Shown: positions 1 through 64,000 of the stretch, piece after piece
How positions within the stretch are numbered: the stretch's first letter is position 1
Layout: the number at the start of each line of letters is the position of its first letter
Sequence record: OP870145.1
DNA: 64,000 bases
Direction: 5' to 3' (one strand)
Source of the DNA: Escherichia phage vB_Eco_F26
Translations under genes and position numbers: made by a program
Notes under the pieces: generated by a model
Told to the model about the DNA's origin: nothing
Database searches by the model: none
Seen by the model: the letters and a program-made list of their open reading frames with translations, nothing else

Positions 1-2178
1 TTAGGCCGCAAGGGCCTTCATAGTTTTAGCGATTTGGGAAACTTCATCATCGCTCAAAGAGTTGCGATAACCGATGAAGTCGGAAACAATACGGAATTTC
101 TTGGTAAACTCAGCAACCATTTTATCACTATTTTTTGAAGCATTACGTGATAATTCATCAAAAAGATTAGTTACCGTCCAGATGTCATGACCGATGGTAT
201 CTTTTCCACCATTAAAATATACACCCTGTAATGAACTAACCATATTAGCGAGTCGTGTATATTCTTCAGAAACTTCATCTACACTGAAGTACTTCATCAT
301 AAAATCTAGTTCAGGATACTTAATAATTTTATCAATATATCGTTTAGCTGAACTTGAATAACCTACATACTTATCATAATCTACATCATCAAAAGCATCT
401 ACATATAAATCACGCAAAGCTTCAAAAATACATTGGCACTGACCGAGTTCTTTTACCTTTTTCTGTAAAAGCGGACGAATAACATAAAATTCATTAATGC
501 CAATAAGATTAGCCATACGAATCAAAATATTCATAGATGGATGACAAAGCGATGTAGTACCATCCATAGAGAAAATATCAGAACGATGCATGTATGCTAC
601 ATAACCAGTAATTTCATCTGCTTCTGATGTGAGCGTAAACAATTCCTCTTTTTCCCAGCGCCCGTCTTTAATTTCAAACTTAAATGCAGTAGCAGTTTTA
701 GGACGAGGAGCTGTACTTTTTACTGCCTTTGGAATATAACTTTTAACTAAAGCTTCAATTTCTGACAGATAATGAATGTTAACTTCATCACTTTCAAACA
801 TTGCGATAATATCAGGAAGCAAATCAATCTGCGATTCTACTTCCGGATTAATAAACAGAAGACGCTCATTGTGATGAATATTCAAAGTGTTATTAAATTC
901 ACTATCATCTAACGCGCGTGCTAATCCACGGACAATATTAACACGATTTTTAGTATTATCAATAACAATATTAATTTTTGTCGTATTAATACCAAACAGA
1001 CGATAGCTTGACGCAACGGCTGAAGTTTCATGGCTTTGCTTAATGCGTTTCAGTCGAGGGTCAAGATTTACTTCATACACAACCCCTGCATTGCATAACT
1101 TACTGTCAGGTTCAAACATGCTCTGCATCTTCTTATATGACAGATTTTTAGTCGTAAATTTGACTGAATTACTAATCATATAATCCCGAGCAGAATATCC
1201 CATCTTCATCAATTCACGGTATGTATGACGAGGAGATGTAGATTCTTTAAATCGTTTTACATCTTCATTGAATGCCTTCTCACTAAGCTCTTTAACACGC
1301 TCAATAATATTTTTACGAGTACGATCGTCCAGTGAAAGAGCCTCACGTGATGGAGCAATATCAAGTGAACCCATTGGAAACTTAATGTAATTCACTTCAT
1401 TGCGGATGCTTAACCAGTTACGGTCTCTAATAACACCATCAATAGGATAAACAATACCACCATAGATAGCATACAATCCGCCACGATCTGGCCAGTATCT
1501 TTCTGGATTTACACCGTAATAGTCATCAAAATCCGGAAAATAATCAATTTCGCGGTCAAGACCATTAATGATAGCCAAATCTTTGAATGGTCGCATGATA
1601 TAAGAAACTTCATAAGCAAAGTTTCTAAAGTCTTTTTCTTCAACCGGAACTACGATTTCAATACCAGTTTTATCGTCTGGACCCATTTCTTTTACGAATG
1701 TAGGTTTAATCTGCGGACCGTCACCATCCATGTAAGCTACATAACCACGAATTTCGCCTTTATGATATGAAGTAATACTAAATGTATCAGTATAACTAAA
1801 CGGAGATTTAGAACCTAAACCAAATCCACCAATGAAATCGTTAGATTCAGCCTTAGATGAACTGAAGTATGAATTATACAACCCAGGAGAATTATCATCA
1901 CCCTGAATATCAAAATCGCTCATACCCGGACCAAAATCTCGACAAACAAATCGCGAATCTAATCGTCCTGGAACTTGTATGATAAATTTTTCAGGATTTC
2001 CATTGAGAGCATGTGCATCAATCATGTTGGTAATCAATTCACGGACTACTGCGCGAATCTTGTTTGTGTACAAATCAGATGATAGAATTTTAAATACTTT
2101 AGGAGATGCTGTGATGCTAAATGCTTTTGATTTAGAACCATTACCAAGAATTGTTTCTTTTTCAGTGGTGATAATCAT
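1..2178 (-). CDS. rIIA: rIIA protein (725 aa), GHKL-type ATPase fold, membrane-associated; stop codon is at window start
   Basis: Full-length 725-aa ORF; N-terminal ExxxNxxDA motif ([11 protein letters not shown]) typical of GHKL ATPases; length and position match T4 rIIA. Confidence 0.85.
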
Positions 2179-2188
2179 AATTTCCTCA

Positions 2189-2392
2189 TTAATTCATATT
2201 GCGTTTAATAACTTCAGCAACTTCTAGTAGTTCATCTTTAGTTGCGGTGTCGGATTGAATTTTATCTCTAATATCCTTAAAGCGGTTTTTAAACTCTTCA
2301 GCTTCTCCCATATCGAAAAAGCGTTGAATGATTCTATATTCTCGATGAACTGCTTTATCAAAAAGTTCTAAATTTACTTTATATGATTTCAT
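2189..2392 (-). CDS. small hypothetical protein (67 aa), rIIA.1-like
   Basis: ORF immediately upstream of rIIA, same strand, tight spacing. Confidence 0.5.
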
Positions 2393-2417
2393 TCCAATAT
2401 CCTCATTTGCCCAATTA

Positions 2418-2447
2418 ATTATACCACATCCTTGTGGTAAAGTAAAC
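2418..2447 (-). promoter_or_regulatory. T4-type early promoter (GTTTAC -35, 18-bp spacer, TATAAT -10)
   Basis: Minus-strand reading GTTTAC-N18-TATAAT; overlaps 3' end of gene 60; same 32-bp sequence repeated at 51435-51466. Confidence 0.55.
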
Positions 2448-2979
2448 TACTGGCTCATCCATTCTTTACGAAGGTCAGCATTATCTCCCATGAGCATTTC
2501 AAAAAGCTCTTTCCAATTCTCAGGAAGTTTAACAACATCATATACTGGATTTTGAATCATCTCACGATATTCAGATTTTTCCAAAGAGCCAAGTCCTTTA
2601 ATATAACGGATGCTATGTTTAGGTAGAGCATCTTTGGCACTCTCATATTCAGCGACTGTATAAAACCATTCTTGTTTTTTACCGACCTGGGCGATGATTA
2701 CAGGAGTTTTGACAAAGCGAATACGTCCTTGCTCAAACAATTCTGGCCAATTACTAAAAAATCCTAGCAGAGAAGGATAAATAGAACCTAATCCAATAAT
2801 CTCTTAATTATGAGGTATTTCTATGGATAGCCCGAAGGCTATCCATCGTGATCTGCGTCTGTCATAATAGCGACATTCGCATAGTTCATTGAAGAGGATT
2901 TAATAGAACGACGAACATTGTTCTGCAATTTATATTTTTTCATATCAACGCTAGAAGAATCAATTTTTACAAATTTCAT
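2447..2979 (-). CDS. 60: DNA topoisomerase II large subunit C-terminal fragment gp60 (160 aa), translated in two segments (2979..2842 and 2791..2447) across a 50-nt untranslated gap
   Basis: Segment 1 encodes MKFVKIDSSSVDMKKYKLQNNVRRSIKSSSMNYANVAIMTDADHDG (46 aa) ending GGA-TAG; segment 2 resumes LGSIYPSLLGFFSNWPELFEQGRIRF...; 46+114=160 aa, matching recalled T4 gp60. Confidence 0.9.
2792..2841 (-). other. 50-nt translational bypass (coding gap) element with take-off hairpin
   Basis: mRNA reads GAU GGA UAG CCUUCGGGCUAUCC...UUGGA UUA; take-off GGA (2842-2844) followed by UAG stop inside an 8-bp stem with UUCG loop (2826-2845); landing GGA at 2792-2794; reading frame restored at UUA 2789-2791. 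Confidence 0.85.
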
Positions 2980-3778
2980 TATACACCTCATAGAACTTTT
3001 CATCAGGAATCCAACCGCGTTTAAATTCATTAAATGCTCGGCCGAATAATTTTGAATTCACAGTTATATTATTAACTGATTTCCATTTAGCAACTCCTGT
3101 TCGTTTATAATGATCGGGGTCATATTTCGTGACGTACCATTCATATAAATTTGGTATTAATTTTACAGCCTCTGGATTTGTCGCTGATTTATTATACCAT
3201 GGTTTCGCTTTTTCAAGTTCAGCTGCTTTTGCAGTAGCAGCAACAGTATTTCCAATACCAACTAATTTTTCAGCTTTAATGCGTGGATCATTAACATGAA
3301 GACGAAAAACTTCGCCCTTTTCATTTTTAAAGCATGTCATGCCTTTAATTCCAGGAAGCTTAACACCTTTATTAACACCGCACCATTCCTTTGGGTTAAA
3401 TGATCCTTTAATTAATAAGGCGCATTTACCCGATTTAATACTTCTCATTAAAACTTTATCTTTCATAAAGTTTTTTGACCATTCAGATACTGCTCTTTGA
3501 TGGTAAATTCTAGCAATTTCATATAATTTACTAGAACGTAAATATTTTTCAGTGTTTAACATTCTATTCATCGCATATGCCATTTCACGATTACGATGAA
3601 TTTTATATAGTAGAAAATGTGCTAAAAAGTGTTCACGAAAAGTCAGTTTCACCAAATTTTCTTTATCATCAGAACCTCCCATTGATCTTGGAAGGATATG
3701 ATGAATTTCACCCTTAAATTTAGAAACGCGGGTTTTACCCCGCACTATTAAGTCATTATAGATTTTTTCGTAATTCAC
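2960..3778 (-). mobile_element. mobA: HNH homing endonuclease gene (272 aa), mobA-like, inserted between gene 39 and gene 60
   Basis: HNH motif EIHHILPRSMGGSDDKENLVKLTFREHFLAHF; overlaps start of gene 60 and end of gene 39. Confidence 0.75.
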
Positions 3779-5306
3779 CTACTGTTATCCATTTACCATT
3801 AATCTGTACTTCATCATTTTCATTTACGATAATTGTATCGCCATTTAGTTCGAAAGTAAACCACTCGCCATCTTCTTTTTCTTCAAATGCCTTTTCACCG
3901 AGAACTAATCCAGTGATTGCGCAAATATCAAACAGTTCTTTGTTTTTAAGCATATCAGCATATGACATACCCCAGCTATTAAGAACTTTACCGCGCAATG
4001 GATAACCACCATGAAATTCTTTATCACGAACATCAATAAGATATCCGATAGCGGAATCACCCTCAGTCAAGAAAAGAGTAGTGTCAGCATCTTTACCACA
4101 AAGATTCGCTTTAATATGTTTATGAACCTTAGCTTTAGAAGCCTTTTTAGCTGCTTTAGTTTCTGCTGCTTTTTCTGCCGCCAATTTACGAGCCAAGGCA
4201 GCTTCAATGATTGGCATTAAAATTGCTTCATTATTCAAAATAGCACGTGAAATCTTTTTAGCATCAAGCTGAATATGACTACGGATTTCACCAAATGGAG
4301 AAGTCAAACGCTCTTTAGTTTGAGAATCAAATCGCATGTTTTTCATATCACGAACAAACATAACGATAGTCAAACATTCTTTAACACGTGCTTTAGTTAC
4401 ATCAATTTTGAATTTACGTTTGATTTGTGGAATAAGGTCTTCACAAATATCATCCATAACGCAGTCAATGTGATGGCCACCATTCTTAGTATGAATGTTA
4501 TTGACGTATGTTAATTGACGAAAACCATCAGGTGAACGACCAACCGCAATAGAACAGTTTTCTTGTTCTTGAACGATAGCATGTTCATCATATTGGCGTG
4601 CATATTTCTTGAAATTACCCTGAACCTTTTTACCATTAAAGGTAAATTGAATATCAGGATAAACTACTGCAAGTGTCTGGAGACGATCTAATGTAATGTC
4701 AAGATAAACTTGGGACAGCTCATTAGTTTCAAATGACATAAAATCAGGAATGAAAGTAACACGAGTTCCTTTCCATTTTCCTGGAATAGTTTCCCATGAT
4801 TTATTTTCCATGCCGTTTGAACAACGAACTACAATATTATTTTGACCATCGCCAGTTTCACCGACAAACATCACAGAAAAAATGTTTGTCAAACTAGAAC
4901 CAACACCATTCATACCGCCAGTGACGCGTTCTTTATCATCACCGAAGTTACCACCTGCTTTTGGAATAGTCCATGCAGCAACAGGACCAGGAATTTCTTC
5001 ACCGGTAGGTGTTTTAACCATCGCCTGTGGAATACCGCGACCGTTATCTTCAACTGTTACTTGATTGTTTTTAATAGTAACATTAATTTTATTTGCGAAT
5101 TTAAACTTAGTACGAATACCTTCATCTACTGAGTTATCGATAATTTCATCAATAAGCTTAACAAGACCAGGTACATACTGAACACTTTCCCATTTACCAA
5201 ACAGAAAGCGCTCATGCATTTCATTAGCAGAAGAGCCAATGTACATGCCGCTACGCTTTTTGATATGTTCAATATCGCTCAGAATTTTAATTTCATTCTT
5301 AATCAT
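3756..5306 (-). CDS. 39: DNA topoisomerase II large subunit, ATPase + Toprim part (gp39, about 516 aa from ATG at 5306)
   Basis: GyrB-like GHKL N-box (DEIIDNSVDEGI) and Toprim EGDSA motif (FLTEGDSA); ORF track starts at GTG 5309, ATG at 5306. Confidence 0.9.
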   Translation of the reverse strand: MIKNEIKILSDIEHIKKRSGMYIGSSANEMHERFLFGKWESVQYVPGLVKLIDEIIDNSVDEGIRTKFKFANKINVTIKNNQVTVEDNGRGIPQAMVKTPTGEEIPGPVAAWTIPKAGGNFGDDKERVTGGMNGVGSSLTNIFSVMFVGETGDGQNNIVVRCSNGMENKSWETIPGKWKGTRVTFIPDFMSFETNELSQVYLDITLDRLQTLAVVYPDIQFTFNGKKVQGNFKKYARQYDEHAIVQEQENCSIAVGRSPDGFRQLTYVNNIHTKNGGHHIDCVMDDICEDLIPQIKRKFKIDVTKARVKECLTIVMFVRDMKNMRFDSQTKERLTSPFGEIRSHIQLDAKKISRAILNNEAILMPIIEAALARKLAAEKAAETKAAKKASKAKVHKHIKANLCGKDADTTLFLTEGDSAIGYLIDVRDKEFHGGYPLRGKVLNSWGMSYADMLKNKELFDICAITGLVLGEKAFEEKEDGEWFTFELNGDTIIVNENDEVQINGKWITVGELRKNL

Positions 5307-5330
5307 CACTTATCCTCGTTTGGTTTCGGG

Positions 5331-5360
5331 AATATTATACTCCGGTAATCATAAAGCTAA
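5331..5360 (-). promoter_or_regulatory. possible middle promoter (MotA-box-like AGCTTTA, 13-nt spacer, TATAAT) upstream of gene 39
   Basis: Minus-strand TTAGCTTTA ... TATAAT immediately downstream of a hairpin; box has one mismatch to TGCTTTA. Confidence 0.4.
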
Positions 5361-5377
5361 AGGCCCGAAGGCCTTTT
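5359..5377 (-). terminator. GC-rich hairpin with tetraloop (AAGGCC-UUCG-GGCCUU) at 3' end of lipoprotein gene
   Basis: Inverted repeat aggcc/ggcct around cgaa; followed on the mRNA by U-rich run. Confidence 0.45.
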
Positions 5378-5636
5378 ATTTAAAACGAATAGTTGAATCC
5401 TTAAAGAACAGCCCAGAACATACTGTTCCTTCTACTTTCTGCCCAGTAGGTCCAATAGCACGAAATCCAGTATGCTGGAAATCATTTTCAGAGCAACCGA
5501 ACCAGTTATATCCGGTGATTTCAATATTAGTAAAACCACTTGAAGACAAAACTTTGGTTGCATTATCAGCATCAGTACATCCTATTAAAGACACTGCTAA
5601 TACTAATGCTGCAATAGAACGATTAATATATTTCAT
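5376..5636 (-). CDS. small predicted lipoprotein (86 aa)
   Basis: N-terminal signal peptide with lipobox LIGC (MKYINRSIAALVLAVSLIGCTD). Confidence 0.5.
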   Translation of the reverse strand: MKYINRSIAALVLAVSLIGCTDADNATKVLSSSGFTNIEITGYNWFGCSENDFQHTGFRAIGPTGQKVEGTVCSGLFFKDSTIRFK

Positions 5637-5638
5637 AA

Positions 5639-5815
5639 TTACCCTTTAAGCAAGTCGTAAAATCCACCATTCACATGCTTAGGAGCGGAAACTAACCGAA
5701 TAGCAATCCGATGACAATCAGGACATACATCAGTATCCCTTTCAGAAATTTTCTTGATTTTTTCGTATTCTTTTGCACAGTCTTTTGATTGACATTTATA
5801 ATCATAAAGCGGCAT
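5639..5815 (-). CDS. FmdB-family-like zinc-ribbon protein (58 aa), not in supplied ORF track
   Basis: Hand translation MPLYDYKCQSKDCAKEYEKIKKISERDTDVCPDCHRIAIRLVSAPKHVNGGFYDLLKG; two Cys pairs (C-x4-C ... CPDC) and RLVSAP motif. Confidence 0.5.
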   Translation of the reverse strand: MPLYDYKCQSKDCAKEYEKIKKISERDTDVCPDCHRIAIRLVSAPKHVNGGFYDLLKG

Positions 5816-5817
5816 AA

Positions 5818-6237
5818 TTATTCCTTAAAGTAAGCTTTCAACATCTGATATAAAGACCACGCCTGATCATTATTTTCAATAGTAATTTTCATGACTGGGA
5901 ATTCTGTGAAATCTTCTATTTGTTCTTGCTCTTCCTGCTCTTGTTCTTCAGCTGCCTGGTATGGATTTTCAACTTCATTAAAGAACCCAGCTTCGTTAGT
6001 AGAAAGCCAGATAAAGTTTTCGCCAAGGATATCACCATATGTTGAATATCCAACTGTGCCAGTAGATGTCACAATTTTAGTAGGACGCCCGTAATAGTCA
6101 ACATCTAAAATTTTAAAAGGTTCCATACCTAAACGGCGCGCATAGATTCCATTATAAGTATGGTCTTTAATAAAAGCTTCTTGAGCTTGTTTATTTTTAA
6201 ATTGATACCATTTATTAACCTCAAATTTAATAGCCAT
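5818..6237 (-). CDS. hypothetical protein (139 aa) with acidic EQEQEEQEQ tract; possibly goF-like
   Basis: ORF in position of T4 goF; name not verifiable from sequence. Confidence 0.4.
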
Positions 6238-6455
6238 TAATAAATTTCCTTCCAGTAAGTTGTGCCATCTTCAGTAATTTCACGAAATACACCGTAAATT
6301 GGTTGTTTATCACTGACTTTCTCATACACATAAACCGAAGTCAAGTGAGTAAACTTGCTAGTATGTTCCTTTTGAACTACTACCAAATCTGGATCGAATA
6401 ATACATCTTCAAATTCATCATTAGTGCAATTCTGAACAATTTTACGTTTCATCAT
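6237..6455 (-). CDS. small hypothetical protein (72 aa), cef-like position
   Basis: ORF with overlapping start/stop to neighbour. Confidence 0.4.
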
Positions 6456-6624
6456 AATTTCCTCATTAATTGAACATTGGAGAGATGCGTTTCAGAAGAG
6501 TATCAGCACCTTTGGCGAATTATCCATTTTATTCTTCAAGTTGTTTTCTGTATCAGTAGTTGATATTGATATAGTACCATAATCAACTACTGATGTATAT
6601 AGTTTTATGAAAAAATTTTAAACT

Positions 6625-7116
6625 TTATGCATAGCGAGCTTTGCTGTAGTGTTTAATCCAACTTTCAGGAATGACTTTGTATGTTCCTAAAAATACCACA
6701 TTGTACAGCTTAACACCATCTTCTACCCATTGATCAGTAATGTATGCACACATAGCGCGAGTACGCTGAGGAAGTGGTTGTCCACCTTCGGTAAATTCAA
6801 ACTCATAAGGAGCAATGAACTTGATAGCTTGACCAAGTTTCCACTTAAAGTCTACACCTACATGTGAAGTATCAATCGTTTCAATTCCTTTAGCAGGAAC
6901 AGCTTTCAAAAACGCAGATTCAAGAAATTTCGCGCGAACATAACCAAACTGAGGTTTAGACTTTCCATCTTTAGGAATGATACGCACTTTTACTTCAGAA
7001 TCTTCATCTTTAACGCCATGTTTAAGCTGAATGCTTACAATTTCGACCAATTTTCCTGCTGCTTTAGAACGGGATTTATCAGATACACGAGCAATTTCAC
7101 CAATATTAATAATCAT
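6625..7116 (-). CDS. hypothetical protein (163 aa), motB-like; paralog of 7193-7735
   Basis: C-terminal motif ITDQWVEDGVKLYNVVF shared with next ORF (VTDQWIEDGVELLNVVH). Confidence 0.45.
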   Translation of the reverse strand: MIINIGEIARVSDKSRSKAAGKLVEIVSIQLKHGVKDEDSEVKVRIIPKDGKSKPQFGYVRAKFLESAFLKAVPAKGIETIDTSHVGVDFKWKLGQAIKFIAPYEFEFTEGGQPLPQRTRAMCAYITDQWVEDGVKLYNVVFLGTYKVIPESWIKHYSKARYA

Positions 7117-7192
7117 AGTTATCTCTCACTTGTTAAAAAGATTTTATACTCCACAGGACCATTATACTCTGGTCCCAAGAGTTTGTAAACTA

Positions 7193-7735
7193 TTAATTCA
7201 AAATAGCTACCACTGCACTACGAGGTACTACGCTAAAATCACCTGCATGAACAACGTTCAGAAGTTCAACACCATCTTCAATCCATTGGTCTGTTACCCA
7301 ACCACAGACCGAAATAAATGGAGTCTTGATAGCTACCGCATGAGTTAGAAGGTCGGTAGGGTCTTGTTCTTCAACTTCTTGGAACAGGATGAACTCATCT
7401 TCATAAACCAGGTTTTTCTTTATTTTGTTATTATCTAACCGGCGACCGTGGATGACGTAAGATTTGTCAAACCACTCACTTTTGGCAAATTCTTCAACAA
7501 TAAATTCGCCTTCGCCAAAAACATCAGTCAGAGTTTTATGACCGGAAATCAAGGCATTAGTTTTAATTTTAGGTTCAACCAGTTTGTAGGTTTTGCCGAT
7601 TTCAATAGCGGTAGTCATAGTAGGTTCCTTAATTTCCAGCGGTTTAACAGGGCATACATAAGTGCTTACAACATCAAAATCAATCAGTTTAGCTACCGGA
7701 TTTGGTATGTATTCAGGATTATAATTAAATTTCAT
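7193..7735 (-). CDS. hypothetical protein (180 aa), paralog of 6625-7116
   Basis: Shared C-terminal TDQW(I/V)EDGV motif block. Confidence 0.45.
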   Translation of the reverse strand: MKFNYNPEYIPNPVAKLIDFDVVSTYVCPVKPLEIKEPTMTTAIEIGKTYKLVEPKIKTNALISGHKTLTDVFGEGEFIVEEFAKSEWFDKSYVIHGRRLDNNKIKKNLVYEDEFILFQEVEEQDPTDLLTHAVAIKTPFISVCGWVTDQWIEDGVELLNVVHAGDFSVVPRSAVVAILN

Positions 7736-7737
7736 AA

Positions 7738-8238
7738 TTATCTCATTTCAATAAAATCTACGAGTTCAGCATGCGATTTGCGGAACATTACTTGGTGCCC
7801 GCCAATGATAACTTGGTCATCTGGCACTTCGTATACAGCAAGATAAAATCCTTTAGAAGATAATTCTTCCCGCTCTTCTCGTGTGAACCATCTCATCATA
7901 TCATACTCACTAGCGAAAGCAAAATGATAAAGAGCTATAAACCATCCTGGAATATGATATTCTACTCCAACATAATCTTTCTTGAACTTAGTATTAATTA
8001 CTATATTAGCGTTTTTAACTAATAGTTTATCTTCGTGTGGTAAAGGAATTCTTTTATTATTATCGCTATGATGCATAAAATTAGGTCTGCCATAACCTAC
8101 GTGTAATAGCCACTCTTCGCTCCATGAATCTATTATACTCCTGTACGGCGTTATTTGAACACAAAGATTTCGACGTATTGTTATAGCATCTTCATTATTA
8201 AGAATACTAAACGATGATTCAACACGATAAATTTTCAT
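7738..8238 (-). CDS. hypothetical protein (about 166 aa from MKIYRV)
   Basis: ORF track begins at 8277, but early promoter at 8264-8295 and GAGGA SD favour ATG at 8238. Confidence 0.45.
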   Translation of the reverse strand: MKIYRVESSFSILNNEDAITIRRNLCVQITPYRSIIDSWSEEWLLHVGYGRPNFMHHSDNNKRIPLPHEDKLLVKNANIVINTKFKKDYVGVEYHIPGWFIALYHFAFASEYDMMRWFTREEREELSSKGFYLAVYEVPDDQVIIGGHQVMFRKSHAELVDFIEMR

Positions 8239-8263
8239 TTTATTATCCTCAGTAGCTATGGTG

Positions 8264-8295
8264 TTATAATACCACAACTAACCGAGGAAGTAAAC
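8264..8295 (-). promoter_or_regulatory. T4-type early promoter (GTTTAC-N18-TATTAT)
   Basis: Minus-strand GTTTAC at 8290-8295, -10 at 8266-8271. Confidence 0.5.
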
Positions 8296-8301
8296 AACTT
8301 T

Positions 8302-8985
8302 TTATCGTTTTGTTGGAAGAGACAGAGGATCGCAATCTTCCTCTGACGGAGCATCTTCAAGACCCATAGCGTATCGCAAAGCATACTTCATCATCAGGAT
8401 GTCTTTCGCACAGTCATGAATAGAATCATGCGCAACGAATCCATCTAAAGTTCCTTTTGGAAGAGGACACGTGGTCATATCACGAACAAGCAGAAGTGCT
8501 TCAATTCTGGTACGAATATCACGCTGATTCCAAAATTTACAAGGTTCTAACTTAAATGTATCAAGCTCATTCTCGGAAACGCCGTTAAGACGTTGAATAT
8601 CGCGAATGAGATCGACTAAAATTGGAAAATCAAACGACATTCCACGGCACCAGCCTTGAGATTTCCAAGGATCGATATTATGCGCATTGATGTAATCATT
8701 AAATTTTGCAATACCATCGATAGTGCTTACATCTTCATCTGATGGCGCAATATTTTTTCGAGCTTCAGGAGATTGATTCTTCCACCATTCGATAGTGCTT
8801 TTAGTAAAAAGACGATGTCCTTTTTGGCTTTTTAAATCAAATTTGATTTTAATGCCACGTGAAACTAATTCATCAAATGTTTCAACGACTTCTGGATTAG
8901 GGTCAAAAGCAATTACAGCCAAATCAATAACAGCTGCTTTTTCACCGCTTCCCATTGTTTCAAAATCTATAATAAAATCAAACAT
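8302..8985 (-). CDS. dexA: exonuclease A (227 aa), DEDD-type 3'-5' exonuclease
   Basis: N-terminal FDFETMG acidic motif; 227 aa as in T4 DexA. Confidence 0.8.
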   Translation of the reverse strand: MFDFIIDFETMGSGEKAAVIDLAVIAFDPNPEVVETFDELVSRGIKIKFDLKSQKGHRLFTKSTIEWWKNQSPEARKNIAPSDEDVSTIDGIAKFNDYINAHNIDPWKSQGWCRGMSFDFPILVDLIRDIQRLNGVSENELDTFKLEPCKFWNQRDIRTRIEALLLVRDMTTCPLPKGTLDGFVAHDSIHDCAKDILMMKYALRYAMGLEDAPSEEDCDPLSLPTKR

Positions 8986-9260
8986 TAAATTTTCCTCGCT
9001 AAATCGCGAATTTGACCTACAGTATAATCTTGGATATAAACTTTATTAATGGGCTCATCAATAAATTTTGCCATAGATTCAATATCTTTTTGTATCTCTT
9101 CAAGACTGTATACTATCTTTGAAGCTTTTTCGCAAATAGTAACATTATCAGGTCCTGGATTTTCCTCAATGACAGCTTTAACATTTGTCATAAGAGATTT
9201 AAACTGATGCAAACTTAATTCAATCATTAATAACCGCCTTATAAAGATGGCTAATTTCAC
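8985..9260 (-). CDS. hypothetical protein (91 aa), dexA.1-like
   Basis: ORF with ATGA start/stop overlap with dexA. Confidence 0.45.
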   Translation of the reverse strand: MKLAIFIRRLLMIELSLHQFKSLMTNVKAVIEENPGPDNVTICEKASKIVYSLEEIQKDIESMAKFIDEPINKVYIQDYTVGQIRDLARKI

Positions 9261-9480
9261 CTAAAACGTAATCACTGATTGTAACAGTTTTCACTTCACC
9301 ACAAAAGAATTCTAACGCAATCAAATCTCGTTCAATTTCTTCCAATTGAAGCATTAACTTGCCTGATTCAATTTTCACGTTTTTGCGATTTTTACTATAA
9401 GCTATTTCATATATTTCGCTCACTTTATCTTGAAGTAGATAAAACTGGTCTTTAGTTATTTCCACGAATAGCTTCCTCAA
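9220..9480 (-). CDS. hypothetical protein (86 aa), dexA.2-like
   Basis: ORF. Confidence 0.45.
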   Translation of the reverse strand: MRKLFVEITKDQFYLLQDKVSEIYEIAYSKNRKNVKIESGKLMLQLEEIERDLIALEFFCGEVKTVTISDYVLGEISHLYKAVIND

Positions 9481-9486
9481 ATTTAA

Positions 9487-10806
9487 TCATACATAAAACA
9501 CATCATAACGACCACGTGTTACACCAACATAAAGAAGCTGCTGAGCTAGTTCAGCATCTGCATAATGAATGCAAGGTGTATAAATGAAAGCACGATCTAC
9601 AGACATGCCCTGAGCTTTATGGAATGTTGATGCAGGAAGTGCTTTCACTTTACTAAACTGTGATTTAGCATCCCAAAAATCACTCCACGGAGCTTTTCCA
9701 CCTTTATTCCAATTTTTATAAGTTTCTGCCGTTTTACCTAAAAATAAGTTAAACTTATACAGCTCTTCATCAGATGAAATTATTTTAATCTTTTCACGAT
9801 AATATTCATCATCGCCGTAAGTTTCTACTGTTAAATCCCAATGACGAATTAGATATTCTCCGGGAACACCACGAGCTTTAACAAATGTTGATGTATACTC
9901 TGCTTCTATAATACGAACTAATTGTCCATTATTAAAAATAATTTCTGACACAGGCTTTCCATCAATTTTATATGTTTTAATTAATGGTTCCTGCATTACA
10001 ATAATTTCACCAACGATAAAATCTTTATCAGTTTCAAAAATCTTTTTGCGAATAATGCTATTTAACTTATCAACAGATTTATTCGTAAATGCCATTACGC
10101 GATTTTCAAACAAATCATCTAGCGATTTGACGATTGAAAAATAATTTACCATAAAATCGCGTAAAGCGGTATCACCAGTAAATCCACGTACTCCATGCCC
10201 GTCAACAATTTTATCATAAATCCACTTACCGTTGCGAACATCAGTAGCTACATCAATAATAGGAGCATTACTGCGTTTAACTTCAGTGAGTTCACATTGA
10301 TAAAAATCTTTGTGCGTAAAGAATGGACTGATATAAGCAGTGTTTTCTCCTGGGTCAACAGGTCTAATTTGCTTATTATCGCCTATTCCAATTATAGTAC
10401 ACCAAGGTGGAATAGTTGAAAGCAGAATTTTAAATAGCTTTCTATCATACATTGATACTTCGTCGCAGATTAATACTCTGCATTTAGCTAAATCCGGTAC
10501 TTCTTTTTGTTCAAAAAGAACGTTTTCTTCGTATGTTACTGGGTTAATTTTAAGAATACTGTGAATAGTACTCGCTTCTTTCCCTGATAGTTTTGAAAGA
10601 ATCTTTTTAGCTGCATGTGTAGGAGCTGCTAAAATAATTCCAGTTTCGCCCGTAGATATTAAAGCTTCAATGATGAACTTAGTAAGAGTAGTCTTACCAG
10701 TACCAGCAGGTCCATTAATAGTTACATGATGTTTCTTTTCTTTGATAGCCCTCATAACGATGTTAAAGGCATTTTTCTGGCCTTCGGTCAAATCATCAAA
10801 TGTCAT
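9487..10806 (-). CDS. dda: Dda SF1B DNA helicase (439 aa)
   Basis: Walker A GPAGTGKTT, Walker B LICDEVSM; length 439 aa as T4 Dda. Confidence 0.9.
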   Translation of the reverse strand: MTFDDLTEGQKNAFNIVMRAIKEKKHHVTINGPAGTGKTTLTKFIIEALISTGETGIILAAPTHAAKKILSKLSGKEASTIHSILKINPVTYEENVLFEQKEVPDLAKCRVLICDEVSMYDRKLFKILLSTIPPWCTIIGIGDNKQIRPVDPGENTAYISPFFTHKDFYQCELTEVKRSNAPIIDVATDVRNGKWIYDKIVDGHGVRGFTGDTALRDFMVNYFSIVKSLDDLFENRVMAFTNKSVDKLNSIIRKKIFETDKDFIVGEIIVMQEPLIKTYKIDGKPVSEIIFNNGQLVRIIEAEYTSTFVKARGVPGEYLIRHWDLTVETYGDDEYYREKIKIISSDEELYKFNLFLGKTAETYKNWNKGGKAPWSDFWDAKSQFSKVKALPASTFHKAQGMSVDRAFIYTPCIHYADAELAQQLLYVGVTRGRYDVFYV

Positions 10807-11114
10807 CGTAAATTCCCTGCAATTGGTATACTAACAATACGCCCAGTATCTAAAATTCGCCGATATAATCTTTGTGTGTCTACATCAGGCTTAACGTGTT
10901 TAACTTCTATTTTATTAAACCAAAACTTGCGTGGAGTCTCAACTAATCTCGGAATTCCCATACCTAAAGCTAGTTGATACTGCTCTTTAAGAGTAGTAAA
11001 TACTTTATCAGCAATCTCCCTTTCAAAAAATACAGCAGGACGATGTTCATCAAGAGGAACAGGCACCGCAAATCCATCTTTATCTCTATACACTATCGCA
11101 TATACATAAAACAT
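10803..11114 (-). CDS. hypothetical protein (103 aa), dda.1-like
   Basis: ORF overlapping dda start. Confidence 0.45.
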   Translation of the reverse strand: MFYVYAIVYRDKDGFAVPVPLDEHRPAVFFEREIADKVFTTLKEQYQLALGMGIPRLVETPRKFWFNKIEVKHVKPDVDTQRLYRRILDTGRIVSIPIAGNLR

Positions 11115-11115
11115 A

Positions 11116-11862
11116 TTATCCTCGGATAAGTTTAAAAATTGAACAATTTAGCGGGTATCCTCTTTTCAGTTTAAGTTTATCAATAAAAGACAAATTTTGA
11201 TACCGCTCTACACCTTGAATAATTTTATCACACATATCATATTGCATTTCTGCTTCTGACAACTTTTTCACAATTTTCCAATCCGAGCCTTTAAGAAGAA
11301 CGTTCAGTTTAACAACTTCAGCGCCTTCTGCTATACGAGAACCATCAATACGAGCTTTAAGTGCTATAATTCTTAGCTTAATGTCAGAGGTCTGTTTTGA
11401 TTTAGAAAGCTGAGAAATGTGTTCAATTCGGTTTTCACGTTTTTTCTGTATAGCTTTAATTTGATTATAAGTCTTTTTGATTTTAGCCCATTTCTTTTCA
11501 TCTAAATTTAGTTTATGAACTTTTTTCGCAGATGAACGACCAATTCGCAAAGCAAATAAATCACGCTTTTCAATTAACTCTTCTAAAGTATAATCAGAAC
11601 GAAATGTATTATACTTTTTCTTTACTGCAATAACATTCCCTTTAATGTATCCAACGTTATTATCAAAACGTTCTAACGATAATTTCTCTCCTTCAATACG
11701 ATTATCAAAAGGTTCTCCTGAGTAAGCGCAAACTTTCTGATCTAAAATGTTCTTAATGTAATTGAAGTCTAAGTTAAAATCTTTAGAACGTCTTTTTGCA
11801 GATGCCTGAGTATGCTCTAAACGACGTTTAATTTTACGAATTTGATTATTAGACAGCTTCAT
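11116..11862 (-). CDS. srd: Srd-like protein (248 aa), basic, putative sigma-factor-related regulator
   Basis: Position after dda and before modA; basic N-terminus; name from synteny. Confidence 0.5.
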   Translation of the reverse strand: MKLSNNQIRKIKRRLEHTQASAKRRSKDFNLDFNYIKNILDQKVCAYSGEPFDNRIEGEKLSLERFDNNVGYIKGNVIAVKKKYNTFRSDYTLEELIEKRDLFALRIGRSSAKKVHKLNLDEKKWAKIKKTYNQIKAIQKKRENRIEHISQLSKSKQTSDIKLRIIALKARIDGSRIAEGAEVVKLNVLLKGSDWKIVKKLSEAEMQYDMCDKIIQGVERYQNLSFIDKLKLKRGYPLNCSIFKLIRG

Positions 11863-11891
11863 ATTTTTCTCACGGACGGTTAACTACTTAT

Positions 11892-11921
11892 ACTATATCA
11901 TTTTTACTTCAGCTTGTAAAC
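11892..11921 (-). promoter_or_regulatory. T4-type early promoter (GTTTAC-N18-TATAGT)
   Basis: Minus-strand GTTTAC 11916-11921, -10 11892-11897. Confidence 0.5.
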
Positions 11922-11977
11922 AACTTTATGAAAAATGCTTTAAAACTTTCATGGTATAATGAATCTAAGTCCTTCCA

Positions 11978-12580
11978 TTATAGATTAAATCCTTCAAAAT
12001 CAAGAGTATAGATAGTGTATGTTGAATACTTTTTATACTCATATCTATCCGCAATTCTAAATACACTTCCAGCTGGTATCATTACTTCTTGTTCATCTGA
12101 AACTAATTCCATATTACGATAGCGATGGCTATCCGGAAACTTAAAACTTGGACTGTATTCTTTACAACGTAGAGCTTTTATAGCATACTCCTGAAAATTA
12201 AATACCATAGGAGCTTTGAATTCAAAAATAACTTGCGTGTTGTATTCTAATCCAGAAGCAAAATGCAGAGCTATATTTTTATCATATGAAGCTGATACTA
12301 CTTTATCAAATGTAATAATATCAATTCCTTGATTTAACACCTGCTTAGTCTCAACTGGAACACCTCTCCAAAGAGGTTTATCGTTTGGAACCAAACGAGA
12401 TTTGATTATTTCATTTAACCAAGAATGATCGTCTGGCTTATTAGTAATACAATGAATTAAAAGTTCAATTTCAGATAAATTAAACCCTTCAGAAAGTAAT
12501 TCTTCACGAATAGAAGCACGCACAGATGCATCCATTGATTTTATTTTAAAATCTTTTAGTTGCATTACTGAGTATTTCAT
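11978..12580 (-). CDS. modA: ADP-ribosyltransferase ModA-like (200 aa)
   Basis: 200 aa, tandem with 207-aa paralog; matches T4 ModA/ModB lengths and locus. Confidence 0.65.
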   Translation of the reverse strand: MKYSVMQLKDFKIKSMDASVRASIREELLSEGFNLSEIELLIHCITNKPDDHSWLNEIIKSRLVPNDKPLWRGVPVETKQVLNQGIDIITFDKVVSASYDKNIALHFASGLEYNTQVIFEFKAPMVFNFQEYAIKALRCKEYSPSFKFPDSHRYRNMELVSDEQEVMIPAGSVFRIADRYEYKKYSTYTIYTLDFEGFNL

Positions 12581-13200
12581 TCAACTACCTCAATATCATA
12601 AACTTTAAATGTTCCAAATGAATCGTGTAATTTTTCTTTTGAAATAGAAGTTATTTTATACTTTCCAATTGGAATCATCCATTCTTGTTCACGCACAATC
12701 ATCATTAAGTTATCAGTACGCTCTGAATCTAGCCCATCAGTATCTTCATACGTGTACTTGAACTCAGTATTAGGAGAAGAAAGTATAATATCGCTGATAT
12801 GGTCAGAATAATTAAAAGCTTTATCAGTTTTTAAGCGAAATATTATTTCAGTGAAATACTCAACATAAGAAAAACCACATGCTGTGTGCAAACTAGTAGT
12901 AAATGAATCTACCCTGTTCGTTGAAAACACCTCTCCAACTTGTAAATCTTTAATGAGTTCTTTTGTCGATTTTGATATACCACGATATAGCTGATAAGGT
13001 GATTTAGTTAAATGCTTTTTAACGATTTTATTCAACTGCTGATGAAGAGCTTCATTCTTTTTGGCTTCCATACATTGCCAAAGAATTGACTGTTCAAAGT
13101 CAGTAAATTTTTCACAGACCTTTTTATACATATCATATTGAAAATCAACACTTTCAGCTTTTATAGATAACTGTTCAACATCTGCAAGATTAATAATCAT
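12577..13200 (-). CDS. modB: ADP-ribosyltransferase ModB-like (207 aa)
   Basis: Paralog of preceding ORF; 4-nt overlap. Confidence 0.65.
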   Translation of the reverse strand: MIINLADVEQLSIKAESVDFQYDMYKKVCEKFTDFEQSILWQCMEAKKNEALHQQLNKIVKKHLTKSPYQLYRGISKSTKELIKDLQVGEVFSTNRVDSFTTSLHTACGFSYVEYFTEIIFRLKTDKAFNYSDHISDIILSSPNTEFKYTYEDTDGLDSERTDNLMMIVREQEWMIPIGKYKITSISKEKLHDSFGTFKVYDIEVVE

Positions 13201-13226
13201 GATAGCCTCCGTATACTTCAGAAGCT

Positions 13227-13256
13227 ATCATATCATCGTTAGAAAGGAAAGTAAAC
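13227..13256 (-). promoter_or_regulatory. T4-type early promoter (GTTTAC-N18-TATGAT)
   Basis: Minus-strand GTTTAC 13251-13256, -10 13227-13232. Confidence 0.5.
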
Positions 13257-13267
13257 AACTTTTTGAA

Positions 13268-13450
13268 TTATTTTGCCCAGGGAGCCCAGGGCGGAGGGTC
13301 AAGATGGTATGAAGCTAGTTCTTCTAGAAGAGCATCTGGGGCTTCAATTCCATAATTCTGTAATACTATACGGTACTCTTTCTTATAATCACTAGAATCA
13401 TTCTGGATATTCGTAGAATGATTATCTTCTAACATCTCAAATAAATCCAT
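13268..13450 (-). CDS. hypothetical protein (60 aa)
   Basis: ORF. Confidence 0.4.
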   Translation of the reverse strand: MDLFEMLEDNHSTNIQNDSSDYKKEYRIVLQNYGIEAPDALLEELASYHLDPPPWAPWAK

Positions 13451-13458
13451 ATTAATTC

Positions 13459-13929
13459 CTAGCGATAAAAACCAAAATGACGATTAGCTTCAGCAATCTT
13501 TCTTTCTTCTTCGGACATTCTCCAGCGTAGTCCAACATCAAAATGAGCCCAGACCATTTTAACAAATGCGTGTATGTCTTTAATATCCTCAATAATGAAT
13601 GTTTTACTTTTCGAAGGTTGACTCGCTAATTTAACCTTATCATCTTCAAACAGGTCAAAAAGACCATATTCATGAGCTCTTTTATAGCCTTTAATAGTTA
13701 AAGCTTCGGAAGAAGAAAACGGTGAATCAATATTTTGCAAAATATCTTCAGTATGCTTTATAATTAGAATAATATTTTCTGGATATTTTCTTTCTTTTAT
13801 ATCTTTAATTAAAAAATCCGGATTTTCTGCTAAAGGAATAATTAATGAGCATTTTTTATCAAGTGTATTTACTGATTTACCTTCTTTAGACATAAATTCT
13901 ATTGAATAATGTTTTGCTACTTCAATCAT
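13459..13929 (-). CDS. hypothetical protein (156 aa)
   Basis: ORF. Confidence 0.45.
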
Positions 13930-14082
13930 GGGATTTCCTTTTGCCTACTAATGGACCATCGGGAATTTTGTTTTCCTGGATATATTTCTCATTTTCTTCC
14001 ATCATTTTACTACCTATTTTAAGAAGCAAATCCATTGCTTCATTTGCTTTAGCTTTAGCCTCTTCTAACGTCATATCTTTGT

Positions 14083-14286
14083 TCATGATTTATCACCATA
14101 GATGTCTCTCATCAATTTAAGCGCTGAGCGTTCTAATTTCTTTTCTTTCTCAGCACTAATCATTGATTTCATCCATTCTTCCGATTCGTTCTGCATTTCT
14201 TTATTTGCTTGTTCAACCCAACCATCATCAATATACATTGAGTTTGGTCTATTGAACCATTCAAGCATTTTCTTCAGAGCTTTCAT
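14083..14286 (-). CDS. hypothetical protein (67 aa)
   Basis: ORF. Confidence 0.4.
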
Positions 14287-14758
14287 TTGTTTTACCTAAA
14301 ACAATAGTAGGAGCATCGTCAAATTCATGAATTTTTAGCAAATTTGGATTTAAATTATTCCATAAAGATGTAATAAAATATGATAAAGCATCTTCGTCCA
14401 CAATTATAAACTTATTTCCTTTATCTATTTCCCAACTATATGCTGAATCATATGAATAAAAAGATAAAGGTTTATCATTATATTTTTCTGTGTTAACATT
14501 AATGTATTCTGATTTAGTAAATGCTTCAATTGCTCTAAATGGAATATTTTGTACAGTTTCAATAATACCAATCTTTTTAAGTTTTATTTCAGCATCTTCT
14601 GGAACTGGCATTGAAACGAAATTTTTTACGAGATACATTGGGTCACAATAACCCTTATCAATCATTACAGCTACAGTAATTGGAACATCTTTAGCAAACG
14701 ACATGCTATTACTGCTAATATACATTTCAAACAAAATCGCTTCCATAATTTTCCTCAA
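14261..14758 (-). CDS. hypothetical protein (165 aa), mrh-like position
   Basis: ORF. Confidence 0.4.
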
Positions 14759-15087
14759 TCACAGGATGTGGATGAACAACTAGAATCACAAGAACTTCCA
14801 CATGAATCGCCCGTCCATACATGAACAGGAACATTAGTATCATATGAATCAGAACTAGACTGTGTATTAGATGATGTAGTAGGTACTGACCAGCGCCAAG
14901 GATTTTTATAATATTCTTGGGCTTCTTCATAAGTCATAGTGACTGCTTCTACTGTTCCATCTCCCATATAAACATACTCAACTACAGTTAAAGGAAGGTC
15001 GTCATTTGAAATAGGAACTACACCTTCCCCAGGAACTGTAGAGAAAAAATCCGTAAAGAAATTTTTAAACCAATTAAAGATAAACAT
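14755..15087 (-). CDS. hypothetical protein (110 aa) with Ser/Cys-rich C-terminus
   Basis: ORF; C-terminal [15 protein letters not shown] tract. Confidence 0.4.
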
Positions 15088-15293
15088 TACAAAAAGCCTC
15101 TTTTGAATTCAACTTGCTTCTCGCCATAATCGTATCGAATCTCTGCATTAAATTCAACAGAACCATCTGCGTACATCATAAATGAATGCACAACAACTTC
15201 TGTAGACCATGGTTGCAATTCATATTTCTTCATTACGTGTCGTGAAATGATAATATCTAAATCTTCATTCGGTTTAATCCAACGATTTAACAT
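15087..15293 (-). CDS. hypothetical protein (68 aa)
   Basis: ORF. Confidence 0.4.
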   Translation of the reverse strand: MLNRWIKPNEDLDIIISRHVMKKYELQPWSTEVVVHSFMMYADGSVEFNAEIRYDYGEKQVEFKRGFL

Positions 15294-15364
15294 AGCGCTC
15301 TCCTCTATAAGATAATTCTATTATACCATACTCATTTTGATATGTAAACCATTTAAATGAAAAA

Positions 15365-15384
15365 AGGACTCCCGAAGGAGTCCT
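15365..15384 (-). terminator. intrinsic terminator-like hairpin after soc (GGACUCC-UUCG-GGAGUCC + U-run)
   Basis: 8-bp stem with tetraloop followed by UUUUU on mRNA. Confidence 0.6.
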
Positions 15385-15391
15385 TGAATTA

Positions 15392-15637
15392 TTAACCACC
15401 AGTTACTTTCCACAAATCTTCGTTTGCAGCAATCCATTCAGTACGCTGATTTTCTTCATATACAGTAGTATATGCTGCTTTTTCTGAAGGGAACGTCTGG
15501 TAATGAGCACCAGAAATTTTGTGAACGTCAGAATAAAGAGGGAAAGCTACAGAAATTTCCTTTCCTTCAATTTTCTTATTTCCATCTAATTTCTGCTCAA
15601 ATGTTTTAATATTAACATAACCGCGAGTACTAGCCAT
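15392..15637 (-). CDS. soc: small outer capsid protein Soc (81 aa)
   Basis: Sequence MASTRGYVNIKTFEQKLDGNKKIEGKEISVAFPLY... matches recalled T4 Soc. Confidence 0.9.
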   Translation of the reverse strand: MASTRGYVNIKTFEQKLDGNKKIEGKEISVAFPLYSDVHKISGAHYQTFPSEKAAYTTVYEENQRTEWIAANEDLWKVTGG

Positions 15638-15667
15638 GTAATTCTCCTTTTATTTAAATTACATGAT

Positions 15668-15675
15668 TATTTATA
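15668..15675 (-). promoter_or_regulatory. late promoter TATAAATA upstream of soc
   Basis: Exact TATAAATA on minus strand about 30 nt upstream of soc ATG. Confidence 0.6.
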
Positions 15676-16360
15676 CATCTTCTTTTCTGAATAAGTAAAT
15701 TAAATTCTTAAGAGCTGAACTTGTTACATCATATTTTCCTTTAAGCGCCTTTACAACCGGGCCTGTTGCTGGTTTACCTAAAGAAACCCATAACTCATGT
15801 ATTTCGCTTTTAAGCGGTTCATGCCAATGCGGCGCTTTTCTTTGCGCCCTTGAAGTTCCTTCTGAAATCTTTTTATTTCCGCCATTCGAATAAAACTTTT
15901 TCATTACTTCAGATTGCCGAGCTTTTCGTTCTGCTCTATTTTGGGCTATACGTTGTGAATTCTTCATCCGAGTTTTTGTTTCAGGATTGTTTAATCTAAG
16001 TTTATGTTCTAATCGTTGTTGCTCAGTCCATTTTCTTCCTTCTCCACCCTGACCACCAGGAGAAATATTAATGCAAGTATCTGGGTGTTTACGTTTTAAT
16101 GCAGATATTAGCTCGCGTTCAACTTCATATGATTTTTCTCTAGAACCATGGCATTTTGACCAACGTATTTTATAATTAAAACCATACTTACGATATATGT
16201 TCCATAGTATTTTGCCTGACCCCGGATATTTATCATCATATGGATTTACAATAAATGATTCATGTTTCCCAGCGTACCAAAAGACGCCTTTCGGCGTCCT
16301 AACTTTTACGATATATGTTCTATAAAATTTTTGTTTAATACCCATTATCTTGACGTTCAA
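15671..16360 (-). mobile_element. segF: GIY-YIG-like homing endonuclease (229 aa), segF-like
   Basis: N-terminal GIY-YIG-like motif (RTYIVKV ... GVFWYAGK), basic C-terminal DNA-binding region; between soc and gene 56. Confidence 0.65.
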
Positions 16361-16850
16361 AATTATGTTTATTTTTCAAATAATAAAGTTTAAAGATTTC
16401 TTCCGCATTCATTCCAAGGCCAGCAAACATATTTAATACGAAATGAAATATATCCACAAGCTCAAATTTAATTTCGAGCTGATCTTCTGGGGACATTTCA
16501 TCAATGCGTTTTTCTTGCGCTTCAATATAACGTGCTTTCCATTTTTTCCAAACTGCCGATGCATCTTTTTCACCACGTGACATTTCACCAAGAGAAGTCA
16601 GAAGTTCGCGGAATTCATCATCAATACAGTCTTTTTGTTCACGCATCCAAGAAACAACATCACCGGCAGTTTCTAATTTATCTGGATGATAACAGTATTC
16701 GCGGTCATTTGCTAAACGAATCTGTAAAGATTTCTGCATATCAAGCATTACCTGCAGCGGGTCTTTTTCATCACCGAGAATATCCCAATATTCATTTTGA
16801 GCTTTATCAGCGCCTTCGATCAGTTGACTACATTCGTTGAAATGTGGCAT
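16335..16850 (-). CDS. 56: dCTP pyrophosphatase (dCTPase/dUTPase, MazG-like), 171 aa
   Basis: 171 aa; locus and length match T4 gp56. Confidence 0.8.
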   Translation of the reverse strand: MPHFNECSQLIEGADKAQNEYWDILGDEKDPLQVMLDMQKSLQIRLANDREYCYHPDKLETAGDVVSWMREQKDCIDDEFRELLTSLGEMSRGEKDASAVWKKWKARYIEAQEKRIDEMSPEDQLEIKFELVDIFHFVLNMFAGLGMNAEEIFKLYYLKNKHNFERQDNGY

Positions 16851-16923
16851 GTTATTTTTCCTTTCAATTCATGGGTTAGTAGATTAATTATACAATAAAT
16901 ATATAAAGCAATAAGGAGGACAT

Positions 16924-17124
16924 ATGGTACAAAAATTAATGGCACTTGTTAATGCCATAAAAGGTAATAAGAAACGTATAGCTTTTACTATTACTGCTAT
17001 GATAGGAATTTTACTTTGGAATTTTGTTTTATCGCCAGTTGCTATTGCTCATGGCGTTAGTATTCCAGTAGTTACTCTTGATACATTCGTAGATTTAGCA
17101 TTTGCTTTAGTTGGGTTAATTTAA
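16924..17124 (+). CDS. small hydrophobic protein (66 aa), plus strand
   Basis: Strong SD AAGGAGGA 4 nt before ATG; two predicted TM segments; only convincing plus-strand ORF in window. Confidence 0.4.
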   Translation: MVQKLMALVNAIKGNKKRIAFTITAMIGILLWNFVLSPVAIAHGVSIPVVTLDTFVDLAFALVGLI

Positions 17125-18149
17125 ATCTTAGCATATTTAGATAGCCGCATTTTAGCCATTAACCCCTGGGCAATATTATTTTTCATATATTCCATAATTT
17201 GTTCAGGGGTTGCACCTTCCTTTCTAATCATATCATTAACATCTTTTGATTTCCAGGGAGATTTATCCCAAAACATAACCCTTTCTCCTGCATCAACTAA
17301 TTTAGTCATTCGTTTAATAGTGTCAGGGTGACGAGGTTCATTATCTAAAACCCACACTCGTCTATCTTTAAATGGAACAACTTCTAGGTCTAATTGACCA
17401 CCCGTAATAGCTATACCATTTTCAATAAAAAGTGAATCTATAGGTCCTTCTAGAACATATACATCACCATCTTTAACTCGTTCGACTCCATAAATTTTTG
17501 TTGCTTCAGGATAAGCTTTGATGGTGATATATTTTTGAGGAGCATCTTTCTTTAATGCACGTCCTTGAAACGACTCAGCTTTTCCATTAGCATTATAAAT
17601 TGGAATAACAAGACGAGGCTCAGAAATTTCCTTTTTATATGTTCCCGGTGCTATGCTATTAACTAATTTAGGCCATTCGGTTGTAAACCAAAGATATTTC
17701 CATTTATCCTTTGGAATACAACGAGCTTTTACATATTTTATAATTGGATGGTCTTCCGCCAGTTTATCTAATCTAACACATGACGGAAGAGATTTAATTA
17801 TTTTCTTCTCAGGTTGTTTAGGAAGTTCTTTAGGTTTTTCTACTGGACGACTTTTACCTTTTTCTTTTCTTATTTCAAAGATATACTCACGATATAAATC
17901 AGGTTCAAACTCCTTTAAATATATTCCGATTGGTGCATGATAGTTACAGTTATAACAATGAATATTTCCTTCATTATTATCACCATAATACCATCCACGG
18001 GCTTTATTCTGGTCGGTTTTTGAATCTCCACAAACTGGGCATCTAAACCGTAATTTAAAAGTTGAACTATTATTTACTTGTGTGAATTTAGGTAAATGAG
18101 CTAATGCACGGTATGCAAACTCATTATCAATCCAAGGTATTGATGACAT
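17121..18149 (-). CDS. 61: DNA primase (342 aa)
   Basis: Zinc ribbon CPVCGDS...CYNC plus Toprim region; 342 aa as T4 gp61. Confidence 0.9.
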   Translation of the reverse strand: MSSIPWIDNEFAYRALAHLPKFTQVNNSSTFKLRFRCPVCGDSKTDQNKARGWYYGDNNEGNIHCYNCNYHAPIGIYLKEFEPDLYREYIFEIRKEKGKSRPVEKPKELPKQPEKKIIKSLPSCVRLDKLAEDHPIIKYVKARCIPKDKWKYLWFTTEWPKLVNSIAPGTYKKEISEPRLVIPIYNANGKAESFQGRALKKDAPQKYITIKAYPEATKIYGVERVKDGDVYVLEGPIDSLFIENGIAITGGQLDLEVVPFKDRRVWVLDNEPRHPDTIKRMTKLVDAGERVMFWDKSPWKSKDVNDMIRKEGATPEQIMEYMKNNIAQGLMAKMRLSKYAKI

Positions 18150-18151
18150 TT

Positions 18152-18316
18152 TTACTCTTCTTTTTCTTTAGATTCCTCTTTTTTCTTTTTAGGAATCTGT
18201 TCAGGACCTTTATTTACTACAGCGCCTGACGTTGTTCCAGTAGAGATATTTTCAGGACTACCACCTGAATCTCCAGCGACCATATCTTCTTTGATAAATT
18301 CTTTATATGTTTTCAT
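18152..18316 (-). CDS. small acidic/basic protein (54 aa), 61.1-like; not in ORF track
   Basis: Hand translation MKTYKEFIKEDMVAGDSGGSPENISTGTTSGAVVNKGPEQIPKKKKEESKEKEE. Confidence 0.4.
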   Translation of the reverse strand: MKTYKEFIKEDMVAGDSGGSPENISTGTTSGAVVNKGPEQIPKKKKEESKEKEE

Positions 18317-18317
18317 A

Positions 18318-18674
18318 TTAACCTCTATTCATAAAAGCATTAAAAATTTGGTCATCAATAGATGGTGCAGTAATATTTTCTGCATCATTTAGCAAATCAT
18401 TAATTTCATCAGATAGCATAACACATGTACCTTTATTTCCTGTAATTGTTACTGCGCAATTACGAACGTTTTCTTTATTAAATTTTAGGTTAATATTTTC
18501 GTAATGAAAATCCTTTAATGCCGAATAAATCTTTAAAATGAAATTGTCTTTTACTACAATAAACCCAACCTCGCTATTAAAACGTGGTTCATGGAAACTG
18601 TAATAAACCTTTTCATCTATAAAATCGTATGAAATTTTTTCCATTTTTAAATATGAAAATTCAGAACTATGCAT
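18318..18674 (-). CDS. hypothetical protein (118 aa), 61.2-like
   Basis: ORF. Confidence 0.45.
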   Translation of the reverse strand: MHSSEFSYLKMEKISYDFIDEKVYYSFHEPRFNSEVGFIVVKDNFILKIYSALKDFHYENINLKFNKENVRNCAVTITGNKGTCVMLSDEINDLLNDAENITAPSIDDQIFNAFMNRG

Positions 18675-18686
18675 ACTAACCTCTAA

Positions 18687-18980
18687 TTACTCACCTACCA
18701 CTTCAGCGATGATATTTTTGTTATTAAAGTTTTTATCGCAATACAGAACATAATTATACTGCATTACACCACCAGACTTAAGCTGTTTTTGCACTTCAGC
18801 TTTCATTTCAGGACGATCGCGCTCAACGATATTCATAATATCTGCTTCAATTTGGGTTTCAACCTCAGTCTGATCCGCAGTCATAGACCATTCGCACAAA
18901 TCTTTATCATAACCTGCCATAGCAGGCTGAGCAGCACAAGAAGCTAAAGCAAAAATTGTAGCAAAGATAAATTTTTTCAT
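18687..18980 (-). CDS. sp: Spackle-like periplasmic superinfection exclusion protein (97 aa from MKKFIF)
   Basis: Signal peptide MKKFIFATIFALASCAAQPAMAG; size and locus match T4 sp. Confidence 0.65.
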   Translation of the reverse strand: MKKFIFATIFALASCAAQPAMAGYDKDLCEWSMTADQTEVETQIEADIMNIVERDRPEMKAEVQKQLKSGGVMQYNYVLYCDKNFNNKNIIAEVVGE

Positions 18981-19041
18981 GATTAATCTCCTCAGTAGTT
19001 TATGTTTATATAGTATCTCAATTTCCAACAAAAGTAAACAG

Positions 19042-19341
19042 CTATTTTAAAACTTCTGCGTAATCACATGTTACAAACTGTTTCTCTAGCTTAACGATCT
19101 TACGAAAATACCTTTTACACTGACGAATCTGCCGCTTCGTAGGGCGAACAGCAAACTTAATAAATTCCACTCTACCAAATGGAGGGCTTTCTTCTGCTGG
19201 AATATCTAGCACCAATTCCCATGTATCTGCAATAAGTGCTTTGAATTGCGTATTTTTCCTGACGTTATACGGAGTGGGTTTAAATAAAACAATATGCATA
19301 TTATCCTCGGCAATCCACTTCACATACTTTCTTGTCATCAA
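19042..19341 (-). CDS. hypothetical basic protein (99 aa), 61.4-like
   Basis: ORF. Confidence 0.4.
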   Translation of the reverse strand: MMTRKYVKWIAEDNMHIVLFKPTPYNVRKNTQFKALIADTWELVLDIPAEESPPFGRVEFIKFAVRPTKRQIRQCKRYFRKIVKLEKQFVTCDYAEVLK

Positions 19342-19483
19342 TGAAAGCTTTAACTAATGCTTTATTAACTTCAGCATACTGAGTAGTAGCCCATTGAACG
19401 TCATCTTTCATCATTGTGGTTTCTTTAGTAAACATGCTTTCATTCTTAAACCACCCCATAAAAACTACTTTTACCAATTCCAT
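19301..19483 (-). CDS. dmd: Dmd-like antitoxin (60 aa from MELVKVV)
   Basis: 60-aa ORF directly downstream of gene 41; locus matches T4 dmd. Confidence 0.6.
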   Translation of the reverse strand: MELVKVVFMGWFKNESMFTKETTMMKDDVQWATTQYAEVNKALVKAFIDDKKVCEVDCRG

Positions 19484-19512
19484 AACAATCTCCACATTTA
19501 ACCAACAAGACT

Positions 19513-19542
19513 ACTATACCATAGTCTTGTCAGCTTGTAAAC
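19513..19542 (-). promoter_or_regulatory. T4-type early promoter (GTTTAC-N18-TATAGT) upstream of dmd
   Basis: Minus-strand GTTTAC 19537-19542, -10 19513-19518. Confidence 0.5.
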
Positions 19543-20969
19543 TAAAATTTTAATTCATTTGCCAAAGCATCTAACTGAGCTCGAGTGGATTCATTTCTTT
19601 GATAGCGATTCTGCTCAGCCTGAATCTGTTGTGAACCTGCTACCTCACTCACTCCAGTTGGAGTAGAATCTTGTTCAATTTCTACCCATTTCTGATTTCC
19701 TTTTTGAACACCCATCAAAAACTTATTCCACTTATTCTTATCACCATATCGTGATTTGATTTGCTTAATGAGTTGTTGCTCAGCGGCTGCTAGCTCCTCG
19801 GTTTCAATGACTGCAAGCATAAAATCAGCTGTTGCTGGAAGACCAGCAGATTCTGCAATATCGCTCATGTTAACATCAGAAGAATCCCAAGCTTGCTTAC
19901 CAACCTGTGCTGCAGTCCAAAGAACAGTTTCGGTTTCAACAGCCAGAGCACGCAATTCCTCTGCGATAGCTTTAACAGTTGTGTAACTATTTTCTGAATA
20001 AACTCTAATGCGGCAAGATTTACAAATACCTAGATAGTCGACAATAATGATTGTTGGAACAAAATTCTTTTTGAGCTTCAATTCATTCAAGAGAGACCTG
20101 AATGTATTAGCGTCTGCTCCACCAGTAGGATACTGTTTAACGATTAAACGACCAAGAGTAGATTTCTCACGCCATTTTTCCATTTTTCCTTTATATTCAG
20201 CGTAAGAAATATGTCCATCATCAATATCGTCAAGAGAAACATCGAGCATGTTAGCATCAATACGTTTAGCACAGACTTCTTCTGCCATTTCCATGGAGAT
20301 ATAAAGAACGTTATGTCCGAGCTGCAAATAATCTGCTGCTAATGAACAAAGTCCTAATGATTTACCAACGTTAACGCCAGCCATTAAAACGTTCAGTGTT
20401 CCAGTCTCAGCTCCACCTTTAGTAATTTTGTTTAGAATTCTGAGTTTAAATGGAACCTTACGAGCTTTATTCATATAAGATAGCCAACGCGCTTCGTAGT
20501 CATCCATCCAATCATGACCAACGTAACTATCAAATGAAATAGATAATGCCTGGCGCATGATGTCAGGAATAGCACCTACATCTGGCATTTTCTTATTTCG
20601 TTTTTCCGGAGGAAGCTCAGCATTAGTTTGAATTTCAATTATTTTAGATGTGGCGTTAAACATCGCCCTTTGCTGAACATATTTTTCTGTTTCTTTTACT
20701 AACCAGCTGTGGTCTTCCGGAGAATCAGCTAGTTTTGAAATAAGTGTTTTTACACCAGAATATTCTGTTTCAGTAAATGAACTATTTTCTAATGCAACAT
20801 TTAACGCATTAATAGATGGAACGCTATGATACTCATTAACATGAGATTTAATTAATTTGAATGTATTTTTAGCTGGACCACTTTCAAAATATTCTGAATC
20901 CATATATGGCCAAACTTTTGAAAAATAAGCTTGATCAAATATGAGATGAGAAAGAATAATTTCTACCAC
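19542..20969 (-). CDS. 41: replicative DNA helicase (DnaB-like), 475 aa
   Basis: Walker A GVNVGKS, RecA-like core; 475 aa as T4 gp41. Confidence 0.9.
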   Translation of the reverse strand: MVEIILSHLIFDQAYFSKVWPYMDSEYFESGPAKNTFKLIKSHVNEYHSVPSINALNVALENSSFTETEYSGVKTLISKLADSPEDHSWLVKETEKYVQQRAMFNATSKIIEIQTNAELPPEKRNKKMPDVGAIPDIMRQALSISFDSYVGHDWMDDYEARWLSYMNKARKVPFKLRILNKITKGGAETGTLNVLMAGVNVGKSLGLCSLAADYLQLGHNVLYISMEMAEEVCAKRIDANMLDVSLDDIDDGHISYAEYKGKMEKWREKSTLGRLIVKQYPTGGADANTFRSLLNELKLKKNFVPTIIIVDYLGICKSCRIRVYSENSYTTVKAIAEELRALAVETETVLWTAAQVGKQAWDSSDVNMSDIAESAGLPATADFMLAVIETEELAAAEQQLIKQIKSRYGDKNKWNKFLMGVQKGNQKWVEIEQDSTPTGVSEVAGSQQIQAEQNRYQRNESTRAQLDALANELKF

Positions 20970-20978
20970 ACTTACTCC

Positions 20979-21341
20979 TTAAAAGAATTTAAATTTTTTC
21001 TTTGACCTTTTATTAAATGCATCTTGTAGTTGCATTGTAATACATTTTTCTACATGAGGAGCTAACTCAGCTTTTCTTTCTTGGTCAAGAACAGCAAAGT
21101 CCATTACGACTTTTCCATCAACCCAATCTAATTTTGTCACATACACAATGTGTGTAGAACCATCTTCTAGTTTAATGACAATCTCCTGGATAACATTTTC
21201 CATAGCGGATTTAATTATCTTAAGAGACTCATTAAAAAGACGTTCTTTTCTTTCTTCTTCCCCCTCCGAAGAGGGGGATTCATCGATAATTTCTAGATCT
21301 AAGTCTAAATCATCTTTATTCATTAAATTCTTCCATATCAC
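20979..21341 (-). CDS. 40: gp40-like protein (120 aa)
   Basis: Locus between 41 and uvsX; acidic N-terminus. Confidence 0.55.
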   Translation of the reverse strand: MIWKNLMNKDDLDLDLEIIDESPSSEGEEERKERLFNESLKIIKSAMENVIQEIVIKLEDGSTHIVYVTKLDWVDGKVVMDFAVLDQERKAELAPHVEKCITMQLQDAFNKRSKKKFKFF

Positions 21342-22497
21342 TTAACTGCTCGAGGTCAGTTTCTAAATCAGCTGCTGATTTACTTTTACTTTCTGGAGAT
21401 TTAAATTTTTCAACCTTTGAGTTAATCAATTCATCAACTTCAGCTTCAACAATTTCATTACTATCAATAGCACCTAACTGATAAGCGCGTTTAATAGCAT
21501 CTCGGAATGGTTGATGCTTAAATAAAGGACCCCAGAATGTAGTGCAGTTGGTATCTTTTGCACGCCAAGATTTTTCTTCGCGAATCATCTCACCGGTTTC
21601 TTCGTCAAGAAATTCACGAGCATACCAGCCATTTTTAGGTTTTACTACAAATCCTAATTCTAGAGCCATATCTAACAGTCCAGAATAAGGATCGATACCA
21701 CCGTCAAATTTAACATCAATAAAGAATTTACTTTTTTCTTTAACGGTACGAGATTTTTCTACATTTAGAACAAATTGATACCCCTGAAGATCAGAACCAT
21801 CTTTAATCTGACGTTTACCGATAATGAATACGGTATCAGCCGAATACATTACGCCTGTACCACCTGTCATCACGGTTTTACTAAACATTTCAATTGTTTC
21901 AATTGTATGGTTAACCGCAACACATGGAATATTTTTAATGCTAAAGTAAGGAGTAACAATACGGAATAATGACTTCAGTGATTTAGCACGAGTCATATCT
22001 GCCACAGATTTTTCATTCAAGGCATCTTCCGTTTCTTTCTTAGAAGCCATATTACCGATTGAGTCGATGAATACAATAACCTTTTCACCGCGATCAATAG
22101 CTTCAAGCTGATTCACCATATCAATTTTCAGCTGTTCAACTGACTGGATTGGCGTATGAATTACTCGTTCTGGGTCAACCCCCATGGATCGCAAATAAGC
22201 TGGAGTAATACCAAATTCGCTATCATAGAATAGACAAACCGCGTCAGGATATTTGTTCAAATACGCCGCAACCATAGTCAAAGACATATTTGATTTAAAG
22301 TGTTTAGAAGGCCCTGCGAAAATAGTTAAACCAGACTGCATACCACCATCAATCGCACCAGAAATAGCAATATTAAGCATTGGAATTTTTGTACGAATTA
22401 CATCCTTTTCATTAAAGAATTTAGATGTAGTCAGTTCAGCAGTCATTTTAGAAGTGGAAGCTTTAATCAAACGGGATTTTAAATCTGCAATAGACAT
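21316..22497 (-). CDS. uvsX: UvsX recombinase (RecA/Rad51 family), 393 aa
   Basis: Walker A GPSKHFKS, RecA fold, acidic C-terminal tail. Confidence 0.9.
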   Translation of the reverse strand: MSIADLKSRLIKASTSKMTAELTTSKFFNEKDVIRTKIPMLNIAISGAIDGGMQSGLTIFAGPSKHFKSNMSLTMVAAYLNKYPDAVCLFYDSEFGITPAYLRSMGVDPERVIHTPIQSVEQLKIDMVNQLEAIDRGEKVIVFIDSIGNMASKKETEDALNEKSVADMTRAKSLKSLFRIVTPYFSIKNIPCVAVNHTIETIEMFSKTVMTGGTGVMYSADTVFIIGKRQIKDGSDLQGYQFVLNVEKSRTVKEKSKFFIDVKFDGGIDPYSGLLDMALELGFVVKPKNGWYAREFLDEETGEMIREEKSWRAKDTNCTTFWGPLFKHQPFRDAIKRAYQLGAIDSNEIVEAEVDELINSKVEKFKSPESKSKSAADLETDLEQLSDMEEFNE

Positions 22498-22574
22498 TCA
22501 TTTTTTCCATAGGCATCATTATATTTTCCTCACTGGTTAAAGATAGAGTAATTATAACACAATAAATTTAGGCA

Positions 22575-23423
22575 TTAATCAACTGCTATTGGATGAATAG
22601 CATTAAACTTATGAAATGCTTCTGATTTTTCTTTACGAGAAACACACATGCGAAGAACCTTTAATGGCTCGTCTTCTTCACCCAACGATTTTCGTTTTTC
22701 AATATTAGAAGTTTTCCAACGAGCTTGCTCTGGAAACTCTCTATTGATTTGTTCAAGCGCTCTATTATGTTTAGAATTACTACGAATTGAACTGCACCCG
22801 CCGGGAGCGTGTGATTTTCCAGATACAACTAGATATTTGAACAAGGCCAAATGCGGATAACCTTGATTAATTAAATTGAGAAATGCATACATATCTTCAC
22901 ATAAATCAATTTTTCCATACCCAATTTGTTCTGTCGTAAGTTTTCCGAGGTCATACCATGTATTCGTGAATCCATATGAGTTTTCACGATAATTACCCCA
23001 AGATGAAGTAATTTTAAAAATTGGTAGACGAGCATGACCGTGATAATACCCGCAATCCATAGCATCCTCAACGTATTGAATTAATTCATAGAACTGTTCA
23101 CGAGTTAATTGATTAATTTTATCTACGCGCCGTTTATCGTCTCTCTTTCGTATTGAACTCATACGAATAGTAGTATCATCATCAATCATCCAGATTCGTT
23201 GACCTGCATACATATCAGTAATTGCTTTACGAGTACCGGCAATTCCATTAACATCATCAGGAATAGTTACAATTTTAGCTCTAGACCCATAAGCATCATA
23301 ATAAGCTTTTTCTTCGTGTTCACGCACTACAATATGTGGTTCATAATCAGTCGGAAACATATCAAGGGCAGAAACTGCCCCGACACGCTGATAACTTGGA
23401 ATTACGAATTGAATCATTTCCAC
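22575..23423 (-). CDS. GT-A fold glycosyltransferase (282 aa) at the beta-glucosyltransferase locus
   Basis: FVIPSYQR N-terminal strand and DxD motif (IWMIDDDTT) typical of GT-A/GT2-like enzymes; lies between uvsX and gene 42. Confidence 0.55.
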   Translation of the reverse strand: MEMIQFVIPSYQRVGAVSALDMFPTDYEPHIVVREHEEKAYYDAYGSRAKIVTIPDDVNGIAGTRKAITDMYAGQRIWMIDDDTTIRMSSIRKRDDKRRVDKINQLTREQFYELIQYVEDAMDCGYYHGHARLPIFKITSSWGNYRENSYGFTNTWYDLGKLTTEQIGYGKIDLCEDMYAFLNLINQGYPHLALFKYLVVSGKSHAPGGCSSIRSNSKHNRALEQINREFPEQARWKTSNIEKRKSLGEEDEPLKVLRMCVSRKEKSEAFHKFNAIHPIAVD

Positions 23424-24154
23424 TCACCTTTATAGTCTTTTTTCACAATATGAGTTTCGCCAGTATTCCACCAATGATCAACCAAGTAAAAATGACGAGA
23501 ATATACATGAAGACTTCCGACATTCCATATAATAGAACCTGCTTTATACTGACGAGTTGAATCGCCTGCATTCAAATCAGATACTAATTTATCTAATACG
23601 TATTTTTGCCATGCATAATCATTACGGAATCCGAAGACCACGTCATTTGAGCGCATGCTTACTACTGCATTGACTTTCTTATCACGAATCAGGTACTGTA
23701 CTGTATTAGTACACATGAAATCTGACATACCATCTTTATTGTAGTCAAATTGCATGGATGGACGAGTATAAATCATGATACCACGTCGAGAATCAGGATT
23801 TTGACCAAGTTCAGCTAAACACATATCATACTGGGCATAGTTATCTTCTGACCAAATAGCCCAACCATAATTCGAGTTAATTTCGCCTTTAGAAGATGCT
23901 ACCTGCTGCCAAATCTTTGGTGTTTCACCTGGAATATCTTTAACAAACAAGCTCTTAGATTTATACCATTCAAGTTCGCGCTGAATGTATTCATCATTAA
24001 GAGCGCCAAAAATAAACGGTTCATCTGCTACAAATGATGCGCCAATAATTTCAATAGTTTTAACACCGGTTTTATCAACTACGAAATCTTTTTCTTTTAA
24101 TGCAAGCCCCAAATGAAGACGGATTTCTTCAACTGTCATAGAGTCACTAATCAT
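23414..24154 (-). CDS. 42: dCMP hydroxymethylase (246 aa)
   Basis: Thymidylate-synthase-like fold; 246 aa as T4 gp42. Confidence 0.85.
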   Translation of the reverse strand: MISDSMTVEEIRLHLGLALKEKDFVVDKTGVKTIEIIGASFVADEPFIFGALNDEYIQRELEWYKSKSLFVKDIPGETPKIWQQVASSKGEINSNYGWAIWSEDNYAQYDMCLAELGQNPDSRRGIMIYTRPSMQFDYNKDGMSDFMCTNTVQYLIRDKKVNAVVSMRSNDVVFGFRNDYAWQKYVLDKLVSDLNAGDSTRQYKAGSIIWNVGSLHVYSRHFYLVDHWWNTGETHIVKKDYKGEWK

Positions 24155-24307
24155 TTAAACCTCAATTGATACATTCATATTTAACTTGTAACAGTAATAA
24201 ACCCCAACCTAAAATAATAGTTGGAATCATAAGAGGAACCGTTACACTATAGTATATACTTATTATAATCATCAAGATTAAAAGCAACACTGCTATAATT
24301 TTGCTTT

Positions 24308-24559
24308 TCATTCCTTCTCTCTGATGATAATTACCTGATTTGGTTGTGCAGACTTTTTAGTTTCATCCGCAATTGACCAAATAAATGTAATAAACCAACC
24401 AATAATTGACCAGTTAAACAGTAAAGACGTGAAAAAGATTCCTACTGTTGATTTTGACCCACGCATCAAGGCGATGAACCATGGAAGCATGTATATAATA
24501 ATAGCCAACACGCCTGAAACTAAAACCATAAAAATTGAACCTGCTACTAAAGTTTCCAT
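24308..24559 (-). CDS. imm: immunity (superinfection exclusion) membrane protein (83 aa)
   Basis: Two TM helices; 83 aa; downstream of gene 43 and upstream of 42 as in T4. Confidence 0.75.
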   Translation of the reverse strand: METLVAGSIFMVLVSGVLAIIIYMLPWFIALMRGSKSTVGIFFTSLLFNWSIIGWFITFIWSIADETKKSAQPNQVIIIREKE

Positions 24560-24566
24560 GTTTTCC

Positions 24567-24947
24567 TCACTTAGTCAAATTTTTTACACACGAATTATAA
24601 GAATTCACTACATACTCCATCGGAGCATTTTTACCTGTACGCCATTGGTAATTATTAGCCCAATTTGCCCAAAGTTCTGCACAGTAGTTTTCAATTTTTT
24701 CTTCGCGTGTAATTACATCCGAATTACGATATGCTTGAGCAGATTCATCTGGACGAATAGCTTCGTCAAAATTCGCCTGCATTTGTTCTACTGTCTGTTT
24801 TGGAGCTTCTTTATAACACTTGACATTAGGATTATAAAATTTGCTTGAACAGTTTACAATTTTTCCTACATCAGACTGATTTACTACCGGTCCTTGAGCT
24901 ACACAACCAGTAAGACCTAATGCAATAACCAAAATAGCGATTTTCAT
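24567..24947 (-). CDS. predicted lipoprotein (126 aa)
   Basis: Signal peptide with lipobox LTGC (MKIAILVIALGLTGCVAQ). Confidence 0.5.
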   Translation of the reverse strand: MKIAILVIALGLTGCVAQGPVVNQSDVGKIVNCSSKFYNPNVKCYKEAPKQTVEQMQANFDEAIRPDESAQAYRNSDVITREEKIENYCAELWANWANNYQWRTGKNAPMEYVVNSYNSCVKNLTK

Positions 24948-24957
24948 AATAATTTCC

Positions 24958-25200
24958 TCAAATGCAAGTAGTAATTACTCCAGTAGTGCTTACACAGGTA
25001 TTACCTAATTGAACACCCAGCGTTCCATTAGTATTCATATGAAGATTATCATCAATTTTTGTTGATACTTTACCATTCATGTGAATAACAGTATTAGATT
25101 CAATTACATTCTGAGTGTCATTTTCAATATCAATATCAATAAATGGAACAGCTGCTAATGCAACTAAACACACTGCTAAACAACCATAAACAATTTTCAT
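24958..25200 (-). CDS. small secreted/membrane protein (about 80 aa from MKIVYG)
   Basis: ORF track starts at 25389, but early promoter at 25235-25264 favours internal ATG at 25200; hydrophobic N-terminus. Confidence 0.4.
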   Translation of the reverse strand: MKIVYGCLAVCLVALAAVPFIDIDIENDTQNVIESNTVIHMNGKVSTKIDDNLHMNTNGTLGVQLGNTCVSTTGVITTCI

Positions 25201-25234
25201 TTTATTCTCCAAATCCGTATCAGTTGATAGTTGT

Positions 25235-25264
25235 ATAGTACCATAGAAGAGCAGGGATGTAAAC
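25235..25264 (-). promoter_or_regulatory. T4-type early promoter (GTTTAC-N18-TACTAT)
   Basis: Minus-strand GTTTAC 25259-25264; conserved downstream block shared with 56523-56560. Confidence 0.5.
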
Positions 25265-25351
25265 AGTTTTGTGAAAAAATTTTTAATGAATTTACAGGAC
25301 CTAGAATCATCTATTTTTCCTAAGTATAGATTTATATTACTTGTATGAAAA

Positions 25352-25369
25352 GGGGACCCGGAGGTCCCT
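25352..25369 (-). terminator. hairpin (GGGACC-CGGA-GGUCCC) immediately after gene 43
   Basis: 6-7 bp GC stem 12 nt downstream of gene 43 stop; short U-run. Confidence 0.45.
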
Positions 25370-25381
25370 AGATTTATTCTA

Positions 25382-28078
25382 TCAGCCAAACAGGAAGTCT
25401 AACGAAGCTTTTTCCTCATAATCCATACCTGCCGATTCACACATACCCGCAAGCGGTTTAACAAACGATTTTTGGAACAAAGTTGAGTGGTCAATCCAAG
25501 ACAGTACGTCAGAACGAATTTCTTTTGGAAGTTCTGTGCCCGACGGCCAAGCAATACACTTGTCACCAAATGGATTTCCCTCACGTAATGGAAGAACCAT
25601 TACCTTATTTCCATCCAAAATTGGAGCTACACCTAAACCACTAACAGCTCGACGATAAGTTAGCACACCACGAATATGGAACGGGCATTTAAATCCTGGC
25701 CAACCTTTATCGTCATATTTCGCTATATCGTTCGCAGTTTTTACTTCAGCAATAACTTTATAGTCAAGTTGACGATATTCTTTCTCGAAGTTCTTGTAAT
25801 ATTCTTGGACAGACTCTTCGCCTTCCTGAAGAATACGACGAATACTTTCTTCGAGAGCTTCTTGTACTGCTTTTGGTGTTGAACTCTGTTGAGTTTCCAT
25901 ACCCATGATTTTTAGATGCGGTTCAGCAAATCGCTTATCTTCCATATCATAAACGTTCAGAGCATAACGCTTTTTCGCTTTCCAAAATCCACCAACTCCC
26001 TTTGAACCAAGCGGAGGGCAAGAAATAGCTTCACGGTCCATATGCATCAGATGCTCGCGGTTATTCATATAATCACATAACTCGCGATATGCAACATCAA
26101 TCATAGGTTCCATCTTTTTCTTACCGAACTGATTCATGAATTCAACTAAATCGTTCTGCTCTTTGAATCTGTCAAGACCAACTTTTTCAATAACTTTATC
26201 TACACAAACATATACCGAATCAGTATCACCTGCTGCGATGAAATCTTCATCATTAGTTCCGCATACTTTATTCAGATATTCATTAATTTTACGAGCAATC
26301 CACTGAATACCAACTTGGCCGAAAATTGTGATAGCAGTAGCATTTCGCAAATCATAGTAACGGAAATGAATATTACCAAGAGCACCATAAAGACTGTTAA
26401 TAAGAATTTTACGGTTCAGTTGATTTGTATTAGCAAGTGTAGCCGCTTTTTCACATTCTTCAATCAGACTATTGAGAACGGATTCGGTGTAATTCGATAG
26501 TTCATTTAAGAAATCATCACTGAACTTAACATATCGTTCAACTTCTGGTTTAGTTGAACAAGACCCTGCGCCTTTCATAATAATCTTTTTAATAGCTTCG
26601 GCATTCATTTCTTCAGCGAACATTTTCTTTTTCCAATCTTTACGCTGGAAAAATACTTTAGCGATTTCCTTTGGAATGATACCTTCTTGATGCTTATCAT
26701 ACATCCATCCATTCGGAGAACAAGAATATTCATCACTCGGTTTAGGAGCTGTTCCTGCAATATATTCATGAATTGGATGAACTTTAAACTGCCCACGAAT
26801 AGTCTCAGGACTAATGTTAACCTGACGAATAATGCTAGGATACAGAGACGTCAAGTCAAAACTCATAATGTATCGACGAGCAATCGGTTTAGGTTCAAAC
26901 ACAAATGCACCTGGAAAACTCTGTTTAACGTGCGAACCTTGTTGAGGAATAACCTTATGTTCACCTTTCAGTGAGTTAAAAATAATAGCATCCCAAGTTT
27001 TAATAGGACTCATTACACCAGAAAAAGGCATTTTAGCGTAATAAGACATACTTAAAACTAGATCGATAAACCCACGAATTTTATCAATTGCTTGAACTGA
27101 TTCTACGTCAATGATGTTATAACTAATGTATCGTTGATGATTAGTTTCACGAAGTTTATTAATAGGACCGTCGTATGGTAATTTACCTTTTTTGGTTTCA
27201 TGCTGAGCAACTGATTCCAAAGAGAATGACGGCAAATTAGTAAATGCGAATTTCTTATACAAATCTAAATAATCAAGAATAGATACGCCATCAATAGAAT
27301 AAATTTCTTTGCTACCGTACATATTTTGGATAAGTTTAGATTTTACTCGACCGATTGGAGAGAAGCGTTTCATACTACGTTCACCGAGAACCATTTTAAC
27401 GCGATTCATGATATACGGAACGTCAAACCCCTCAATATTCCAACCAGTAAAAATAGCAGGTCGTTTCTGTTCCCAGAGATTGATATATTCCATGAGCATA
27501 TCACGCTCATTATCGAATGGCATATAAATTACTCGGTCAAGAATTTCTTGAGGAACTTCATCACCACCTTCACAGTCAAGCTTAGCAGCTAACTTTGCAT
27601 CCCATTTTGATACTGAACCGTACATTGAATTCAAAAGGTCGAAAACATAAAAACGGTCGTCAATTGAATCATAATGAGTGATAGCATCAATTTCATATTC
27701 TGCTTTCATTGGGTCAGGAAATTTATCACCAGTAACCTCAATGTCACAGTTAGCTACACGAACAAATTTTCGGTCATAAACAATTTCTGAACCATATGTA
27801 TCACTGATATAAGCGAGTTTAAAATCGTTCATACCGAGAGCTTCGAGACCGATGTCTTCCATTCGCTTCATCCAATCTCGAGCATCTTTCATTGATGGAA
27901 ATTTTTGAGGAGCGCAGTTTTTACCATAGATGTCTTTGTATTTTGACTCTTCCTTACAATGCCTAAACATAGTCGGAAGATATTCTACTTCACGAGTACG
28001 TTCCTTTCCGTTTTCATCAATATAACGTTCAACAATGTTATTTCCAACTGTTTCGATAGAGATATAAAATTCTTTCAT
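25382..28078 (-). CDS. 43: DNA polymerase, family B (898 aa)
   Basis: Exo I motif DIE (CDIEVTGD), pol motif A DLTSLYPS, motif C GDTDS; 898 aa. Confidence 0.95.
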   Translation of the reverse strand: MKEFYISIETVGNNIVERYIDENGKERTREVEYLPTMFRHCKEESKYKDIYGKNCAPQKFPSMKDARDWMKRMEDIGLEALGMNDFKLAYISDTYGSEIVYDRKFVRVANCDIEVTGDKFPDPMKAEYEIDAITHYDSIDDRFYVFDLLNSMYGSVSKWDAKLAAKLDCEGGDEVPQEILDRVIYMPFDNERDMLMEYINLWEQKRPAIFTGWNIEGFDVPYIMNRVKMVLGERSMKRFSPIGRVKSKLIQNMYGSKEIYSIDGVSILDYLDLYKKFAFTNLPSFSLESVAQHETKKGKLPYDGPINKLRETNHQRYISYNIIDVESVQAIDKIRGFIDLVLSMSYYAKMPFSGVMSPIKTWDAIIFNSLKGEHKVIPQQGSHVKQSFPGAFVFEPKPIARRYIMSFDLTSLYPSIIRQVNISPETIRGQFKVHPIHEYIAGTAPKPSDEYSCSPNGWMYDKHQEGIIPKEIAKVFFQRKDWKKKMFAEEMNAEAIKKIIMKGAGSCSTKPEVERYVKFSDDFLNELSNYTESVLNSLIEECEKAATLANTNQLNRKILINSLYGALGNIHFRYYDLRNATAITIFGQVGIQWIARKINEYLNKVCGTNDEDFIAAGDTDSVYVCVDKVIEKVGLDRFKEQNDLVEFMNQFGKKKMEPMIDVAYRELCDYMNNREHLMHMDREAISCPPLGSKGVGGFWKAKKRYALNVYDMEDKRFAEPHLKIMGMETQQSSTPKAVQEALEESIRRILQEGEESVQEYYKNFEKEYRQLDYKVIAEVKTANDIAKYDDKGWPGFKCPFHIRGVLTYRRAVSGLGVAPILDGNKVMVLPLREGNPFGDKCIAWPSGTELPKEIRSDVLSWIDHSTLFQKSFVKPLAGMCESAGMDYEEKASLDFLFG

Positions 28079-28108
28079 AGATATTCCTTAGTTTATAGCC
28101 CGAGTTAT
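28079..28108 (-). promoter_or_regulatory. gene 43 translational operator region (hairpin AGCCU-AAUAACUC-GGGCU + SD)
   Basis: 5-bp stem / 8-nt loop hairpin directly 5' of SD AAGGA and gene 43 ATG; matches known gp43 autoregulatory RNA operator architecture. Confidence 0.55.
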
Positions 28109-28126
28109 TAGGCTCTTGATATATTA

Positions 28127-28144
28127 TACTCCAAATAAGGGGCC
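28127..28144 (-). terminator. GC hairpin with tetraloop (GGGGC-UUCG-GCCCC) after regA, followed by TATAAT
   Basis: Inverted repeat; -10-like TATAAT at 28113-28118 downstream on minus strand. Confidence 0.45.
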
Positions 28145-28156
28145 GAAGCCCCTTGC

Positions 28157-28525
28157 TTAATTACCAATCGTATATTTAGGAACGAGTTTCCATTCGTGTT
28201 TTTGTTTAAAAGAAATAACTCGGAAGTTATTAGTTAAATCTTTCATAAAAGTTCTTTGACCAGGAACGATTTCAATCAGTCCCCAATCTTCTAATAGCCA
28301 TGCAATCGAATCACGACGAACTTCATCTTCTTCTGTCATTTCAACTTGGCGACCATCCATACGAAGCATTTCTTTAAAATGAACGATATAGTATAGTCCT
28401 TTTTTCTGAAGAATATGACAGGACTGATACAGAACTTTATCTTTATTATTAGCAATTCCCATACGAGTCAAAGTTTCTTTTACTTTCAGAAAATCTTCAG
28501 GTTTTTTAAGAGTAATTTCAATCAT
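28157..28525 (-). CDS. regA: RegA translational repressor (122 aa)
   Basis: 122 aa; locus between 62 and 43. Confidence 0.8.
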   Translation of the reverse strand: MIEITLKKPEDFLKVKETLTRMGIANNKDKVLYQSCHILQKKGLYYIVHFKEMLRMDGRQVEMTEEDEVRRDSIAWLLEDWGLIEIVPGQRTFMKDLTNNFRVISFKQKHEWKLVPKYTIGN

Positions 28526-28526
28526 T

Positions 28527-29090
28527 TTACCATTCCAATGCTAGTTTTTTGAGTTGTTTCTGTTCTTTTACGTTCTTAGTCACTTCTTTCAAAAAATCAT
28601 CCGTGACTAATCCTTTAAGTTCTTTTAATACTAAAGGTAGTTTTCCATTTTTAGTAAGAATTGATTTATAGTTAATTGCATCATTTGTATTAACTTGATA
28701 CCGCTTAGCAAGTAACTTAATAATCAATACTTCGGTGGAATCTTCAACTAGTTTTGCCCATTTACCATATCTTTTACCACGAGGAACTGCAGCCATTAGA
28801 TAATTAAAATGAGCTTCATCACTTAAGCCTGATCCAATTAAATTCATAGCATATACAGCTGGCATGCACTCCGGAAATTGCGATAATGCATTCTCAACCA
28901 TGTATTTTGAATACTCTTTTTGAGCAATAGAGCATTTAGTTTTATTATTAATAGCTCCAATTATTTCAAAAAACTCATTTTCAGCTTTTTCTTTAAAAGA
29001 ATCGGCAGCGGATTGGACAGCTGTCCAATCTTTAGAATACCAAGCAACTTGATGCTCGTTTAATTGAATATCATCTTCAAATAAGCTCAT
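28527..29090 (-). CDS. 62: clamp loader small subunit (187 aa)
   Basis: 187 aa, adjacent to gene 44. Confidence 0.8.
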
Positions 29091-29091
29091 A

Positions 29092-30051
29092 TCACTTCCA
29101 CTGCATTTCGCATGCTAATTGAATGAAAAGATAAGCTAGATGCAATTCAGTATTAGCTGCAATACCATGATACTGATTATTTTCGCCGACAATTTCGTAC
29201 ATACGAATAATGCTCTGTGGAGTTACACGTGAATAGATTTCTTCGGCAAGTTTACCAACAAACCAAGAATAATCTGCTACATATTTTGGTGCTAAAGCTC
29301 TGAGTTGTTTAACATCTTTATTTTTGAGAGACTCAAGAACATCATCAATAGCACCACGATCGTTAGTAACCAGTGATAAAATACCAGCATCCAAAACACC
29401 TTTAGATGAATAACTATCGAGCTCGCCAATAGTTTTACGAAAATCAGGAAAATTCTTTTTAACCAAAGCTGCTACAACTTTCATATCAGCTATAGCAATT
29501 CCTTCATGCTTACAGATTTCAGTCAACCGACGAATCATCTGCTTCATCATTTCAATTTTATCTTCATCGGTCGGTTGACCGAATGTGATAACTCGACAGC
29601 GTGACTGAAGCGGTTTAATAATACCATCAATATTGTTAGCAGTAATAATAATACTACAGTTTGAACTATAAGCTTCCATAAAGGAACGAAGATGTCGCTG
29701 AGACTCTGCTAAACCTGAGCGGTCAAATTCATCAATAACAATTACCTTTTGACGACCATCAAATGAAGCTGCACTCGCAAAATTAGTTAAAGGACCACGA
29801 ACGAAATCAATTTTACAGTCTGATCCATTTACAAACATCATATCAGCATTTACATCATGACACAATGCTTTTGCTACAGTTGTTTTACCTGTTCCTGGAG
29901 AAGGAGAATGAAGAATAATATGTGGAATCTTACCTTTACTTGTAATAGATTTAAAGGTTTCTTTATCAAAGGCGGGAAGAATACATTCATCGATAGTAGA
30001 TGGACGATATTTCTGTTCAAGAATGTGTTCTTTTTCATTTACAGTAATCAT
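29092..30051 (-). CDS. 44: clamp loader large subunit, AAA+ ATPase (319 aa from MITVNEKEH)
   Basis: Walker [11 protein letters not shown], Walker [12 protein letters not shown] motif (QSRCRVI). Confidence 0.9.
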
Positions 30052-30084
30052 AATTTCCTCATTCAAGTTTTAGTGTAAATTATA

Positions 30085-30100
30085 AAGGGCCGAAGCCCTC
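30085..30100 (-). terminator. GC hairpin with tetraloop between genes 45 and 44
   Basis: agggc/gccct stem around cgaa. Confidence 0.4.
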
Positions 30101-30102
30101 TA

Positions 30103-30789
30103 TTAAAAATCGTGGGTAGAATCAGCTTCAAGAGCTACTACATAATTCGAGTGTTCACCTTCAAATTTAGCAGCGCCTTGTTTACCTTTTGCCCAGAGCA
30201 GAAGTTTATAATTTCCTGGTTGCATTTTCATATTTGCCATATTGATAATGAAATTAAATGTATTTTCACCATCATAATCACCAAGAGTCAAAGAATATTT
30301 AACACGGGTCAGAGCAGAATCTTCTACTTTATTAAAACCGTTAATTACGATTTTACCTTCTTTTACCGTGATAGCAATTGTATCAATTTGCAGACCACGA
30401 GATACACGCAACAGTTGTTGAAGGTCTTCAGCTTTAATTTCAGTAACAACAGATGCTACCGGGAATGGAATTGGTTTATTAGGAGCAACTACTGTACTCG
30501 GATCGGCTGCTGGCCAAAAAATTGTTGAACGAGCATCAGCAATTTTAATATTTCCATCTTCTGACTGGGAAATTTCTGCATCATCATTAACTAGAGACAG
30601 AATACCGAGAAAACCGTTCAAATCGTAAATTGCTACATCAAAATCAATAACGTCAGAAATATTTGCTTCCGCATAAGTTGTACCATTAACTGCGCGAGTC
30701 ATAATAAATTGACCGGATTTAAGCATAATACCGGAGTTAATAGTAGCGAAATTTTTAAGCAGAGCGGTAGTATCTTTAGACAGTTTCAT
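30103..30789 (-). CDS. 45: sliding clamp (228 aa)
   Basis: 228 aa; locus upstream of 44/62. Confidence 0.85.
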   Translation of the reverse strand: MKLSKDTTALLKNFATINSGIMLKSGQFIMTRAVNGTTYAEANISDVIDFDVAIYDLNGFLGILSLVNDDAEISQSEDGNIKIADARSTIFWPAADPSTVVAPNKPIPFPVASVVTEIKAEDLQQLLRVSRGLQIDTIAITVKEGKIVINGFNKVEDSALTRVKYSLTLGDYDGENTFNFIINMANMKMQPGNYKLLLWAKGKQGAAKFEGEHSNYVVALEADSTHDF

Positions 30790-30844
30790 GTAATTTCCTT
30801 CAATTCAAATGAGATTTAATTTTATAACTAATTTAATAAAGCAA

Positions 30845-31234
30845 TTAACGATTAAAATCAGCTGCGATTGTTTCGGCAACAATTTGAGCAGCAACAATCA
30901 GACGTTCATCTGCATTACCGCAATAATCATCTTCAAGGCGTTCACCACATGAAGTCATAATAAATTTAGCACCAGCATTTAGAGATTCTGCCGTATGTTT
31001 GCGCATCAGTTCAATCCATTTATCACTAACTTCACGATCGATAGCTTCATAATACGCATGACGAGCAGGTGCAGATTTAATTTTGTTCTGAATAACTTCC
31101 ATCGCGTTATCAGAAAGAGACAAAACCCATGCTCGACGAATTTTATTTTGGTTTTGTGGATTTGATTCAGAACGCACGTGTTTTGGCTGAATATCTTTTA
31201 CATCAACAGTATAATTCACGGTAATTTTAGTCAT
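30845..31234 (-). CDS. rpbA: RNA polymerase binding protein RpbA-like (129 aa)
   Basis: 129 aa; locus between 46 and 45. Confidence 0.6.
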
Positions 31235-31243
31235 AATACACCT

Positions 31244-31432
31244 TTAGTCATAATAATCAGTAACAGTCCAAGCTTCATTTCTGTTGGACATTATTTTCGT
31301 ATATTCTGATTTAAATGCATTCTTAAGCATAGATTCAGTAACTATATGCTCTTCATTAGAAAAATTATTTCTCAGAATATATCGTTTTATTTCAGGAATA
31401 GTTAATAGATGCTGTCCAGTTGAATATTCCAT
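31244..31432 (-). CDS. hypothetical protein (62 aa)
   Basis: ORF. Confidence 0.4.
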   Translation of the reverse strand: MEYSTGQHLLTIPEIKRYILRNNFSNEEHIVTESMLKNAFKSEYTKIMSNRNEAWTVTDYYD

Positions 31433-31487
31433 GTTTTTCCTCCATAGAGATTATACTCTAATAAATTAAAGCATAATCTCTTATAAA

Positions 31488-33170
31488 TTAAACCATTACA
31501 GTAAATCGACCGACTTTCTTCATTTGAAGATGCTGACCATATTCTTGCGGGTCATGGTCTTTATGTGAAATTATAAAAACATTAGTGTTTTTCATTGAAT
31601 TTATAATATTAGCTACACCTTTAATACCTTCGGCATCAAATGACCCGTCAAACACTTCATCGAGTATTAATGTACTAATACTAACACCAGATACAATAGA
31701 AGCAATATCACGCCAAGTAAATAAAAGAGCAATATCAATTCTTGCTTTTTCGCCTTCACTAAATGAAGCATAACTAAAATCTTCACGACCACGGGATTTA
31801 ATTGTCTCATTAAATTCTTCATCTAATGTAAACACATAATCCGCTTCCATTATTTTAAGATAATGGTTAATCTGCTTATTAAATAATGGAATGTACTTTT
31901 TAATAATAGCACCTTTAATACCAGAATCTTTGAGCATATCAGTCAAAATTCCTCGGTGGTATTTTTCCATTACTAAATTAGTTTTTGTCTTAACAATTTT
32001 ATCAAGTTCTTCTTGAAGCAGTGCTATTTCATCAGCATGGTCAATAAACTCAGAAGATGCTTTTTCTATAGCTGCTTTAACTTTTTTGGCTTTATCTACC
32101 GTCGTGATTAGAGATTGCTTTTTATTGCGAATATCATTTGCCAACGACTGTTGGGTTTTAATATTATCTCGGTATTCATCAACAAGAACTTTTAAATTAT
32201 CACGATGTGTTGAAAGCTGTTCAAACGAATGCGTACATTCAGAAACTTTATCTTTAATTTTAGAAACAACTTTATCACCGGAACTCAATTGTGACAAACA
32301 GGTTGGACATAATCCACCTTCGTGATACATATTAATGACTTTATTATACGAGTCAATTTTTGATTTAATTAAAAATGCTTCTTGACCGATTTTATTAAAT
32401 GCATCAGTTGGGTCTTCATCCAAAACAATATTAACTAATCTTTCATTAGCTTCTTCTATTTCCGATTTTAGCGTTCTAGCTTCTTTTGCCAAATCATCAT
32501 ACATATTTTGCAGACGAGTAAGGTTGTCACCCGTTAATTTTTTCTGGCGTTCAACGTTATCATTATATATTTTAATTTGTTGGATAATACTATCTTTTTT
32601 AACATCAAGCACTTGGTTCTGCGAATTTAATTCGCGTATTAGTGCTTTATTAAGCTTATCCATTTCAGCTAATGTTCCTACCTCAAGCAGGTCTTCCACA
32701 AGCTTTCTTCGTGCAGGGGTCGACAACCCCATGAAAGGGGTATACCCTGCTGTACCAAGGACAACAATCTGCTTGAAACTGGCATATGACATTCCGATAA
32801 GCTGTTCAAATTCTGCTTGGAAATCTTTACTGCTGGCAGATTCATTAAGACGTGTACCGTTAACGGTGATTTCGAAAACGTTTGGTTTTTGTCCTCTTTT
32901 GATATAATACTTTTTCTCATCATATTCCATCCACAGTTCAACTAAAAGTTCTTTCTTATTTGTGCTGTTTATTAATTGACCTTTCTTTACATCACGAAAT
33001 GGTTTGCCAAAAAGCCCAAATGTGATGGCTTCTAACATAGTAGACTTACCACCGCCATTTCGTCCAGTAATAAGAGTTTTTTGAACCTTATCTAATTGAA
33101 TGTCAACTCCATTTTGACCAACTGACATTATATTTTTATATTTTACTCTATTAAGTTTAAATGATTTCAT
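31488..33170 (-). CDS. 46: recombination endonuclease subunit gp46 (Rad50/SbcC-like), 560 aa
   Basis: Walker A GRNGGGKST, long coiled-coil with CxxC zinc hook (CPTC), C-terminal Walker B/D-loop. Confidence 0.9.
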   Translation of the reverse strand: MKSFKLNRVKYKNIMSVGQNGVDIQLDKVQKTLITGRNGGGKSTMLEAITFGLFGKPFRDVKKGQLINSTNKKELLVELWMEYDEKKYYIKRGQKPNVFEITVNGTRLNESASSKDFQAEFEQLIGMSYASFKQIVVLGTAGYTPFMGLSTPARRKLVEDLLEVGTLAEMDKLNKALIRELNSQNQVLDVKKDSIIQQIKIYNDNVERQKKLTGDNLTRLQNMYDDLAKEARTLKSEIEEANERLVNIVLDEDPTDAFNKIGQEAFLIKSKIDSYNKVINMYHEGGLCPTCLSQLSSGDKVVSKIKDKVSECTHSFEQLSTHRDNLKVLVDEYRDNIKTQQSLANDIRNKKQSLITTVDKAKKVKAAIEKASSEFIDHADEIALLQEELDKIVKTKTNLVMEKYHRGILTDMLKDSGIKGAIIKKYIPLFNKQINHYLKIMEADYVFTLDEEFNETIKSRGREDFSYASFSEGEKARIDIALLFTWRDIASIVSGVSISTLILDEVFDGSFDAEGIKGVANIINSMKNTNVFIISHKDHDPQEYGQHLQMKKVGRFTVMV

Positions 33171-33185
33171 TTTGTATCCAATTGT

Positions 33186-34040
33186 TCACAATGAAGAAAA
33201 TTCTTTAACTAAAGCCTGTAATGAAGCCTCTATTGGATATCCATTCTTAACTAACATTTTCCTAAACATCACATGTTTAGGACGATTATATGATATCCAC
33301 AATTCATACAATTTATCTTTATTATCCCAATGATAGCCTTTTCGTCGAGATGCTATATGAGCTTTTCTAATCTCCGGATTTTTCCAACTAGCAGCTACTG
33401 AATTTGATATAGCTATTTTATATTCAGGTTTTGATAAAGCAGCACGAACAGCCTTTTGGTGTTTAATTTTATTTTCTTCGTTATTAAACCATTCCCTTGA
33501 AGCCATTGAAATTTTTTGTTTTGTTTTAAAATTATTTAATCTTTCTTTGTTATCTTTCCTATTTTTTGCTACTGAAAAATATTTTAATGCCCTTTCTCTA
33601 GCAGCATTTCTATTTTGCGGATTTGAATAATATTGTTGAAGCCTTTTTGATATTGTGTCACTTACATCTTGTTTTATAAAACTATATTCAGCAGCTATTA
33701 AATCAACTTCGGCTAAAGATAAATTTTTATATGTTTTTCCTGACATCATTCTATTTAAAGCATTTAGCATTTTTCCATTTTTACCTTTTGCTAATAAGAA
33801 ATGTGCTTTAAAATGATTAAAATGACTTAAATTAACTAAATTCCATGTAGATTTTAAATATTCAGGAAATATTGATTTAGGAAGCACGTGATGTGCTTCC
33901 GTTTTACCTGGAGTTTTAACAGTTGAATTCATAGAAATAAAATTAATATAAGACTTGGCGTCTTCTTCACTCAACGCTAATTTTTCAACTAATTCCTTTA
34001 TTAAAAATTCATCATTAAGGTCAAGTTTAAAATTCTTCAC
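33186..34040 (-). mobile_element. HNH homing endonuclease (284 aa) inserted between genes 46 and 47
   Basis: HNH motif EAHHVLPKS...NLVNLSHFNHFKAHF; basic C-terminal DNA-binding repeats. Confidence 0.7.
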
Positions 34041-34300
34041 AAAAGATTCCTTTTAATGTATCTTTTAGACCATTCTATCATATCATCATAATCTAAAAAG
34101 TATTCATCAAATTCAGCCATGCAAACAACACCTTGTGCTGCTTTTGATGTGATATAAATTATTCCAACATATCTAGAATCTTCTTCGGTATAATCAATAT
34201 TTGCTATGAATTCATCATTAATGTCAAATGTCGAAAACTTCACAATACGCATCCTTAATACAAGATACAGCCATATCTTGTAATGATTTAGGTGTGTCAT
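34037..34300 (-). CDS. hypothetical protein (87 aa)
   Basis: ORF. Confidence 0.4.
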   Translation of the reverse strand: MTHLNHYKIWLYLVLRMRIVKFSTFDINDEFIANIDYTEEDSRYVGIIYITSKAAQGVVCMAEFDEYFLDYDDMIEWSKRYIKRNLL

Positions 34301-34487
34301 TATCTAAAATGTTGAAGTTAAAAGATACAGCCCAGTCAGTGCAGACCGTAACCTTTTTAATACAATTATCTTCAACCTCTAACGGTTCAAACCAATATTC
34401 AATAATTTCTTTATGACCAATATCATCTTTTACTTCGCATTCAAAATGCTGACTCATCATAACATTTTTAAATTCATCAAAAGTCAT
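34224..34487 (-). CDS. hypothetical protein (87 aa)
   Basis: ORF overlapping neighbours. Confidence 0.35.
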   Translation of the reverse strand: MTFDEFKNVMMSQHFECEVKDDIGHKEIIEYWFEPLEVEDNCIKKVTVCTDWAVSFNFNILDNDTPKSLQDMAVSCIKDAYCEVFDI

Positions 34488-35503
34488 TGTGTTGCCTCTA
34501 CATATAGCTGATTTGCATATTGAATAAGTGCTTCACGATCAGAATCAGTGATGTCTGGAATTGCATTAATGTATTCTTCCATCAACGTCTGAAGAGATTG
34601 AACTTCAACTTCTTCACTGTCATCTGACTCGACAGAGTTATCAATCTTTGACACAACTCGTAATGAATGCACAACTTTTTCTAGTTCAGATTCGAACTTC
34701 GTTAGATTTTTGTCTACTTCAGTTACTATAACACGTACTGATAGATTTGTAAAATCTTTATAGTCAATTTTTCCTTTAAATGGATAATGAATTCTACGAT
34801 GCCAGGTAGTGTTGTTTGGAATAAATTCCATTCGTTCTGTTTCTGTATCAAACATCCAGAACCCACGAGGGTCATTCTCGTCACCTGCAGTTAGTGTCCA
34901 TGGTGTCCCAATATATCTGACGTTAGCAGCCTCAGAGATAGTATGGAAGTGACCAGACCACACTTCTTTATAAGTCTTAAGGAAATCAGGTTCAAGACCG
35001 TGAGATTTCATTCCTTTATAAAAATAAAATCCGTTCAGTTCCCAGTGACCAACACAAAAAGAAGCAGATGAAGTTTTGATGTGTTCAAGAATTTCACCAG
35101 TATTTTCTTCACACATCCAAGGAATCAAATCAATCAAACACCCGTCAAAATCTACTGTAGTAGGCTTATCATATACTTTAACATTAGGATATTTAGCCAA
35201 AAGCTCAGTAGAGGCATTTGGATGCATTACATTTTTATAGTGGAGATCGTGATTTCCTACAATAGTGTGTAATGTAATTCCAGCATCATCAAGCGTTTGA
35301 ACTATTTCACGGGCAAACTCCATAGTTTTATGTGTGATCGCTTTTCTCACATCAAAAATATCACCATATTGAATCCAGGTAGTAATTCCATTTTTCTTAG
35401 AATATTCTATTGCTTGTTTAATTCCATCAATTTGAATACCGCGAATCCACTCATCATCAGCTTTAACGCCTAAATGCCAATCACCCAAGTTTAGTATTTT
35501 CAT
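34484..35503 (-). CDS. 47: recombination nuclease subunit gp47 (Mre11/SbcD-like), 339 aa
   Basis: Calcineurin-like phosphoesterase motifs GDWHLG, GNHD; 339 aa. Confidence 0.9.
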   Translation of the reverse strand: MKILNLGDWHLGVKADDEWIRGIQIDGIKQAIEYSKKNGITTWIQYGDIFDVRKAITHKTMEFAREIVQTLDDAGITLHTIVGNHDLHYKNVMHPNASTELLAKYPNVKVYDKPTTVDFDGCLIDLIPWMCEENTGEILEHIKTSSASFCVGHWELNGFYFYKGMKSHGLEPDFLKTYKEVWSGHFHTISEAANVRYIGTPWTLTAGDENDPRGFWMFDTETERMEFIPNNTTWHRRIHYPFKGKIDYKDFTNLSVRVIVTEVDKNLTKFESELEKVVHSLRVVSKIDNSVESDDSEEVEVQSLQTLMEEYINAIPDITDSDREALIQYANQLYVEATQ

Positions 35504-36104
35504 GGTGTCTTTTCCATCCTAATTTAGCTGCTTTTGAAACTAGTTCTTTAATTTTTCCTTTTGTCCATTCAGGACCAGGAGGTTCATGACATAACATTTG
35601 CTTAACTCCGTTATTATACCATTTTTTACCTTTATTATGTGATGAAGCTTTAAATTTATTTGACCTTCCTTTTACATAACCTTCTGGAATATAAGGCAAA
35701 AAGGCAGATTTTCCTGTTAATGGATCATGTGAATGTATATTTCCTTTACAATTATGAGAACCATATAATGGATGATTTTGTCCTTTGTTATCTCTTCCAA
35801 ATGAACCTTTTGGAGCAGCATATGACATATTAAAGAATAATGGATTTTTAACTGCATCATGCAATCGTTGATAATATAACTCGCATTTAATAGCTTCTTC
35901 ACGCGTATCAAATTCAGCTAAAATGCATGAATCAAATAAGTGAGGATTATCTGAAAGCTCTTTATTATAAATTTTCTTATACTTTTTAGATAAAACTGAA
36001 CCATGATATCCAGCTAAATGCCTATCTAAAGACGTAGATCCAATATAAAAAGGAGGAAGTTTATCTCCACTATATATTGTTAAATAAGTTATATATTTTT
36101 TCAT
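35481..36104 (-). mobile_element. GIY-YIG-like endonuclease (207 aa) between gene 47 and alpha-gt
   Basis: N-terminal YITYL...PPFYIGSTS (GIY-YIG-like), NUMOD3-like repeats (NHPLYGSHN). Confidence 0.5.
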
Positions 36105-36264
36105 ATATCAAGAACCGTCATTGAAATGCAAAATAAAATTATTGAAATAAATCCATCTGGAGTGCTAAAGAACCCAATCCAACATGCTCTAGTGAATAGA
36201 TAAAATGCAAGAAAAAGTATCACATATCCAAGAAATATCATTATATCAAACTCCGTATAAAGCT

Positions 36265-36282
36265 AAAGGGCCGAAGCCCTTT
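36265..36282 (-). terminator. GC hairpin with tetraloop overlapping alpha-gt stop; followed by MotA-box-like + TATAAT
   Basis: aaagggc/gcccttt stem around cgaa; downstream TAGCTTTA-N12-TATAAT. Confidence 0.45.
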
Positions 36283-37483
36283 ATTTTGTAATAATGTCAA
36301 ACTGTTCTTTAAAGCAGAAGCTTGAATCTTGATGCTGATACAAAAATTCATACGCTTTTTCTCGCTCACGGTCATAAAGAGCTCGGTCAGATGACAGTTC
36401 TTTAATACGTTCAAATGTTGATTCCATGTCATTTTCATCAAACCAAACGATACCGCTATCGTGTGAAATTAATGGAGTGTTATCAACACGGAATTTTAAA
36501 TTTTCGCCAGTAGATTTCCAAAATACTGGAATTGTTCCACATGCGCCAAGCTCGAGATGAGTATATTCTAAAGAACGTTGTAGATATTTTTTATCTAATT
36601 TACTCAGCTGATAACCAAATCCGGATTTACTCATGCGTTCAAGCATTTCGCTATTTACATAACGGTCGAGAATTTGCGTTGGCAAATTAGGAGCAATTTT
36701 AATTTGGTCTACTTGATGAAGACGATAATACTCGTATGGAATTCCTTTTTCTTTAATAGGAATGAACGCTGGAGAACGTTCCAGACCTTCCATAATAGTA
36801 CTTAGTCCTGCAGGTTTAAGATGTTTTTCATGAAAATCAAACATCTGATAAAAGCCTTTCCATGTAGTAGTACGACCAATCCAACGGTTGATATTCATGT
36901 TAATTTCAGAAACATCTTTCCAGTAGGTTGACCGAACCTTCGCAATATCCATAGGAGGCTGAAAATTATATACTGTTGGTGCTTCTTCAATATCATCAAA
37001 CAGAGAAACAGTTTCTGGATACCATTCTTTCATCAGAACTTTATTAAAATCGCCATTATCAGAATGACTAAAAATAACATCAGCTCGACGAACAGTTTCT
37101 TCTAATCCCAAATTTCGACGCAAAGAAAGAACAGAATGATCATGCTGATAAACTACAACACGAATAGAAGGTTTAATATTATCTAAAAGTTTTTTATAGT
37201 TATTAATCGTGGCTTCTTGAACGGAAGTAGCAGGAACAGAATTAATAATTAGAATATCACAATCATTTACCAGCTTAAGTGTTTTATCGTATTCTTTAGC
37301 TAAAATAACTGGAATTGAAAATGATTTATAATCATGCGCGCAATTACGGGTAAATGATTTATCTTTAGCATAAACCAAAGTTACTTCATGACCATTTTTA
37401 ATAAACCAATCACGCTGCTCAAGAGAAAATTTAGTTACACCGCAACCTTCAAGACCCCGAGCCAGAAAAATGCATACTTTCAT
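36281..37483 (-). CDS. a-gt: alpha-glucosyltransferase (400 aa)
   Basis: 400 aa; locus between 47 and 55; GT-B-like architecture. Confidence 0.75.
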   Translation of the reverse strand: MKVCIFLARGLEGCGVTKFSLEQRDWFIKNGHEVTLVYAKDKSFTRNCAHDYKSFSIPVILAKEYDKTLKLVNDCDILIINSVPATSVQEATINNYKKLLDNIKPSIRVVVYQHDHSVLSLRRNLGLEETVRRADVIFSHSDNGDFNKVLMKEWYPETVSLFDDIEEAPTVYNFQPPMDIAKVRSTYWKDVSEINMNINRWIGRTTTWKGFYQMFDFHEKHLKPAGLSTIMEGLERSPAFIPIKEKGIPYEYYRLHQVDQIKIAPNLPTQILDRYVNSEMLERMSKSGFGYQLSKLDKKYLQRSLEYTHLELGACGTIPVFWKSTGENLKFRVDNTPLISHDSGIVWFDENDMESTFERIKELSSDRALYDREREKAYEFLYQHQDSSFCFKEQFDIITK

Positions 37484-37505
37484 TTAATATCCTCTTTGTT
37501 TTGGT

Positions 37506-37533
37506 TTATTTTATCAAAAAATTTATAAAGCAA
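37506..37533 (-). promoter_or_regulatory. middle promoter (MotA box TTGCTTTA, 12-nt spacer, TAAAAT) upstream of alpha-gt
   Basis: Minus-strand TTGCTTTA then -10-like TAAAAT, followed by SD GAGGA and alpha-gt ATG. Confidence 0.5.
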
Positions 37534-37534
37534 T

Positions 37535-37554
37535 ATAGGAGCCGAAGCTCCTAT
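37535..37554 (-). terminator. GC hairpin with tetraloop (UAGGAGC-UUCG-GCUCCUA)
   Basis: 8-bp inverted repeat around cgaa. Confidence 0.45.
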
Positions 37555-37742
37555 CCACATAATACGCCATACAGAGGCTCATTAGAACTTTTAAATTTTA
37601 TGCGCCTATATGTTATAGTTCCTTCTGCTTTAGCTTTATCATGAGACTCTTTAAAGCGTCTCATCATTTCCTCTTTAGAGGAACGAATTTTATTATAATC
37701 TATTTCAGAAGTCTGGTGTTCATCTTTCATAACTGCCACCAT
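37551..37742 (-). CDS. hypothetical protein (63 aa)
   Basis: ORF. Confidence 0.4.
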   Translation of the reverse strand: MVAVMKDEHQTSEIDYNKIRSSKEEMMRRFKESHDKAKAEGTITYRRIKFKSSNEPLYGVLCG

Positions 37743-37933
37743 TTTTTGACTTGATAAGAATCAACCCACACTTTCATATTAGGGTCTGCTCTTACAATAG
37801 GAGGATTAACTTCTTTAATTGAACTATCATGGTATTCTTTTTCAGAAATTTTCACACAAAGATGACCATTCAAAGATTCAGTAAATCCTGCATTAATTTT
37901 AAGACGCTTGAATTTTACGTGTGTAAGCATCAA
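37727..37933 (-). CDS. hypothetical protein (68 aa)
   Basis: ORF. Confidence 0.4.
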   Translation of the reverse strand: MMLTHVKFKRLKINAGFTESLNGHLCVKISEKEYHDSSIKEVNPPIVRADPNMKVWVDSYQVKKWWQL

Positions 37934-38216
37934 TCATATCCTCAATTTGCGATCTAGTAGTCTTCCAAAGAATACTGATGAGTTCATCGTTATATGGCTG
38001 TTTTAGAATATCCCGACTTTTCTTGATAGCATATTCGTATTGAGCAAAATTATTGTTTTCAGCTGCGATCTGAGCGTGCTTATAAAGACGATTCAGTTCG
38101 CGTTTGTTTTTAGACAATAACTTATTTGCTTTTCTTTCTGCTTCAAGACGGTTCTTTTCTTCAATAGAAGAAATAAGCTTTTCCACTTCATCATTAATTT
38201 CGGGTTTATCAGTCAT
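37899..38216 (-). CDS. hypothetical protein (105 aa), coiled-coil
   Basis: ORF. Confidence 0.4.
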   Translation of the reverse strand: MTDKPEINDEVEKLISSIEEKNRLEAERKANKLLSKNKRELNRLYKHAQIAAENNNFAQYEYAIKKSRDILKQPYNDELISILWKTTRSQIEDMIDAYTRKIQAS

Positions 38217-38217
38217 A

Positions 38218-38436
38218 TTATTTCTCTAATATAAAATAAAAATCATCATCTGTTAAATGATACCTGTAATTTAATTCTACACCATTAGATTTAAAAGCGG
38301 TATCATACGGATTTTCTGGATCAATATCAATGTCAAGAGCTAAAACTTCCCTGAGATACATTTTAAGTAAATAGGGAATAGCTTCAACTTCAGGTATTTC
38401 TTCCAAGAATCCGGAGAGGTTAATCGTTAGCCTCAT
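38218..38436 (-). CDS. hypothetical protein (72 aa)
   Basis: ORF. Confidence 0.4.
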
Positions 38437-38977
38437 ATAAAAAATCCAAACTAGGAGAATCGTCTACAACACTTTTCTTTTCAGCCCCCGGTGTTCTATA
38501 GGTTGATTCTTCGTAATGCGTCATTTTATCGTAGATGTCTTGAATAAAAGTTTCATCCACTAACGCAACCATATCGTCGTCACGACTGTCATAGACATTG
38601 TGAACGAAGTAACTATATTTCTTTGCAACTTCCTTACGTTCTTTTTTAATACGTTGGACGAATGCATTAAAACAAGCTTGAGTTATATATGCATGTGGGT
38701 TTTTATATTTCGTTTCATCAAAATTATGAAGCCCCTTAATAGAAGCTTCTATACCATCTGCAATCATTTCTTGTTTCCAAGACTGGGTATATCCTGAAAA
38801 GTTGAAACGTTTAGATAAGCCTTCTGCAATAAGCATAATGGCTAATCCGATAGTATCATTCTGACGAACTACTTTATTTGGGTCTTTATTATTTGCTAAT
38901 TCTGTTTTCCAATCAATAATAGCCTGTAAAAGCTCTTTATTGTTTACGTAATTATATTTAGGCTTAGTTTCTGACAT
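38420..38977 (-). CDS. 55: late-transcription sigma factor gp55 (185 aa from MSETKPKY)
   Basis: Sequence [24 protein letters not shown]... matches recalled T4 gp55; 185 aa. Confidence 0.85.
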
Positions 38978-38983
38978 TTTCAC

Positions 38984-39308
38984 CTCTTAGCTCAATTCAT
39001 AGATCTATTATATCATAATATTTGAAGATCTATCTTAAAGCATAGAGGATATCAGTTATCTAAGTAAGCAGTATGCTTGGAACACTTTCTCCATCATCTT
39101 TTTAAATTCATGAATATCTATGTAATGATCATTAATATCAGCGCGATATAAAAAGTCTAAAAACTTTTTATGGGTATTAGAGTTAATTCAGAAACATGGC
39201 TTTCCCAATATCCAACACCAGTTTTATTTGGGAAAAATGAAATTTTCATGTATTGGTCAACATAGAAAATACCAAAATTTTCAATAGCAATAGAAATATT
39301 AATTAATT
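38984..39308 (-). pseudogene. possible decayed gene remnant (short ORF fragments in shifting frames)
   Basis: 325-bp gap in otherwise compact coding; minus-strand 52-codon ORF from 39306 with further in-frame-like fragments after stops. Confidence 0.25.
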
Positions 39309-39524
39309 TCATACATTCATCAACTTAGCCGCTTCAAGAGCTGCATCTAGTGAATCAAATTGGTCAACATATTCAATCAATTCGCCATAATTGGCATATA
39401 ACCACCATTGGCTAAATTCATACTCAAGGATGAATCCGTTTCCTTCAATTTGAGTTAAACCAATGCCATTTGTATTTACTTCATATCCAGCAAGACGCAA
39501 ATCGTTAATAAGAGCTTCGTTCAT
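39309..39524 (-). CDS. hypothetical protein (71 aa)
   Basis: ORF. Confidence 0.4.
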   Translation of the reverse strand: MNEALINDLRLAGYEVNTNGIGLTQIEGNGFILEYEFSQWWLYANYGELIEYVDQFDSLDAALEAAKLMNV

Positions 39525-39526
39525 AA

Positions 39527-39853
39527 TTATACCTTAGTAATTTTCAGGTCTGCAAATTTTTTCTTGCGTTGATTTTTCATGCGACGAATAGTCTTATCGG
39601 AAATTTCATGCTTTTGATAAGCTTTAGATTCTACACCAAAAGCTTTAACATCAAATTCTGACAAGATATATTGAACCAACAATTCACGGACAGTATTGCG
39701 TCCAATCTTCTGATCATTCTGTTTCATCGTCTGATGAAGCTCTTTTTCCCATTTATCCAAAATTTGAGGAGTTACAATATCGCCTTTTTCTAGCAAAGAA
39801 ACTACTTTATCATATGCGTAAGAATTAATGACGTTTTTAATTTGAATAGTCAT
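39527..39853 (-). CDS. hypothetical protein (108 aa)
   Basis: ORF. Confidence 0.4.
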   Translation of the reverse strand: MTIQIKNVINSYAYDKVVSLLEKGDIVTPQILDKWEKELHQTMKQNDQKIGRNTVRELLVQYILSEFDVKAFGVESKAYQKHEISDKTIRRMKNQRKKKFADLKITKV

Positions 39854-39905
39854 ACATTATCCTCAATTACGTTAAAATTTTATTATCCAAAAAGGGCCGA
39901 AGCCC

Positions 39906-40106
39906 TTAGCTAAACTTTTTGGCACCCTTCCAGCCTTCGTACATCATTGCTACTGACAATGACAAAGCTCCTTCACATGCTGCATACTTATTATTCCAGA
40001 ACCAATTTAGAAAAACTTCATCCTCAATACCATTGTGTTTCATGTTCTGGAAAAATTTGGCGCGTTCTTCAGCAATTCGCTGCGATAATTTAGATTCAGG
40101 ATTCAT
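39906..40106 (-). CDS. hypothetical protein (66 aa)
   Basis: ORF; GC hairpin immediately 3'. Confidence 0.4.
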   Translation of the reverse strand: MNPESKLSQRIAEERAKFFQNMKHNGIEDEVFLNWFWNNKYAACEGALSLSVAMMYEGWKGAKKFS

Positions 40107-40115
40107 TTAAATTTT

Positions 40116-40322
40116 TCAGTTACCGTTTTCATCAATAAATTTAATCCAGTCATTTACTGACCACTTAGTTGTATCGCCTTTTGGAGTAACATTTAAAGTG
40201 TATAACCCTTGTTTAAAAAGCATTCGTTTGATATTCATATTTTCCTCAGCTGTAACGATAGCACTCGTTTGATTTACGCTTAGCAACTCGTTGAGAAGTA
40301 TTATAATCAAAATCATCGTCAA
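40116..40322 (-). CDS. hypothetical protein (68 aa or shorter)
   Basis: ORF overlapping next. Confidence 0.35.
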   Translation of the reverse strand: MTMILIIILLNELLSVNQTSAIVTAEENMNIKRMLFKQGLYTLNVTPKGDTTKWSVNDWIKFIDENGN

Positions 40323-40584
40323 TGTAAACTGATTTTTTCAACTTTCTTACTTCACCGCGTAATTGACGATTTAACTCATCTTTAACTTCTGAATCAATAC
40401 CTTTCATTCTACGCCATTTATCTGAGCGAAAAATGTTTTCAACCATATCTTTATGATTTACACCATCAGGAGCTTTACGCTTTCCGAAATAGTCATAATC
40501 ACGCACTTTTAAGTCTTTACGACGATACGTTTTACCCATGGAGTTTAATTTCCTTAGCAACTGAACTAAATACAGCACGGTCAC
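40246..40584 (-). CDS. hypothetical basic protein (112 aa)
   Basis: ORF. Confidence 0.4.
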   Translation of the reverse strand: MTVLYLVQLLRKLNSMGKTYRRKDLKVRDYDYFGKRKAPDGVNHKDMVENIFRSDKWRRMKGIDSEVKDELNRQLRGEVRKLKKSVYIDDDFDYNTSQRVAKRKSNECYRYS

Positions 40585-40714
40585 AAATCATCTGTTTATG
40601 TAACTTGAGTATAAGATAATAAACTTCAAAACCGTTTACATAAGTAACACGAACAACATTACCATTAATAAAATAATACTGTCCCTTTTTAATTTCTTTA
40701 TCAACCACAACCAT
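40532..40714 (-). CDS. hypothetical protein (60 aa)
   Basis: ORF downstream of early promoter 40745-40774. Confidence 0.4.
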   Translation of the reverse strand: MVVVDKEIKKGQYYFINGNVVRVTYVNGFEVYYLILKLHKQMICDRAVFSSVAKEIKLHG

Positions 40715-40744
40715 ATCAATTCCTCAAAGGCAATTCATATGTTA

Positions 40745-40774
40745 ATAATACCACAGTTTGAACTTCTTGTAAAC
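40745..40774 (-). promoter_or_regulatory. T4-type early promoter (GTTTAC-N18-TATTAT)
   Basis: Minus-strand GTTTAC 40769-40774. Confidence 0.5.
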
Positions 40775-40872
40775 AACTTTGTGAAAAATATTTTAGGGAA
40801 TGACAAGAAGGGAACGATAGCTTAGAATGGTAATATACAGAATGTGAGAAAGAAAGGCCCAGAGGGCCCGCC

Positions 40873-41205
40873 TTAGTCTTCTATGATATCTCTATCATAT
40901 CCAAGTGAAATGAGAGTTTCTTTGAAGTGTTTAATGTTCTTTTGTCTAGAATCATTGATGAAAATGACTGGATAACGAATGTTAAGAGATGTGAATCCAG
41001 CGCGTTTAGCAAGAGATACAATCAGTGGACGATCATACTCAATCTTACCATTATTTGTAAGAACTTTATAGAAAGTAAAAGGAGCATTAAGCTCCTTTAG
41101 AAGTTTTGTAACTGATTGACATCCAGGACAACGACCTACTTCATCTGGAATTCCATAGACTTCAATCTTATTCTTTAAGTTCGAGTTTTGTTCCACGAGA
41201 AATAA
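40873..41205 (-). CDS. nrdH: NrdH-like glutaredoxin (about 110 aa; start probably GTG near 41205)
   Basis: CPGC redox motif (GRCPGCQSV); ORF-track N-terminal extension overlaps upstream gene. Confidence 0.55.
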   Translation of the reverse strand, partial: LFLVEQNSNLKNKIEVYGIPDEVGRCPGCQSVTKLLKELNAPFTFYKVLTNNGKIEYDRPLIVSLAKRAGFTSLNIRYPVIFINDSRQKNIKHFKETLISLGYDRDIIED

Positions 41206-41479
41206 TTCCTTGGTAAGCCCAATAAGGAGGATTAACAGAATCCTCACCAGAGTTTTCTTCAGGAAAATAAACCTGGATAACGAAACCGGATTCATCAAAG
41301 GTAAAATAAACCGTAGGCAGTTCACCTAACAATTCGGCACGAGCATTAATTTCTTCGAGATCTCGTTCACGTCCAGCCCAAAAACTAGGATTTAGACTAC
41401 ATTCGTAAAAATAATAGTCATTACCGAACATATCAAAACCCTTCCAACTCTCGACCACATACCGCTCAAAACTAATCAT
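41168..41479 (-). CDS. hypothetical protein (103 aa)
   Basis: ORF. Confidence 0.45.
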   Translation of the reverse strand: MISFERYVVESWKGFDMFGNDYYFYECSLNPSFWAGRERDLEEINARAELLGELPTVYFTFDESGFVIQVYFPEENSGEDSVNPPYWAYQGIISRGTKLELKE

Positions 41480-41481
41480 AA

Positions 41482-41697
41482 TTAAGCCTTTTTATCAAGA
41501 ACAGAATTCAGCTTGTTAGTAATTTTATCCAGACGCCCATTGAATTCACTAGAAGATAAGCCCTTTTCTGGAGAAATTAAACTAATCACGAAAAATATAG
41601 CAATAAAAGGAATAAGGAAAATAGCTCCAACTGCCATAAACAGAAAGAATGTTACAGTTGTAAGAAAATCAGCTAAACCTTTACGAAATTTATACAT
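41482..41697 (-). CDS. small membrane protein (71 aa)
   Basis: Hydrophobic TM segment FLFMAVGAIFLIPFIAIFFVISLI. Confidence 0.4.
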   Translation of the reverse strand: MYKFRKGLADFLTTVTFFLFMAVGAIFLIPFIAIFFVISLISPEKGLSSSEFNGRLDKITNKLNSVLDKKA

Positions 41698-41812
41698 ATT
41701 TTACCCTTAATTGATTAACCAAGCATTGATAAGCACTAAACTATACTGTGAATAAAATTCTGGACCAAAATGAAAAATCATATCATTTATAGTATCCATA
41801 ATGTAATTCAAT

Positions 41813-42283
41813 TTAATCATGTTTCCACACCCCATCGGTATTTGACCAAAGCCGCTGATTATCTGATCCTCTCCACAGCTTTTTAGTCGGAAGATTTTTC
41901 TCATACTTCCCATCAATAATAACATCAACATATTTAAGCATTTCTAGTTGTTTAATATCTTCAAACTTATATCCTGTCCACAACCAAATGCTTTTATTGG
42001 GATAAAGATTTTTTACTGTTTGAACGATGCAATGAATCACGTCTCTGTTATCAGGATAAAGAGGGTCACCTCCGGTTATAGTTAATCCTTCTATATAATC
42101 ATTATTCAAACATTCAATTAATTGTTCTAGTGTTTCACCAGTGAATGGAACGCCATTTCTAGCATTCCATGTTGATTTATTATAACACCCTTCGCATTTA
42201 TGCAAACAACCTGTAACGAAAAGAACGGTCCTGCATCCAGGACCATTAACAAAGCAGCACGGGTATATTCTGTCATAATTCAT
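41813..42283 (-). CDS. nrdG: anaerobic ribonucleotide reductase activating protein, radical SAM (156 aa from MNYDRIYP)
   Basis: Radical-SAM cysteine cluster CLHKCEGC. Confidence 0.8.
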   Translation of the reverse strand: MNYDRIYPCCFVNGPGCRTVLFVTGCLHKCEGCYNKSTWNARNGVPFTGETLEQLIECLNNDYIEGLTITGGDPLYPDNRDVIHCIVQTVKNLYPNKSIWLWTGYKFEDIKQLEMLKYVDVIIDGKYEKNLPTKKLWRGSDNQRLWSNTDGVWKHD

Positions 42284-43110
42284 AATAATATCCAATTTTT
42301 CCAAGCTTCATCAGTAGAATTACAGCGTTTTAGTATAAGATGTCTAGAAACTTTTATGGCATTTGAGCACTTTTTAATTGAATCATATTTAATACCGTCA
42401 ACTGAAACGGTTTTGCTAGTTGGAGAAATTTTTCCATACATTGGATTTTTTGAACCAACTTGAAGTCCTTTTAAAGCTTTTGAAAGCTTTTGTCTAGATT
42501 CCAATGACATGGGAGAATTCTTTTTACCTTCAATAATTCGCTTGCGATGAAGTTCGCGTTCTTCTTCACTCAAAGAATTGTAATATTTTTTAACACCGTT
42601 TGATATAGATAATTTATCTTTCTCAGACCGCTCTCCAGCTAATTTACTTCTAACATCTTTTCGCTTCATAGCTATGCTTACAGCTTTATTTAAATTTGCT
42701 TGATGCTCTGGCGTACGTTTATATTTCTTTAAAGCACGTGAAATAGCTATTTTAGTTTCTTCTGTTCTCTTTTTACCTTTATTTGCTAAACTATTTTTGC
42801 GGCGATGCTCAAGTGTCTGTTCATAGGCAGTTCCACCTTTTCCACCAGGTTTAATATTATATGTGTTTTCTTTTAGACAATACTCTTCGGTTACAAGTTC
42901 AGCTTCTTTATCATACATTTGTTTTTCATTATCAAAAACATGTAAAATTTCTTTATTAAAATTTTTTCTACCATATTTTAATAAAGCGGCACGAATCAAT
43001 GTTCCTGATCCCATATAACCGTCATTTATGTTATCGGTGCTATGCGCACCGATATATTCCTTTGAATTAATTATATTTGTTATTTTATAAATTATATAAT
43101 ACCTATGCAT
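42280..43110 (-). mobile_element. GIY-YIG homing endonuclease (276 aa) between nrdG and nrdD
   Basis: N-terminal YYIIYKITN...KEYIGAHS motif; basic C-terminal region. Confidence 0.65.
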
Positions 43111-44434
43111 GTTTTACTCGTTTTACCATTTCTTTCATTTTACCTAAATTCCATGGAACAACGCTAGGAGTTCCAAGATATCCGCATGTTCTTCTTATTG
43201 TGTTCATCTTTTTAGGATCAGTTTCTCCACAAATAGAACAAACAAATCCGTTTTCAGTAGGAGTCATTTCATGGGTACTTCCACATGTAAAACATTTATC
43301 TACTGGCATATTAACACCAAAATAATCTAAATGTTGTGCAGCATAATCCCATACGGCCTCAAGGCCTTTCAAGTTATTTTTCATATCAGGAAGTTCAACA
43401 TAAGAAATGTGACCACCTGTCGCAATGAAATGATACGGAGCTTCGCGAGAAATCTTTTCAAACGGAGTAATATTTTCTTCTACTGAAACGTGGAAACTGT
43501 TAGTGTACCAGCCTTTATCGGTAACATCTTTTACACTTCCATATTTTTCGGTATCAAGTTTACAGAAGCGATAGCACAGGTTTTCAGCAGGAGTAGAATA
43601 CAAACTAAAAGCAAAACCGGTTCTTTCAGTCCACTGCTTAAGACGAGCATTCATTTTAGTCAAAATTTCCTGTCCAATATCACGACCGACAAGAATATTC
43701 AATTCGTGAATACCAATGTATCCTAGGGATACTGAACTTCTACCGTTTTTAAATAACTCAATTATGTCATCATCAGGTTTAAGACGAACCCCGAATGCAC
43801 CTTCTTGGTAAAGAATAGGAGCAACAGTAGCTTTAACTCCTTTTAAGGAACTAATTCTACACATCAAAGCTTCAAAACACAGGTCCATTCGCTCGTCGAA
43901 CAATTCAGTAAATTTCTGTTCATTGAACTGTGTTCCAATATAAGAATCTAACGCGATGCGAGGAAGATTCAGTGTTACAACGCCAAGATTATTACGACCG
44001 TCAAGAATTTCATTACCGGTCGAATCTTTCCATACGCTCAAGAAACTACGGCAGCCCATTGGAGAAACTGGAACTGAAGAACCAGTGATAGCTTTATTGT
44101 TCTTAGCTGAAATAATATCAGGATACATTCTTTTGCTTGCACATTCTAACGCAAGTTGTTTAATATCATAGTTTGGATCATCTTTATAAAGATTAACACC
44201 TTCTTCAACAAACATAACAAGTTTAGGAAAAATAGGAGTTATTCCATCACGACCAAGACCTTTAATGCGGTTTTTAAGAATTGCCTTCTGAATCATTCGT
44301 TCGGTCCAATCGGTTCCTGTACCAAATGTAATTGTTACAAAAGGCGTTTGTCCGTTTGAACTAAAAAGAGTATTTACTTCATCATTATATTCAGCATGAG
44401 TCGCAAATTCATGCCCGTTTATATGAAACAACAA
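43103..44434 (-). CDS. nrdD: anaerobic ribonucleotide reductase NrdD, exon 2 (glycyl-radical C-terminal part); exact 3' splice site not determined
   Basis: Glycyl radical motif RRTCGYLG near C-terminus; CxxC pairs; ORF-track N-terminus probably includes intron-derived codons. Confidence 0.8.
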   Translation of the reverse strand: MLFHINGHEFATHAEYNDEVNTLFSSNGQTPFVTITFGTGTDWTERMIQKAILKNRIKGLGRDGITPIFPKLVMFVEEGVNLYKDDPNYDIKQLALECASKRMYPDIISAKNNKAITGSSVPVSPMGCRSFLSVWKDSTGNEILDGRNNLGVVTLNLPRIALDSYIGTQFNEQKFTELFDERMDLCFEALMCRISSLKGVKATVAPILYQEGAFGVRLKPDDDIIELFKNGRSSVSLGYIGIHELNILVGRDIGQEILTKMNARLKQWTERTGFAFSLYSTPAENLCYRFCKLDTEKYGSVKDVTDKGWYTNSFHVSVEENITPFEKISREAPYHFIATGGHISYVELPDMKNNLKGLEAVWDYAAQHLDYFGVNMPVDKCFTCGSTHEMTPTENGFVCSICGETDPKKMNTIRRTCGYLGTPSVVPWNLGKMKEMVKRVKHA

Positions 44435-45430
44435 AATTTGGATAGTCCATAGATATGCAACGTTCTTTTATAGCGCTAGGATGAAAATTTAGCGCTTTAG
44501 CTGCTTCTATATAAGACGTATACTTAATACCGTCAACAACCACATATTCAGGAACTTTATGAATAGTAGTCTTAATACTCAAAACAAGAGGATGAGTTTC
44601 GACTTCACTTTCAGTGCAATTTAAATATTCCGCTGCTTTTTTAAAACTTCTAAAAGTTTTATTTTTAAGCTTTATCGATACTTGTTTTTTACTTTTTCGA
44701 CTATTGATATTATTTTGCACATGTTCCTTAGATCTTCCGTTTTTAGCATAATATTCAGCTACAGAAGATTTTATATTGTTTTTATGAGATTCGGATAACA
44801 CTTTACCCTTATGAGCATCTCTTAATTTTTGAATATGTTCTTCAGTATCCGGATGCTTATAAAACTTTTTACCGCCTATGGATTTATTTAAACATTTTTT
44901 GCTATAAAAATATTTACGTATGACCTCTTCTTCATGTTTTAATGCATCTTTATAACTATCAAATGTTTTTAAAATTATCCATTTAGTAGGTGTATCAGTT
45001 TTTAAGCGTTCATTTATATACTTAGATGACGTTGTGTAAGTTTTCCAGTTTGTGGGCTTGTTTTTAATTGTTCTAAATTTTTTATAACCGATATAAATGT
45101 CGCCATTAGAAAACTTAACTAAGTATGTAAATGCGTCTTTATCTTTTATTTTAGTACAACGTCTTTTTATCCATTTCATTGTTTCACCTCGTATTCATAA
45201 GATAATCTTATTTATACAAGATGACTGCTGCATGTCGCCATGCAGATTAGACTATATCTTCATCTTTCGATGCCGGCCGTTTCGAATAGCATTAGCTTCT
45301 ATTCTACACCGCTACATTCATCACGGTTAGTCGTTAGGCATTTAGTTCAAAAGAACATTTAGCACGGGATTGTCTACTAGAGAGGTTCCCCGTTTAGACC
45401 GGTTTTACATGAGCCTGAATTAAATTAACT
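44380..45430 (-). other. group I intron in nrdD (approximate boundaries) carrying an endonuclease ORF
   Basis: nrdD reading frame interrupted by about 1 kb containing a GIY-YIG ORF and 240 nt of non-coding structured sequence (45180-45420); exon lengths sum to about 605 aa only if about 1.0 kb is removed. Confidence 0.6.
44409..45179 (-). mobile_element. intron-encoded GIY-YIG endonuclease (256 aa), I-TevII-like
   Basis: N-terminal FTYLVKFSNGDIYIGYKK motif; located inside nrdD intron. Confidence 0.65.
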
Positions 45431-45965
45431 CATACGCCTGGAATGCATCGTATACGTCTTTTTCTGTTTTAGATTGAGCATAATTCAACGCATCAGCGAT
45501 TTGCCATTTTTCTGCATCCTCAATATGTTTTGCATAGGTGCGTTTAACATAAGGAGAAAGTACTTTATCTACATTCGCAAAAGTCGTTCCGCCGTATTGG
45601 TGAGAAGCAACCTGTGCAGTAATTTGTGCCATAATTGCAGTAGCAACACCGATTGATTTAGGAGTTTCAATCTGTGCATTACCGAGCTTAAATCCGTTCT
45701 CAAGCATTCCTTTTAAATCTACTAAACAGCAATTAGTAAAAGGCAATGATATACTGTAATCTAAATCATGAAAATGAATTAATCCAACATTATGGGCATT
45801 TACAATATGACTTGGAAGAATACGACAAGCGATATGTTTAGAAACAATACCGGCCATTAAATCTCTTTTTGTTGGAAAGACGCGAGAATCTTTGTTGGCG
45901 TTTTCTGTATTTAATTCTTTATCTTTATTTGAAATAAAATTTAAAACATCTTTCTCTAAAGACAT
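45420..45965 (-). CDS. nrdD: anaerobic ribonucleotide reductase NrdD, exon 1 (181 codons in ORF track; last codons may be intronic)
   Basis: N-terminal part of class III RNR, in-frame stop at 45420 inside intron. Confidence 0.7.
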   Translation of the reverse strand: MSLEKDVLNFISNKDKELNTENANKDSRVFPTKRDLMAGIVSKHIACRILPSHIVNAHNVGLIHFHDLDYSISLPFTNCCLVDLKGMLENGFKLGNAQIETPKSIGVATAIMAQITAQVASHQYGGTTFANVDKVLSPYVKRTYAKHIEDAEKWQIADALNYAQSKTEKDVYDAFQAYELI

Positions 45966-46777
45966 AATTCTAATTTATCCTTTTGAAATTCTTCGTCTAA
46001 ATATGGGTTCCAACCCATTTTAAACCTTTTGATGAAATTATCAATTCTAAATTTCGGTAAGTTTAAATCCGCAAAAATAGATGATTTACTTTTAAAATCT
46101 GGACCTAAATAATCATATAAAATTTCTGCGTATTTTAACCATAATATATAAGTACCAGATTTAATTGCTCTCGGAGTTTTCCAAGGTTTTACACCATACA
46201 TCGGATTTCCACTTCCTTTATGCCTGATAGAAGATGAAATTCCAATTTTAATTTTAGCTTCCTTTGTGTGCGAAAATCCATGATGCGGATTTTCTTTCCA
46301 GTATTTTTTAGAAGCTTCTGATATTTTCTTTCTGGCTAAATTAGTATGATGCTTTCCATAAAATCCATGATTTTTACCTTTATTACGATTTCTTTTAATC
46401 ATGGTTATTGATTGCTTTTCTCTAGTTTCTTTAGAAGGAGAAATACCATACGTTGTAAATTGACCGTTAGCATATGCTAAATTGAAATACTCTTTATTCC
46501 ATATATCTTTTTCTATATTCTTTTGAAATTCAGCTTCAATGCTAGTTATTTGTTCATCTCCGACTAATTGAAAATATAATATTTCAACTTTCGGCGTTTC
46601 TTTCAATAGAGCTTTTTGAAATTCAGAAGATGACGAAGACGAATAATAAAATTTACCATTTTTATCAATAATATTCGTTCCATCAAAAGTGCAATTAGTT
46701 TTACTTCCAATGTAATAATATGGCGGGGTTTTAGCATTAATTCTATTAATAAATGATAGTTTATATACTACATTCAT
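45956..46777 (-). mobile_element. GIY-YIG-like endonuclease with NUMOD3 repeats (273 aa) between nrdD and gene 49
   Basis: VVYKL...PPYYYIGSK N-terminus; repeats GKNHGFYGKHHT, HHGFSHTKEAK, GSGNPMYGV. Confidence 0.6.
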
Positions 46778-47247
46778 TTTAAACTCTTTCTAAGCTGCTT
46801 CTTAAATGAAGCTATTAACTGTGTTTTAGTGTCAGATTCATTATATTCAAATCCTCTTTGAAGCATCTCAGCCATCATTTCCTCTTTTCCTAAACGAGAA
46901 AATTCCTTTGATTTATCTCCAACGAAGTTAGGGTGAATATTATTTTGGGTGTAATCGGATTTTAAATAAGTAAGTAAATTTTCTAACCATTCAAGATAAT
47001 CAACACCTTGTCCCTTTAAGCCAGAACGATTAAATTTATGCTTCATTTGACCTTCTGCGGCATTGCAGAGATTACAAAGCAATCCACGTACCTTTCCTGC
47101 TTTTGGTCCATTTAATTCATGGTCATGGTCGAGGTGATTAGCTTGAACATCAGGATTTAGTTCTCGTTGGCAAATTAAGCATTTACCATTTTGTGCATCA
47201 TAAAATTTCTGTTTTTCTTTTTTATATAATTTGCCAGTCAATAACAT
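46774..47247 (-). CDS. 49: endonuclease VII (Holliday junction resolvase), 157 aa
   Basis: Zinc-binding CLICQ...HLDHDH motif; 157 aa. Confidence 0.8.
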   Translation of the reverse strand: MLLTGKLYKKEKQKFYDAQNGKCLICQRELNPDVQANHLDHDHELNGPKAGKVRGLLCNLCNAAEGQMKHKFNRSGLKGQGVDYLEWLENLLTYLKSDYTQNNIHPNFVGDKSKEFSRLGKEEMMAEMLQRGFEYNESDTKTQLIASFKKQLRKSLK

Positions 47248-47288
47248 AATAAACCCTTACCTTAAATAGATAAGGGTATTTATTATTT

Positions 47289-47774
47289 TCAAGTATTGTA
47301 AAACATTTGATTCAATCGCTTATATTGCCGAATCTTTTGGTCAGAAAAAGAAATTTGAGTTTCAAGCCATTCAATGTACTCTGCGGCAGCTTGCATCAGG
47401 TTACCTTCATAGCCATCGTTATTTTCTTGTGCAGCTAATTTAGCTAATGCGTATGAAATACGTTCACCTTGAAAAGCGGCTTTAGGTTTATGAATAGCTT
47501 GATCAACTCGTTCTACGACTTCTTCAATTTCGCCATTTTCTACTGATTCAGTATTCCATAAGCACCAATACGTAATTGGCTTATCGTAGATGTTAATAAT
47601 CTTTCCGTCGGAAAGTTCAATTTCAATAATTCCAGTATCAGGTTCTATATCATCTTCACATTCTTTTGCAAGTTCACGAACTTTAAAGACAGTACCTGCG
47701 CTAAGTTCCGGCCAGTAATTACATAGCCCTGTATCAGCACGATTAATTCTAAACCACTTATCTACTGTAATCAT
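47289..47774 (-). CDS. hypothetical protein (161 aa from MITVDKW), Pin-like position
   Basis: ORF; name from synteny only. Confidence 0.4.
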   Translation of the reverse strand: MITVDKWFRINRADTGLCNYWPELSAGTVFKVRELAKECEDDIEPDTGIIEIELSDGKIINIYDKPITYWCLWNTESVENGEIEEVVERVDQAIHKPKAAFQGERISYALAKLAAQENNDGYEGNLMQAAAEYIEWLETQISFSDQKIRQYKRLNQMFYNT

Positions 47775-47897
47775 GTCCCATCTCCATATCAATTAAGTCA
47801 TTTATTGTTGGTTCATTATATACTATTTCTTCATCAGTGTAAACCGGTTCTTCCGGCTCTGGCTCTACAGTTTCCCATCTAGCCGCCCACCAAGGTT

Positions 47898-48218
47898 TTA
47901 TAGCGTAATCCATTCTCGTACTATCTGAGTTACTACACGTTCACGGGGCTCGACTAGTTCAACAGTCGGAACTGCATAATACCAGTCAGAATGATAAGAA
48001 CCTGACAGAGATTCATTTACCGCTACATGTACATTATGTTTTGGACTAAAGTAAACACACTGACGATATTGGCATTTACCATCTTGCACCCAGTCTTCTA
48101 TTTCGATAGGTTTAAGATAATCCGAAAAATCGAAATCATAATTTTCTGAAAATGCATCATGGTCTTCAATGATTTCACTAAGAACTGCATCAACATCTAA
48201 TTTATTTTCAATATTCAT
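47898..48218 (-). CDS. hypothetical protein (106 aa)
   Basis: ORF. Confidence 0.4.
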   Translation of the reverse strand: MNIENKLDVDAVLSEIIEDHDAFSENYDFDFSDYLKPIEIEDWVQDGKCQYRQCVYFSPKHNVHVAVNESLSGSYHSDWYYAVPTVELVEPRERVVTQIVREWITL

Positions 48219-48228
48219 TTTTCACCAC

Positions 48229-48618
48229 TTAATTTCGCAATTTATTAAGTTCTTCATAATCAATCCAGGATTCTAGTCCTGATGGCAGGTCACATTCAAT
48301 TTCCCAAAGAAGTTCTTCAATTTTATGAAGACGATCTAGTTCTTCAGCAGGAATAGTAACCATTGACGGAGCTCTTGCTACATTAATATCGTAAATCATA
48401 TTTACCCCCAGTTTGACCATACAATCGCCGTATTTCCACTTAGAAATAGACTTTTCACCATTAGAATAATAAACTTCAAGTTTAGCACGATTATTTTTAA
48501 TTTGAATAACCTTTGCTGTCATCAAAGTTCCATACCCATAATAAACTGCAACTTCATCACCTACATATACCGCGCTTCCGCGGTAATCGTGAATATAGTC
48601 AGTTCCTTCGAGCATCAT
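48229..48618 (-). CDS. hypothetical protein (129 aa)
   Basis: ORF. Confidence 0.4.
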   Translation of the reverse strand: MMLEGTDYIHDYRGSAVYVGDEVAVYYGYGTLMTAKVIQIKNNRAKLEVYYSNGEKSISKWKYGDCMVKLGVNMIYDINVARAPSMVTIPAEELDRLHKIEELLWEIECDLPSGLESWIDYEELNKLRN

Positions 48619-48878
48619 TTAAAATATTCTCGCAGTTGGTCAAATCCACCAATATGACTTCCATCAGGAGCAAATACCTGGGGCATTGTCAAGCCGATTT
48701 GAGTATCACGACCTAGTTTAGTCAGAAGCTCAGCGATTTTCTCATCATCAAAAACACCTTTTTCCGGCATAATGTTGATAAATTCAAACGGCTGTTTCTT
48801 CACGGTCAAAAGACGTTTTGCATTATCACAATACACGCATTTATGAATGTTGCTATCATAACCATATACTTTAAACAT
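48615..48878 (-). CDS. nrdC: thioredoxin/glutaredoxin NrdC (87 aa)
   Basis: CVYC active site (MFKVYGYDSNIHKCVYCDNAKRLL); 87 aa. Confidence 0.85.
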   Translation of the reverse strand: MFKVYGYDSNIHKCVYCDNAKRLLTVKKQPFEFINIMPEKGVFDDEKIAELLTKLGRDTQIGLTMPQVFAPDGSHIGGFDQLREYFK

Positions 48879-48879
48879 A

Positions 48880-49137
48880 TTATTCCTTAATTCCTAGTAC
48901 TTGTTTAAAAGTCTCGTCGTAATCAAGACTTTGGCCCGTTTGTTCTTTATGTTTGTATATAATATCACTTACTTCTAATAGCATATTTTTATATGAACGA
49001 GTTAAAGCAGATTTAAGCACGCTGTATCTATCAGGAAATTTACCATGTTCATTATAATAAGCTATTGCTAATTCACGGACTGCCTTTTCAGCAGTCTCCA
49101 TATATTCTTTACGCTTGGCCATTTTCTTCTCTCTCAA
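48880..49137 (-). CDS. hypothetical protein (85 aa)
   Basis: ORF. Confidence 0.4.
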
Positions 49138-49426
49138 ATCGGTGTTTGCAATGACGACATTTATAACGAAGAATACTAGTCTGCCAATGAATCAATTGAA
49201 CCTGTTCAGTACCACATTTTGGGCAGTTCGGAACATTCTTAGAAGCCCTTTCGCGGCGTTCAACCATAACCATAATGGCATCCCAAGCAGGAGGTTTAAA
49301 GTCTAAATCGTCACAACCATGAATCTTTCCACGCATTTCCAGATCGTCTTCTTCACCAGCCATAATAATTTTAATTAGACTAGAATTACTTGAAGCTACA
49401 ATGTCTTCTAATAGACGCTTTTTCAT
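49109..49426 (-). CDS. zinc-ribbon protein (105 aa)
   Basis: CPKCG...CRHCKH four-cysteine ribbon. Confidence 0.45.
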
Positions 49427-50352
49427 TTCAATACCTCAATAGCATTACGTAAACCATTTGCTTTTGCATTAAGAGCTTTTAACAGTTTGGTGTGTTCGGC
49501 AATCTGGGCTTCAACTTCAATCAAACGAGCATTGAGATATTCACGTTCTTCACTCAGGTTATCAACCTTTTCTACTTTAGGTTCTTTTACAACTTGCTTA
49601 TATGTATTAGGGTTCTTCAGTTTAATTAGAATGCGTGAACTGTACAGCATTGAACCATTATCTTCGGTTTCGTCATACATTTCCACTACGTCCATCATCT
49701 CCACCATCGTGCAGAGTTTATAAGACAACGAACGAATAATTTTGTTGTGCTTATTAATTTCTCTAGCTGTCATGGTGCCGAGATTACGTGAGTAATAATA
49801 AGGAACCTGGATATTAATTAATACTGATGAACCACCTGGCTTGTGTGTTACTTCATCAGCAATAACCCAATCCTTAACATGAACTGTATTTGTACGGTCA
49901 TCGCCCGCGGTAAATAGTTTACGAGCATGCTTAAAAAGCATATTCACTTGGTCATTGAATTGACAAGCGAATTTATCAGCAAATTTAGTTTCGGGAATGG
50001 TAGATAACCAATCAGTCAAATGGGTCTTTTTAACATCGTTAACAATAGTAAATTCAACCAAATCGGTTATAGATGTCTCAGATTTAATGAAGCTCGGCTT
50101 CATAAAGTTTTTAATGTTATCACTAGCTACAGTAGAAGATAACAGACGAGAACGTTTAAACCATTGAAGCAAATTGCCTAACGAATGAGAATAAGCGTTT
50201 TGAGTATCTTTACAGATATGATTTTCCTGGCCAACATATTGAAGGAAATCACGAAGAATATTATTGATTACTGCCCTGTGTCCTATCTGATAATTACGAT
50301 GTTTAGTAATAAGACTGTCAAAATAATCAATATAATGTTTACGAGTTTTCAT
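49423..50352 (-). CDS. hypothetical protein (309 aa) with C-terminal coiled-coil; member of tandem family
   Basis: MKTR N-terminus; C-terminal heptad region ...[31 protein letters not shown]. Confidence 0.5.
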   Translation of the reverse strand: MKTRKHYIDYFDSLITKHRNYQIGHRAVINNILRDFLQYVGQENHICKDTQNAYSHSLGNLLQWFKRSRLLSSTVASDNIKNFMKPSFIKSETSITDLVEFTIVNDVKKTHLTDWLSTIPETKFADKFACQFNDQVNMLFKHARKLFTAGDDRTNTVHVKDWVIADEVTHKPGGSSVLINIQVPYYYSRNLGTMTAREINKHNKIIRSLSYKLCTMVEMMDVVEMYDETEDNGSMLYSSRILIKLKNPNTYKQVVKEPKVEKVDNLSEEREYLNARLIEVEAQIAEHTKLLKALNAKANGLRNAIEVLK

Positions 50353-50404
50353 GTTCTTCTCACTTTGTTAATGATTTGTACTCCGAGCCATCCTTGGCTT
50401 TAAA

Positions 50405-51436
50405 TTACTTAATTAACTGTAAAGCTTGTTCTAGATGATCAAGACGATTAACGGATTCTTCCCAAATCTTTTTAGCCTGCTCATATTCTTTCTGCGCTTT
50501 ATTAGAAATTTCTAGAACTTCCTTATAAGCTTTTTCTAATGCAATAACTTCTGGACGAATTTCTACCGGTTCAGGTGAATCATCAAGACATTCCATTAGT
50601 TCCTCAAGGGTAGTTTCTTCTTTAGGAGTATTCACAATTTCATCACATTTTTGTTGGTAAATTTCTTTATCAGTCGGTGAGTACGCGCACTTTACTTCAC
50701 GAAGACTAATTACAATTTTATATCCTTCCCAACCGCATATATTCTTAAAAGGATAAGTATGAATATTTTCTACTGTTTCCATACAAAGTAATGCGGTCTC
50801 TAATTGACGAGTTATAGTGCTAGCAATTGAGAAAAATTTATTAATATTCTTTTGGTTAGTTTCTGGTGTAAAAAATCCATAATTCACAAAAATAGCTACT
50901 TTATTTTTATCAAGCTCATATTCTTTTACGATAATCATATCAGAAGCCAAAGGATGAATTTGACGATAATTGCCATAACATAATTTAGAAGCTGATTTTA
51001 GAATTTGTCCTTTGAAAAGTCTGAAATTACTAATCCAACGACGAGTAAAAATATTCTCAGGGTCTTCTTTATTATTAAGATGATAAGAATTAACATCACC
51101 GAACCAATTATATCCTACTACATCTTTAGTTCGTTTAATTTCTTTCCCAAATTTACCAAGAATATCTCTGTTGACTAAGTATGAAAGAAGACGAGACCCT
51201 TTAAAGGTTTTCTTAATGTCATCTTTATCTGTACGACTAGAAATTTCACGAACTTCGTGAATAAATCTGCTGGAAGAAACAATGCTTACATCAATATTAT
51301 TGAGCCATTGATTGATAATAGAAAGAACACTATTCTGACTAGACTTAGGTTTAACTTTATCATCAATAACACTGTTGAATGATTTGATATATTCGTTACG
51401 AGTCATATTAATCTCCTCAGTAGAAAGTAAGAACAT
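50405..51436 (-). CDS. hypothetical protein (up to 343 aa) with C-terminal coiled-coil
   Basis: C-terminal ...NKAQKEYEQAKKIWEESVNRLDHLEQALQLIK; downstream of early promoter 51435-51464 so true start may be internal. Confidence 0.5.
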   Translation of the reverse strand: MFLLSTEEINMTRNEYIKSFNSVIDDKVKPKSSQNSVLSIINQWLNNIDVSIVSSSRFIHEVREISSRTDKDDIKKTFKGSRLLSYLVNRDILGKFGKEIKRTKDVVGYNWFGDVNSYHLNNKEDPENIFTRRWISNFRLFKGQILKSASKLCYGNYRQIHPLASDMIIVKEYELDKNKVAIFVNYGFFTPETNQKNINKFFSIASTITRQLETALLCMETVENIHTYPFKNICGWEGYKIVISLREVKCAYSPTDKEIYQQKCDEIVNTPKEETTLEELMECLDDSPEPVEIRPEVIALEKAYKEVLEISNKAQKEYEQAKKIWEESVNRLDHLEQALQLIK

Positions 51437-51464
51437 TATACCACATCCTTGTGGTAAAGTAAAC
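51435..51464 (-). promoter_or_regulatory. T4-type early promoter (GTTTAC-N18-TATAAT), 32-bp identical copy of 2418-2449
   Basis: Exact repeat attataccacatccttgtggtaaagtaaacta. Confidence 0.55.
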
Positions 51465-52492
51465 TAGTTCAGTGCATTTAGTGCATTGTTCAGTTTAGAA
51501 CGTTGCTTCGTGAGATTTTTGACTTTTTCTTGAGCTTTTTCTAGCATCTTTTCAGCTTCTAGCACTTCATTAGTTGCTTTAACGAGTTCATCATCTACTG
51601 CCTTGATAGACTTCTCAATCGCATCGGCATGCCATTTTTCAACAGGTTTAAGACTCGGATTTTCAACAGGAAGAAAATTCACTTTATTGAATTTCCATGC
51701 ATCCTTATTACCTGAACTATACATCCAAAATTTAGGATCGTTTGATGAGTAATTGGATAAATTTAAATTTAAGTTATCTTGCACTTCTTGCTTTTTCTCT
51801 TGCGGGACTTCGTCCTTTCTCAAAAAATCGTATTTAAATGAAACGATCATATCAAGTTCATATGATGTTGTATCTAACTTAAATCGTTCAAAACGAGGTA
51901 AAATCTTAGATTGAACAGCAGCAACAACATCCATATATTTAAATGCTTCTGTCAACTGTGATTTAAGGCATTCACAAATTGAAAGAGAATTTTTTGTATT
52001 AGGTTTAAAGCTAATTCGTGCAGTTCTATTATTTTCTTTTAATGGTCTTACTTCCATCTGAAGAGTATAACCATCAAATTTCAGGTTCTTTAAGTTAATG
52101 TCAGAACCTTTTAATCGACTAGCCGTCGACAAAATTTGCTTTAATTGTTTACGGAATAGAGCAATAAATCTCCATTCAATACGATAATGATTTGGATTGA
52201 AAAATCCAGATGATAAATCGACCTTACTCTGACCAACACCTTGAACAAACAGAGGATTTTTATAATCAATAGTTTTACAAAAATCGGTGAGCTGCTCACG
52301 GGCCGTCATTTGTGTAATATACCCTGCTTTACTAAAATTACGCACCCATTCACTGCTATTCGTATACTTAAAGTGATGAATAACACGATTAACTTTATCA
52401 GGGTCTAAATTATTTTCACACAAAAATGTCATAACATCACGAGTATAGCTGGCATTACGAACCATATCTTCAATTTGAGAACGAGTTTTCAT
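51464..52492 (-). CDS. hypothetical protein (342 aa) with C-terminal coiled-coil
   Basis: MKTR N-terminus; C-terminal ...LEAEKMLEKAQEKVKNLTKQRSKLNNALNALN. Confidence 0.5.
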   Translation of the reverse strand: MKTRSQIEDMVRNASYTRDVMTFLCENNLDPDKVNRVIHHFKYTNSSEWVRNFSKAGYITQMTAREQLTDFCKTIDYKNPLFVQGVGQSKVDLSSGFFNPNHYRIEWRFIALFRKQLKQILSTASRLKGSDINLKNLKFDGYTLQMEVRPLKENNRTARISFKPNTKNSLSICECLKSQLTEAFKYMDVVAAVQSKILPRFERFKLDTTSYELDMIVSFKYDFLRKDEVPQEKKQEVQDNLNLNLSNYSSNDPKFWMYSSGNKDAWKFNKVNFLPVENPSLKPVEKWHADAIEKSIKAVDDELVKATNEVLEAEKMLEKAQEKVKNLTKQRSKLNNALNALN

Positions 52493-52500
52493 GGTATTCC

Positions 52501-53409
52501 TTAAGATTTAAGTAAATCAACGATTTTAATTAACTTTTCACGCTCAGATTTAGCTTTACTACTCAATCCAGATAGTCTGAAAATTTCATCGTCATATTGT
52601 TGAATAGAAATATTCAGCTCTTCAATTTGCTTATTAAAATAATCAATTTGTTCAGAATGTTTTTCGTTACTACGAACTGGTACAGGTTTTGTAGGCAATT
52701 TAGTTGAACTGGATTCATCCGGGCGATAAATTAAAATACAACTTGAACCAATAGGGCATTTTGCACCAGATGAATATTCTAATGTTCCAGCTTCTTTTAA
52801 AACTTCAAAAGCCAAACAGAGATGATGCCCCATATTAACATAATCTGTAGAGCGAGCTCTGACGTAATAATCATCGCCGCGAATACTAAATTTAAAGCAT
52901 TTAAGGTCTTCTGTATTATTGGTCTTAAAAATCATTTGTTTATCTAGACCTTTAGCTAATCGAGCGCCTAATGCTAATAATCGTCGTTGATTTTCCCACA
53001 AATCTGCGATCATTTGGTCAAATGATAATTTCGGCATTAGTCGACCGTAAAGATCATAGCCTTTATTATAATTGCGAAGAATTTCACTTGCATTAATATG
53101 AGACAACGCTCCAATTTTATTAAGGGCTTTCATGATGCGATTAGATAAAAGCATTCCAGATCCGTTTGTTCGTTGTAAATGTTTTTCTAATCCAAATCCA
53201 ATATCAACTTTAAACTTATCTAAAATTTCGGCGTGAACATCTTTATCAATAACATTTAAATTTAGTACTGGGTTAAATTTATGAAAAAATTTATCTGACT
53301 CGTCGCGTTGAAGTACAGTCCATTCATTTGATTTTTTATTAACTAAAGATTTAATTACTGCATTGACATTATTAATTGCTACTGACATATTTTCCTCACT
53401 CAATTTCAA
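52501..53409 (-). CDS. hypothetical protein (302 aa) with C-terminal coiled-coil
   Basis: C-terminal ...QIEELNISIQQYDDEIFRLSGLSSKAKSEREKLIKIVDLLKS. Confidence 0.5.
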   Translation of the reverse strand: MKLSEENMSVAINNVNAVIKSLVNKKSNEWTVLQRDESDKFFHKFNPVLNLNVIDKDVHAEILDKFKVDIGFGLEKHLQRTNGSGMLLSNRIMKALNKIGALSHINASEILRNYNKGYDLYGRLMPKLSFDQMIADLWENQRRLLALGARLAKGLDKQMIFKTNNTEDLKCFKFSIRGDDYYVRARSTDYVNMGHHLCLAFEVLKEAGTLEYSSGAKCPIGSSCILIYRPDESSSTKLPTKPVPVRSNEKHSEQIDYFNKQIEELNISIQQYDDEIFRLSGLSSKAKSEREKLIKIVDLLKS

Positions 53410-53803
53410 TTTTACTAAATACGCAGAATATGATGGAAAAGACTATATAAGCACCGCATACAGATTGAACTAATACCATTCCAAAGAACCAAATAATATT
53501 ATCAAACAATGTCTGTTTTACGTCGAAAGGACGTAAACTTACAGTAATATTATCGCCTTTTTCTATTGAAGAATACATCTCTGGTGAAATATATTCACTA
53601 AATCTATAACCGTCATTTAGTTCATATACAGCAATAAACGATAAACTAGACCCCTTTCCTTGAGTTCCTGTAAGGGTATTAACTACAGTAACATCATAAT
53701 CTTTATAATGCATATAATCATTAATTGCGTAATAACCATATGCAATTACTATACATAAACAACATATCAATAAATTCAATCTTTTAATTATCAACTGTTT
53801 CAT
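53396..53803 (-). CDS. membrane protein (135 aa)
   Basis: N- and C-terminal TM helices. Confidence 0.45.
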   Translation of the reverse strand: MKQLIIKRLNLLICCLCIVIAYGYYAINDYMHYKDYDVTVVNTLTGTQGKGSSLSFIAVYELNDGYRFSEYISPEMYSSIEKGDNITVSLRPFDVKQTLFDNIIWFFGMVLVQSVCGAYIVFSIIFCVFSKIEIE

Positions 53804-53832
53804 AATAATCTCAATTAAAAGGGCTTAGAACC

Positions 53833-53857
53833 ATTATACCATCCTTGGTATAAAGCG
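53833..53857 (-). promoter_or_regulatory. possible middle promoter (CGCTTTA box, 12-nt spacer, TATAAT)
   Basis: Minus-strand GCTTTATACCAAGGATGGTATAAT. Confidence 0.35.
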
Positions 53858-53858
53858 G

Positions 53859-54386
53859 TTATGCGAGTACCGTCTTTAACCGTTCTTCAAACTTCCGAAG
53901 AGTATTTTGGCGTTCAGCTCTTTGCTTTTTGTAAGTTTCAATACGCTCTGAAATGAGAGTGTATCGTTCATTTACTGATTCTTTCATAAAATCAGGAATT
54001 TCACGAGAAGCTTTAATCTCGTCAAATTTATCAATAACAGCTTGCTCTTCAGCAATTAAGTTATCATACATCAAAATATCTTTCTTGATGAACTCAATAT
54101 CTTCTTGAGTTACACGAGATAATTTAGATGCTTTATCCTTTTTGTACTGTTCGTTAGTATCACGAGACCAGTGTAATGTACGATTTTTATTCGTATTCTT
54201 GTAAATTTCTACAATACCAATCTCATCAATAATAACGATCCAATTCCAACGGGATTTGTAAATTTGTCCTCCATCAACAGTGATTTCACCTCCGATTGAG
54301 ATGTCATTAAAGAACTTGCTTTGTGCTTCAGATTTAAATTTACCATCGTTGTAATTTACCAAGTTGAAAATATCTTTAGCGTTCAT
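53859..54386 (-). CDS. hypothetical protein (175 aa)
   Basis: ORF with GGAGGA SD; downstream of early promoter. Confidence 0.45.
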   Translation of the reverse strand: MNAKDIFNLVNYNDGKFKSEAQSKFFNDISIGGEITVDGGQIYKSRWNWIVIIDEIGIVEIYKNTNKNRTLHWSRDTNEQYKKDKASKLSRVTQEDIEFIKKDILMYDNLIAEEQAVIDKFDEIKASREIPDFMKESVNERYTLISERIETYKKQRAERQNTLRKFEERLKTVLA

Positions 54387-54414
54387 TTTGTGTTCCTCCG
54401 TAGTTGATAGTTGT

Positions 54415-54444
54415 ATAGTACCACAGAGGAACGGTCTTGTAAAC
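54415..54444 (-). promoter_or_regulatory. T4-type early promoter (GTTTAC-N18-TACTAT)
   Basis: Minus-strand GTTTAC 54439-54444. Confidence 0.5.
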
Positions 54445-54446
54445 CA

Positions 54447-54761
54447 CTAAAAGAAACTTCTTTCACAATTTTTTCCACTGAACCACGCGCTCACTGCTTT
54501 CTTAGTCTCAGGAGCAGTGTTATCCATAAACCATTCAAAGGCAGCCTTTTTATGATTCTGGAGGGCTTCTCGAGCTTTAATCTGCTCACGGTCTATTAAC
54601 ACTAACATATGAGCCTTTCTTGTCACCAAGGGCTTCTTATGATTCTTGGAGTATTCCCAGTCATTTGTCCATCGCATCGTTGTTGCGAATTGAAGTACAG
54701 CTTCTTTAATTTTAGTTTCGTAAATTTCACGAGCCTTTGAGTATAACATCATTACCTCCAT
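54447..54761 (-). CDS. hypothetical protein (104 aa)
   Basis: ORF. Confidence 0.4.
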   Translation of the reverse strand: MEVMMLYSKAREIYETKIKEAVLQFATTMRWTNDWEYSKNHKKPLVTRKAHMLVLIDREQIKAREALQNHKKAAFEWFMDNTAPETKKAVSAWFSGKNCERSFF

Positions 54762-54831
54762 TTACCAGTTTAATTCTAGTCATCTTTTTAATGGCAGTCC
54801 ATATAATCTATTTCTGAACTTCCTTTTTGTC

Positions 54832-55551
54832 TTAGGATTCTTCTAAATGTCTTTTCTGAAAAGTTGATACCATACTACGATACGGTTCATTTGGATATCC
54901 GTGTTTTATAGCTTCCTTTGTAAATTTTCTCCATCCATATTTAGTTTCTTTCCAAAGCTCGAATAATTCATCTTCATACTGCCATATAGTTAAATGAGAA
55001 CGCTTTGCAGCTTTAATTCCATTAATATGCTTTTCTTTTACTGTAGGATTGCTTAGTTTCTTTTTAATAATATTACTAACTTTTCTAACAAAAACTGGGT
55101 CCTTATATCGTTGCGAAGTTTTTATTGAAGTGTTTAATTTAGCTTCCGGCGTGGATGTGACCTCTTTCATCTTTTTCTTCATATGCTGTATATGATTAGG
55201 ATTTTTCCATAAATTTATAGAATGCTTTTTGCATTTTATCCTAGTTTCATCTGCAACCTTTCCTCCTTCACCCCCGTATGACAGGTTAACACAGTTTTTT
55301 CCATATTTCAATTTACCTGCCATGATATATAATATTTCAGCTTGTACCATTTTATCATAATTATCAAAAACTTCTAAAACCGTTTTTGATAATATGTGGT
55401 CATTTGACACTTTTACACGTTCTATATAATTTCCACTACCAACATACGAATCATTGATGTTATTAGTTATATGTCGACCATAATAGTATTTCTTAATACC
55501 TGTCTTTAAATTTAATATTTCAGTTTTATAGATAGTAAAATATTTTTTCAT
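54832..55551 (-). mobile_element. possible GIY-YIG-like endonuclease (239 aa)
   Basis: N-terminal YFTIYKTE...KKYYYGRH; basic C-terminal half. Confidence 0.4.
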
Positions 55552-56528
55552 TTTAATAATACCGTTTCAGCAATTTCTTCCCAATGGTTTTTGTCGGTCA
55601 TAATAAAGTCAGCAAGATAAAGAGCAGTACGCAGTGAAACATTGCGTAAACGATTAACATTGACTTTCATCCATGATAATGCTTTATAAGTTTCTTCATC
55701 AGAAAGACCGCGCTTTTGCATCATGTCAGTTGAAAGAATAACATCTTCAACCCTGACCATAATTTCTTCATTAGTGTGAACACCCAAATCCAAATAAACT
55801 GAGCGGGACACTAATGCTTGTAAATGTGGAGCAAGTTTAGTACCACGGTCTAATTCGCGGTCAATATCAACGTTTGTGATAAAAACAATCGTTCCTTTAA
55901 ATTCAAACTCACGCTCAATGCCTTTTTCTTCTAAGTAAGAAGATGCAGTGCTCCAGCAGACTTTACGGGTCTCTCCAGTGTCCAGAGCAGCTTTCAGAAG
56001 ATTAAGAATGTCCATATCAGAGAAAACATCCACATCATCAATCAAAAGGACAGAATTCTCTTCACGATTATTCCAAAGCTGTTCATAAAGACCGATACCA
56101 GAGATTTTACCATTAATGCTTTTATACTCAATGTATCCAATATCATTTGCTTTATTCAAAGCTTTATCTAAAGAATACGTTTTACCAATACCTGCCGCAC
56201 CAGAGATAATTAATGAACGAATGTTTCCGTTAATAATACCATTCGTCATCATTCCCATAACATTAAATCTTTTATTAATGCGGGTTTTCATATCTTCATA
56301 TGATTCTTTAACTTCTTCAACTTTTACACCATCATATGAAATGTCTGATTTGTAAACCCAAACACCGCGACGCTTACCGTCAATTTCAACAAAAACTTTA
56401 CCATCTCCTTGTGCATCTACCGGAGCATTATCTGGGAACCATTCGCCTAAGAGCTCAAAAGTTCCAGAGATTTCTTTACCGAAGTAGATACCCTTATTGA
56501 TAGTTACAGTTTTCATTTTATTCTCCAA
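55548..56528 (-). CDS. P-loop NTPase (326 aa)
   Basis: Walker A GAAGIGKT, Walker B LLIDDVD. Confidence 0.55.
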   Translation of the reverse strand: MENKMKTVTINKGIYFGKEISGTFELLGEWFPDNAPVDAQGDGKVFVEIDGKRRGVWVYKSDISYDGVKVEEVKESYEDMKTRINKRFNVMGMMTNGIINGNIRSLIISGAAGIGKTYSLDKALNKANDIGYIEYKSINGKISGIGLYEQLWNNREENSVLLIDDVDVFSDMDILNLLKAALDTGETRKVCWSTASSYLEEKGIEREFEFKGTIVFITNVDIDRELDRGTKLAPHLQALVSRSVYLDLGVHTNEEIMVRVEDVILSTDMMQKRGLSDEETYKALSWMKVNVNRLRNVSLRTALYLADFIMTDKNHWEEIAETVLLK

Positions 56529-56550
56529 ATCTGTATCAGTTGATAGTTGT

Positions 56551-56580
56551 ATAGTACCATAAAGCTTTATGCTTGTAAAC
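56551..56580 (-). promoter_or_regulatory. T4-type early promoter (GTTTAC-N18-TACTAT)
   Basis: Minus-strand GTTTAC 56575-56580; near-identical 38-bp block to 25207-25244. Confidence 0.5.
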
Positions 56581-56602
56581 AGTTTTGTGAAAAAATTTTG
56601 AA

Positions 56603-56630
56603 ATAAAAAAGGGAGCCCGAAGGCTCCCTA
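56603..56630 (-). terminator. intrinsic terminator (GGGAGCC-UUCG-GGCUCCC + U6)
   Basis: 7-bp GC stem, tetraloop, six U on mRNA. Confidence 0.65.
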
Positions 56631-57644
56631 TCATTTATAATAACTTCGGTGGTTTTCAAGATAGACCTTCTCAAGGAAGTCATCCCAGAAACTCATGTCT
56701 ACTTTTTGTTGCATACCATTCTTAGAAGCTTCAGTAGATGCTGCTTCTACTTGATCGACCACATCTTCCAAAAACTCTTGAACTGTTTTAAATGGATGTT
56801 TACCCAACTTCACGTCGAGAATAAATGGAGCATCTTGGAGTGGATAAATCAAGTCGCCAGTTTTGTAAATTTCCAATAGTTGAAGTCCACCACGACAAGC
56901 ATGACTTAGTGCTTTCCAGTCAATACCTTCATTGGCTTCGGCCTTACGAGCGCGTTCACCATATTCAGCATCTAATTTGTTCAGTGACTGCTTAAGCTCA
57001 ATAAGAGAAAGAGTTGTCTGATATTTACGACCCAACACAGTGTAGAACGTTTGTGGGCCTGTTTTCTCATGATTATGGAACACCCATTCACAGAATTCGT
57101 TTTCTGGAAGACGATGCTTAATATCTTCAACTTTAGTACGACGCTGCTTAATGGAACCGTCTTCTTGGTAATCAACCCATTGCTCGGGGATTTGATTAAC
57201 TACTTTCAATACATCGCGTAATGCAGCCAAACGAGAACCCTTGACACCGTATTTAGAAGCTTGCTTGCGGACATATCCTAAATAGGATTTCATGTTAGTC
57301 GTATAAAAACGAGAACGGTTGTCTTGAATAAACTTCCACACATCAGGCAAATCGGATTTAACCACTAGTTCAGGTGGAGTGTGAAGCATATCCAACGCTA
57401 CAGTTTCACCATCTGCTGCTAATTTAAAGAAATACTTAAGACTGTATAGTTCATGGTCAATATCATCTTTAGTGTTTTTAGATGATGTGTTGTTAGTGTT
57501 TTTACTCATGTGCTCTTTGACATTTCCGATAAGAATATCGCGAGCAGGAGGAACAAAGATTTCTTTAAAATCTACATCAGATTCTGGGGTAGAAGTTCCA
57601 TAAAGATGACTACCAAAATAGCTTTTCATTACTGTTTTCATCAT
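56631..57644 (-). CDS. predicted nucleotidyltransferase (337 aa)
   Basis: Pol-beta-superfamily NTase motif GS-x10-DVD near N-terminus (YFGSHLYGTSTPESDVDF). Confidence 0.5.
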   Translation of the reverse strand: MMKTVMKSYFGSHLYGTSTPESDVDFKEIFVPPARDILIGNVKEHMSKNTNNTSSKNTKDDIDHELYSLKYFFKLAADGETVALDMLHTPPELVVKSDLPDVWKFIQDNRSRFYTTNMKSYLGYVRKQASKYGVKGSRLAALRDVLKVVNQIPEQWVDYQEDGSIKQRRTKVEDIKHRLPENEFCEWVFHNHEKTGPQTFYTVLGRKYQTTLSLIELKQSLNKLDAEYGERARKAEANEGIDWKALSHACRGGLQLLEIYKTGDLIYPLQDAPFILDVKLGKHPFKTVQEFLEDVVDQVEAASTEASKNGMQQKVDMSFWDDFLEKVYLENHRSYYK

Positions 57645-58102
57645 TCAGCCTTATATTCAATAACAGGACATACTTTAGCTTTACGAGCTTTTAAAAATTC
57701 GACGATAATCGATTTCTTGGGTTGAATAGGAGGTAAACCTTTATACGCCCTATCAATATTTTCTACGTGTAAAGCATAATCCTTTTTCCATTTATAATCT
57801 TTATATTTTTCACGCAAATGTGCAGGAATAACAAATGAACTGATAATAAGTAAAACAACCAAAAGCGCAAGTATAAATGCTGATGGAAGCAAAGTCCATA
57901 AACTACCAAAAATAATCCAACGTTGTAGGCTTTCTGCACAAATAATTGTTAGCCCTACGAGTATAGCACATCCAAAAATAGAAACGAAAAATGTAGGAAT
58001 GGCAATAGACCAAAAATATGCGCACAGTGTCTTAGGTCGTTGCCATTCATCGTTAAACATTTTGAATAATTTATAGTGCCAAGAGTTTTCATTAATAATC
58101 AT
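57641..58102 (-). CDS. membrane protein (153 aa)
   Basis: Three predicted TM helices. Confidence 0.45.
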   Translation of the reverse strand: MIINENSWHYKLFKMFNDEWQRPKTLCAYFWSIAIPTFFVSIFGCAILVGLTIICAESLQRWIIFGSLWTLLPSAFILALLVVLLIISSFVIPAHLREKYKDYKWKKDYALHVENIDRAYKGLPPIQPKKSIIVEFLKARKAKVCPVIEYKAE

Positions 58103-58104
58103 AA

Positions 58105-58626
58105 TTATCCTTTCATTGAAGGCGTAACAGTTGTTAAATACTTAATCATAGCTTCAGCTTCTGATTTTGATAGTGAAATTTCTTCACCGTTTTGGCGAAT
58201 AGAAACAAAATCTGGATGACGATCACCACCAGCTTTTAAAACACACATATAAGTATCAGCTTCGCCTTCAATATTTGAAATGATTGAAGCAGTTCCACAT
58301 GAATGCGGTTTTTGATAAATCAATACAGCTTTTCTTCCACCATTTGACTGTTCATAGGCTTTTAATACATCAAGCAAATCAGTTCTTTTATCAATAGCTA
58401 AGATGTTATTTTCATCTTCAATATTAAATCCTTCGGATACTTCATAAAGAGTTACCCATAAATCACCGATGTCAATAACAGCATTTACTTTTCCACGGCT
58501 TTCAAGAGTATGACAAATTTTCTTGATTTCGTCATAACTCATTTTAATAATATCATCTCCTTGAATAAGAAAGATGTCATTTTTAAATTCAACACGAATT
58601 AAACCACTTTCACTTGAAATAAACAT
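58105..58626 (-). CDS. hypothetical protein (173 aa); paralog of 58633-59178
   Basis: C-terminal ...SKSEAEAMIKYLTTVTPSM vs ...TKDEAIALKTYLDSVIPTM. Confidence 0.45.
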   Translation of the reverse strand: MFISSESGLIRVEFKNDIFLIQGDDIIKMSYDEIKKICHTLESRGKVNAVIDIGDLWVTLYEVSEGFNIEDENNILAIDKRTDLLDVLKAYEQSNGGRKAVLIYQKPHSCGTASIISNIEGEADTYMCVLKAGGDRHPDFVSIRQNGEEISLSKSEAEAMIKYLTTVTPSMKG

Positions 58627-58632
58627 ATTTCC

Positions 58633-59178
58633 TCACTTTGAAATCATAGTTGGAATGACAGAATCAAGATAAGTCTTTAGCGCAATAGCTTCGTCTTTGG
58701 TAAATGTGACAATATGTGCTCGAAAATCATCAATTTGACGAATAGTTAAGACATCTCCATCTTCATAACATTTTGATACGTTTAAAACAGTTTCATCATT
58801 CTGATTGCAAGCGTTAGTAATAATAGCATTGCAATTTTTAAACCATTTTAAACTATGTTTTCTTTCATTAGAATAATAAAAATATTTAATCTTATCTATA
58901 AAACTATCCCAATGGATAACTGATAAGCATATTGACTCGCTTTCAATATTAAATCCTGGGCATGAAGAATAAAAATGAATTTTATGCTCATCATTAATGC
59001 TTACAATTTTATCAGTATAAGGATTTTCAATTTTGGTTAAATGAATGATTTCACTAGGCGTAAAATACAGCATATCGTCTTCTTGTGTCAAACGATACAT
59101 ATTATTTACTTTTTCTATAGCCAATTCACCAAAAAGTGAACTAACTTCTAATACTAATCGTTTCGCCGCTACCGTCAT
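58633..59178 (-). CDS. hypothetical protein (181 aa); paralog of 58105-58626
   Basis: Shared C-terminal motif. Confidence 0.45.
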   Translation of the reverse strand: MTVAAKRLVLEVSSLFGELAIEKVNNMYRLTQEDDMLYFTPSEIIHLTKIENPYTDKIVSINDEHKIHFYSSCPGFNIESESICLSVIHWDSFIDKIKYFYYSNERKHSLKWFKNCNAIITNACNQNDETVLNVSKCYEDGDVLTIRQIDDFRAHIVTFTKDEAIALKTYLDSVIPTMISK

Positions 59179-59310
59179 TACATACTCCTCTGAATCATAT
59201 CAATAATGTTGTTCACCAGATTATAAGTAAACATTGGGTAATTATATTGAATCACCACATACACAACAAGCAAAACTTTCATTCTCTTCTCCTTGGCAGT
59301 TGACAAGATT

Positions 59311-59340
59311 ACTATACCATAACCTTGCCAACTTGTAAAC
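59311..59340 (-). promoter_or_regulatory. T4-type early promoter (GTTTAC-N18-TATAGT)
   Basis: Minus-strand GTTTAC 59335-59340. Confidence 0.5.
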
Positions 59341-59505
59341 CATTAAATGACGTTTTCAATAAAATTCTGAAGCTTTGTGTGAGCATCAACCATGATTTTC
59401 ATTTCTTCCTTTGCGAAAGCTGTACCTCTTTCCCGAGCAGAATACTCATAGTCAGAAACTGCATTAGCATATTCTTCAATTAGCTTCATTAAAAACATCT
59501 GCTTT

Positions 59506-59700
59506 TCAGTTTTCATTATTCCACCTAATCATTTCAAGATATTGAACTAACTTAGCTTTAGATTTATCCAAATCCTTTTTAGCTGCTTCTATACCGTCGT
59601 ATGAATATCCTTCACAATGCTCAACTGCTAATTGATATGAATCTATTTCAATATCACGTGCTAATTTAATGATTTTTTCAAACTGTTCGAGTGTTAGCAT
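59506..59700 (-). CDS. hypothetical protein (64 aa)
   Basis: ORF. Confidence 0.4.
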   Translation of the reverse strand: MLTLEQFEKIIKLARDIEIDSYQLAVEHCEGYSYDGIEAAKKDLDKSKAKLVQYLEMIRWNNEN

Positions 59701-59702
59701 AA

Positions 59703-59942
59703 TTAAACTCTCGTATTATGATCGATAATTTCATCAAGAAACATATCTAACGCTTCTAAAGCATTATCAACTTTAGTTTCAAAGTCTTTAATGCCTTTAT
59801 TCGAAATACCCGATGAATACCAAGCAAAGTCAATCAGCTCTTCATCTGCTTTACGAATTGAAGCCACTAATTCCTTGATTTTATCTGCTTGCTCTATACT
59901 AATCATTATTCCACCACATATGACAGAGAGAATATTGCACAC
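59703..59942 (-). CDS. hypothetical protein (79 aa)
   Basis: ORF. Confidence 0.4.
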
Positions 59943-60094
59943 GCCATATGCGTTGCAGCTTCATCACACATATTATAACGTTTCTTCAAAACTTCAACAA
60001 GTTCTTCACTAGTAACTTCATCCATGTTGACGAAAAAATCACCATTAATGATGACGTAGATATTTCCTTCTTGATTGAGTGCTTCAATTTTCAT
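59906..60094 (-). CDS. hypothetical protein (about 62 aa from MKIEALNQ)
   Basis: ORF track starts at 60139 but promoter 60123-60152 favours ATG at 60094 with GAGGAG SD. Confidence 0.4.
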
Positions 60095-60122
60095 GATGTT
60101 CTCCTCTTTATCCGATAGTTGT

Positions 60123-60152
60123 ATAGTACCACAGCTCAAACGGAAAGTAAAC
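60123..60152 (-). promoter_or_regulatory. T4-type early promoter (GTTTAC-N18-TACTAT)
   Basis: Minus-strand GTTTAC 60147-60152. Confidence 0.5.
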
Positions 60153-60160
60153 CGGTAAAA

Positions 60161-60186
60161 TGAAAAAAGTCTCCCGAAGGAGACTA
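60161..60186 (-). terminator. intrinsic terminator (AGUCUCC-UUCG-GGAGACU + U6)
   Basis: 7-bp stem, tetraloop, U-run. Confidence 0.65.
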
Positions 60187-60189
60187 ATG

Positions 60190-60576
60190 TTATTCGAGGG
60201 AAAGAAGATACTTACTCTGGTAAAACATTCCAGTAATATCATCTATCGTGCTTTGGATGGCTGGAGGCATTTCTTTATAAATGCTGTTAGATTGGTCTAG
60301 TATGCGATCAATCATTTTAATTGTGTCGGTAGGAAGTTTACTGGCATCTGGAATTGAAGGTGTGTATTTTCTACCAGAATACCCCAAATATTGCTCACCA
60401 AATTTATCAATCAAATCTGGCAACTCGGAGAAAATAAAATCGTATGCTTTGTGTCTAGCATAACTTTTAGTTTCAAAATGTGCAGAATGAAAATAAGCTT
60501 GTGCAGCCATTAATAAACCTAAGTATTCATCTGCCTTTGAAGGTTTTCCACTTTGTGAAAAGTCGCTGAATTTCAT
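60190..60576 (-). CDS. hypothetical protein (128 aa), immediately downstream of rI
   Basis: ORF with 4-nt overlap to rI. Confidence 0.45.
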
Positions 60577-60866
60577 TCAGTCTCCAATTTAATGTTCATA
60601 ATTCTAGCGTATGATTGTGCCATCTCCGCGCCTCGCTCTATACATTCAAAATCAGAAGAGCACGGGTCATTTTTATAAGTCGTTCGCATAAAACTATAGA
60701 ACTGTTCAGATGATTCTACGCTTTTATTTTCAAAAAGCATATAAACGTGTCTAATACCAGATTCCATAAATTTATCAAAATGAGGATCGACATTCGCTTC
60801 AATCGGTGGAGACAAAGCAAATGCTAATCCTAGCATGGCAAATAGTGCCGTTGCTTTTAAGGCCAT
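60573..60866 (-). CDS. rI: lysis inhibition regulator rI (97 aa)
   Basis: N-terminal signal-anchor MALKATALFAMLGLAFALSPPIEA; 97 aa; matches recalled T4 rI. Confidence 0.8.
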   Translation of the reverse strand: MALKATALFAMLGLAFALSPPIEANVDPHFDKFMESGIRHVYMLFENKSVESSEQFYSFMRTTYKNDPCSSDFECIERGAEMAQSYARIMNIKLETE

Positions 60867-60878
60867 AAAGGCCTCCTA

Positions 60879-61091
60879 TCATTTTTGTCCTGTATTTACT
60901 TTATGCCGATGCACGGCCTTAACTTTATCAAGGTATTTTTCAAAATTTCGCAATCTAGTATAGTCTGCCGGAGATTGGTTGAGTGATACTTCTCGACGCA
61001 AAGCTGAAATGATATTTCCAACTTCCCTACGAATTTCATCTAATTGAAGAACAGTAAGATTGCGAAGTTGCTTTTCAGTTAATTGTAGCAT
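60879..61091 (-). CDS. hypothetical protein (70 aa)
   Basis: ORF. Confidence 0.4.
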
Positions 61092-61133
61092 ATATACCCC
61101 TTTAGTTAGATAAACCTATTTATAACTTTTGCA

Positions 61134-61715
61134 CTAACCGAGCTTTTTAGTTAATTCATTCCAATGTTTTCTGCACAAAGAAACATAAATTTCATCACCA
61201 ATACAGATTTGATTACCTTCTTTAACTGGTGTTCCATCTTCCATTAATCGAGCTGTCATAATAGCTTTTTTACCACAATGACAAACTGCTTTTAGTTCAA
61301 TAAGTTTATCTGCAATCGCCAAAAGTTCTTTAGAACCTTCAAATAATTTTCCAGCGAAATCAGTCCTTAATCCATAAGCCATAACAGGAACATTATATGT
61401 ATCAACAATTCGACTTAATTGATGCACTTGTTCAGTTTTTAAAAACTGAGCTTCATCTACAAATACGCAATGAATATCTTTTTGTGCTTCAGCCCATTTA
61501 TAGAACTCGAAAATATCCATATCATCTGTAATAATATTCGCTTCCTGTTTAATTCCAATGCGAGAAACAACTTCACAGACAGAATCGCGAGTATCAATAG
61601 CAGGCTTAAGAACTAATACACTCATTCCACGTTCTTTATAATTATGTGCAGCAGTCAAAAGAGAAGCAGATTTTCCAGCATTCATTGCTGCATAAGTAAA
61701 AATTAAACTCGCCAT
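61134..61715 (-). CDS. tk: thymidine kinase (193 aa)
   Basis: Walker A GAMNAGKS; C-terminal zinc site CHCG...C; 193 aa. Confidence 0.9.
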   Translation of the reverse strand: MASLIFTYAAMNAGKSASLLTAAHNYKERGMSVLVLKPAIDTRDSVCEVVSRIGIKQEANIITDDMDIFEFYKWAEAQKDIHCVFVDEAQFLKTEQVHQLSRIVDTYNVPVMAYGLRTDFAGKLFEGSKELLAIADKLIELKAVCHCGKKAIMTARLMEDGTPVKEGNQICIGDEIYVSLCRKHWNELTKKLG

Positions 61716-61716
61716 C

Positions 61717-61905
61717 TTAGTCCTTAGTTAAATTTTCTAAATATGTTTTTAAATCATTTTCAGCTTTATCGATAGATTTTACTAATTCGTAATATGTTTC
61801 GGCATCTCCATATTCAGAAGATATTTCAAAAGACAAATCCTTTTCTAAACTAATAATTTCACCAACTAAAAATAATATTTCGTTCTTTTGTTCGCGAGTA
61901 ATCAT
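61717..61905 (-). CDS. hypothetical protein (62 aa)
   Basis: ORF. Confidence 0.4.
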   Translation of the reverse strand: MITREQKNEILFLVGEIISLEKDLSFEISSEYGDAETYYELVKSIDKAENDLKTYLENLTKD

Positions 61906-62093
61906 AAGGAATTTATATAATTAATAAGTTCTTGTTCTTTATTATCGAATTCTTTAGAAAGTTCTTCGTACTCGTTTGCACTAAAAGGACCGCATTCATT
62001 ACAAACTTTTTCCAATTCACTATTTTTATCCATAACTTCGTGGATAAGAGAAAAGAGTTTGTCTTTTTGTTCTTTACTTAAACTCATAACCAT
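61902..62093 (-). CDS. hypothetical protein (63 aa)
   Basis: ORF. Confidence 0.4.
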   Translation of the reverse strand: MVMSLSKEQKDKLFSLIHEVMDKNSELEKVCNECGPFSANEYEELSKEFDNKEQELINYINSL

Positions 62094-62311
62094 GTCACCT
62101 TTAAGCAGTATTCTTCTACATGCTGTTTACGACCTTTCTTATCAATAAAGGTATATTCAACGAATGTTCCAATGTAGTCTTTATCTACATCATGTGGACT
62201 ATTAATTGGACATTTAGTACGGCAAATGCGTTCCCATTGACGAATAATTACTGCCTTATTCTTTGGGTCATATGGATGTGGATAATGTATATTCATAATA
62301 ATGGTTCCCAA
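62084..62311 (-). CDS. hypothetical protein (75 aa)
   Basis: ORF. Confidence 0.4.
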   Translation of the reverse strand: MGTIIMNIHYPHPYDPKNKAVIIRQWERICRTKCPINSPHDVDKDYIGTFVEYTFIDKKGRKQHVEEYCLKVTWL

Positions 62312-62760
62312 TCAACAATCACAATTTCTAATTTAGAGGAATATGTATCTAAAATCCCCTCAATAATATCCCAGTTTCCTTTACCTATGCCTGCACCAAT
62401 CCTAGGCATATAGATTGTAGGTTTAATCAGTTTATTTTCACCAAACTCATTTAATTCTAACATACAATTCATTAAAGCGGAATATTCAAAATTTGGCCCT
62501 GGTTGAAATTGAGTATAAAGATTAAAGCAGTAAGCTTTATGAGTCCTAAAGTATTTTTCATAGACTGAGTAAGAACCAAGTTTAGTTACATCACCCCATT
62601 CAGTCTGTAATTTATCAGCTTCCAAAATTTTAGGGAAAGCTTTGGTTAATTGACCTGCGACTCCAGCTTTCATCGTATGAAAACAATTGCATCCATGCGC
62701 AATATTTTTACCTTCAGTGAAAAGGGCGACAATATCGCCCTTGATATATTTTACAATCAT
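62293..62760 (-). CDS. macro-domain protein (155 aa), predicted ADP-ribose binding/processing
   Basis: Macro-domain signatures GDIV...NIAHGCNCFHTMKAGVAG and IGAGIGKGNWDII. Confidence 0.55.
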   Translation of the reverse strand: MIVKYIKGDIVALFTEGKNIAHGCNCFHTMKAGVAGQLTKAFPKILEADKLQTEWGDVTKLGSYSVYEKYFRTHKAYCFNLYTQFQPGPNFEYSALMNCMLELNEFGENKLIKPTIYMPRIGAGIGKGNWDIIEGILDTYSSKLEIVIVDWEPLL

Positions 62761-63104
62761 CTAGTACTCAATCCTCGATTATAAGAATCTACCAAACGGT
62801 CAACCATTGAATGACAAGCGGCTTTATCTTTCTCCTCCGCAACTGAACATTCTAATGTATTCCACTTTTTAGCATATCGTTTTAATAATGTATCGTTTTT
62901 GTATCTGCTTGATTTATCTCTTTCTCCGTCTTTATATGCATATATTAATTTCTGCGCAAATTCAGCTTGGCATGCTTTATTTTTCCCACAATAATCTGCC
63001 GCAGTGCGATTTACATATTCTCTAATTTCAGTATATGATGTATCTGCTGACGCAGAAGCAGAAAATGAAATTAATCCTATACATAAAACCAAAATTTTAG
63101 TCAT
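62757..63104 (-). CDS. secreted protein (115 aa), vs-like position
   Basis: Signal peptide MTKILVLCIGLISFSASASA; four cysteines. Confidence 0.45.
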   Translation of the reverse strand: MTKILVLCIGLISFSASASADTSYTEIREYVNRTAADYCGKNKACQAEFAQKLIYAYKDGERDKSSRYKNDTLLKRYAKKWNTLECSVAEEKDKAACHSMVDRLVDSYNRGLSTR

Positions 63105-63642
63105 TTACTATTTCCAAAAGTTTATTATTTTTAAGGTAATTAGCCTTTTCTAGGACTTCAGAAGCATATTTAGAACCAGCTTTAACATTCCATCCCGAAT
63201 TATAAGAGGATATCGCCTTTCTTATATCGCCCTTATGTATATTTAACCAATAAGAAAGTTCAATGTACGCCCAGGAAGCTGAATTGGACCGTTTATTCAA
63301 CATTCTTTTTATTTCAGCATCGGTCATATTATAACCAAGTTCCTTAACTCTTGCTCGCATAGTAGGCAAATAATTTTGGAACATTCCGTAGGCGTGATGC
63401 TTTGGTTTAGATTTTAAATTAACTCCGCCAGAGCTTTCTTGCCATAAAATAGCAGCCATTATATGACCTAATCCGCTCTTGTGGATATTTTTATGTGTTT
63501 TATATTTTCCATCCTTAGAAAATTGTTCCCCGAATTGATACGCGTAACGCATGTTATCGAGTTGGACATTACTGAAAGTATGCTCGGAGCTATGTGCCAT
63601 CATTGAAATGGCCAATAGACCAGCGAGTAGTGCTTTTCTCAT
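63097..63642 (-). CDS. periplasmic lytic transglycosylase-like protein (181 aa)
   Basis: Signal peptide MRKALLAGLLAISMMAHS; SLT-like motif AILWQESSG and catalytic-region GMFQ. Confidence 0.5.
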   Translation of the reverse strand: MRKALLAGLLAISMMAHSSEHTFSNVQLDNMRYAYQFGEQFSKDGKYKTHKNIHKSGLGHIMAAILWQESSGGVNLKSKPKHHAYGMFQNYLPTMRARVKELGYNMTDAEIKRMLNKRSNSASWAYIELSYWLNIHKGDIRKAISSYNSGWNVKAGSKYASEVLEKANYLKNNKLLEIVND

Positions 63643-63649
63643 GCTTACC

Positions 63650-64000
63650 TCATTGAGTTTTAATTACTGCTTTAGAAGCCTTTCCTGGTAAACGACGACT
63701 GTTAATAATTGCCATCCTACATTGAAGTGACGGGTCTTTGAACTTCTCATTAGGTTTACAAACTGTAAATCCAAGCCAAAGATTTCCATCTGTGATTTCT
63801 AAACGTCCAGGACGATATTCAATTCCATCAATAAAATCCTCGTCAATGTCAGGACGCGGAGGCATACTCAGGAATTCATTAACTTCTAAAACATGGTCTT
63901 TTATTTTATGGAATAATTCAAAAACGTATGTCTCATCAATCTCCCGTTGAATTGCGCGATCAAGAAGATGTTGAGAATATTTTAGATGAAACGATGAGAC
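63650..64000 (-). CDS. regB: RegB endoribonuclease, C-terminal part (N-terminus beyond window end)
   Basis: Open frame continues to window edge; sequence ...VSSFHLKYSQHLLDRAIQREIDETYVFELFHKIKDHVLEVNEFLSMPPRPDIDEDFIDG... matches recalled T4 RegB. Confidence 0.75.
   Translation of the reverse strand, partial: VSSFHLKYSQHLLDRAIQREIDETYVFELFHKIKDHVLEVNEFLSMPPRPDIDEDFIDGIEYRPGRLEITDGNLWLGFTVCKPNEKFKDPSLQCRMAIINSRRLPGKASKAVIKTQ

Follow-up and report, generated by a model that had tools for sequence, protein, structure and literature searches.

Does the one plus-strand reading frame in the early region of a Tequatrovirus encode a protein, and if so, when would this protein be made and what would it do? 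The question is raised by a stretch of 64,000 nucleotides from Escherichia phage vB_Eco_F26 (OP870145.1; hereafter the window), which represents the early region of a Tequatrovirus and contains an ORF of 66 codons in the gap between genes 56 and 61. A first-pass annotation had described this ORF as a lone plus-strand gene for a small membrane protein with a strong Shine-Dalgarno (SD) element and two hydrophobic helices, and had left open whether it is a gene or a chance ORF. Conservation of the ORF among T4-like phages, the dN/dS ratio and disruption in close relatives had been named among the observations that should decide between the two.

The ORF converges on the primase gene

Gene 56, encoding dCTPase, and the primase gene 61 were assigned from the sequence and the ORF list to the minus strand at positions 16335–16850 and 17121–18149, respectively, which leaves a gap of 270 bp (16851–17120). 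Two other minus-strand genes, soc (15392–15637) and a segF-like GIY-YIG gene (15671–16360), were assigned in the same way. A comparison with T4 showed that dam is absent from the interval between genes 56 and 61 of this phage, and this is why the gap is short. Over 1.4 kb, the Escherichia phages vB_EcoM-CHD94UKE2 and G3F7 are 99.8% identical to the window.

The ORF runs on the plus strand from an ATG at 16924 to a TAA ending at 17124, as defined by the ORF list, tblastn and a PHROG match. Its SD element, AAGGAGGA (16913–16920), ends 3 nt before the ATG and is a strong one. At the distal end, the stop codons of the ORF and of the convergent gene 61 overlap by 4 nt (17121–17124) within a TTTAAA palindrome. 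No other plus-strand ORF of at least 50 aa that lies clear of long minus-strand ORFs has both an SD and an ATG. To this extent, the view of a lone plus-strand gene holds for the window, as does its placement in the 270-bp gap, which agrees with the sequence and the ORF list.

A terminator scan of the locus also picked up a hairpin followed by a T-run on the minus strand at 16929–16958, antisense to codons 2–12 of the ORF, with a fold of −8.9 kcal/mol (z = −2.2). The annotation of Yersinia phage fPS-2 has a terminator at the corresponding site. RB69-type sequences lack a conserved counterpart of the hairpin, although the protein is conserved there. The hairpin is no part of the ORF gene and is a possible 3′ end of gene 61 transcripts.

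The ORF is conserved and selected as a protein

Using tblastn, the 66-aa protein was found in 692 phage records, and in 685 of these the match covered at least 80% of the protein. The T4 copy is 92% identical and is located between dam and gene 61 (AF158101, 17738–17938), where neither of the T4 reference records AF158101 and NC_000866 carries an annotation for it. In T4T, by contrast, the ORF is annotated as dam.1 (Dam.1, ADJ39749.1). Outside this genus, the orthologues of Mosigvirus and Gaprivervirus show 46–54% protein identity, with RB69ORF029w (NP_861719.1) at 54% and VR7ORF033w at 46%. The T4, RB69 and VR7 copies share with the window ORF its length, its strand, the upstream late box and the SD. 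The protein also matches PHROG 2024 over its full length (E = 2.4e-30; residues 2–66 against profile positions 1–65 of 65), a group that is listed as being of unknown function. From these comparisons, the window protein is the orthologue of T4T dam.1, RB69ORF029w and VR7ORF033w and belongs to PHROG 2024; the ORF is already present in databases as a hypothetical protein. No mention of dam.1 or RB69ORF029w was found in the searchable literature, and the literature search yielded no ribosome-profiling study of T4.

Within genera, the dN/dS ratio calculated by the Nei-Gojobori method ranged from 0.10 to 0.30 (window–T4, 0.20; RB69–L013, 0.10; Marfa–pzk, 0.125; VR7–UPEC01, 0.30), indicating purifying selection. 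For the pair UPEC01b–Marfa, pN was 0.15, whereas pS had reached saturation (0.88). In comparisons across genera, the proteins can still be aligned although synonymous sites are saturated. The single disrupted copy that was inspected belongs to phage ECCR664, whose 134-kb record has only 100 annotated features. We rejected this copy as a sign that the gene is dispensable, as it represents one record in 692 and a sparsely annotated genome.

Could the ORF nevertheless be a chance frame in a non-coding spacer, conserved because the gene 61 transcript has its 3′ UTR or terminator there? The terminator-like minus-strand hairpin within the first 35 nt of the ORF would fit such a reading, and so would the T4 annotations of AF158101 and NC_000866, which do without the ORF. 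As the cause of the conservation, however, the hairpin was rejected, because it is weak (z = −2.2) and lineage-specific while it is the protein that is conserved: RB69-type sequences keep the protein and not the hairpin. A spacer also leaves unaccounted for a reading frame intact in 685 of 692 records, dN/dS ratios of 0.1–0.3 and a recognisable protein family that reaches other genera and prophages. A chance ORF is thus effectively excluded, at a probability that we consider negligible. The sequence-based checks named in the first-pass annotation were favourable: the ORF is conserved across T4-like phages (692 records; 46–54% identity in other genera), its dN/dS within genera points to purifying selection, and disruption is not the rule in close relatives, given the coverage of the 685 matches. 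Together with the conserved SD, the late box and the synteny described below, these data support the alternative of a real gene for a small membrane protein, and that the ORF is conserved and selected as a protein is close to certain.

A late-promoter-like box precedes the ORF at 19 homologous loci

A late-promoter-like box, AATAAATA, is located on the plus strand at 16894–16901 (core ATAAATA, 16895–16901), 22 nt before the ATG and just 5′ of the SD. It matches the T4 late box TATAAATA at seven of eight positions, and the mismatch falls on the variable −13 position. The T4 box occupies positions −13 to −6 from the start site and its −13 T varies in T4-like late promoters; T4 late genes have the same orientation as the plus strand of the ORF (Nolan et al., 2006; PMC1524935). 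Counted from the 3′ end of the box (16901), the start of late transcription is predicted at 16907–16908.

Either ATAAATA or the complete TATAAATA was present 16–22 nt 5′ of the ATG at all 19 homologous loci, while the upstream DNA is unrelated. These loci comprise three unrelated upstream contexts in Tequatrovirus in addition to RB69-type, Gaprivervirus and Klebsiella phages, that is, at least five unrelated contexts. In the Klebsiella phages, the box is a perfect TATAAATA (cTATAAATA), and a GGAG(G) SD element was found at unchanged spacing in every lineage. In the 64-kb window, the heptamer ATAAATA is about sixfold depleted (seven observed versus 44 expected on both strands, two of them on the plus strand), and TATAAATA occurs three times compared with 11 expected. 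Five of the seven ATAAATA sites lie 22–30 nt before an SD and ATG, including those of soc and gene 49, both of which are known to have late promoters. The presence of the box at 19 of 19 loci and the depletion of the heptamer together suggest that the gene very probably belongs to the T4 late class, which depends on gp55, gp33 and gp45. A sigma-70 or middle promoter was rejected, as no plus-strand candidate was seen upstream of the ORF. For the RB69 orthologue RB69ORF029w, Nolan et al. (2006) called no late promoter, and the late assignment is thus one that we infer here.

The scan revealed no plus-strand terminator-like site downstream of the ORF. Late transcripts therefore probably continue antisense into gene 61.

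The protein is predicted to reside in the inner membrane

An AlphaFold2 model based on an alignment of 25 sequences (pLDDT 80) consists of helices at residues 2–12 and 16–42, a loop and a helix at residues 52–63. The N-terminal helix (codons 2–12; plus strand, 16927–16959) is amphipathic, is followed by KGNKKR (residues 13–18) and is predicted from the model and the charges to be cytoplasmic. All five positive charges of the protein are within residues 4–18. By model and hydropathy, codons 16–42 (plus strand, 16969–17049) form a transmembrane helix with W32-N33 in its centre and with P38. The C-terminal helix (codons 52–63; plus strand, 17077–17112) is hydrophobic and acidic, with D53 and D57 as the acidic residues, and is predicted to be periplasmic or at the membrane interface.

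Alignments revealed a family signature, W-N-[FYL]-x3-P-x-[AL]-A-x2-G-x2-[LI]-P-x-V-x-[LM]-[DE], at residues 32–53 (plus strand, 17017–17082), in which W32, N33, P38, G44 and P48 are invariant or nearly so throughout the family. This is the same segment that aligns to the C-terminal module of PF11351 (see below). The window protein itself had no Pfam match at E ≤ 10 and no NCBIfam match.

The two hydrophobic helices of the first-pass annotation are only partly borne out. Residues 19–66 are continuously hydrophobic and the helix at 16–42 is long, but the second helix (52–63) is short and contains two Asp residues. As for the number of membrane-spanning helices, TMHMM predicted a single transmembrane segment (residues 21–41) and not two for the RB69 orthologue (Nolan et al., 2006). 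From the hydropathy, the distribution of charges, the model and the TMHMM prediction, it is highly likely that the 66-aa protein is an inner-membrane protein. The most likely topology has the N-terminus in the cytoplasm, a single transmembrane helix and the C-terminal helix in the periplasm or at the interface; a helical hairpin is a possible alternative. A dual start of the holin/antiholin type, for which M1 and M6 were considered, was rejected because neither RB69 nor VR7 conserves M6. Canonical holins of classes I–III differ from the protein in their highly charged cytoplasmic C-terminal domain, its own C-terminus being hydrophobic.

Subtypes and synteny in T4-like phages

By profile search, the family in T4-like phages falls into two subtypes, A (Dam.1-like) and B, the latter in T4-like phages of Klebsiella, Enterobacter and Citrobacter. 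Gaprivervirus phages carry subtype B as a second, tandem copy, which is intact in UPEC01 and frameshifted in VR7. In T4, RB69, the Klebsiella phages Marfa and pzk-kv8 and a metagenomic T4-like contig (L025), the gene is on the plus strand, convergent with gene 61 and overlaps it by 4 nt, and the convergent position was also found in VR7 and UPEC01. On another contig (L019), gene 61 is replaced by a 124-aa minus-strand gene and the 4-nt overlap is kept. The genes on the side of the ORF that faces away from gene 61 vary among T4-like phages.

A full HMMER scan, which covered 1.84 billion representative proteins, retrieved only 16 clusters of 33–70 aa, all but two fragments being 57–70 aa long. 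They share a basic N-terminus followed by about 12 hydrophobic residues, the core W-N-[FYL]-x3-P-x-A-A-x2-G-x2-L-P-x-V-x-[LM]-[DE] and a short hydrophobic helix at the end.

Homologues at the ends of prophages

In 25 of 5426 complete E. coli genomes, a prophage integrated at yegD ends with a gene for a homologue, 3′ of its tail-fibre, DUF2730 and lysozyme genes. A family of 96-aa proteins has the same layout as the yegD prophage, being encoded last, 3′ of tail-fibre, DUF2730 and lysozyme genes. The distance between homologue and lysozyme gene in E. coli and metagenomic prophages is approximately 1.5–2 kb, with genes for soluble proteins in between. Two genes of this interval, encoding 192 and 103 aa, were considered as spanins and rejected, since the products are soluble and have neither a transmembrane segment nor a lipobox. 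A further homologue is encoded after a tail-tip gene in the vicinity of an integrase gene, and another one before a gene of the RelA/SpoT family. As judged from gene order, these contexts outside T4-like phages fit a late or accessory membrane function; they are no proof of a role in lysis.

A probable remote relationship to the membrane module of PF11351

Three homologues, P0115 (syntenic, from a T4-like contig), P0109 and P0120, gave sub-threshold matches to PF11351 (GTA_holin_3TM) that were in register at positions ~66–117 of 123. P0120 also matches phrog_3427 'holin' (E = 5e-4), and with a profile (A5) built solely from the two T4-like subtypes it was recovered from 1.84 billion proteins (E = 6e-5). 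A 96-aa homologue, P0134, led to a prophage family of 92–96 aa and, weakly, to Rhodobacter phage RC1.

Profile–profile comparison by hhalign supported homology of the C-terminal module to PF11351. The T4 family aligned with the 92–96-aa prophage family at 98.1% probability (score 68.4), and the latter aligned with holins of alphaproteobacterial phages at 94.7% (score 48.6). The direct comparison of the T4 family with the alphaproteobacterial-phage holins gave 84% (score 34.7) over 41 columns of the hydrophobic segment; the alphaproteobacterial side consisted of six sequences. Controls with reversed and 40 column-shuffled profiles scored at most 17. Against the PF11351 cutoff of 24.8 bits, three alphaproteobacterial-phage proteins pass with 28.7–30.9 bits, and RC1 (24.2), a 92-aa protein (L053; 23.8) and members of the family of the window protein (11.7–15.3) are below it. 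When the AlphaFold2 model was compared with BFVD using Foldseek, the sole significant match was OE5505, a family orthologue automatically named 'Holin', all others having E ≥ 0.17. A query with the RC1 holin gave no matches among viral contigs.

The alphaproteobacterial-phage proteins are encoded in lysis contexts: for RC1, RcWaterboi ('holin'), phiM5 ('putative holin'), StopSmel, POI1126 and Atu_ph08, the gene is directly 3′ of the endolysin gene in six of six cases. By its Pfam family name alone, we take rcc00556 of RcGTA to be a member of PF11351. The genes rcc00555–556, described as endolysin and holin, have been reported to be essential for lysis and for the release of GTA particles (PMC5026251). 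That PF11351 proteins act as holins is based on a genetic requirement for release and not on biochemistry (caveats in PMC3423380).

In PF11351 proteins, which are about 120–180 aa long, the membrane helix is preceded by a helix at the N-terminus, a charged linker and a WRP motif. The window protein does not reach the gathering cutoff (24.8 bits) and has neither the WRP motif nor the helix-linker region at its N-terminus; between its N-terminal helix and the transmembrane helix there is nothing but the basic cluster. There is no adjacent endolysin gene either, the neighbours of the ORF being genes 56 and 61. Homology to the PF11351 membrane module is nonetheless likely from the profile comparisons, and the window protein would work out as a miniature, divergent relative of this module and not as a PF11351 member by cutoff, architecture or gene context.

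A possible accessory role in lysis and its alternatives

We tentatively propose, at a little less than even probability, that the protein is a late inner-membrane accessory of lysis. The ORF's own gp55-type late promoter, AATAAATA (16894–16901), would drive clockwise transcription from a start near 16907, and the strong SD would direct translation of the 66-aa inner-membrane protein. Its basic amphipathic N-terminal helix would lie in the cytoplasm, followed by a transmembrane helix with a conserved polar or kink-forming Trp-Asn…Pro core and a periplasmic C-terminal helix. At late times of infection, the protein might build up in the inner membrane, self-associate or bind a partner through the Trp-Asn/Pro helix, and in this way modulate membrane integrity or the timing of holin-dependent lysis. 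T4 already has a holin, T, and T4 t-null mutants do not lyse. For this reason, the 66-aa protein cannot release T4 lysozyme alone, and it would be an accessory, T being the main holin. A lysis-related role as such seems conceivable from the sequence relationships, at somewhat below an even chance. It is rather unlikely, as a more specific and speculative form of the proposal, that the protein is an overlooked lysis-control component of T-even phages and a reduced relative of the PF11351 holin-type module, either depolarising the membrane as a trigger or acting on T as an anti- or co-holin, perhaps with antisense transcription into the primase gene from the late promoter as well.

The main rival, somewhat less probable than the accessory role, is that the protein is a late membrane protein acting outside lysis, for instance in late superinfection exclusion or a block of DNA entry, in envelope protection or as a membrane-anchored assembly helper. 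The resemblance to the holin module would then merely reflect a shared helix for membrane insertion or oligomerisation. In T4-like phages, the ORF has no linkage to lysis genes, t, e, rI, rIII and the spanin genes all being located elsewhere, and, to our knowledge, the genetics of T4 lysis has never called for an additional gene. The prophage homologues point in the same direction. In prophages other than T4-like phages, the homologue is the last gene, 3′ of tail-fibre genes and beside the attachment site, a position that is often taken by accessory ('moron') genes such as exclusion genes, and one homologue is 5′ of the RelA/SpoT-family gene. On the other hand, the T4 exclusion proteins Imm and Sp are products of early genes, whereas the ORF carries a late box, and the sole similarity found at the family level leads to proteins of lysis cassettes.

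A mainly transcriptional role would require that the late promoter fires into the 3′ end of gene 61 and that antisense RNA or transcriptional interference helps to shut off the early primase-helicase operon, the peptide being secondary. Convergence is indeed strictly conserved, with the 4-nt overlap with gene 61 or its minus-strand replacement; the late box is conserved too, and no plus-strand terminator-like site was found 3′ of the ORF. However, neither the purifying selection on the amino-acid sequence, with synonymous sites saturated between genera, nor the conserved SD would be explained, and homologues occur in unrelated prophages that have no primase gene. We therefore consider such a role very improbable as the main function of the locus; antisense regulation of gene 61 would at most be an additional one.

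Implications for T4

For phage lysis and lysis inhibition, T4 serves as the reference phage, yet its reference records omit a conserved ORF. Should the protein of the lysis proposal indeed act on the membrane at late times of infection, a system deemed complete (T, E, RI, RIII and the spanins) would gain a new player, and the 66 residues would offer a minimal model of the membrane module found in the poorly characterised PF11351 'GTA holin' family. If there is no phenotype, it is simply another conserved small membrane ORF. The T4 reference annotations should gain the ORF, which would make it visible to transcriptomic, proteomic and CRISPRi screens. Trypsin is expected to yield only one short soluble peptide, LMALVNAIK, and proteomics may have missed the protein for that reason. 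A description of the universal late box, of the breadth of the family or of the link to the holin module was found nowhere in the searchable literature.

Comparison with known systems

With the PF11351 proteins gp27 of RcWaterboi, gp23 of phiM5 and gp38 of Atu_ph08, the ORF shares a collinear C-terminal module, which can be recognised in the alignment by eye. It consists of a hydrophobic helix with a central (L/W)-W-N, a loop of the form G/x-x-x-(L/I/M)-P-x-x-P-x-(D/E) and a short hydrophobic helix terminating in Gly. Expression from the phage late region is common to the PF11351 proteins and, as predicted, to the ORF. The ORF protein differs in its size of 66 aa compared with 130–180 aa and, unlike the PF11351 proteins, is encoded by a phage with an unrelated essential holin, T.

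The enterobacterial prophage proteins of 92–96 aa (P0134-like) and 67–70 aa (P0119/P0128-like) are clear homologues (HMM E = 6e-5 to 5e-12), the last gene of the yegD prophage providing an example, that are similar in size to the T4-type proteins and have the signature motif in common with them. In contrast to the T4-type gene, they are encoded at the ends of temperate prophages, and their longer forms contain a charged linker and a WRQ motif, both of which are missing from the T4-type proteins.

To canonical small holins, pinholins and RI, no sequence similarity of the window protein was detected, and compared with canonical holins it has no charged C-terminal tail, no dual-start motif and no location in a lysis cassette. 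Lambda S, phage 21 S68, T7 gp17.5 and the T4 antiholin RI are all small late inner-membrane phage proteins, as is predicted here for the window protein. In T4 itself, both T and RI have a single transmembrane segment with the N-terminus inside and the C-terminus outside, a topology that resembles the one predicted for the 66-aa protein.

Late-promoter motif and antisense hairpin

The heptamer ATAAATA, the core of the T4 late-promoter box, is depleted approximately 6-fold in the whole 64-kb window (7 copies observed, 44 expected), and TATAAATA was found 3 times in the same window, compared with 11 expected. The ATAAATA copies are located at 2777(+), 15668(-), 16227(-), 16895(+), 45209(-), 47277(-) and 61117(-). 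At five of these seven sites the motif is followed after 22-30 nt by a Shine-Dalgarno sequence plus ATG. Behind the motif at these sites are soc, gene 49 (at 47247), the 66-aa dam.1-type ORF (site 16895(+)) and two other ORFs, one of 256 aa that is GIY-YIG-like and starts at 45179, and one of 70 aa at 61091. No ORF lies behind the copies at 2777(+) and 16227(-).

On the minus strand, a terminator-like hairpin followed by a T-run was identified at 16929-16958 (dG -8.9 kcal/mol, z = -2.2), which falls within the initial 35 nt of the plus-strand 66-aa ORF. A terminator is annotated at the matching position in Yersinia phage fPS-2. Termination at this site would mean that gene 61 transcripts pass antisense across the entire 66-aa ORF.

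Gene neighbourhood, copy number and annotation

The gene upstream of the 66-aa ORF varies among Tequatrovirus genomes: some have gene 56 in this place, others dam and others a gene for a homing endonuclease. In T4 (AF158101 16846-17625), the DNA adenine methyltransferase gene dam separates gene 56 from the dam.1-type ORF; vB_Eco_F26 (corresponding stretch 16851-16923) has no dam gene, nor do many close relatives of this phage. At its 3' end, gene 56 is overlapped by a segF-like homing endonuclease ORF (15671-16360, with a TTG start as called). This overlap comprises 26 nt (16335-16360) in the window as called, compared with 11 nt in T4.

Gaprivervirus phages carry two tandem paralogues of the family, first one of subtype A and then one of subtype B. 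UPEC01 (copies at L005 1495-1692 and 1701-1901) has an intact second copy; in VR7 (L004 1584-1970) this copy is frameshifted and fused to another frame. In phage ECCR664, a frameshift splits the orthologue (L006 1457-1653), which could be a real loss of the gene or an error made in sequencing or assembly; the 134-kb ECCR664 record is labelled 'complete' and has just 100 annotated features.

Several family members of 33-66 aa are named 'DNA packaging ATPase' in GenBank, among them the second UPEC01 copy (QQG30882.1), P0102 of Klebsiella phage SAKp28 and P0118 of Yersinia phage vB_YenM_P8, evidently a propagated annotation error. The orthologue OE5505 is called 'Holin' in UniRef without visible evidence.

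Homologues outside T4-like phages

A 59-aa homologue (P0120, L023 129-308) is encoded directly 5' of a 352-aa RelA_SpoT-family gene (325-1383) on a metagenomic contig of 2.2 kb. A prophage integrated in yegD ends with the gene for a 70-aa homologue (L027, E. coli NZ_AP042583.1, 9002-9214; L024 5001-5213). Of 5426 complete E. coli genomes, 25 contain the full prophage region. The prophage also encodes a DUF2730 protein and, approximately 2 kb upstream of the homologue, a lysozyme. A DUF2730 gene is also found in Rhodobacter phage RC1, where it directly follows the gene for the PF11351 (GTA_holin_3TM) protein, whose C-terminal membrane module is probably a distant relative of the 66-aa protein.

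What the first reader, a model, noticed from the sequence alone, without database searches (positions are those of the whole stretch)
18152..19483. Cluster of small genes likely acting in superinfection exclusion and counter-defence
Between primase and helicase are five small ORFs: a 54-aa protein, a 118-aa protein, a signal-peptide protein in the position of spackle, a 99-aa basic protein and a 60-aa ORF in the position of dmd (antitoxin against RnlA/LsoA-type toxins in T4). Such primase-proximal small genes are a known hotspot for anti-toxin-antitoxin factors; the two unnamed ones have no function evident from sequence.
Basis: partly seen in the sequence, partly recalled or inferred. Interest (0 to 1): 0.45.

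Follow-up and report, generated by a model that had tools for sequence, protein, structure and literature searches.

The report
T-even phage anti-toxin gene island
The five small genes between primase and helicase are the well-known T4/T2 cluster 61.1–61.2–sp–tifA–dmd, in which three genes already have proven roles in blocking bacterial toxin defences or re-infection. It is therefore ordinary, apart from two untested leads on the two uncharacterised genes.

Summary
Window 18152-19483 (minus strand) holds five real genes under purifying selection, in a Tequatrovirus (T2/T4-like) genome.

- **dmd:** 60 aa, 59/60 identical to T4 Dmd, the RnlA/LsoA antitoxin mimic.
- **61.4 = tifA:** 85 aa, not 99 aa, and 84/85 identical to the T4 ToxN inhibitor.
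- **sp:** 97 aa, 96/97 identical to T4 Spackle, the periplasmic inhibitor of the gp5 tail lysozyme that mediates superinfection exclusion.
- **The 118-aa gene:** this is the T2-type "61.2". It is not adfA itself. It is a separate half-size paralogue of the C-terminal half of AdfA (anti-DarT factor A). Some phages carry it in tandem with adfA.
- **gp61.1:** 54 aa and uncharacterised.

Two new leads came out of the follow-up:
- gp61.1 starts with the T4 internal-protein capsid-targeting sequence (MKTYKEFIKE against MKTYQEFIAE). It then resembles residues 57-93 of the major capsid protein gp23, around the prohead-protease cleavage site.
- Every gene type found at the adfA position ends in the same DDQIFNAFM(N/K)R(G/D) tail.

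Neither lead has been tested experimentally.

The parts
19513..19541 (-). Early-type sigma-70 promoter upstream of dmd-tifA (TTTACA-17-TATAGT with an extended TG; preceded by G, giving GTTTAC)
   Evidence: Best consensus match in the region, 10/12 with TG. PMC9391042 states that dmd-61.4 is driven by an early T4 promoter.
19301..19483 (-). dmd (gene 61.5): 60-aa antitoxin mimic that inhibits the RnlA/LsoA endoribonuclease toxins
   Evidence: Pfam Dmd, E 2.3e-45, full length. 59/60 identical to T4 and 60/60 to T2. PDB 5hy3_B 'Antitoxin Dmd', E 1e-36.
19042..19299 (-). tifA (gene 61.4): 85-aa basic protein (pI 9.8), inhibitor of the ToxN toxin of the type III toxIN system
   Evidence: 84/85 identical to both T4 and T2 TifA. 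Pfam DUF7279, E 1.8e-20. Function comes from PMC9391042. pI.
19010..19039 (-). Early-promoter-like site upstream of sp (GTTTAC ... TACTAT). Inferred only.
   Evidence: Read from the sequence. It scores 8/12, below the scan threshold. PMC9391042 mentions a promoter downstream of tifA.
18687..18980 (-). sp (gene 61.3, Spackle): 97-aa precursor with a 22-aa signal peptide (18915-18980). Periplasmic inhibitor of the gp5 tail lysozyme; acts in superinfection exclusion.
   Evidence: Pfam T4_Spackle, E 2.3e-44. 96/97 identical to T4. PDB 6x6o, and 7cn6 whose chain starts at residue 23. Function from PMC7677548 and PMC7650644.
18318..18674 (-). Short AdfA-family paralogue (T2-type '61.2'): 118 aa, acidic. 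Homologous to the C-terminal half of AdfA. Function untested.
   Evidence: Pfam AdfA at 32.4 bits (cut-off 27), covering profile positions 113-211 only. BLASTP gives 34% identity to T4 AdfA residues 109-208. hhalign gives 97%, E 2e-11. 117/118 identical to T2. Sits in tandem with adfA in AR1, slur02 and Bas40.
18321..18362 (-). Shared C-terminal tail SIDDQIFNAFMNRG. Its last codons carry the Shine-Dalgarno sequence of gene 61.1.
   Evidence: Identical in T4 AdfA. Present in all three gene types at this locus, always 3 aa before the stop, with synonymous variation. Unique in the window.
18152..18316 (-). Gene 61.1: 54-aa, largely disordered peptide. Made of a CTS-like N-terminus (18287-18316), a segment resembling the N-terminal arm of mature gp23, and a Lys/Glu-rich tail. 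Function unknown.
   Evidence: 51/54 identical to T4 and 53/54 to T2. phrog_1823. CTS comparison. gp23 similarity. AlphaFold2 pTM 0.17.
17121..18149 (-). Gene 61 DNA primase (flank, context only)
   Evidence: 340/342 identical to T4 gp61.
19542..20969 (-). Gene 41 replicative helicase (flank, context only)
   Evidence: 473/475 identical to T4 gp41.

Best explanation
This is the T-even phage accessory-gene island between helicase gene 41 and primase gene 61. It is transcribed early from the minus strand.

**Functions transferred from experiments on near-identical proteins**
- Dmd binds and blocks the RnlA/LsoA RNase toxins.
- TifA binds and blocks the ToxN RNase toxin.
- Spackle is exported to the periplasm. 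There it inhibits the gp5 tail lysozyme of superinfecting T-even phages.

**Functions inferred here**
- The 118-aa gene encodes only the C-terminal, specificity-bearing half of an AdfA-like protein plus the family's conserved tail. AdfA is a toxin-binding anti-DarT factor. The short protein most likely binds and neutralises some other host toxin or effector, not the tested DarT1.
- gp61.1 is a disordered peptide with a capsid-targeting-like N-terminus and a gp21 cleavage motif. It may be packaged into heads, trimmed after Glu10 and delivered with the DNA.
For: **Identity**
- The best whole-stretch DNA matches are Tequatrovirus records at 97-98.5% identity, in the same gene order as T2 and T4.
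- Per-protein identity to T4 is 94-99% for four genes. The fifth is 117/118 identical to T2.
- Pfam and PDB matches support the assignments.

**Functions from the literature**
- Dmd: PMC3014915.
- TifA and the 'anti-TA island' label: PMC9391042.
- Spackle: PMC7677548 and PMC7650644.
- AdfA binding DarT1, with the specificity residue at position 164: PMC11257639.

**Short gene**
- hhalign to the AdfA C-terminal half gives 97%, E 2e-11.
- pN/pS is 0.09-0.23.
- It is kept as a separate gene next to adfA in AR1, slur02 and Bas40.

**gp61.1**
- The residues reported as critical for targeting (4 and 7) and for processing (8 and 10) are retained (PMC9026906; sequences).
- The exact 10-mer heads many unrelated proteins in T4-like contigs.
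Against: No experiment was done on this phage.

**Short gene**
- T2 carries a 117/118-identical copy, yet it becomes DarTG1-sensitive once adfN is deleted (PMC11257639 section 6). The short protein therefore does not neutralise that DarT1 at native level.
- The position equivalent to the neutralising His is Asn72 or Cys73.
- The fold model is only moderate (pLDDT 66) and matched nothing informative.

**gp61.1**
- The mature part would be acidic (pI 5.0), unlike the basic internal proteins.
- Dhakavirus-type homologues start MKSFKEVMNE, while the internal proteins of the same contigs keep the canonical targeting sequence.
- Mosigvirus homologues are 155 aa, with the conserved module at the C-terminus and no N-terminal targeting sequence.
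- The list of T4 head proteins in PMC9026906 does not include it.
Confidence: 0.85

Rival explanations
1. gp61.1 is not a counter-defence factor. It acts in head morphogenesis or its control. For example, it could be a competitor, decoy substrate or partner for the prohead protease gp21 or the scaffold, mimicking the gp23 cleavage region. Alternatively it is an accessory of the primase gene it is translationally coupled to.
For: The gp61.1 family profile hits gp23 residues 58-94 across the LTE65|A66 maturation site. The score is 26 bits, E 7e-7, the second-best hit among 2088 six-frame segments. In 5000 shuffles the maximum was 10 bits against 30 for the real segment. An (I/L/M)-x-E motif precedes the module in every homologue, including the 155-aa Mosigvirus form. 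The gene stops 2 nt before the primase start.
Against: It lies in a block where three neighbours are proven anti-host factors. CTS-bearing proteins of T-even phages are described as a diverse set of injected defence proteins (PMC3012670). No head-assembly phenotype is on record in the papers searched.
Confidence: 0.3
2. The 118-aa gene is a decaying remnant of adfA left by a deletion, with no function of its own.
For: It aligns only with the C-terminal half of AdfA and shares the last 14 residues exactly. A 14-nt repeat, TAGAGGTTA(A/G)TATG, flanks it in the window. In slur02 a repeat of about 50 bp flanks it, which would allow recombinational loss or gain.
Against: In AR1, slur02 and Bas40 it co-exists with an intact adfA as a separate gene. 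Outside the tail it is only about 24% identical to the AdfA C-terminal half, so it is old. pN/pS is 0.09-0.23. Its length is kept at 116-125 aa in subfamilies only 37-46% identical. It has its own Shine-Dalgarno sequence. Roughly 280 records carry it.
Confidence: 0.05
3. The shared DDQIFNAFMNRG tail is conserved for DNA-level reasons and not as a protein motif. It overlaps the ribosome-binding site of the next gene and possibly a MotA-type middle promoter (TGCTT).
For: The last three codons contain the GAGG Shine-Dalgarno sequence of the downstream gene, followed by TAATATG in every copy. The stretch AATGCTTTTATGAAT resembles a MotA box; this comparison is my own knowledge and was not tested.
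Against: Codons for D, D, Q, I, A and F vary synonymously between copies while the peptide is kept. That scan required the peptide, so it is biased. In the AlphaFold2 model the tail forms a helix, residues 106-115. The tail is kept in three otherwise unalignable gene types.
Confidence: 0.3

Closest known systems
Bacteriophage T4/T2 gene cluster 61.1-61.2-sp-61.4(tifA)-dmd, the 'anti-TA island' of Srikant et al. 2022 (PMC9391042)
   Same: Same gene order, strand and flanking genes (61 and 41). Same early promoter before dmd. Dmd, TifA, Sp and gp61.1 are 94-99% identical to the T4 proteins.
   Different: At the 61.2 position this phage, like T2, has only the 118-aa short paralogue and not T4's 208-aa adfA. 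About 140 of 485 related records share this arrangement.
AdfA, anti-DarT factor A (Pfam PF23813; T4/RB69 gene 61.2)
   Same: Same locus. Detectable homology to AdfA residues about 109-208, including the region that holds the DarT1-specificity residue. Identical C-terminal tail.
   Different: Half the length, with no N-terminal half. Asn or Cys at the specificity position instead of His or Arg. A separate gene that can sit beside adfA. The T2 data argue against DarT1 neutralisation.
[quoted passage not shown]
   Same: The gp61.1 N-terminus MKTYKEFIKE compares with MKTYQEFIAE in IPII/IPIII and MKTFKEF in IPI. Y/F4, F7, I8 and E10 are retained and the L/I-x-E gp21 site is present. The first 24 nt differ from ipIII at one base. 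Like the ip genes, it is expressed without a nearby late promoter.
   Different: Only 44 aa would remain after cleavage. The mature part is acidic, not basic. It is encoded in the replication-gene region. It is not listed among known head contents. The targeting sequence is not conserved in Dhakavirus and Mosigvirus homologues.
Major capsid protein gp23, residues 57-93 (end of the propeptide plus the N-terminal arm of mature gp23*)
   Same: 41% identity over 37 residues. The shared positions (GD, G, NI, G, TSGAV, GP) include most of the invariant positions of the gp61.1 family.
   Different: gp61.1 has no capsid fold and is predicted to be disordered. The similarity stops just before the gp23 region I recall as the Gol peptide. 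That placement is my own recollection and was not verified.

Membership tests
Dmd (PF17587) | Full-length match to the 60-aa Dmd family and to the solved T4 Dmd | tested here: met
   Pfam E 2.3e-45, profile positions 1-60 of 60. 59/60 identical to T4. PDB 5hy3_B, E 1e-36.
Dmd (PF17587) | Inhibits RnlA/LsoA toxins | not testable with these tools
   Known for T4 Dmd (PMC3014915). The single substitution, I22T, is also the T2 residue.
TifA (gene 61.4; Pfam DUF7279) | 85-aa protein with a central basic cluster, encoded directly downstream of dmd | tested here: met
   84/85 identical to T4 TifA and starts 2 nt after the dmd stop. DUF7279, E 1.8e-20. pI 9.8.
TifA (gene 61.4; Pfam DUF7279) | Binds and neutralises ToxN | not testable with these tools
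   Shown for the near-identical T4, T2 and T6 proteins when over-expressed or amplified (PMC9391042).
Spackle (PF25676) | Signal peptide plus the 75-aa periplasmic domain | tested here: met
   Pfam E 2.3e-44, profile positions 1-96 of 96. 96/97 identical to T4. The crystallised domain starts at residue 23.
Spackle (PF25676) | Inhibits the gp5 lysozyme domain | not testable with these tools
   Shown for T4 Sp (PMC7677548, PMC7650644).
AdfA (PF23813) | Score above the Pfam gathering threshold | tested here: met
   32.4 bits against a cut-off of 27. For comparison, T4 AdfA scores 447 bits.
AdfA (PF23813) | Full architecture of about 208-216 aa covering the whole profile | tested here: not met
   Only profile positions 113-211 of 211 are matched. 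The protein is 118 aa. No detectable similarity to the AdfA N-terminal half (E 0.39).
AdfA (PF23813) | His at the DarT1-neutralising position (R164H in RB69) | tested here: not met
   The aligned residue is Cys73 by BLASTP or Asn72 by hhalign.
AdfA (PF23813) | Neutralises DarT1 | not testable with these tools
   Indirect evidence is against it. T2 with adfN deleted, which carries the same short gene, is restricted 10^4-fold by DarTG1 (PMC11257639).
T4 CTS-bearing internal (ejected) proteins | N-terminal 10-residue capsid targeting sequence with the key residues 4, 7 (targeting) and 8, 10 (processing) | tested here: met
   The N-terminus is MKTYKEFIKE. A start-of-ORF regular expression run over the window plus T4 positions 64-150 kb hits only gp61.1, IPII and IPIII. 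Residue roles come from PMC9026906.
T4 CTS-bearing internal (ejected) proteins | gp21 cleavage motif L/I-x-E at the end of the propeptide | tested here: met
   The motif is I8-K9-E10. An I/L/M-x-E motif is kept in all 17 homologues aligned. The motif definition comes from PMC9026906.
T4 CTS-bearing internal (ejected) proteins | Present in proheads and virions and processed by gp21 | not testable with these tools
   Not among the head proteins tabulated in PMC9026906. No paper on gp61.1 was found.
T4 CTS-bearing internal (ejected) proteins | CTS conserved across homologues of the family | tested here: not met
   Dhakavirus-type homologues start MKSFKEVMNE. The Mosigvirus homologue is 155 aa and starts MGIINTAI.

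The most novel reading that the evidence does not exclude
gp61.1 is an overlooked, very small CTS-bearing internal peptide of T-even phages. It would be loaded into the prohead through its N-terminal capsid-targeting sequence and cut by gp21 after Glu10. The remaining 44-residue peptide mimics the N-terminal arm of mature gp23. It would either stay in the head or be ejected with the DNA, acting before any phage gene is expressed. One possible role is as a decoy for a host sensor of the capsid protein. Separately, the AdfA, short and 145-aa genes would form one modular family of toxin binders. In that family a variable recognition domain is joined to a constant DDQIFNAFMNRG tail that docks on a common partner.
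Probability: 0.25. Interest if true: 0.6.

Novelty: already known. Interest (0 to 1): 0.3.

Why it matters
As flagged, the finding rediscovers a textbook T4/T2 locus whose role in counter-defence and superinfection exclusion is published. It adds no new biology.

Its value lies in the two members that remain uncharacterised:
- If gp61.1 is packaged and ejected, T4 would have a fifth internal, pre-made factor, after more than fifty years of work on the internal proteins. The similarity to the gp23 cleavage region would also give a handle on what recognises that segment.
- If the short AdfA paralogue and its relatives are modular toxin binders with a common tail, that would help explain how T-even phages diversify their anti-toxin repertoires by swapping cassettes at one site.

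Tried and rejected
**Searches that returned nothing**
- NCBIfam found nothing for any of the five proteins.
- Rfam found nothing at E ≤ 1 in 17800-19800, and no intrinsic terminators were found.

**Structure of the 118-aa protein**
- PDB sequence search gave nothing for TifA and only noise for the 118-aa protein.
- AlphaFold2 gave a moderate model: pLDDT 66, six strands and two helices.
- Foldseek against BFVD returned only one significant match, an unnamed 118-aa viral protein (36% identity), and no informative fold.
- I ran no further search on a model of this quality.

**Reach of the short family**
- Word-indexed search found only close copies.
- Exhaustive HMM search of 1.84 billion representatives found only four real clusters plus one repetitive false positive, P0009.

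**Is AdfA an internal duplication of which the short gene is one unit?**
- The T4 N-terminal and C-terminal halves align only weakly (E 0.012).
- The short protein does not match the N-terminal half (E 0.39).
- The idea is not supported.

**Is the 145-aa Gaprivervirus/Dhakavirus protein the missing N-terminal half of AdfA?**
- Only the tail aligns, so I rejected this.

**Does the gp61.1 N-terminus co-vary with the internal-protein CTS in other genera?**
- It does not.

**Other checks on gp61.1**
- A late promoter (TATAAATA) near 61.1 is absent. The T4 ip genes also lack one nearby, so this says nothing either way.
- Small gp61.1-like proteins with a CTS turned up in environmental contigs (L103, L143). 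Only L103 was examined; it is not next to a primase, and I did not count either as a homologue.
- Literature searches for gp61.1 found only genome-annotation mentions.
- The Miller 2003 T4 genome review was not available.
Full report
**What is there**

The window is a Tequatrovirus genome segment. The 1.46-kb stretch 18100-19560 matches 509 phage records at 90-99% identity. The best match is Tequatrovirus BCH953P4 at 98.5%, and T2 matches at 97.5%. Gene order is the same as in T2, T4 and the BASEL phage Bas44: primase 61, then 61.1, 61.2, sp, 61.4 and dmd, then helicase 41.

Reading the minus strand gives these gene models:
- dmd, 19483..19301 (60 aa)
- 61.4, 19299..19042 (85 aa)
- sp, 18980..18687 (97 aa)
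- a 118-aa gene, 18674..18318
- 61.1, 18316..18152 (54 aa)

Every gene has a Shine-Dalgarno sequence or is tightly coupled to its neighbour.

An early-type promoter lies before dmd at 19541-19513 (TTTACA-17-TATAGT with TG), and it is the best consensus match in the region. A weaker GTTTAC...TACTAT site lies before sp. No terminator, Rfam family or plus-strand gene was found. Pairwise pN/pS against AR1, slur02 and Bas40 is 0-0.25 wherever it can be computed, so all five are real coding genes.

**The three genes with known functions**

Dmd is 59/60 identical to T4 Dmd and identical to T2 Dmd. It matches Pfam Dmd over its full length (E 2e-45) and the crystallised antitoxin Dmd, 5hy3. T4 Dmd is the phage inhibitor of the RnlA RNase toxin (PMC3014915).

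The 85-aa protein is 84/85 identical to T4 gp61.4. Srikant et al. renamed that protein TifA and showed it to be a protein inhibitor of ToxN. Its co-operonic arrangement with dmd behind an early promoter is exactly what is seen here (PMC9391042).

Sp is 96/97 identical to T4 Spackle. It matches Pfam T4_Spackle (E 2e-44) and structures 6x6o and 7cn6, whose mature chain starts at residue 23 after the signal peptide. Spackle inhibits the gp5 tail lysozyme and underlies superinfection exclusion (PMC7677548, PMC7650644).

The same eLife paper states that, together with adfA (61.2), this region "may be an anti-TA island" and that other genes in it are attractive antitoxin candidates.

**The 118-aa gene**

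It is 117/118 identical to T2 "61.2", whereas T4 61.2 (AdfA) is 208 aa.
- It scores just above the Pfam AdfA threshold (32.4 against 27 bits), but only on profile positions 113-211. T4 AdfA scores 447 bits.
- BLASTP gives 34% identity to T4 AdfA residues 109-208. The last 14 residues, SIDDQIFNAFMNRG, are identical, and the rest is about 24% identical.
- Profile-profile comparison gives 97% probability, E 2e-11.

It is not an allele of adfA. AR1, slur02 and Bas40 carry adfA and the short gene in tandem, in the order sp, adfA, short gene, 61.1. A megablast query spanning the sp-short junction was used to estimate how common each arrangement is:
- About 140 of 485 records have the window's arrangement, with the short gene only.
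- About 142 records have both genes.
- The rest have adfA only.

The family is tiny. An exhaustive HMM search of 1.84 billion representative proteins found only short forms of 118, 119 and 125 aa and the 210-aa long form.

LeRoux and colleagues describe T2 as lacking adfA. They also show that T2 with adfN deleted is restricted 10^4-fold by DarTG1 (PMC11257639). The short protein therefore does not neutralise that DarT1 at native levels. The residue aligned with the DarT1-specificity position (R164H in RB69) is Asn72 or Cys73, depending on the alignment.

AdfA acts by binding the toxin, and the short protein keeps the half that carries the specificity residue. My best inference is that it is a toxin-binding inhibitor with a different, unknown target. 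That is inference only. The AlphaFold2 model is moderate (pLDDT 66) and gave no informative fold match.

**A shared tail**

Gaprivervirus and Dhakavirus phages have a third, 145-aa gene type at the adfA position. By hhalign it aligns with AdfA and with the short family only in the last 15-16 residues...S(V/I)DDQIFNAFM(K/N)R(D/G).

A scan of IMG/VR for the back-translated motif found it only in these three gene types. It always lies three residues from the stop, with synonymous codon variation. It is unique in the window. The last codons double as the Shine-Dalgarno sequence of the next gene, so part of the conservation may be at the DNA level. The repeated tail also creates direct repeats that flank the short gene: about 50 bp in slur02 and a 14-nt remnant in the window. 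These are plausible substrates for the gain and loss of cassettes seen across genomes.

**gp61.1**

No published function was found. The T4 record carries no note for it. AlphaFold2 predicts a short N-terminal helix and otherwise no fold (pTM 0.17). Two similarities stand out.

*Similarity to the capsid targeting sequence.*
[quoted passage not shown] IPII and IPIII start MKTYQEFIAE, and IPI starts MKTFKEF.
- The sequence identity of the CTS comes from PMC8442874.
- Residues 4 and 7 are reported to matter for targeting, and residues 8 and 10 for processing by gp21 at L/I-x-E (PMC9026906). All four are retained in gp61.1.
- A start-of-ORF pattern applied to all Met-initiated ORFs of the window plus T4 positions 64-150 kb hits only gp61.1, IPII and IPIII.
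- At the DNA level, the first 24 nt differ from ipIII at one base.
- In IMG/VR the MKT[YF][QK]EFIxE start heads 127 ORFs from many unrelated families. Several carry the exact gp61.1 10-mer, which shows how modular the signal is.

*Similarity to gp23.*
- Residues 2-38 align with gp23 residues 57-93 at 41% identity (E 7e-8).
- A profile of 17 gp61.1 homologues ranks gp23 second only to gp61.1 itself among 2088 six-frame segments (26 bits, E 7e-7). IPII and IPIII come next.
- Five thousand shuffles of the gp23 segment never exceeded 10 bits, against 30 for the real sequence.
- That gp23 segment spans the LTE65|A66 maturation site and the start of mature gp23* (a propeptide of 65 residues; PMC9026906).
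- Some databases already label 61.1 homologues "major capsid domain-containing".

*Evidence against a general packaging role.*
- The mature 44-mer would be acidic (pI 5.0).
- Dhakavirus-type homologues begin MKSFKEVMNE, although their internal proteins keep the canonical signal.
- The Mosigvirus homologue is a 155-aa protein with the conserved module at its C-terminus, still preceded by L-F-E.
- gp61.1 is not in the tabulated head contents.

The absence of a late promoter says nothing either way, because the T4 ip genes also sit behind early-type promoters with no TATAAATA within 150 nt.

**Verdict**

The locus is an already-described feature of T-even phages, present at over 90% identity in hundreds of genomes. 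Novelty is therefore "already known" and interest is low.

The residual value lies in two sequence-level leads that I could not find in the literature available here:
- the CTS-like, gp23-like nature of gp61.1
- the three-type, common-tail gene family at the adfA position, of which this phage carries only the short member

Noticed in passing
window 18152-18316 (-); T4 loci L008:1417-2416, L013:1591-1878, L007:4946-6511: gp61.1 begins with the internal-protein capsid targeting sequence (MKTYKEFIKE against MKTYQEFIAE). Its residues 2-38 resemble gp23 residues 57-93, around the gp21 maturation site. No paper mentioning this was found.
   Followed up: yes
window 18321-18362 (-); L006:1053-1490, L011:1062-1496, L004:1501-2491: Three otherwise dissimilar gene types at the adfA position share a C-terminal DDQIFNAFM(N/K)R(G/D) tail. 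These are AdfA (208-216 aa), the short form (116-125 aa) and a 145-aa form. The tail overlaps the ribosome-binding site of the next gene. Phages carry one or two of the three types.
   Followed up: yes
L009:2170-2637 (Mosigvirus DCP548): The RB69-like counterpart of gp61.1 is a 155-aa protein (phrog_2086 type). The conserved DMVAGD...GPEQIP..KKR module is at its C-terminus, after an N-terminal extension of about 108 aa that has no Pfam hit.
   Followed up: partly
L001:3604-3882 (T2 record LC348380): The T2 reference record annotates sp as 92 aa with a divergent C-terminus (...NNHR). This looks like a frameshift relative to the intact 97-aa Sp of this window and of T4.
   Followed up: no
IMG/VR loci L031-L149: The MKT[YF][QK]EFIxE start heads at least 127 ORFs from many unrelated families in T4-like and environmental viral contigs. 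This is a large, mostly uncharacterised repertoire of putatively packaged proteins. L103 even has two adjacent CTS-like genes next to lysis genes.
   Followed up: partly
window 15671-16360 (-) and 16924-17124 (+): A 229-aa basic ORF with no Pfam hit occupies the position where T4 and T2 have dam. A 66-aa hydrophobic plus-strand ORF lies between dCTPase gene 56 and the primase gene, and is annotated as hypothetical in Bas44.
   Followed up: no
window 22575-23423 (-): In the interval downstream of uvsX, where T4 carries segA and then beta-glucosyltransferase, this phage has a 282-aa protein. It matches the TET-associated glycosyltransferase family (PF20691, E 1e-9), which implies a different DNA-glucosylation gene set from T4.
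   Followed up: no
window, whole: The late-promoter octamer TATAAATA occurs only 3 times in 64 kb, against about 11 expected from shuffles. This fits a window made up almost entirely of early and middle genes.
   Followed up: no

Follow-up and report, generated by a model that had tools for sequence, protein, structure and literature searches.

The sugar carried by hydroxymethylcytosine (hmC) decides which host defences attack T-even phages. In T4, the interval between uvsX and gene 42 holds segA and a 351-residue beta-glucosyltransferase (b-gt; PF09198, PDB 1JG7), whereas in T2 and T6 an enzyme of family PF20691 glucosylates hmC that is already alpha-glucosylated, producing the gentiobiosyl base (PMC13216743, NAR 2026). 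According to the same study, most phages with these enzymes pair an alpha- or beta-glucosyltransferase (alpha-GT, beta-GT) with a TET-associated glycosyltransferase (TAGT); the T4 pair of alpha-GT and beta-GT is limited to 6 of 753 genomes, and alpha-GT with TAGT is the common state in Tequatrovirus. Its AlphaFold3 model of T6 TAGT has the GT-A fold and clusters as a sister group beside GT2, for which TarP is cited. The position of TAGT is syntenic with that of T4 b-gt (PMC13390438, AEM 2026).

The contribution of this enzyme, encoded by ba-gt, to the chemistry of phage DNA is documented by genetics and by direct analysis. In the case of T6, loss of ba-gt leaves alpha-glucosyl-hmC only and renders the phage more sensitive to the glycosylase Brig1 (PMC11078745, Nature 2024), while a 2026 preprint with a ba-gt mutant of the same kind reports that BapA is unable to remove glucose from gentiobiosyl-hmC. 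Gentiobiose is not strippable by BapA/Brig3, and GmrSD-type enzymes cut all these forms. HPLC/MS of Durham-collection phages gave a ratio of about 1:2:2 for hmC, alpha-glucosyl-hmC and gentiobiosyl-hmC in EL, BGP and Geo, where the beta form is lacking, and a composition of about 1/3 hmC and 2/3 gentiobiosyl-hmC in Solly, TB37, Some and others (PMC13390438). Gentiobiosyl-hmC amounts to 5% in T2 and 72% in T6, and since their genes are near-identical, the extent of di-glucosylation is not readable from gene presence.

The corresponding locus of Escherichia phage vB_Eco_F26 was analyzed within a 64,000-nucleotide stretch of record OP870145.1, referred to here as the window; its features are summarized in Table 1. 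A reading made beforehand from the letters alone (the sequence-only reading) had pointed to an ORF between uvsX and the dCMP hydroxymethylase gene carrying the motifs FVIPSYQR and IWMIDDD, and both motifs and both neighbours were found. The minus-strand ORF at 22575-23423 encodes 282 residues from a GTG, and an ATG at 23417, six bases downstream, gives a gene of 843 nt. This ATG and the TGA of gene 42, the upstream neighbour, overlap in the four bases ATGA, with GGTGAG ahead of the ATG. Since the annotated start in BGP, Solly and T2 is the ATG matching 23417, we take it as the start of ba-gt. The protein was recovered by tblastn in 688 phage records, with coverage of at least 80% in 684 of them, which rules out a chance reading frame. 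A promoter and terminator scan of 22300-24400 gave no more hits than shuffled sequence.

Table 1. Positions of ba-gt, its motifs and the pathway genes in the window
Feature	Position	Strand	Basis
ba-gt / ggt / TAGT (RefSeq and PHROG label beta-glucosyl-HMC-alpha-glucosyltransferase)	22575..23417	minus	280 aa plus TAA stop; PF20691, PHROG 842, identity to PST/BGP/Geo/EL
FVIPSYQR (residues 4-11), N-terminal beta-strand with nucleotide-binding-type motif	23385..23408	minus	I6, P7, S8, Y9, R11 invariant; strand E3-7 in high-pLDDT part
DDD (D79-D81), putative DxD-type metal/UDP-sugar motif	23175..23183	minus	GATGATGAT on coding strand; three Asp invariant in 10 homologues
E174-D175 (LCEDMYAF), candidate catalytic base of an inverting GT-A enzyme	22893..22898	minus	D175 invariant; E174 at least 90% conserved
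S202-H203, allele-specific pair just before invariant P205-G206-G207	22809..22814	minus	allele comparison, family alignment; low-confidence loop 194-211
gene 42, dCMP hydroxymethylase (makes hm-dCMP)	23414..24154	minus	97% identity to T4 gp42; Pfam Thymidylat_synt 1e-15; PHROG 160
uvsX recombinase, downstream neighbour	21316..22497	minus	90% identity to T4 UvsX; PHROG 97, 8e-110; fixes locus synteny
alpha-glucosyltransferase (a-gt)	36281..37483	minus	Pfam PF11440 AGT 2e-240; PDB 1xv5/1y6f T4 AGT 8e-260
probable gene 56 dCTPase/dUTPase (excludes unmodified dCTP from DNA)	16335..16850	minus	PHROG 173 NTP pyrophosphohydrolase 1e-40

Profile and homology searches agree on the identity of the product. 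The sole Pfam match is PF20691 (TAGT), at 39.1 bits against a gathering cut-off of 27.5 and covering profile positions 2-205 of 205; PHROG 842 is matched at 4e-88, and NCBIfam has no model for the protein. At the DNA level, many Tequatrovirus genomes share a 1.2-kb region with the window, 99.3% identical. Protein identity by tblastn is 100% to Yersinia phage PST and to Escherichia phage BGP, against 96.8% to T2 and 96.1% to T6; it falls to about 64-66% in T4-like phages of Klebsiella, Enterobacter and Salmonella, and one Serratia phage stands at 48%. The proteins of Geo and EL are also 100% identical to that of the window, and DNA composition has been measured for BGP, Geo and EL. The likeness to the T2 and T6 enzymes extends over all 280 residues (9 differences from T2, 11 from T6) and includes the length, the gene order 42 / ba-gt / uvsX, the family-invariant residues and the alpha-gt partner. 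The comparison with T6 beta-alpha-gt, proposed beforehand, and the family profile search support the suggested second-glucose enzyme of T2/T6 type, as does the GT-A model described below. We therefore assign the ORF, with a probability of roughly 0.95, to the T2/T6-type glucosyl-DNA beta-glucosyltransferases, which would make gentiobiosyl-hmC together with alpha-gt. The T6/T2 activity is classified as EC 2.4.1.28.

The ORF takes exactly the place that b-gt has in T4, and some database records label it 'beta-glucosyltransferase'; its product could be read as a functional replacement of the T4 enzyme, adding a single beta-glucose to hmC left by alpha-gt. The two enzymes would also have in common the UDP-glucose donor and the beta configuration of the bond made in modified phage DNA. 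We regard this as extremely improbable. BLASTP detects no similarity between T4 b-gt and the window protein (E=4.1), and tblastn finds no b-gt homologue anywhere in the 64-kb window (best E=1.4), so that the strong similarity to T4 beta-gt on which the sequence-only reading would have fallen is absent. PF09198, which T4 b-gt matches at 9e-98, is not matched by the window protein, for which Pfam gives TAGT alone. Nor is there a relation in fold: T4 beta-gt is a GT-B enzyme encoded beside segA and acting on bare hmC, whereas the window enzyme is GT-A-like in its predicted structure and its acceptor would be alpha-glucosyl-hmC. The composition of DNA argues in the same direction, since phages with the identical protein contain no beta-glucosyl-hmC and leave about 20-33% of hmC unmodified (PMC13390438), and T6 without the gene keeps alpha-glucosyl-hmC at about 75%.

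A second alternative accepts the family but supposes a weak (hypomorphic) allele such as T2 seems to have, in which case the DNA would be essentially alpha-monoglucosylated with a few percent gentiobiosyl-hmC. The T2 gene is 96.8% identical, yet accompanies only about 5% gentiobiosyl-hmC, and the window protein carries H203, beside the invariant PGG loop, where most homologues have Q. However, it retains R11, which is His in T2, along with every family-invariant residue, and BGP, Geo and EL reach about 40% gentiobiosyl-hmC with exactly the same protein, so a hypomorph of this kind is very unlikely. Neither R11H of T2 nor the lesions of the T6 records (an amber at codon 10; a deletion of D81) are present in the window.

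Ten sequences were aligned with MAFFT (the window protein and nine homologues, at 97% to 27% identity by BLASTP, the lowest being 31% in the alignment); the homologue search of a large protein collection had given 11 clusters only. The structure predicted from this shallow alignment has a mean pLDDT of 68.9, a moderate value probably due to the alignment depth, and a pTM of 0.71; the first 80 residues are predicted with confidence, and the loops 126-151 and 194-211 fall under pLDDT 50. The model forms a single Rossmann-like alpha/beta/alpha domain that matches solved GT-A structures, in agreement with the proposal that the enzyme is GT-A and not akin to T4 beta-gt. By sequence, a PDB search gave chance matches only (E above 1) and hence no solved structure of the family, and a Pfam scan at E up to 10 with all 10 aligned homologues gave neither Glycos_transf_2 nor any glycosyltransferase family besides TAGT, which makes the link to GT2 a structural one only. 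Sequence identity is 7-16% in comparison with GT2 enzymes of the inverting GT-A kind, S. aureus TarP and TarS among them; unlike these, the window enzyme has DNA as its acceptor.

Thirteen positions are invariant in the alignment: I6, P7, S8, Y9, R11, D79, D80, D81, D175, G206, G207, S209 and R212. Their pattern agrees with a nucleotide-binding strand like that of GT2, a metal site of DxD type and an ED dipeptide supplying an acidic base, and it is from this agreement that we infer the residue roles. By analogy with GT2 enzymes, FVIPSYQR may take part in UDP binding. The motif IWMIDDD (residues 75-81) places D79-D80-D81 after the central beta-strand E74-77, where the three aspartates would bind the metal and the UDP-sugar, as the modelled GT-A fold suggests. 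As the product is beta and the donor is UDP-alpha-glucose, the mechanism must be an inverting one, like that of GT2, and E174-D175 is a candidate for its catalytic base.

The pathway genes needed for such an enzyme are present in the window. The alpha-glucosyltransferase gene had been named beforehand at the position given in Table 1 and was confirmed there, its product differing little, in the PDB search, from the T4 enzyme of known crystal structure; with gene 42, it would provide both hmC and the alpha-glucosylated acceptor for TAGT. The probable gene 56 adjoins the primase gene, matching T4-like genomes. In the proposed order of events, for which these genes are at hand and the chemistry is established T-even biology, gene 42 would produce hm-dCMP and the dCTPase would remove dCTP. 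After replication, alpha-gt would attach an alpha-linked glucose to 5-hmC in DNA, and TAGT, acting as an inverting GT-A enzyme with UDP-glucose and the DDD metal site, would join a further glucose to the alpha-glucose by a beta-1,6 bond, giving gentiobiosyl-hmC. The evidence for this last step is orthology in the window, joined to the activity known from T6 genetics and from the DNA of identical-protein phages. Part of hmC would stay bare because of the missing beta-gt, as the tblastn result and the data of PMC13390438 together suggest, and beta-monoglucosyl-hmC is not expected for the same reason; the virion DNA would then be a mixture of hmC, alpha-glucosyl-hmC and gentiobiosyl-hmC. The identity and synteny of the gene, the alpha-gt and gene 42 that accompany it, the lack of beta-gt and the GT-A-like model are observations on the window itself; the chemistry is drawn from the literature, as is the DNA composition of phages with the identical protein.

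With alpha-gt and ba-gt but without beta-gt, vB_Eco_F26 belongs to the common T2/T6 modification class, an assignment useful for annotation and host-range prediction. The modification pattern unlike T4 that had been anticipated therefore stands as far as the gene set is concerned (alpha-gt and TAGT, no beta-gt), but not as a departure from the norm, since this is the common Tequatrovirus state. The ba-gt of the window is an already known enzyme in its usual place and in the commonest Tequatrovirus configuration. No new biology follows, as the gene, fold, genetics and DNA chemistry of identical-protein phages are all published; the idea behind the sequence-only reading, its structural rationale and the experimental check it proposed are likewise in the literature, nucleoside mass spectrometry having revealed gentiobiosyl-hmC in phages with the identical protein (PMC13390438).

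Two alleles of ba-gt can be distinguished among the phages with known DNA composition. The window type, shared as an identical protein by BGP, Geo and EL, has V50, I89, K95, R97, I101, S202 and H203 and is associated in these three phages with the ratio of about 1:2:2; the T6-like type of TB37, Solly and Some has I50, M89, R95, C97, V101, A202 and Q203 and is associated with about 1/3 hmC and 2/3 gentiobiosyl-hmC. At position 203, two residues before P-G-G, Q is found in most homologues and H only in the window allele. The correlation compares three phages with three that are phylogenetically non-independent, and it is only a tentative, rather doubtful suggestion that the window allele is a partial-activity variant setting the ratio near 1:2:2 in place of the near-complete conversion of the T6-like type, with R11H likewise explaining the 5% of T2. 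If this were true, the window phage would be a natural recombinant separating the contributions of the two enzymes, and its DNA pattern would inform which of them sets the ratio.

The a-gt product of the window differs from that of Solly at 11 residues and from that of BGP at about 30, and this combination of a BGP-type ba-gt with a Solly-type a-gt makes the exact glucosylation ratio of vB_Eco_F26 not predictable. Between the primase gene (17121-18149) and the dCTPase gene lie only about 270 bp (16851-17120), so that dam and its neighbouring ORF are absent at this locus; BGP has dam and one extra ORF between primase and the dCTPase-type gene, T4 also has dam in this region, and Solly, like the window, lacks it. 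With a ba-gt allele of BGP type in Solly-like surroundings, the window is a mosaic.

The reference records of T2 and T6 contain several changes in the same gene. The T2 protein differs from the TB37/Solly allele, which looks fully active, by R11H and P251S only. In the T2 record AP018813, the His at residue 11 lies at locus positions 2531-2533, equivalent to window 23385-23387, a residue that is Arg in the window and throughout the 10 aligned homologues; the only records with a 100% match to an 81-nt stretch carrying the T2 His codon are seven of T2 and that of SV76. It is plausible that R11H, within the invariant IPSYQR motif, causes the low gentiobiosyl content of T2 relative to T6. The T6 record MH550421 has an amber at codon 10 (CAG to TAG, locus 2528-2530) that is unique among 472 records, and its CDS is consequently annotated from a later Met. 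In another T6 record, AP018814, a 3-nt deletion at about locus 1245 removes one GAT of GATGATGAT, and with it D81, one Asp of the invariant DDD; the RefSeq copy NC_054907, which has the same record length and coordinates, probably carries this deletion too. The lesions of the T6 records may be stock mutations or sequencing errors. An A-run of T2 a-gt (bases 288-296) is described in a 2025 preprint as a reversible frameshift 'contingency locus'. The corresponding run of the window (gene nt 289-294) is A6 (AAAAAA), and a second A6 lies at nt 892-897.

The spacer between ba-gt and uvsX (22498-22574) measures 77 bp only and thus leaves no room for segA. On its minus strand it contains TGTTATAAT, an extended -10-like sequence with a MotA box-like TGCCTAA about 12 nt upstream, and a mini-ORF of 7 codons, ATGATGCCTATGGAAAAAATGA, with a stop that overlaps the ATG of uvsX. 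These elements may represent a middle promoter and leader for uvsX, although the sigma-70 scan does not list the TGTTATAAT element.

The earlier statement that no segA-like gene is present holds for this locus but not for the window as a whole, where four GIY-YIG seg-like ORFs lie elsewhere; SegA-like genes are thus present, only not in the place next to the glucosyltransferase gene. The idea that a segA-like gene had been replaced beside ba-gt was dropped, the interval being simply short. Between gene 47 and alpha-gt, a minus-strand ORF at 35481-36104 encodes a 207-residue putative homing endonuclease of GIY-YIG type (Pfam GIY-YIG 3e-4, just under the cut-off; PHROG 10820 1e-94). At the equivalent position BGP and Solly have a 46-aa ORF only, and about 67 phage records contain the endonuclease with no less than 95% identity, which points to a sporadic mobile insert beside a DNA-modification gene. 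Three further seg-like GIY-YIG homing-endonuclease ORFs of PHROG 314 lie on the minus strand at 42280-43110, 54832-55551 and 15671-16360. The one at 42280-43110 is 49% identical to T4 SegA over 115 residues, and the one at 15671-16360 abuts the dCTPase gene, a placement presumably like that of segF in T4.

Follow-up and report, generated by a model that had tools for sequence, protein, structure and literature searches.

Homing enzymes such as SegF, SegG, and MobE cut the neighboring gene of a phage that lacks the homing endonuclease gene (HEG), and markers flanking the cut are coconverted. In crosses of T4 with T2, SegF and SegG reportedly carry out this intronless homing with localized marker exclusion. 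All three are listed among the T4 homing enzymes in a review by Edgell (PMC2988022), whose table gives MobE as the only experimentally active Mob protein, with nrdB as its target, and lists the activity and target of MobD as not determined. MobE is an HNH enzyme encoded between nrdA and nrdB, and it adjoins a conserved DNA metabolism gene that is its listed target. The intron-encoded enzymes I-HmuI and I-TevI combine a small nuclease domain with extended helical DNA-binding modules downstream of it.

Here we describe a HEG attached to gene 46 in Escherichia phage vB_Eco_F26 (OP870145.1), based on a 64,000-nucleotide stretch (the window) that is a T4-like Tequatrovirus segment with its replication and recombination genes on the minus strand. 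Its product belongs to the same family as MobE, although it is closer to MobD, and the site predicted for it lies in gene 46 instead of nrdB. It appears to share the plan of I-HmuI and I-TevI, but no intron is involved and gene 46 is uninterrupted. The mechanistic model drawn from SegF and SegG matches this locus, where a linked patch of substitutions and patch-only alleles form the pattern that the model predicts; SegF and SegG, however, are GIY-YIG enzymes with experimental evidence behind them, whereas this gene is of the HNH type and its evidence is comparative.

A Mob-type HNH gene beside gene 46

A sequence-only reading of the window had described a 284-aa HNH ORF that, along with two 87-aa ORFs, separated genes 46 and 47, possibly as a lineage-specific insertion using an essential operon as a safe haven. 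The ORF occupies exactly positions 33186 to 34040 of the minus strand, is intact, and runs from a GTG start to a TGA stop. Pfam and PHROG matches identify the genes on either side as gene 46, encoding a 560-aa Rad50/SbcC-like ATPase (31488 to 33170, minus strand), and gene 47, encoding an Mre11/SbcD-like nuclease (34484 to 35503, minus strand), the first gene of a co-oriented run. As proposed, the HNH ORF is missing from this locus in T4, which is collinear with the window on both sides and leaves over an insertion of 870 bp.

The two 87-aa ORFs are another matter. They are T4 genes 46.1 and 46.2, both present in T4 between genes 47 and 46, and thus are not part of any insertion; since they are native, genes 46 and 47 are already separated in T4. 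Gene 46.2 (34224 to 34487, minus strand) matches Pfam family T4_Y03C (E = 1e-43). Gene 46.1, an 87-aa ORF at 34037 to 34300, matches DUF5487 (Pfam E = 2e-48) and encodes 68 aa when read from the T4-type GTG at 34243 (34037 to 34243, minus strand); its stop overlaps the HEG start. Salmonella phage S16 also has a 46.1-like frame between genes 47 and 46, with a GTG overlapping the gene 47 stop (locus L026, 2091 to 2294), of which the last 40 codons alone are annotated, perhaps because of a truncated annotation or a gene in decay. For Escherichia phage HP3.2, only the gene 46 and gene 47 portions of the query match (51% coverage), suggesting that genes 46.1 and 46.2 are both missing there.

That the 284-aa ORF is not a chance reading frame follows from its matches to PHROG 655 (homing endonuclease, E = 1.6e-44) and PHROG 12434 (HNH endonuclease, E = 4e-15) and from its similarity to MobD. 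MobD is the closest T4 protein (30% identity over 243 aa, pairwise E = 2e-18), and the match spans the product from the nuclease core to the C terminus, with a TE-HH...N...H..AH core and a C-terminal G-HW...LY-LWI-NRPK...GYP module in common. MobB is similar in the nuclease core only (32% over 98 aa, E = 1e-8), and mobE-annotated genes of VR5 and RB43 match more weakly (27 to 28% identity, E = 2e-7 to 2e-6) in a tblastn search in which mobD-annotated genes matched too. The window HEG and mobD are both free-standing, promoterless cassettes (for MobD, see PMC2988022), but mobD lies elsewhere, at the nrdC.11/mobD.1 locus, and its enzyme presumably has another target; the window product also has about 20 extra N-terminal residues compared to MobD, partly captured from genes 46 and 46.1.

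The predicted HNH (beta-beta-alpha-metal) nuclease core covers roughly aa 40 to 100 (33741 to 33923, minus strand) and is supported by the conserved motif, the predicted fold, and profile matches in the PDB. The motif is retained on profile alignment: H50 (33891 to 33893), H51 (33888 to 33890), H76 (33813 to 33815), and H80 (33801 to 33803), all on the minus strand, are invariant along with P54 across 45 homologues, and N67 (33840 to 33842, minus strand) is at least 90% conserved. In the AlphaFold2 model (pLDDT 88.8), strands at residues 47 to 51 and 68 to 72 and a helix at 73 to 84 give the strand-strand-helix order of a beta-beta-alpha-metal layout, with pLDDT above 90 for residues 47 to 84; downstream of this predicted core, the C-terminal half is a long array of short helices. 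When the profile of the N-terminal domain was compared with the PDB, all six matches were HNH nucleases with HH...N...H in register, each of them weak (E from 0.06 to 1.3); they include McrA, a group II intron maturase, pyocin AP41, and Cas8f-HNH. NUMOD3 occurs in 25 of the 45 homologues, NUMOD1 or I-HmuI-NUMOD-like domains occur in others, and the family profile matches the DNA-binding domain of I-TevI (E = 0.0014). Pfam and NCBIfam scans of the product itself returned no curated family, including no Pfam HNH model and no NUMOD match. Also in this region, an 8-bp perfect hairpin (GGAAGCAC-ATCAC-GTGCTTCC, containing CACGTG) at 33880 to 33900 lies exactly over the EAHHVLP active-site codons and was flagged on the plus strand by a terminator scan; it is probably due to chance, with about 0.1 expected in 855 bp by a rough estimate.

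By homology and predicted fold, the product is a member of the T4 Mob (HNH) family and a free-standing homing endonuclease. From comparisons among genomes we infer that it is enzymatically active, as well as the position at which it would cut and the allele that would be sensitive. The gene has been annotated before, T6 and T2 included, with the label homing endonuclease in RefSeq for T6, PP01, and others, and it is a known kind of element that is uncharacterized experimentally; our literature searches found no paper describing or characterizing the HEG beside gene 46. Table 5 of Petrov et al. 2010 (PMC2993671) counts one "other HNH" gene in each of T2, T6, and RB51, and this is probably the same gene. 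What we add is the anatomy of the insertion, with its capture of the gene 46 start; its repeated presence at one site in three genera; the linked patch, which T4 also carries; and a predicted target.

Anatomy of the insertion

Relative to T4 and all HEG-less relatives, the window carries an 870-bp insertion at 33162 to 34031 (minus strand) located by BLAST against T4 and by an alignment of 22 genomes, its placement being ambiguous by a 9-bp repeat. HEG-bearing genomes in that alignment are exactly 870 bp longer, and the window remains collinear with T4 at 97.5 to 97.9% identity over 31186 to 33161 and 34023 to 35503. The insertion point lies inside the first codons of gene 46. One copy of the 9-bp direct repeat, TTTAAACTT, lies on the left at 34023 to 34031, where codons 4 to 6 of the original gene 46 start now serve as HEG codons 4 to 6; the other lies on the right at 33153 to 33161, as codons 4 to 6 of the present gene 46 (both minus strand).

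In T4, the GTG of gene 46 overlaps the stop of gene 46.1 (TTGTGA). In the window that same start, the original gene 46 GTG plus codons 2 to 6 (MKNFKL; 34023 to 34040, minus strand), heads the HEG instead, with 18 of 18 nucleotides identical to T4 (GTGAAGAATTTTAAACTT), and it is now the HEG start that overlaps the gene 46.1 stop as GTGA. HEG codons 7 to 12 (DLNDEF; 34005 to 34022, minus strand) are a copy of codons 7 to 12 of gene 46.1. They fall in a 46-nt direct repeat (33997 to 34042 and 34200 to 34245, 76% identity), and in T6, where the residues are DINDEF, there are 19 nt of exact identity with gene 46.1. With a gene 46 start followed by gene 46.1 codons, the 5' end of the ORF is a chimera of host starts, and its codons 7 to 12 may be a relic of an earlier arrangement. 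At the other end, the element provides gene 46 with a new start (33162 to 33185, minus strand), consisting of a 15-nt spacer, ACAATTGGATACAAA, after the HEG TGA and then ATG AAA TCA. Gene 46 accordingly begins at a new ATG 15 nt past the HEG stop (ATGAAATCATTTAAACTT, MKSFKL...), and MKS replaces MKN. The GC content of the HEG is 0.282, compared to 0.34 for the window.

Signals for independent expression were not in excess. A scan for sigma-70-like promoters found 17 sites in the region compared to 14.7 +/- 3.6 expected from shuffled sequences, no T4 late-promoter box was found there, and a terminator scan gave no excess over shuffles. RNA folding gave z-scores of about 0 at both starts (that of the HEG and the new one of gene 46) and at the T4 junction, and thus no evidence of a hairpin hiding a ribosome binding site. 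We suggest that the HEG is a promoterless cassette translated by coupling to gene 46.1 through the old initiation region of gene 46. A group I intron or RNA gene was rejected, as an Rfam search of 31000 to 37000 found no family at E values up to 1 and gene 46 reads without interruption over 560 aa and is collinear with T4 gp46. An intein-associated endonuclease was likewise rejected, since the HEG frame is closed by its own stop, which precedes the gene 46 ATG by 15 nt.

Other mobile or possibly mobile genes were also noted in these genomes. The window has a second HEG-like gene, a 207-aa GIY-YIG/Seg-like ORF (35481 to 36104, minus strand) between genes 47 and 47.1, in an insertion at 35504 to 36097. 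It matches PHROG 10820 (E = 1e-94), with a Pfam GIY-YIG match (E = 3e-4) that falls below the cutoff; it is absent from T4 and from the nine other HNH-bearing loci retrieved and present in 65 of 520 phage records. Beside it, codons 3 to 6 of gene 47 (35486 to 35497) carry four synonymous changes found in the window alone among 22 aligned genomes, a linked patch of the same kind as that in gene 46. T4 mobB, which lies between a-gt and a-gt.2, is missing in the window, where those genes are adjacent at 37475 to 37498. In RB51, RB32, and F2, a mobB-like endonuclease gene on the opposite strand occupies the 3' end of gene 46, between genes 45.2 and 46 (L002, 773 to 1486; L021, 1574 to 2290; and L007, 5976 to 6692, respectively); the window lacks it, with the empty site at 31433 to 31487. 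RB51 and F2 accordingly have an endonuclease gene on each side of gene 46. Between gene 45 and rpbA, EC121 and GRNsp7 carry an additional ORF of 248 to 295 aa (L016, 761 to 1507, and L018, 762 to 1649) that is missing in T4 and the window and may be another mobile insertion.

Distribution of the gene and the linked patch in gene 46

The HEG is present, with precise junctions, in 71 of about 500 closely related Tequatrovirus records, and no copy falls below 98.4% identity. Intact copies occur in T6, PP01, EC121, C2-3, and others; the gene is frameshifted in T2 (a 2-bp deletion), RB51 and RB68 (a 1-bp deletion in an A-run), and G2133, and absent from T4, RB32, ime09, HY01, and others, amounting to 86% of relatives. 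About 48 of 60 copies among those listed keep the full-length span; decay by frameshift is typical of such elements. Nucleotide diversity within the HEG is 0.010, versus 0.02 to 0.04 in the flanks. A search of IMG/VR with gp46.2 returned only six loci, all HEG-less, which served as controls.

Related genes occupy the equivalent position in two further genera. In Gelderlandvirus (Melville and SEA1) and Mosigvirus (F2 and AV113), HEG homologues 42% identical to that of the window lie directly upstream of gene 46, in about 5 of 16 and 10 of 163 records, respectively. GenBank calls those of Melville and F2 MobD-like homing endonucleases; they resemble the window HEG over about 270 aa, in their site upstream of gene 46, and in having a linked patch. 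Their junctions differ: in Melville and F2 the end of the HEG and the beginning of gene 46 share 14 nt, whereas the window has the 15-nt spacer and no overlap. The Gelderlandvirus gene sits between genes 47 and 46, and the Mosigvirus gene replaces 46.1. In F2, the HEG opens with the first seven codons of an RB69-type 46.1 (MTKTDYE), whereas in the window 46.1 is kept and the HEG bears codons 1 to 6 of gene 46; resident starts have thus been captured repeatedly. In line with the proposal of a lineage-specific insertion, the HEG is found in only about 14% of close relatives; the site holds related HEGs in three genera.

We compared diversity between ten HEG-bearing and twelve HEG-less Tequatrovirus loci. 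The two groups are undifferentiated in genes 47, 46.2, and 46.1 and in most of gene 46 (dxy about equal to pi, 0.02 to 0.04). Over nt 1 to 66 of gene 46, pi among HEG-bearing loci falls to 0 and dxy rises to 0.18. The HEG-linked substitution patch, defined by this comparison, covers nt 10 to 66 of gene 46 (codons 4 to 22; 33105 to 33161, minus strand). Eight of the twelve HEG-less genomes share an allele, here called B-type, with 14 differences from the HEG-bearing allele within 33153 to 33107 and then none in the next 84 nt; the window and RB32, for example, differ at 14 of the 57 positions of the patch and at none of the following 84. In a census of 517 records with a 150-nt B-type probe, about 360 were B-type, 73 were T4-type, and 71 carried the HEG, all of the latter in identity bands other than that of B-type.

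The same clustering is found in the other genera. Between Melville and STML-198 there are 22 differences in nt 10 to 66 of gene 46 and 1 in nt 67 to 300, and between SEA1 and S16 there are 25 and 2; the Mosigvirus pairs F2 and RB69, and AV113 and PhAPEC2, each have 12 and then 6. Across the three genera, 12 to 25 differences in 57 nt stand against 0 to 7 in the next 84 to 234 nt (binomial P of 1e-7 to 1e-32). The hallmark of intronless homing, a HEG linked to a short tract of flanking polymorphism with undifferentiated distant flanks, is therefore present in three genera, and the patch accounts for a puzzling block of synonymous and nonsynonymous changes at the start of gene 46 among phages otherwise 97 to 98% identical.

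At the protein level, HEG-less genomes of the three genera have ...Y-Q-N-I-M-S-V-G-G-[N/S]-P-I-D-I in common, and HEG-bearing genomes agree in having CAA (Q) at codon 19 and a residue other than Q at position 12. Across gp46 homologues more widely, the consensus at position 12 is K (K12) and a G at position 19 (G19) is rare, which makes the patch look like the native sequence of another lineage and not an odd protein variant. The nearest of the gp46 representatives surveyed in which K12 and Q19 are native, P0060, is 54% identical. An ancestral B-type for the entire gp46 family was rejected on this survey, and claims about B-type are restricted to the three genera examined. The patch of Melville is AT-rich and T-even-like, with nt 10 to 33 identical to T4 at 24 of 24 positions in a gene 46 that is otherwise about 21% divergent, and this points to import together with the HEG. 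Some gp46 homologues in our survey (P0069 to P0077, P0081, P0101, P0103, and P0112) are 730 to 790 aa long compared to about 570 and match gp46 in two or three separated stretches, a pattern that inteins, or in-frame insertions of another sort, could produce in gene 46 of other phages.

Some genomes have the patch and no HEG. T4, natural isolates such as fPS-2, and two IMG/VR contigs are of this kind, differing from the HEG-bearing allele at two bases. Mosigvirus WFK also lacks a HEG and keeps 46.1 and the RB69-type ATG AAA TCA start, yet its codons 12 to 22 are exactly those of F2. A simple deletion of the HEG between the 9-bp repeats would suffice for T4 but not for WFK, because WFK retains 46.1; a short gene conversion tract from a HEG-bearing genome can account for WFK, so we prefer patch-only conversion as the general route. 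The T4 and WFK tracts overlap in nt 34 to 63 of gene 46 (33137 to 33108, minus strand), which is our proposed site of enzyme action on B-type DNA, and the predicted cleavage region in HEG-less B-type alleles.

Probable homing on gene 46 and competing readings

We consider it probable that this element moves by intronless homing, in which the common HEG-less B-type allele is cleaved and the patch is coconverted, probably immune sequence. Having no promoter of its own, the HEG would be expressed from within the 47 > 46.2 > 46.1 > 46 run and read from the original ribosome binding site and GTG of gene 46, while the 3' end of the element would supply gene 46 with its replacement ATG and first codons, so that an essential gene stays intact. 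During a mixed infection, the enzyme would nick or cut a HEG-less B-type gene 46 within roughly codons 12 to 21. Recombinational repair copying the HEG-bearing genome would then bring in the HEG and about 50 bp of donor gene 46, and markers nearest the break would be coconverted with or without the HEG. The patch probably renders its carrier immune to its own enzyme, and repairs copying the patch alone would yield immune, HEG-less alleles such as that of T4. For the left junction of the T-evens, with its gene 46 codons 1 to 6 and 46.1 codons 7 to 12, we can only speculate that it arose when a HEG already standing in place of 46.1, the F2 arrangement, was copied into a genome retaining 46.1 and rejoined by microhomology at the broken end.

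The safe haven suggested earlier is a weaker description than the evidence allows, as HEGs at the same position and the patch fit site-specific homing to the 5' end of gene 46. The initial observation of an HNH gene at this locus is confirmed, and the interpretation placed on it is supported in part. Whether a single Mob-like lineage has specialized on the 5' end of gene 46 in at least three Tevenvirinae genera, capturing the resident start at each entry (that of gene 46 in the T-evens and of 46.1 in Mosigvirus) and dragging along an immunity patch of about 50 bp, we regard as an even question.

One alternative reverses the polarity. The homing site would be the patch-bearing empty allele (the T4 type, or the WFK type in Mosigvirus), with a recognition site spanning the insertion point; B-type would be resistant, and only patch-type genomes could be invaded. 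Adding exactly 870 bp between the 9-bp repeats does turn the T4 allele into the HEG-bearing one, patch-type empty alleles are known in two genera, and the predominance of B-type among HEG-less alleles (about 360 of the 517 records) is as expected if it escapes cleavage. However, the origin of the patch is then left unexplained, with its 12 to 25 substitutions and a left edge that coincides with the HEG junction in three genera, as is the AT-rich, T-even-like patch of Melville (24 of 24 nt matching T4 over nt 10 to 33) inside a gene 21% divergent. In Mosigvirus the HEG replaces 46.1, and so no simple empty site exists, and SegF, SegG, and MobE act on the neighboring gene of the HEG-less phage and coconvert flanking markers. 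Because neither the source of the patch nor its sharp HEG-adjacent boundary in three genera is explained, we find this polarity less parsimonious and unlikely.

Vertical inheritance with repeated loss of the HEG, the patch being ordinary lineage-specific divergence and not a footprint of homing, would suit the single site and identical junctions of all Tequatrovirus copies and the decay of some of them, but we give it very little weight: it is contradicted by the undifferentiated flanks of HEG-bearing and HEG-less genomes (dxy about equal to pi), whereas HEG and patch form one near-invariant haplotype, by the confinement of divergence to 57 nt (P of 1e-7 to 1e-32), and by the chimeric HEG junctions, in which the host codons are not the same from genus to genus.

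It is similarly improbable that the HEG product has been co-opted for phage benefit, instead of or besides selfish homing, by excluding competing T-even phages from mixed infections or by promoting recombination or amplification locally. T4 HEGs are known to cause marker exclusion (PMC2993671), and a recent paper reports that a Seg endonuclease of T6 promotes segmental amplification of antidefense loci and so aids immune evasion (PMC13096335). The full-length span kept by about 48 of 60 HEG copies among those listed would also agree with a useful function, but nothing in the sequence data requires such a role; the gene is absent from 86% of relatives, and its inactivation in T2, RB51, and G2133 has had no obvious effect.

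Under the intronless homing that we favor, the target of the HEG is a subunit of the gp46/gp47 nuclease, which is itself listed as a possible exonuclease in homing repair (PMC2988022). Taken alone, the HEG is one more selfish endonuclease gene in a HEG-rich group of phages, and its value lies in being a clean natural example. Since the element recurs in three genera with a sharply bounded patch, since patch-only genomes include T4, and since intact and broken copies exist in the classic laboratory phages T6 and T2, homing, the length of the coconversion tract, and target immunity are directly testable with standard strains. If a single Mob-like lineage has indeed specialized on gene 46, T4 would be a patch-only convertant or a former carrier, and codons 6 to 21 of its gene 46 would be a fossil of the element. 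Hundreds of T-even genomes, in their A/B polymorphism between patch-bearing and B-type alleles, would then hold a standing record of an arms race between an endonuclease and its target.
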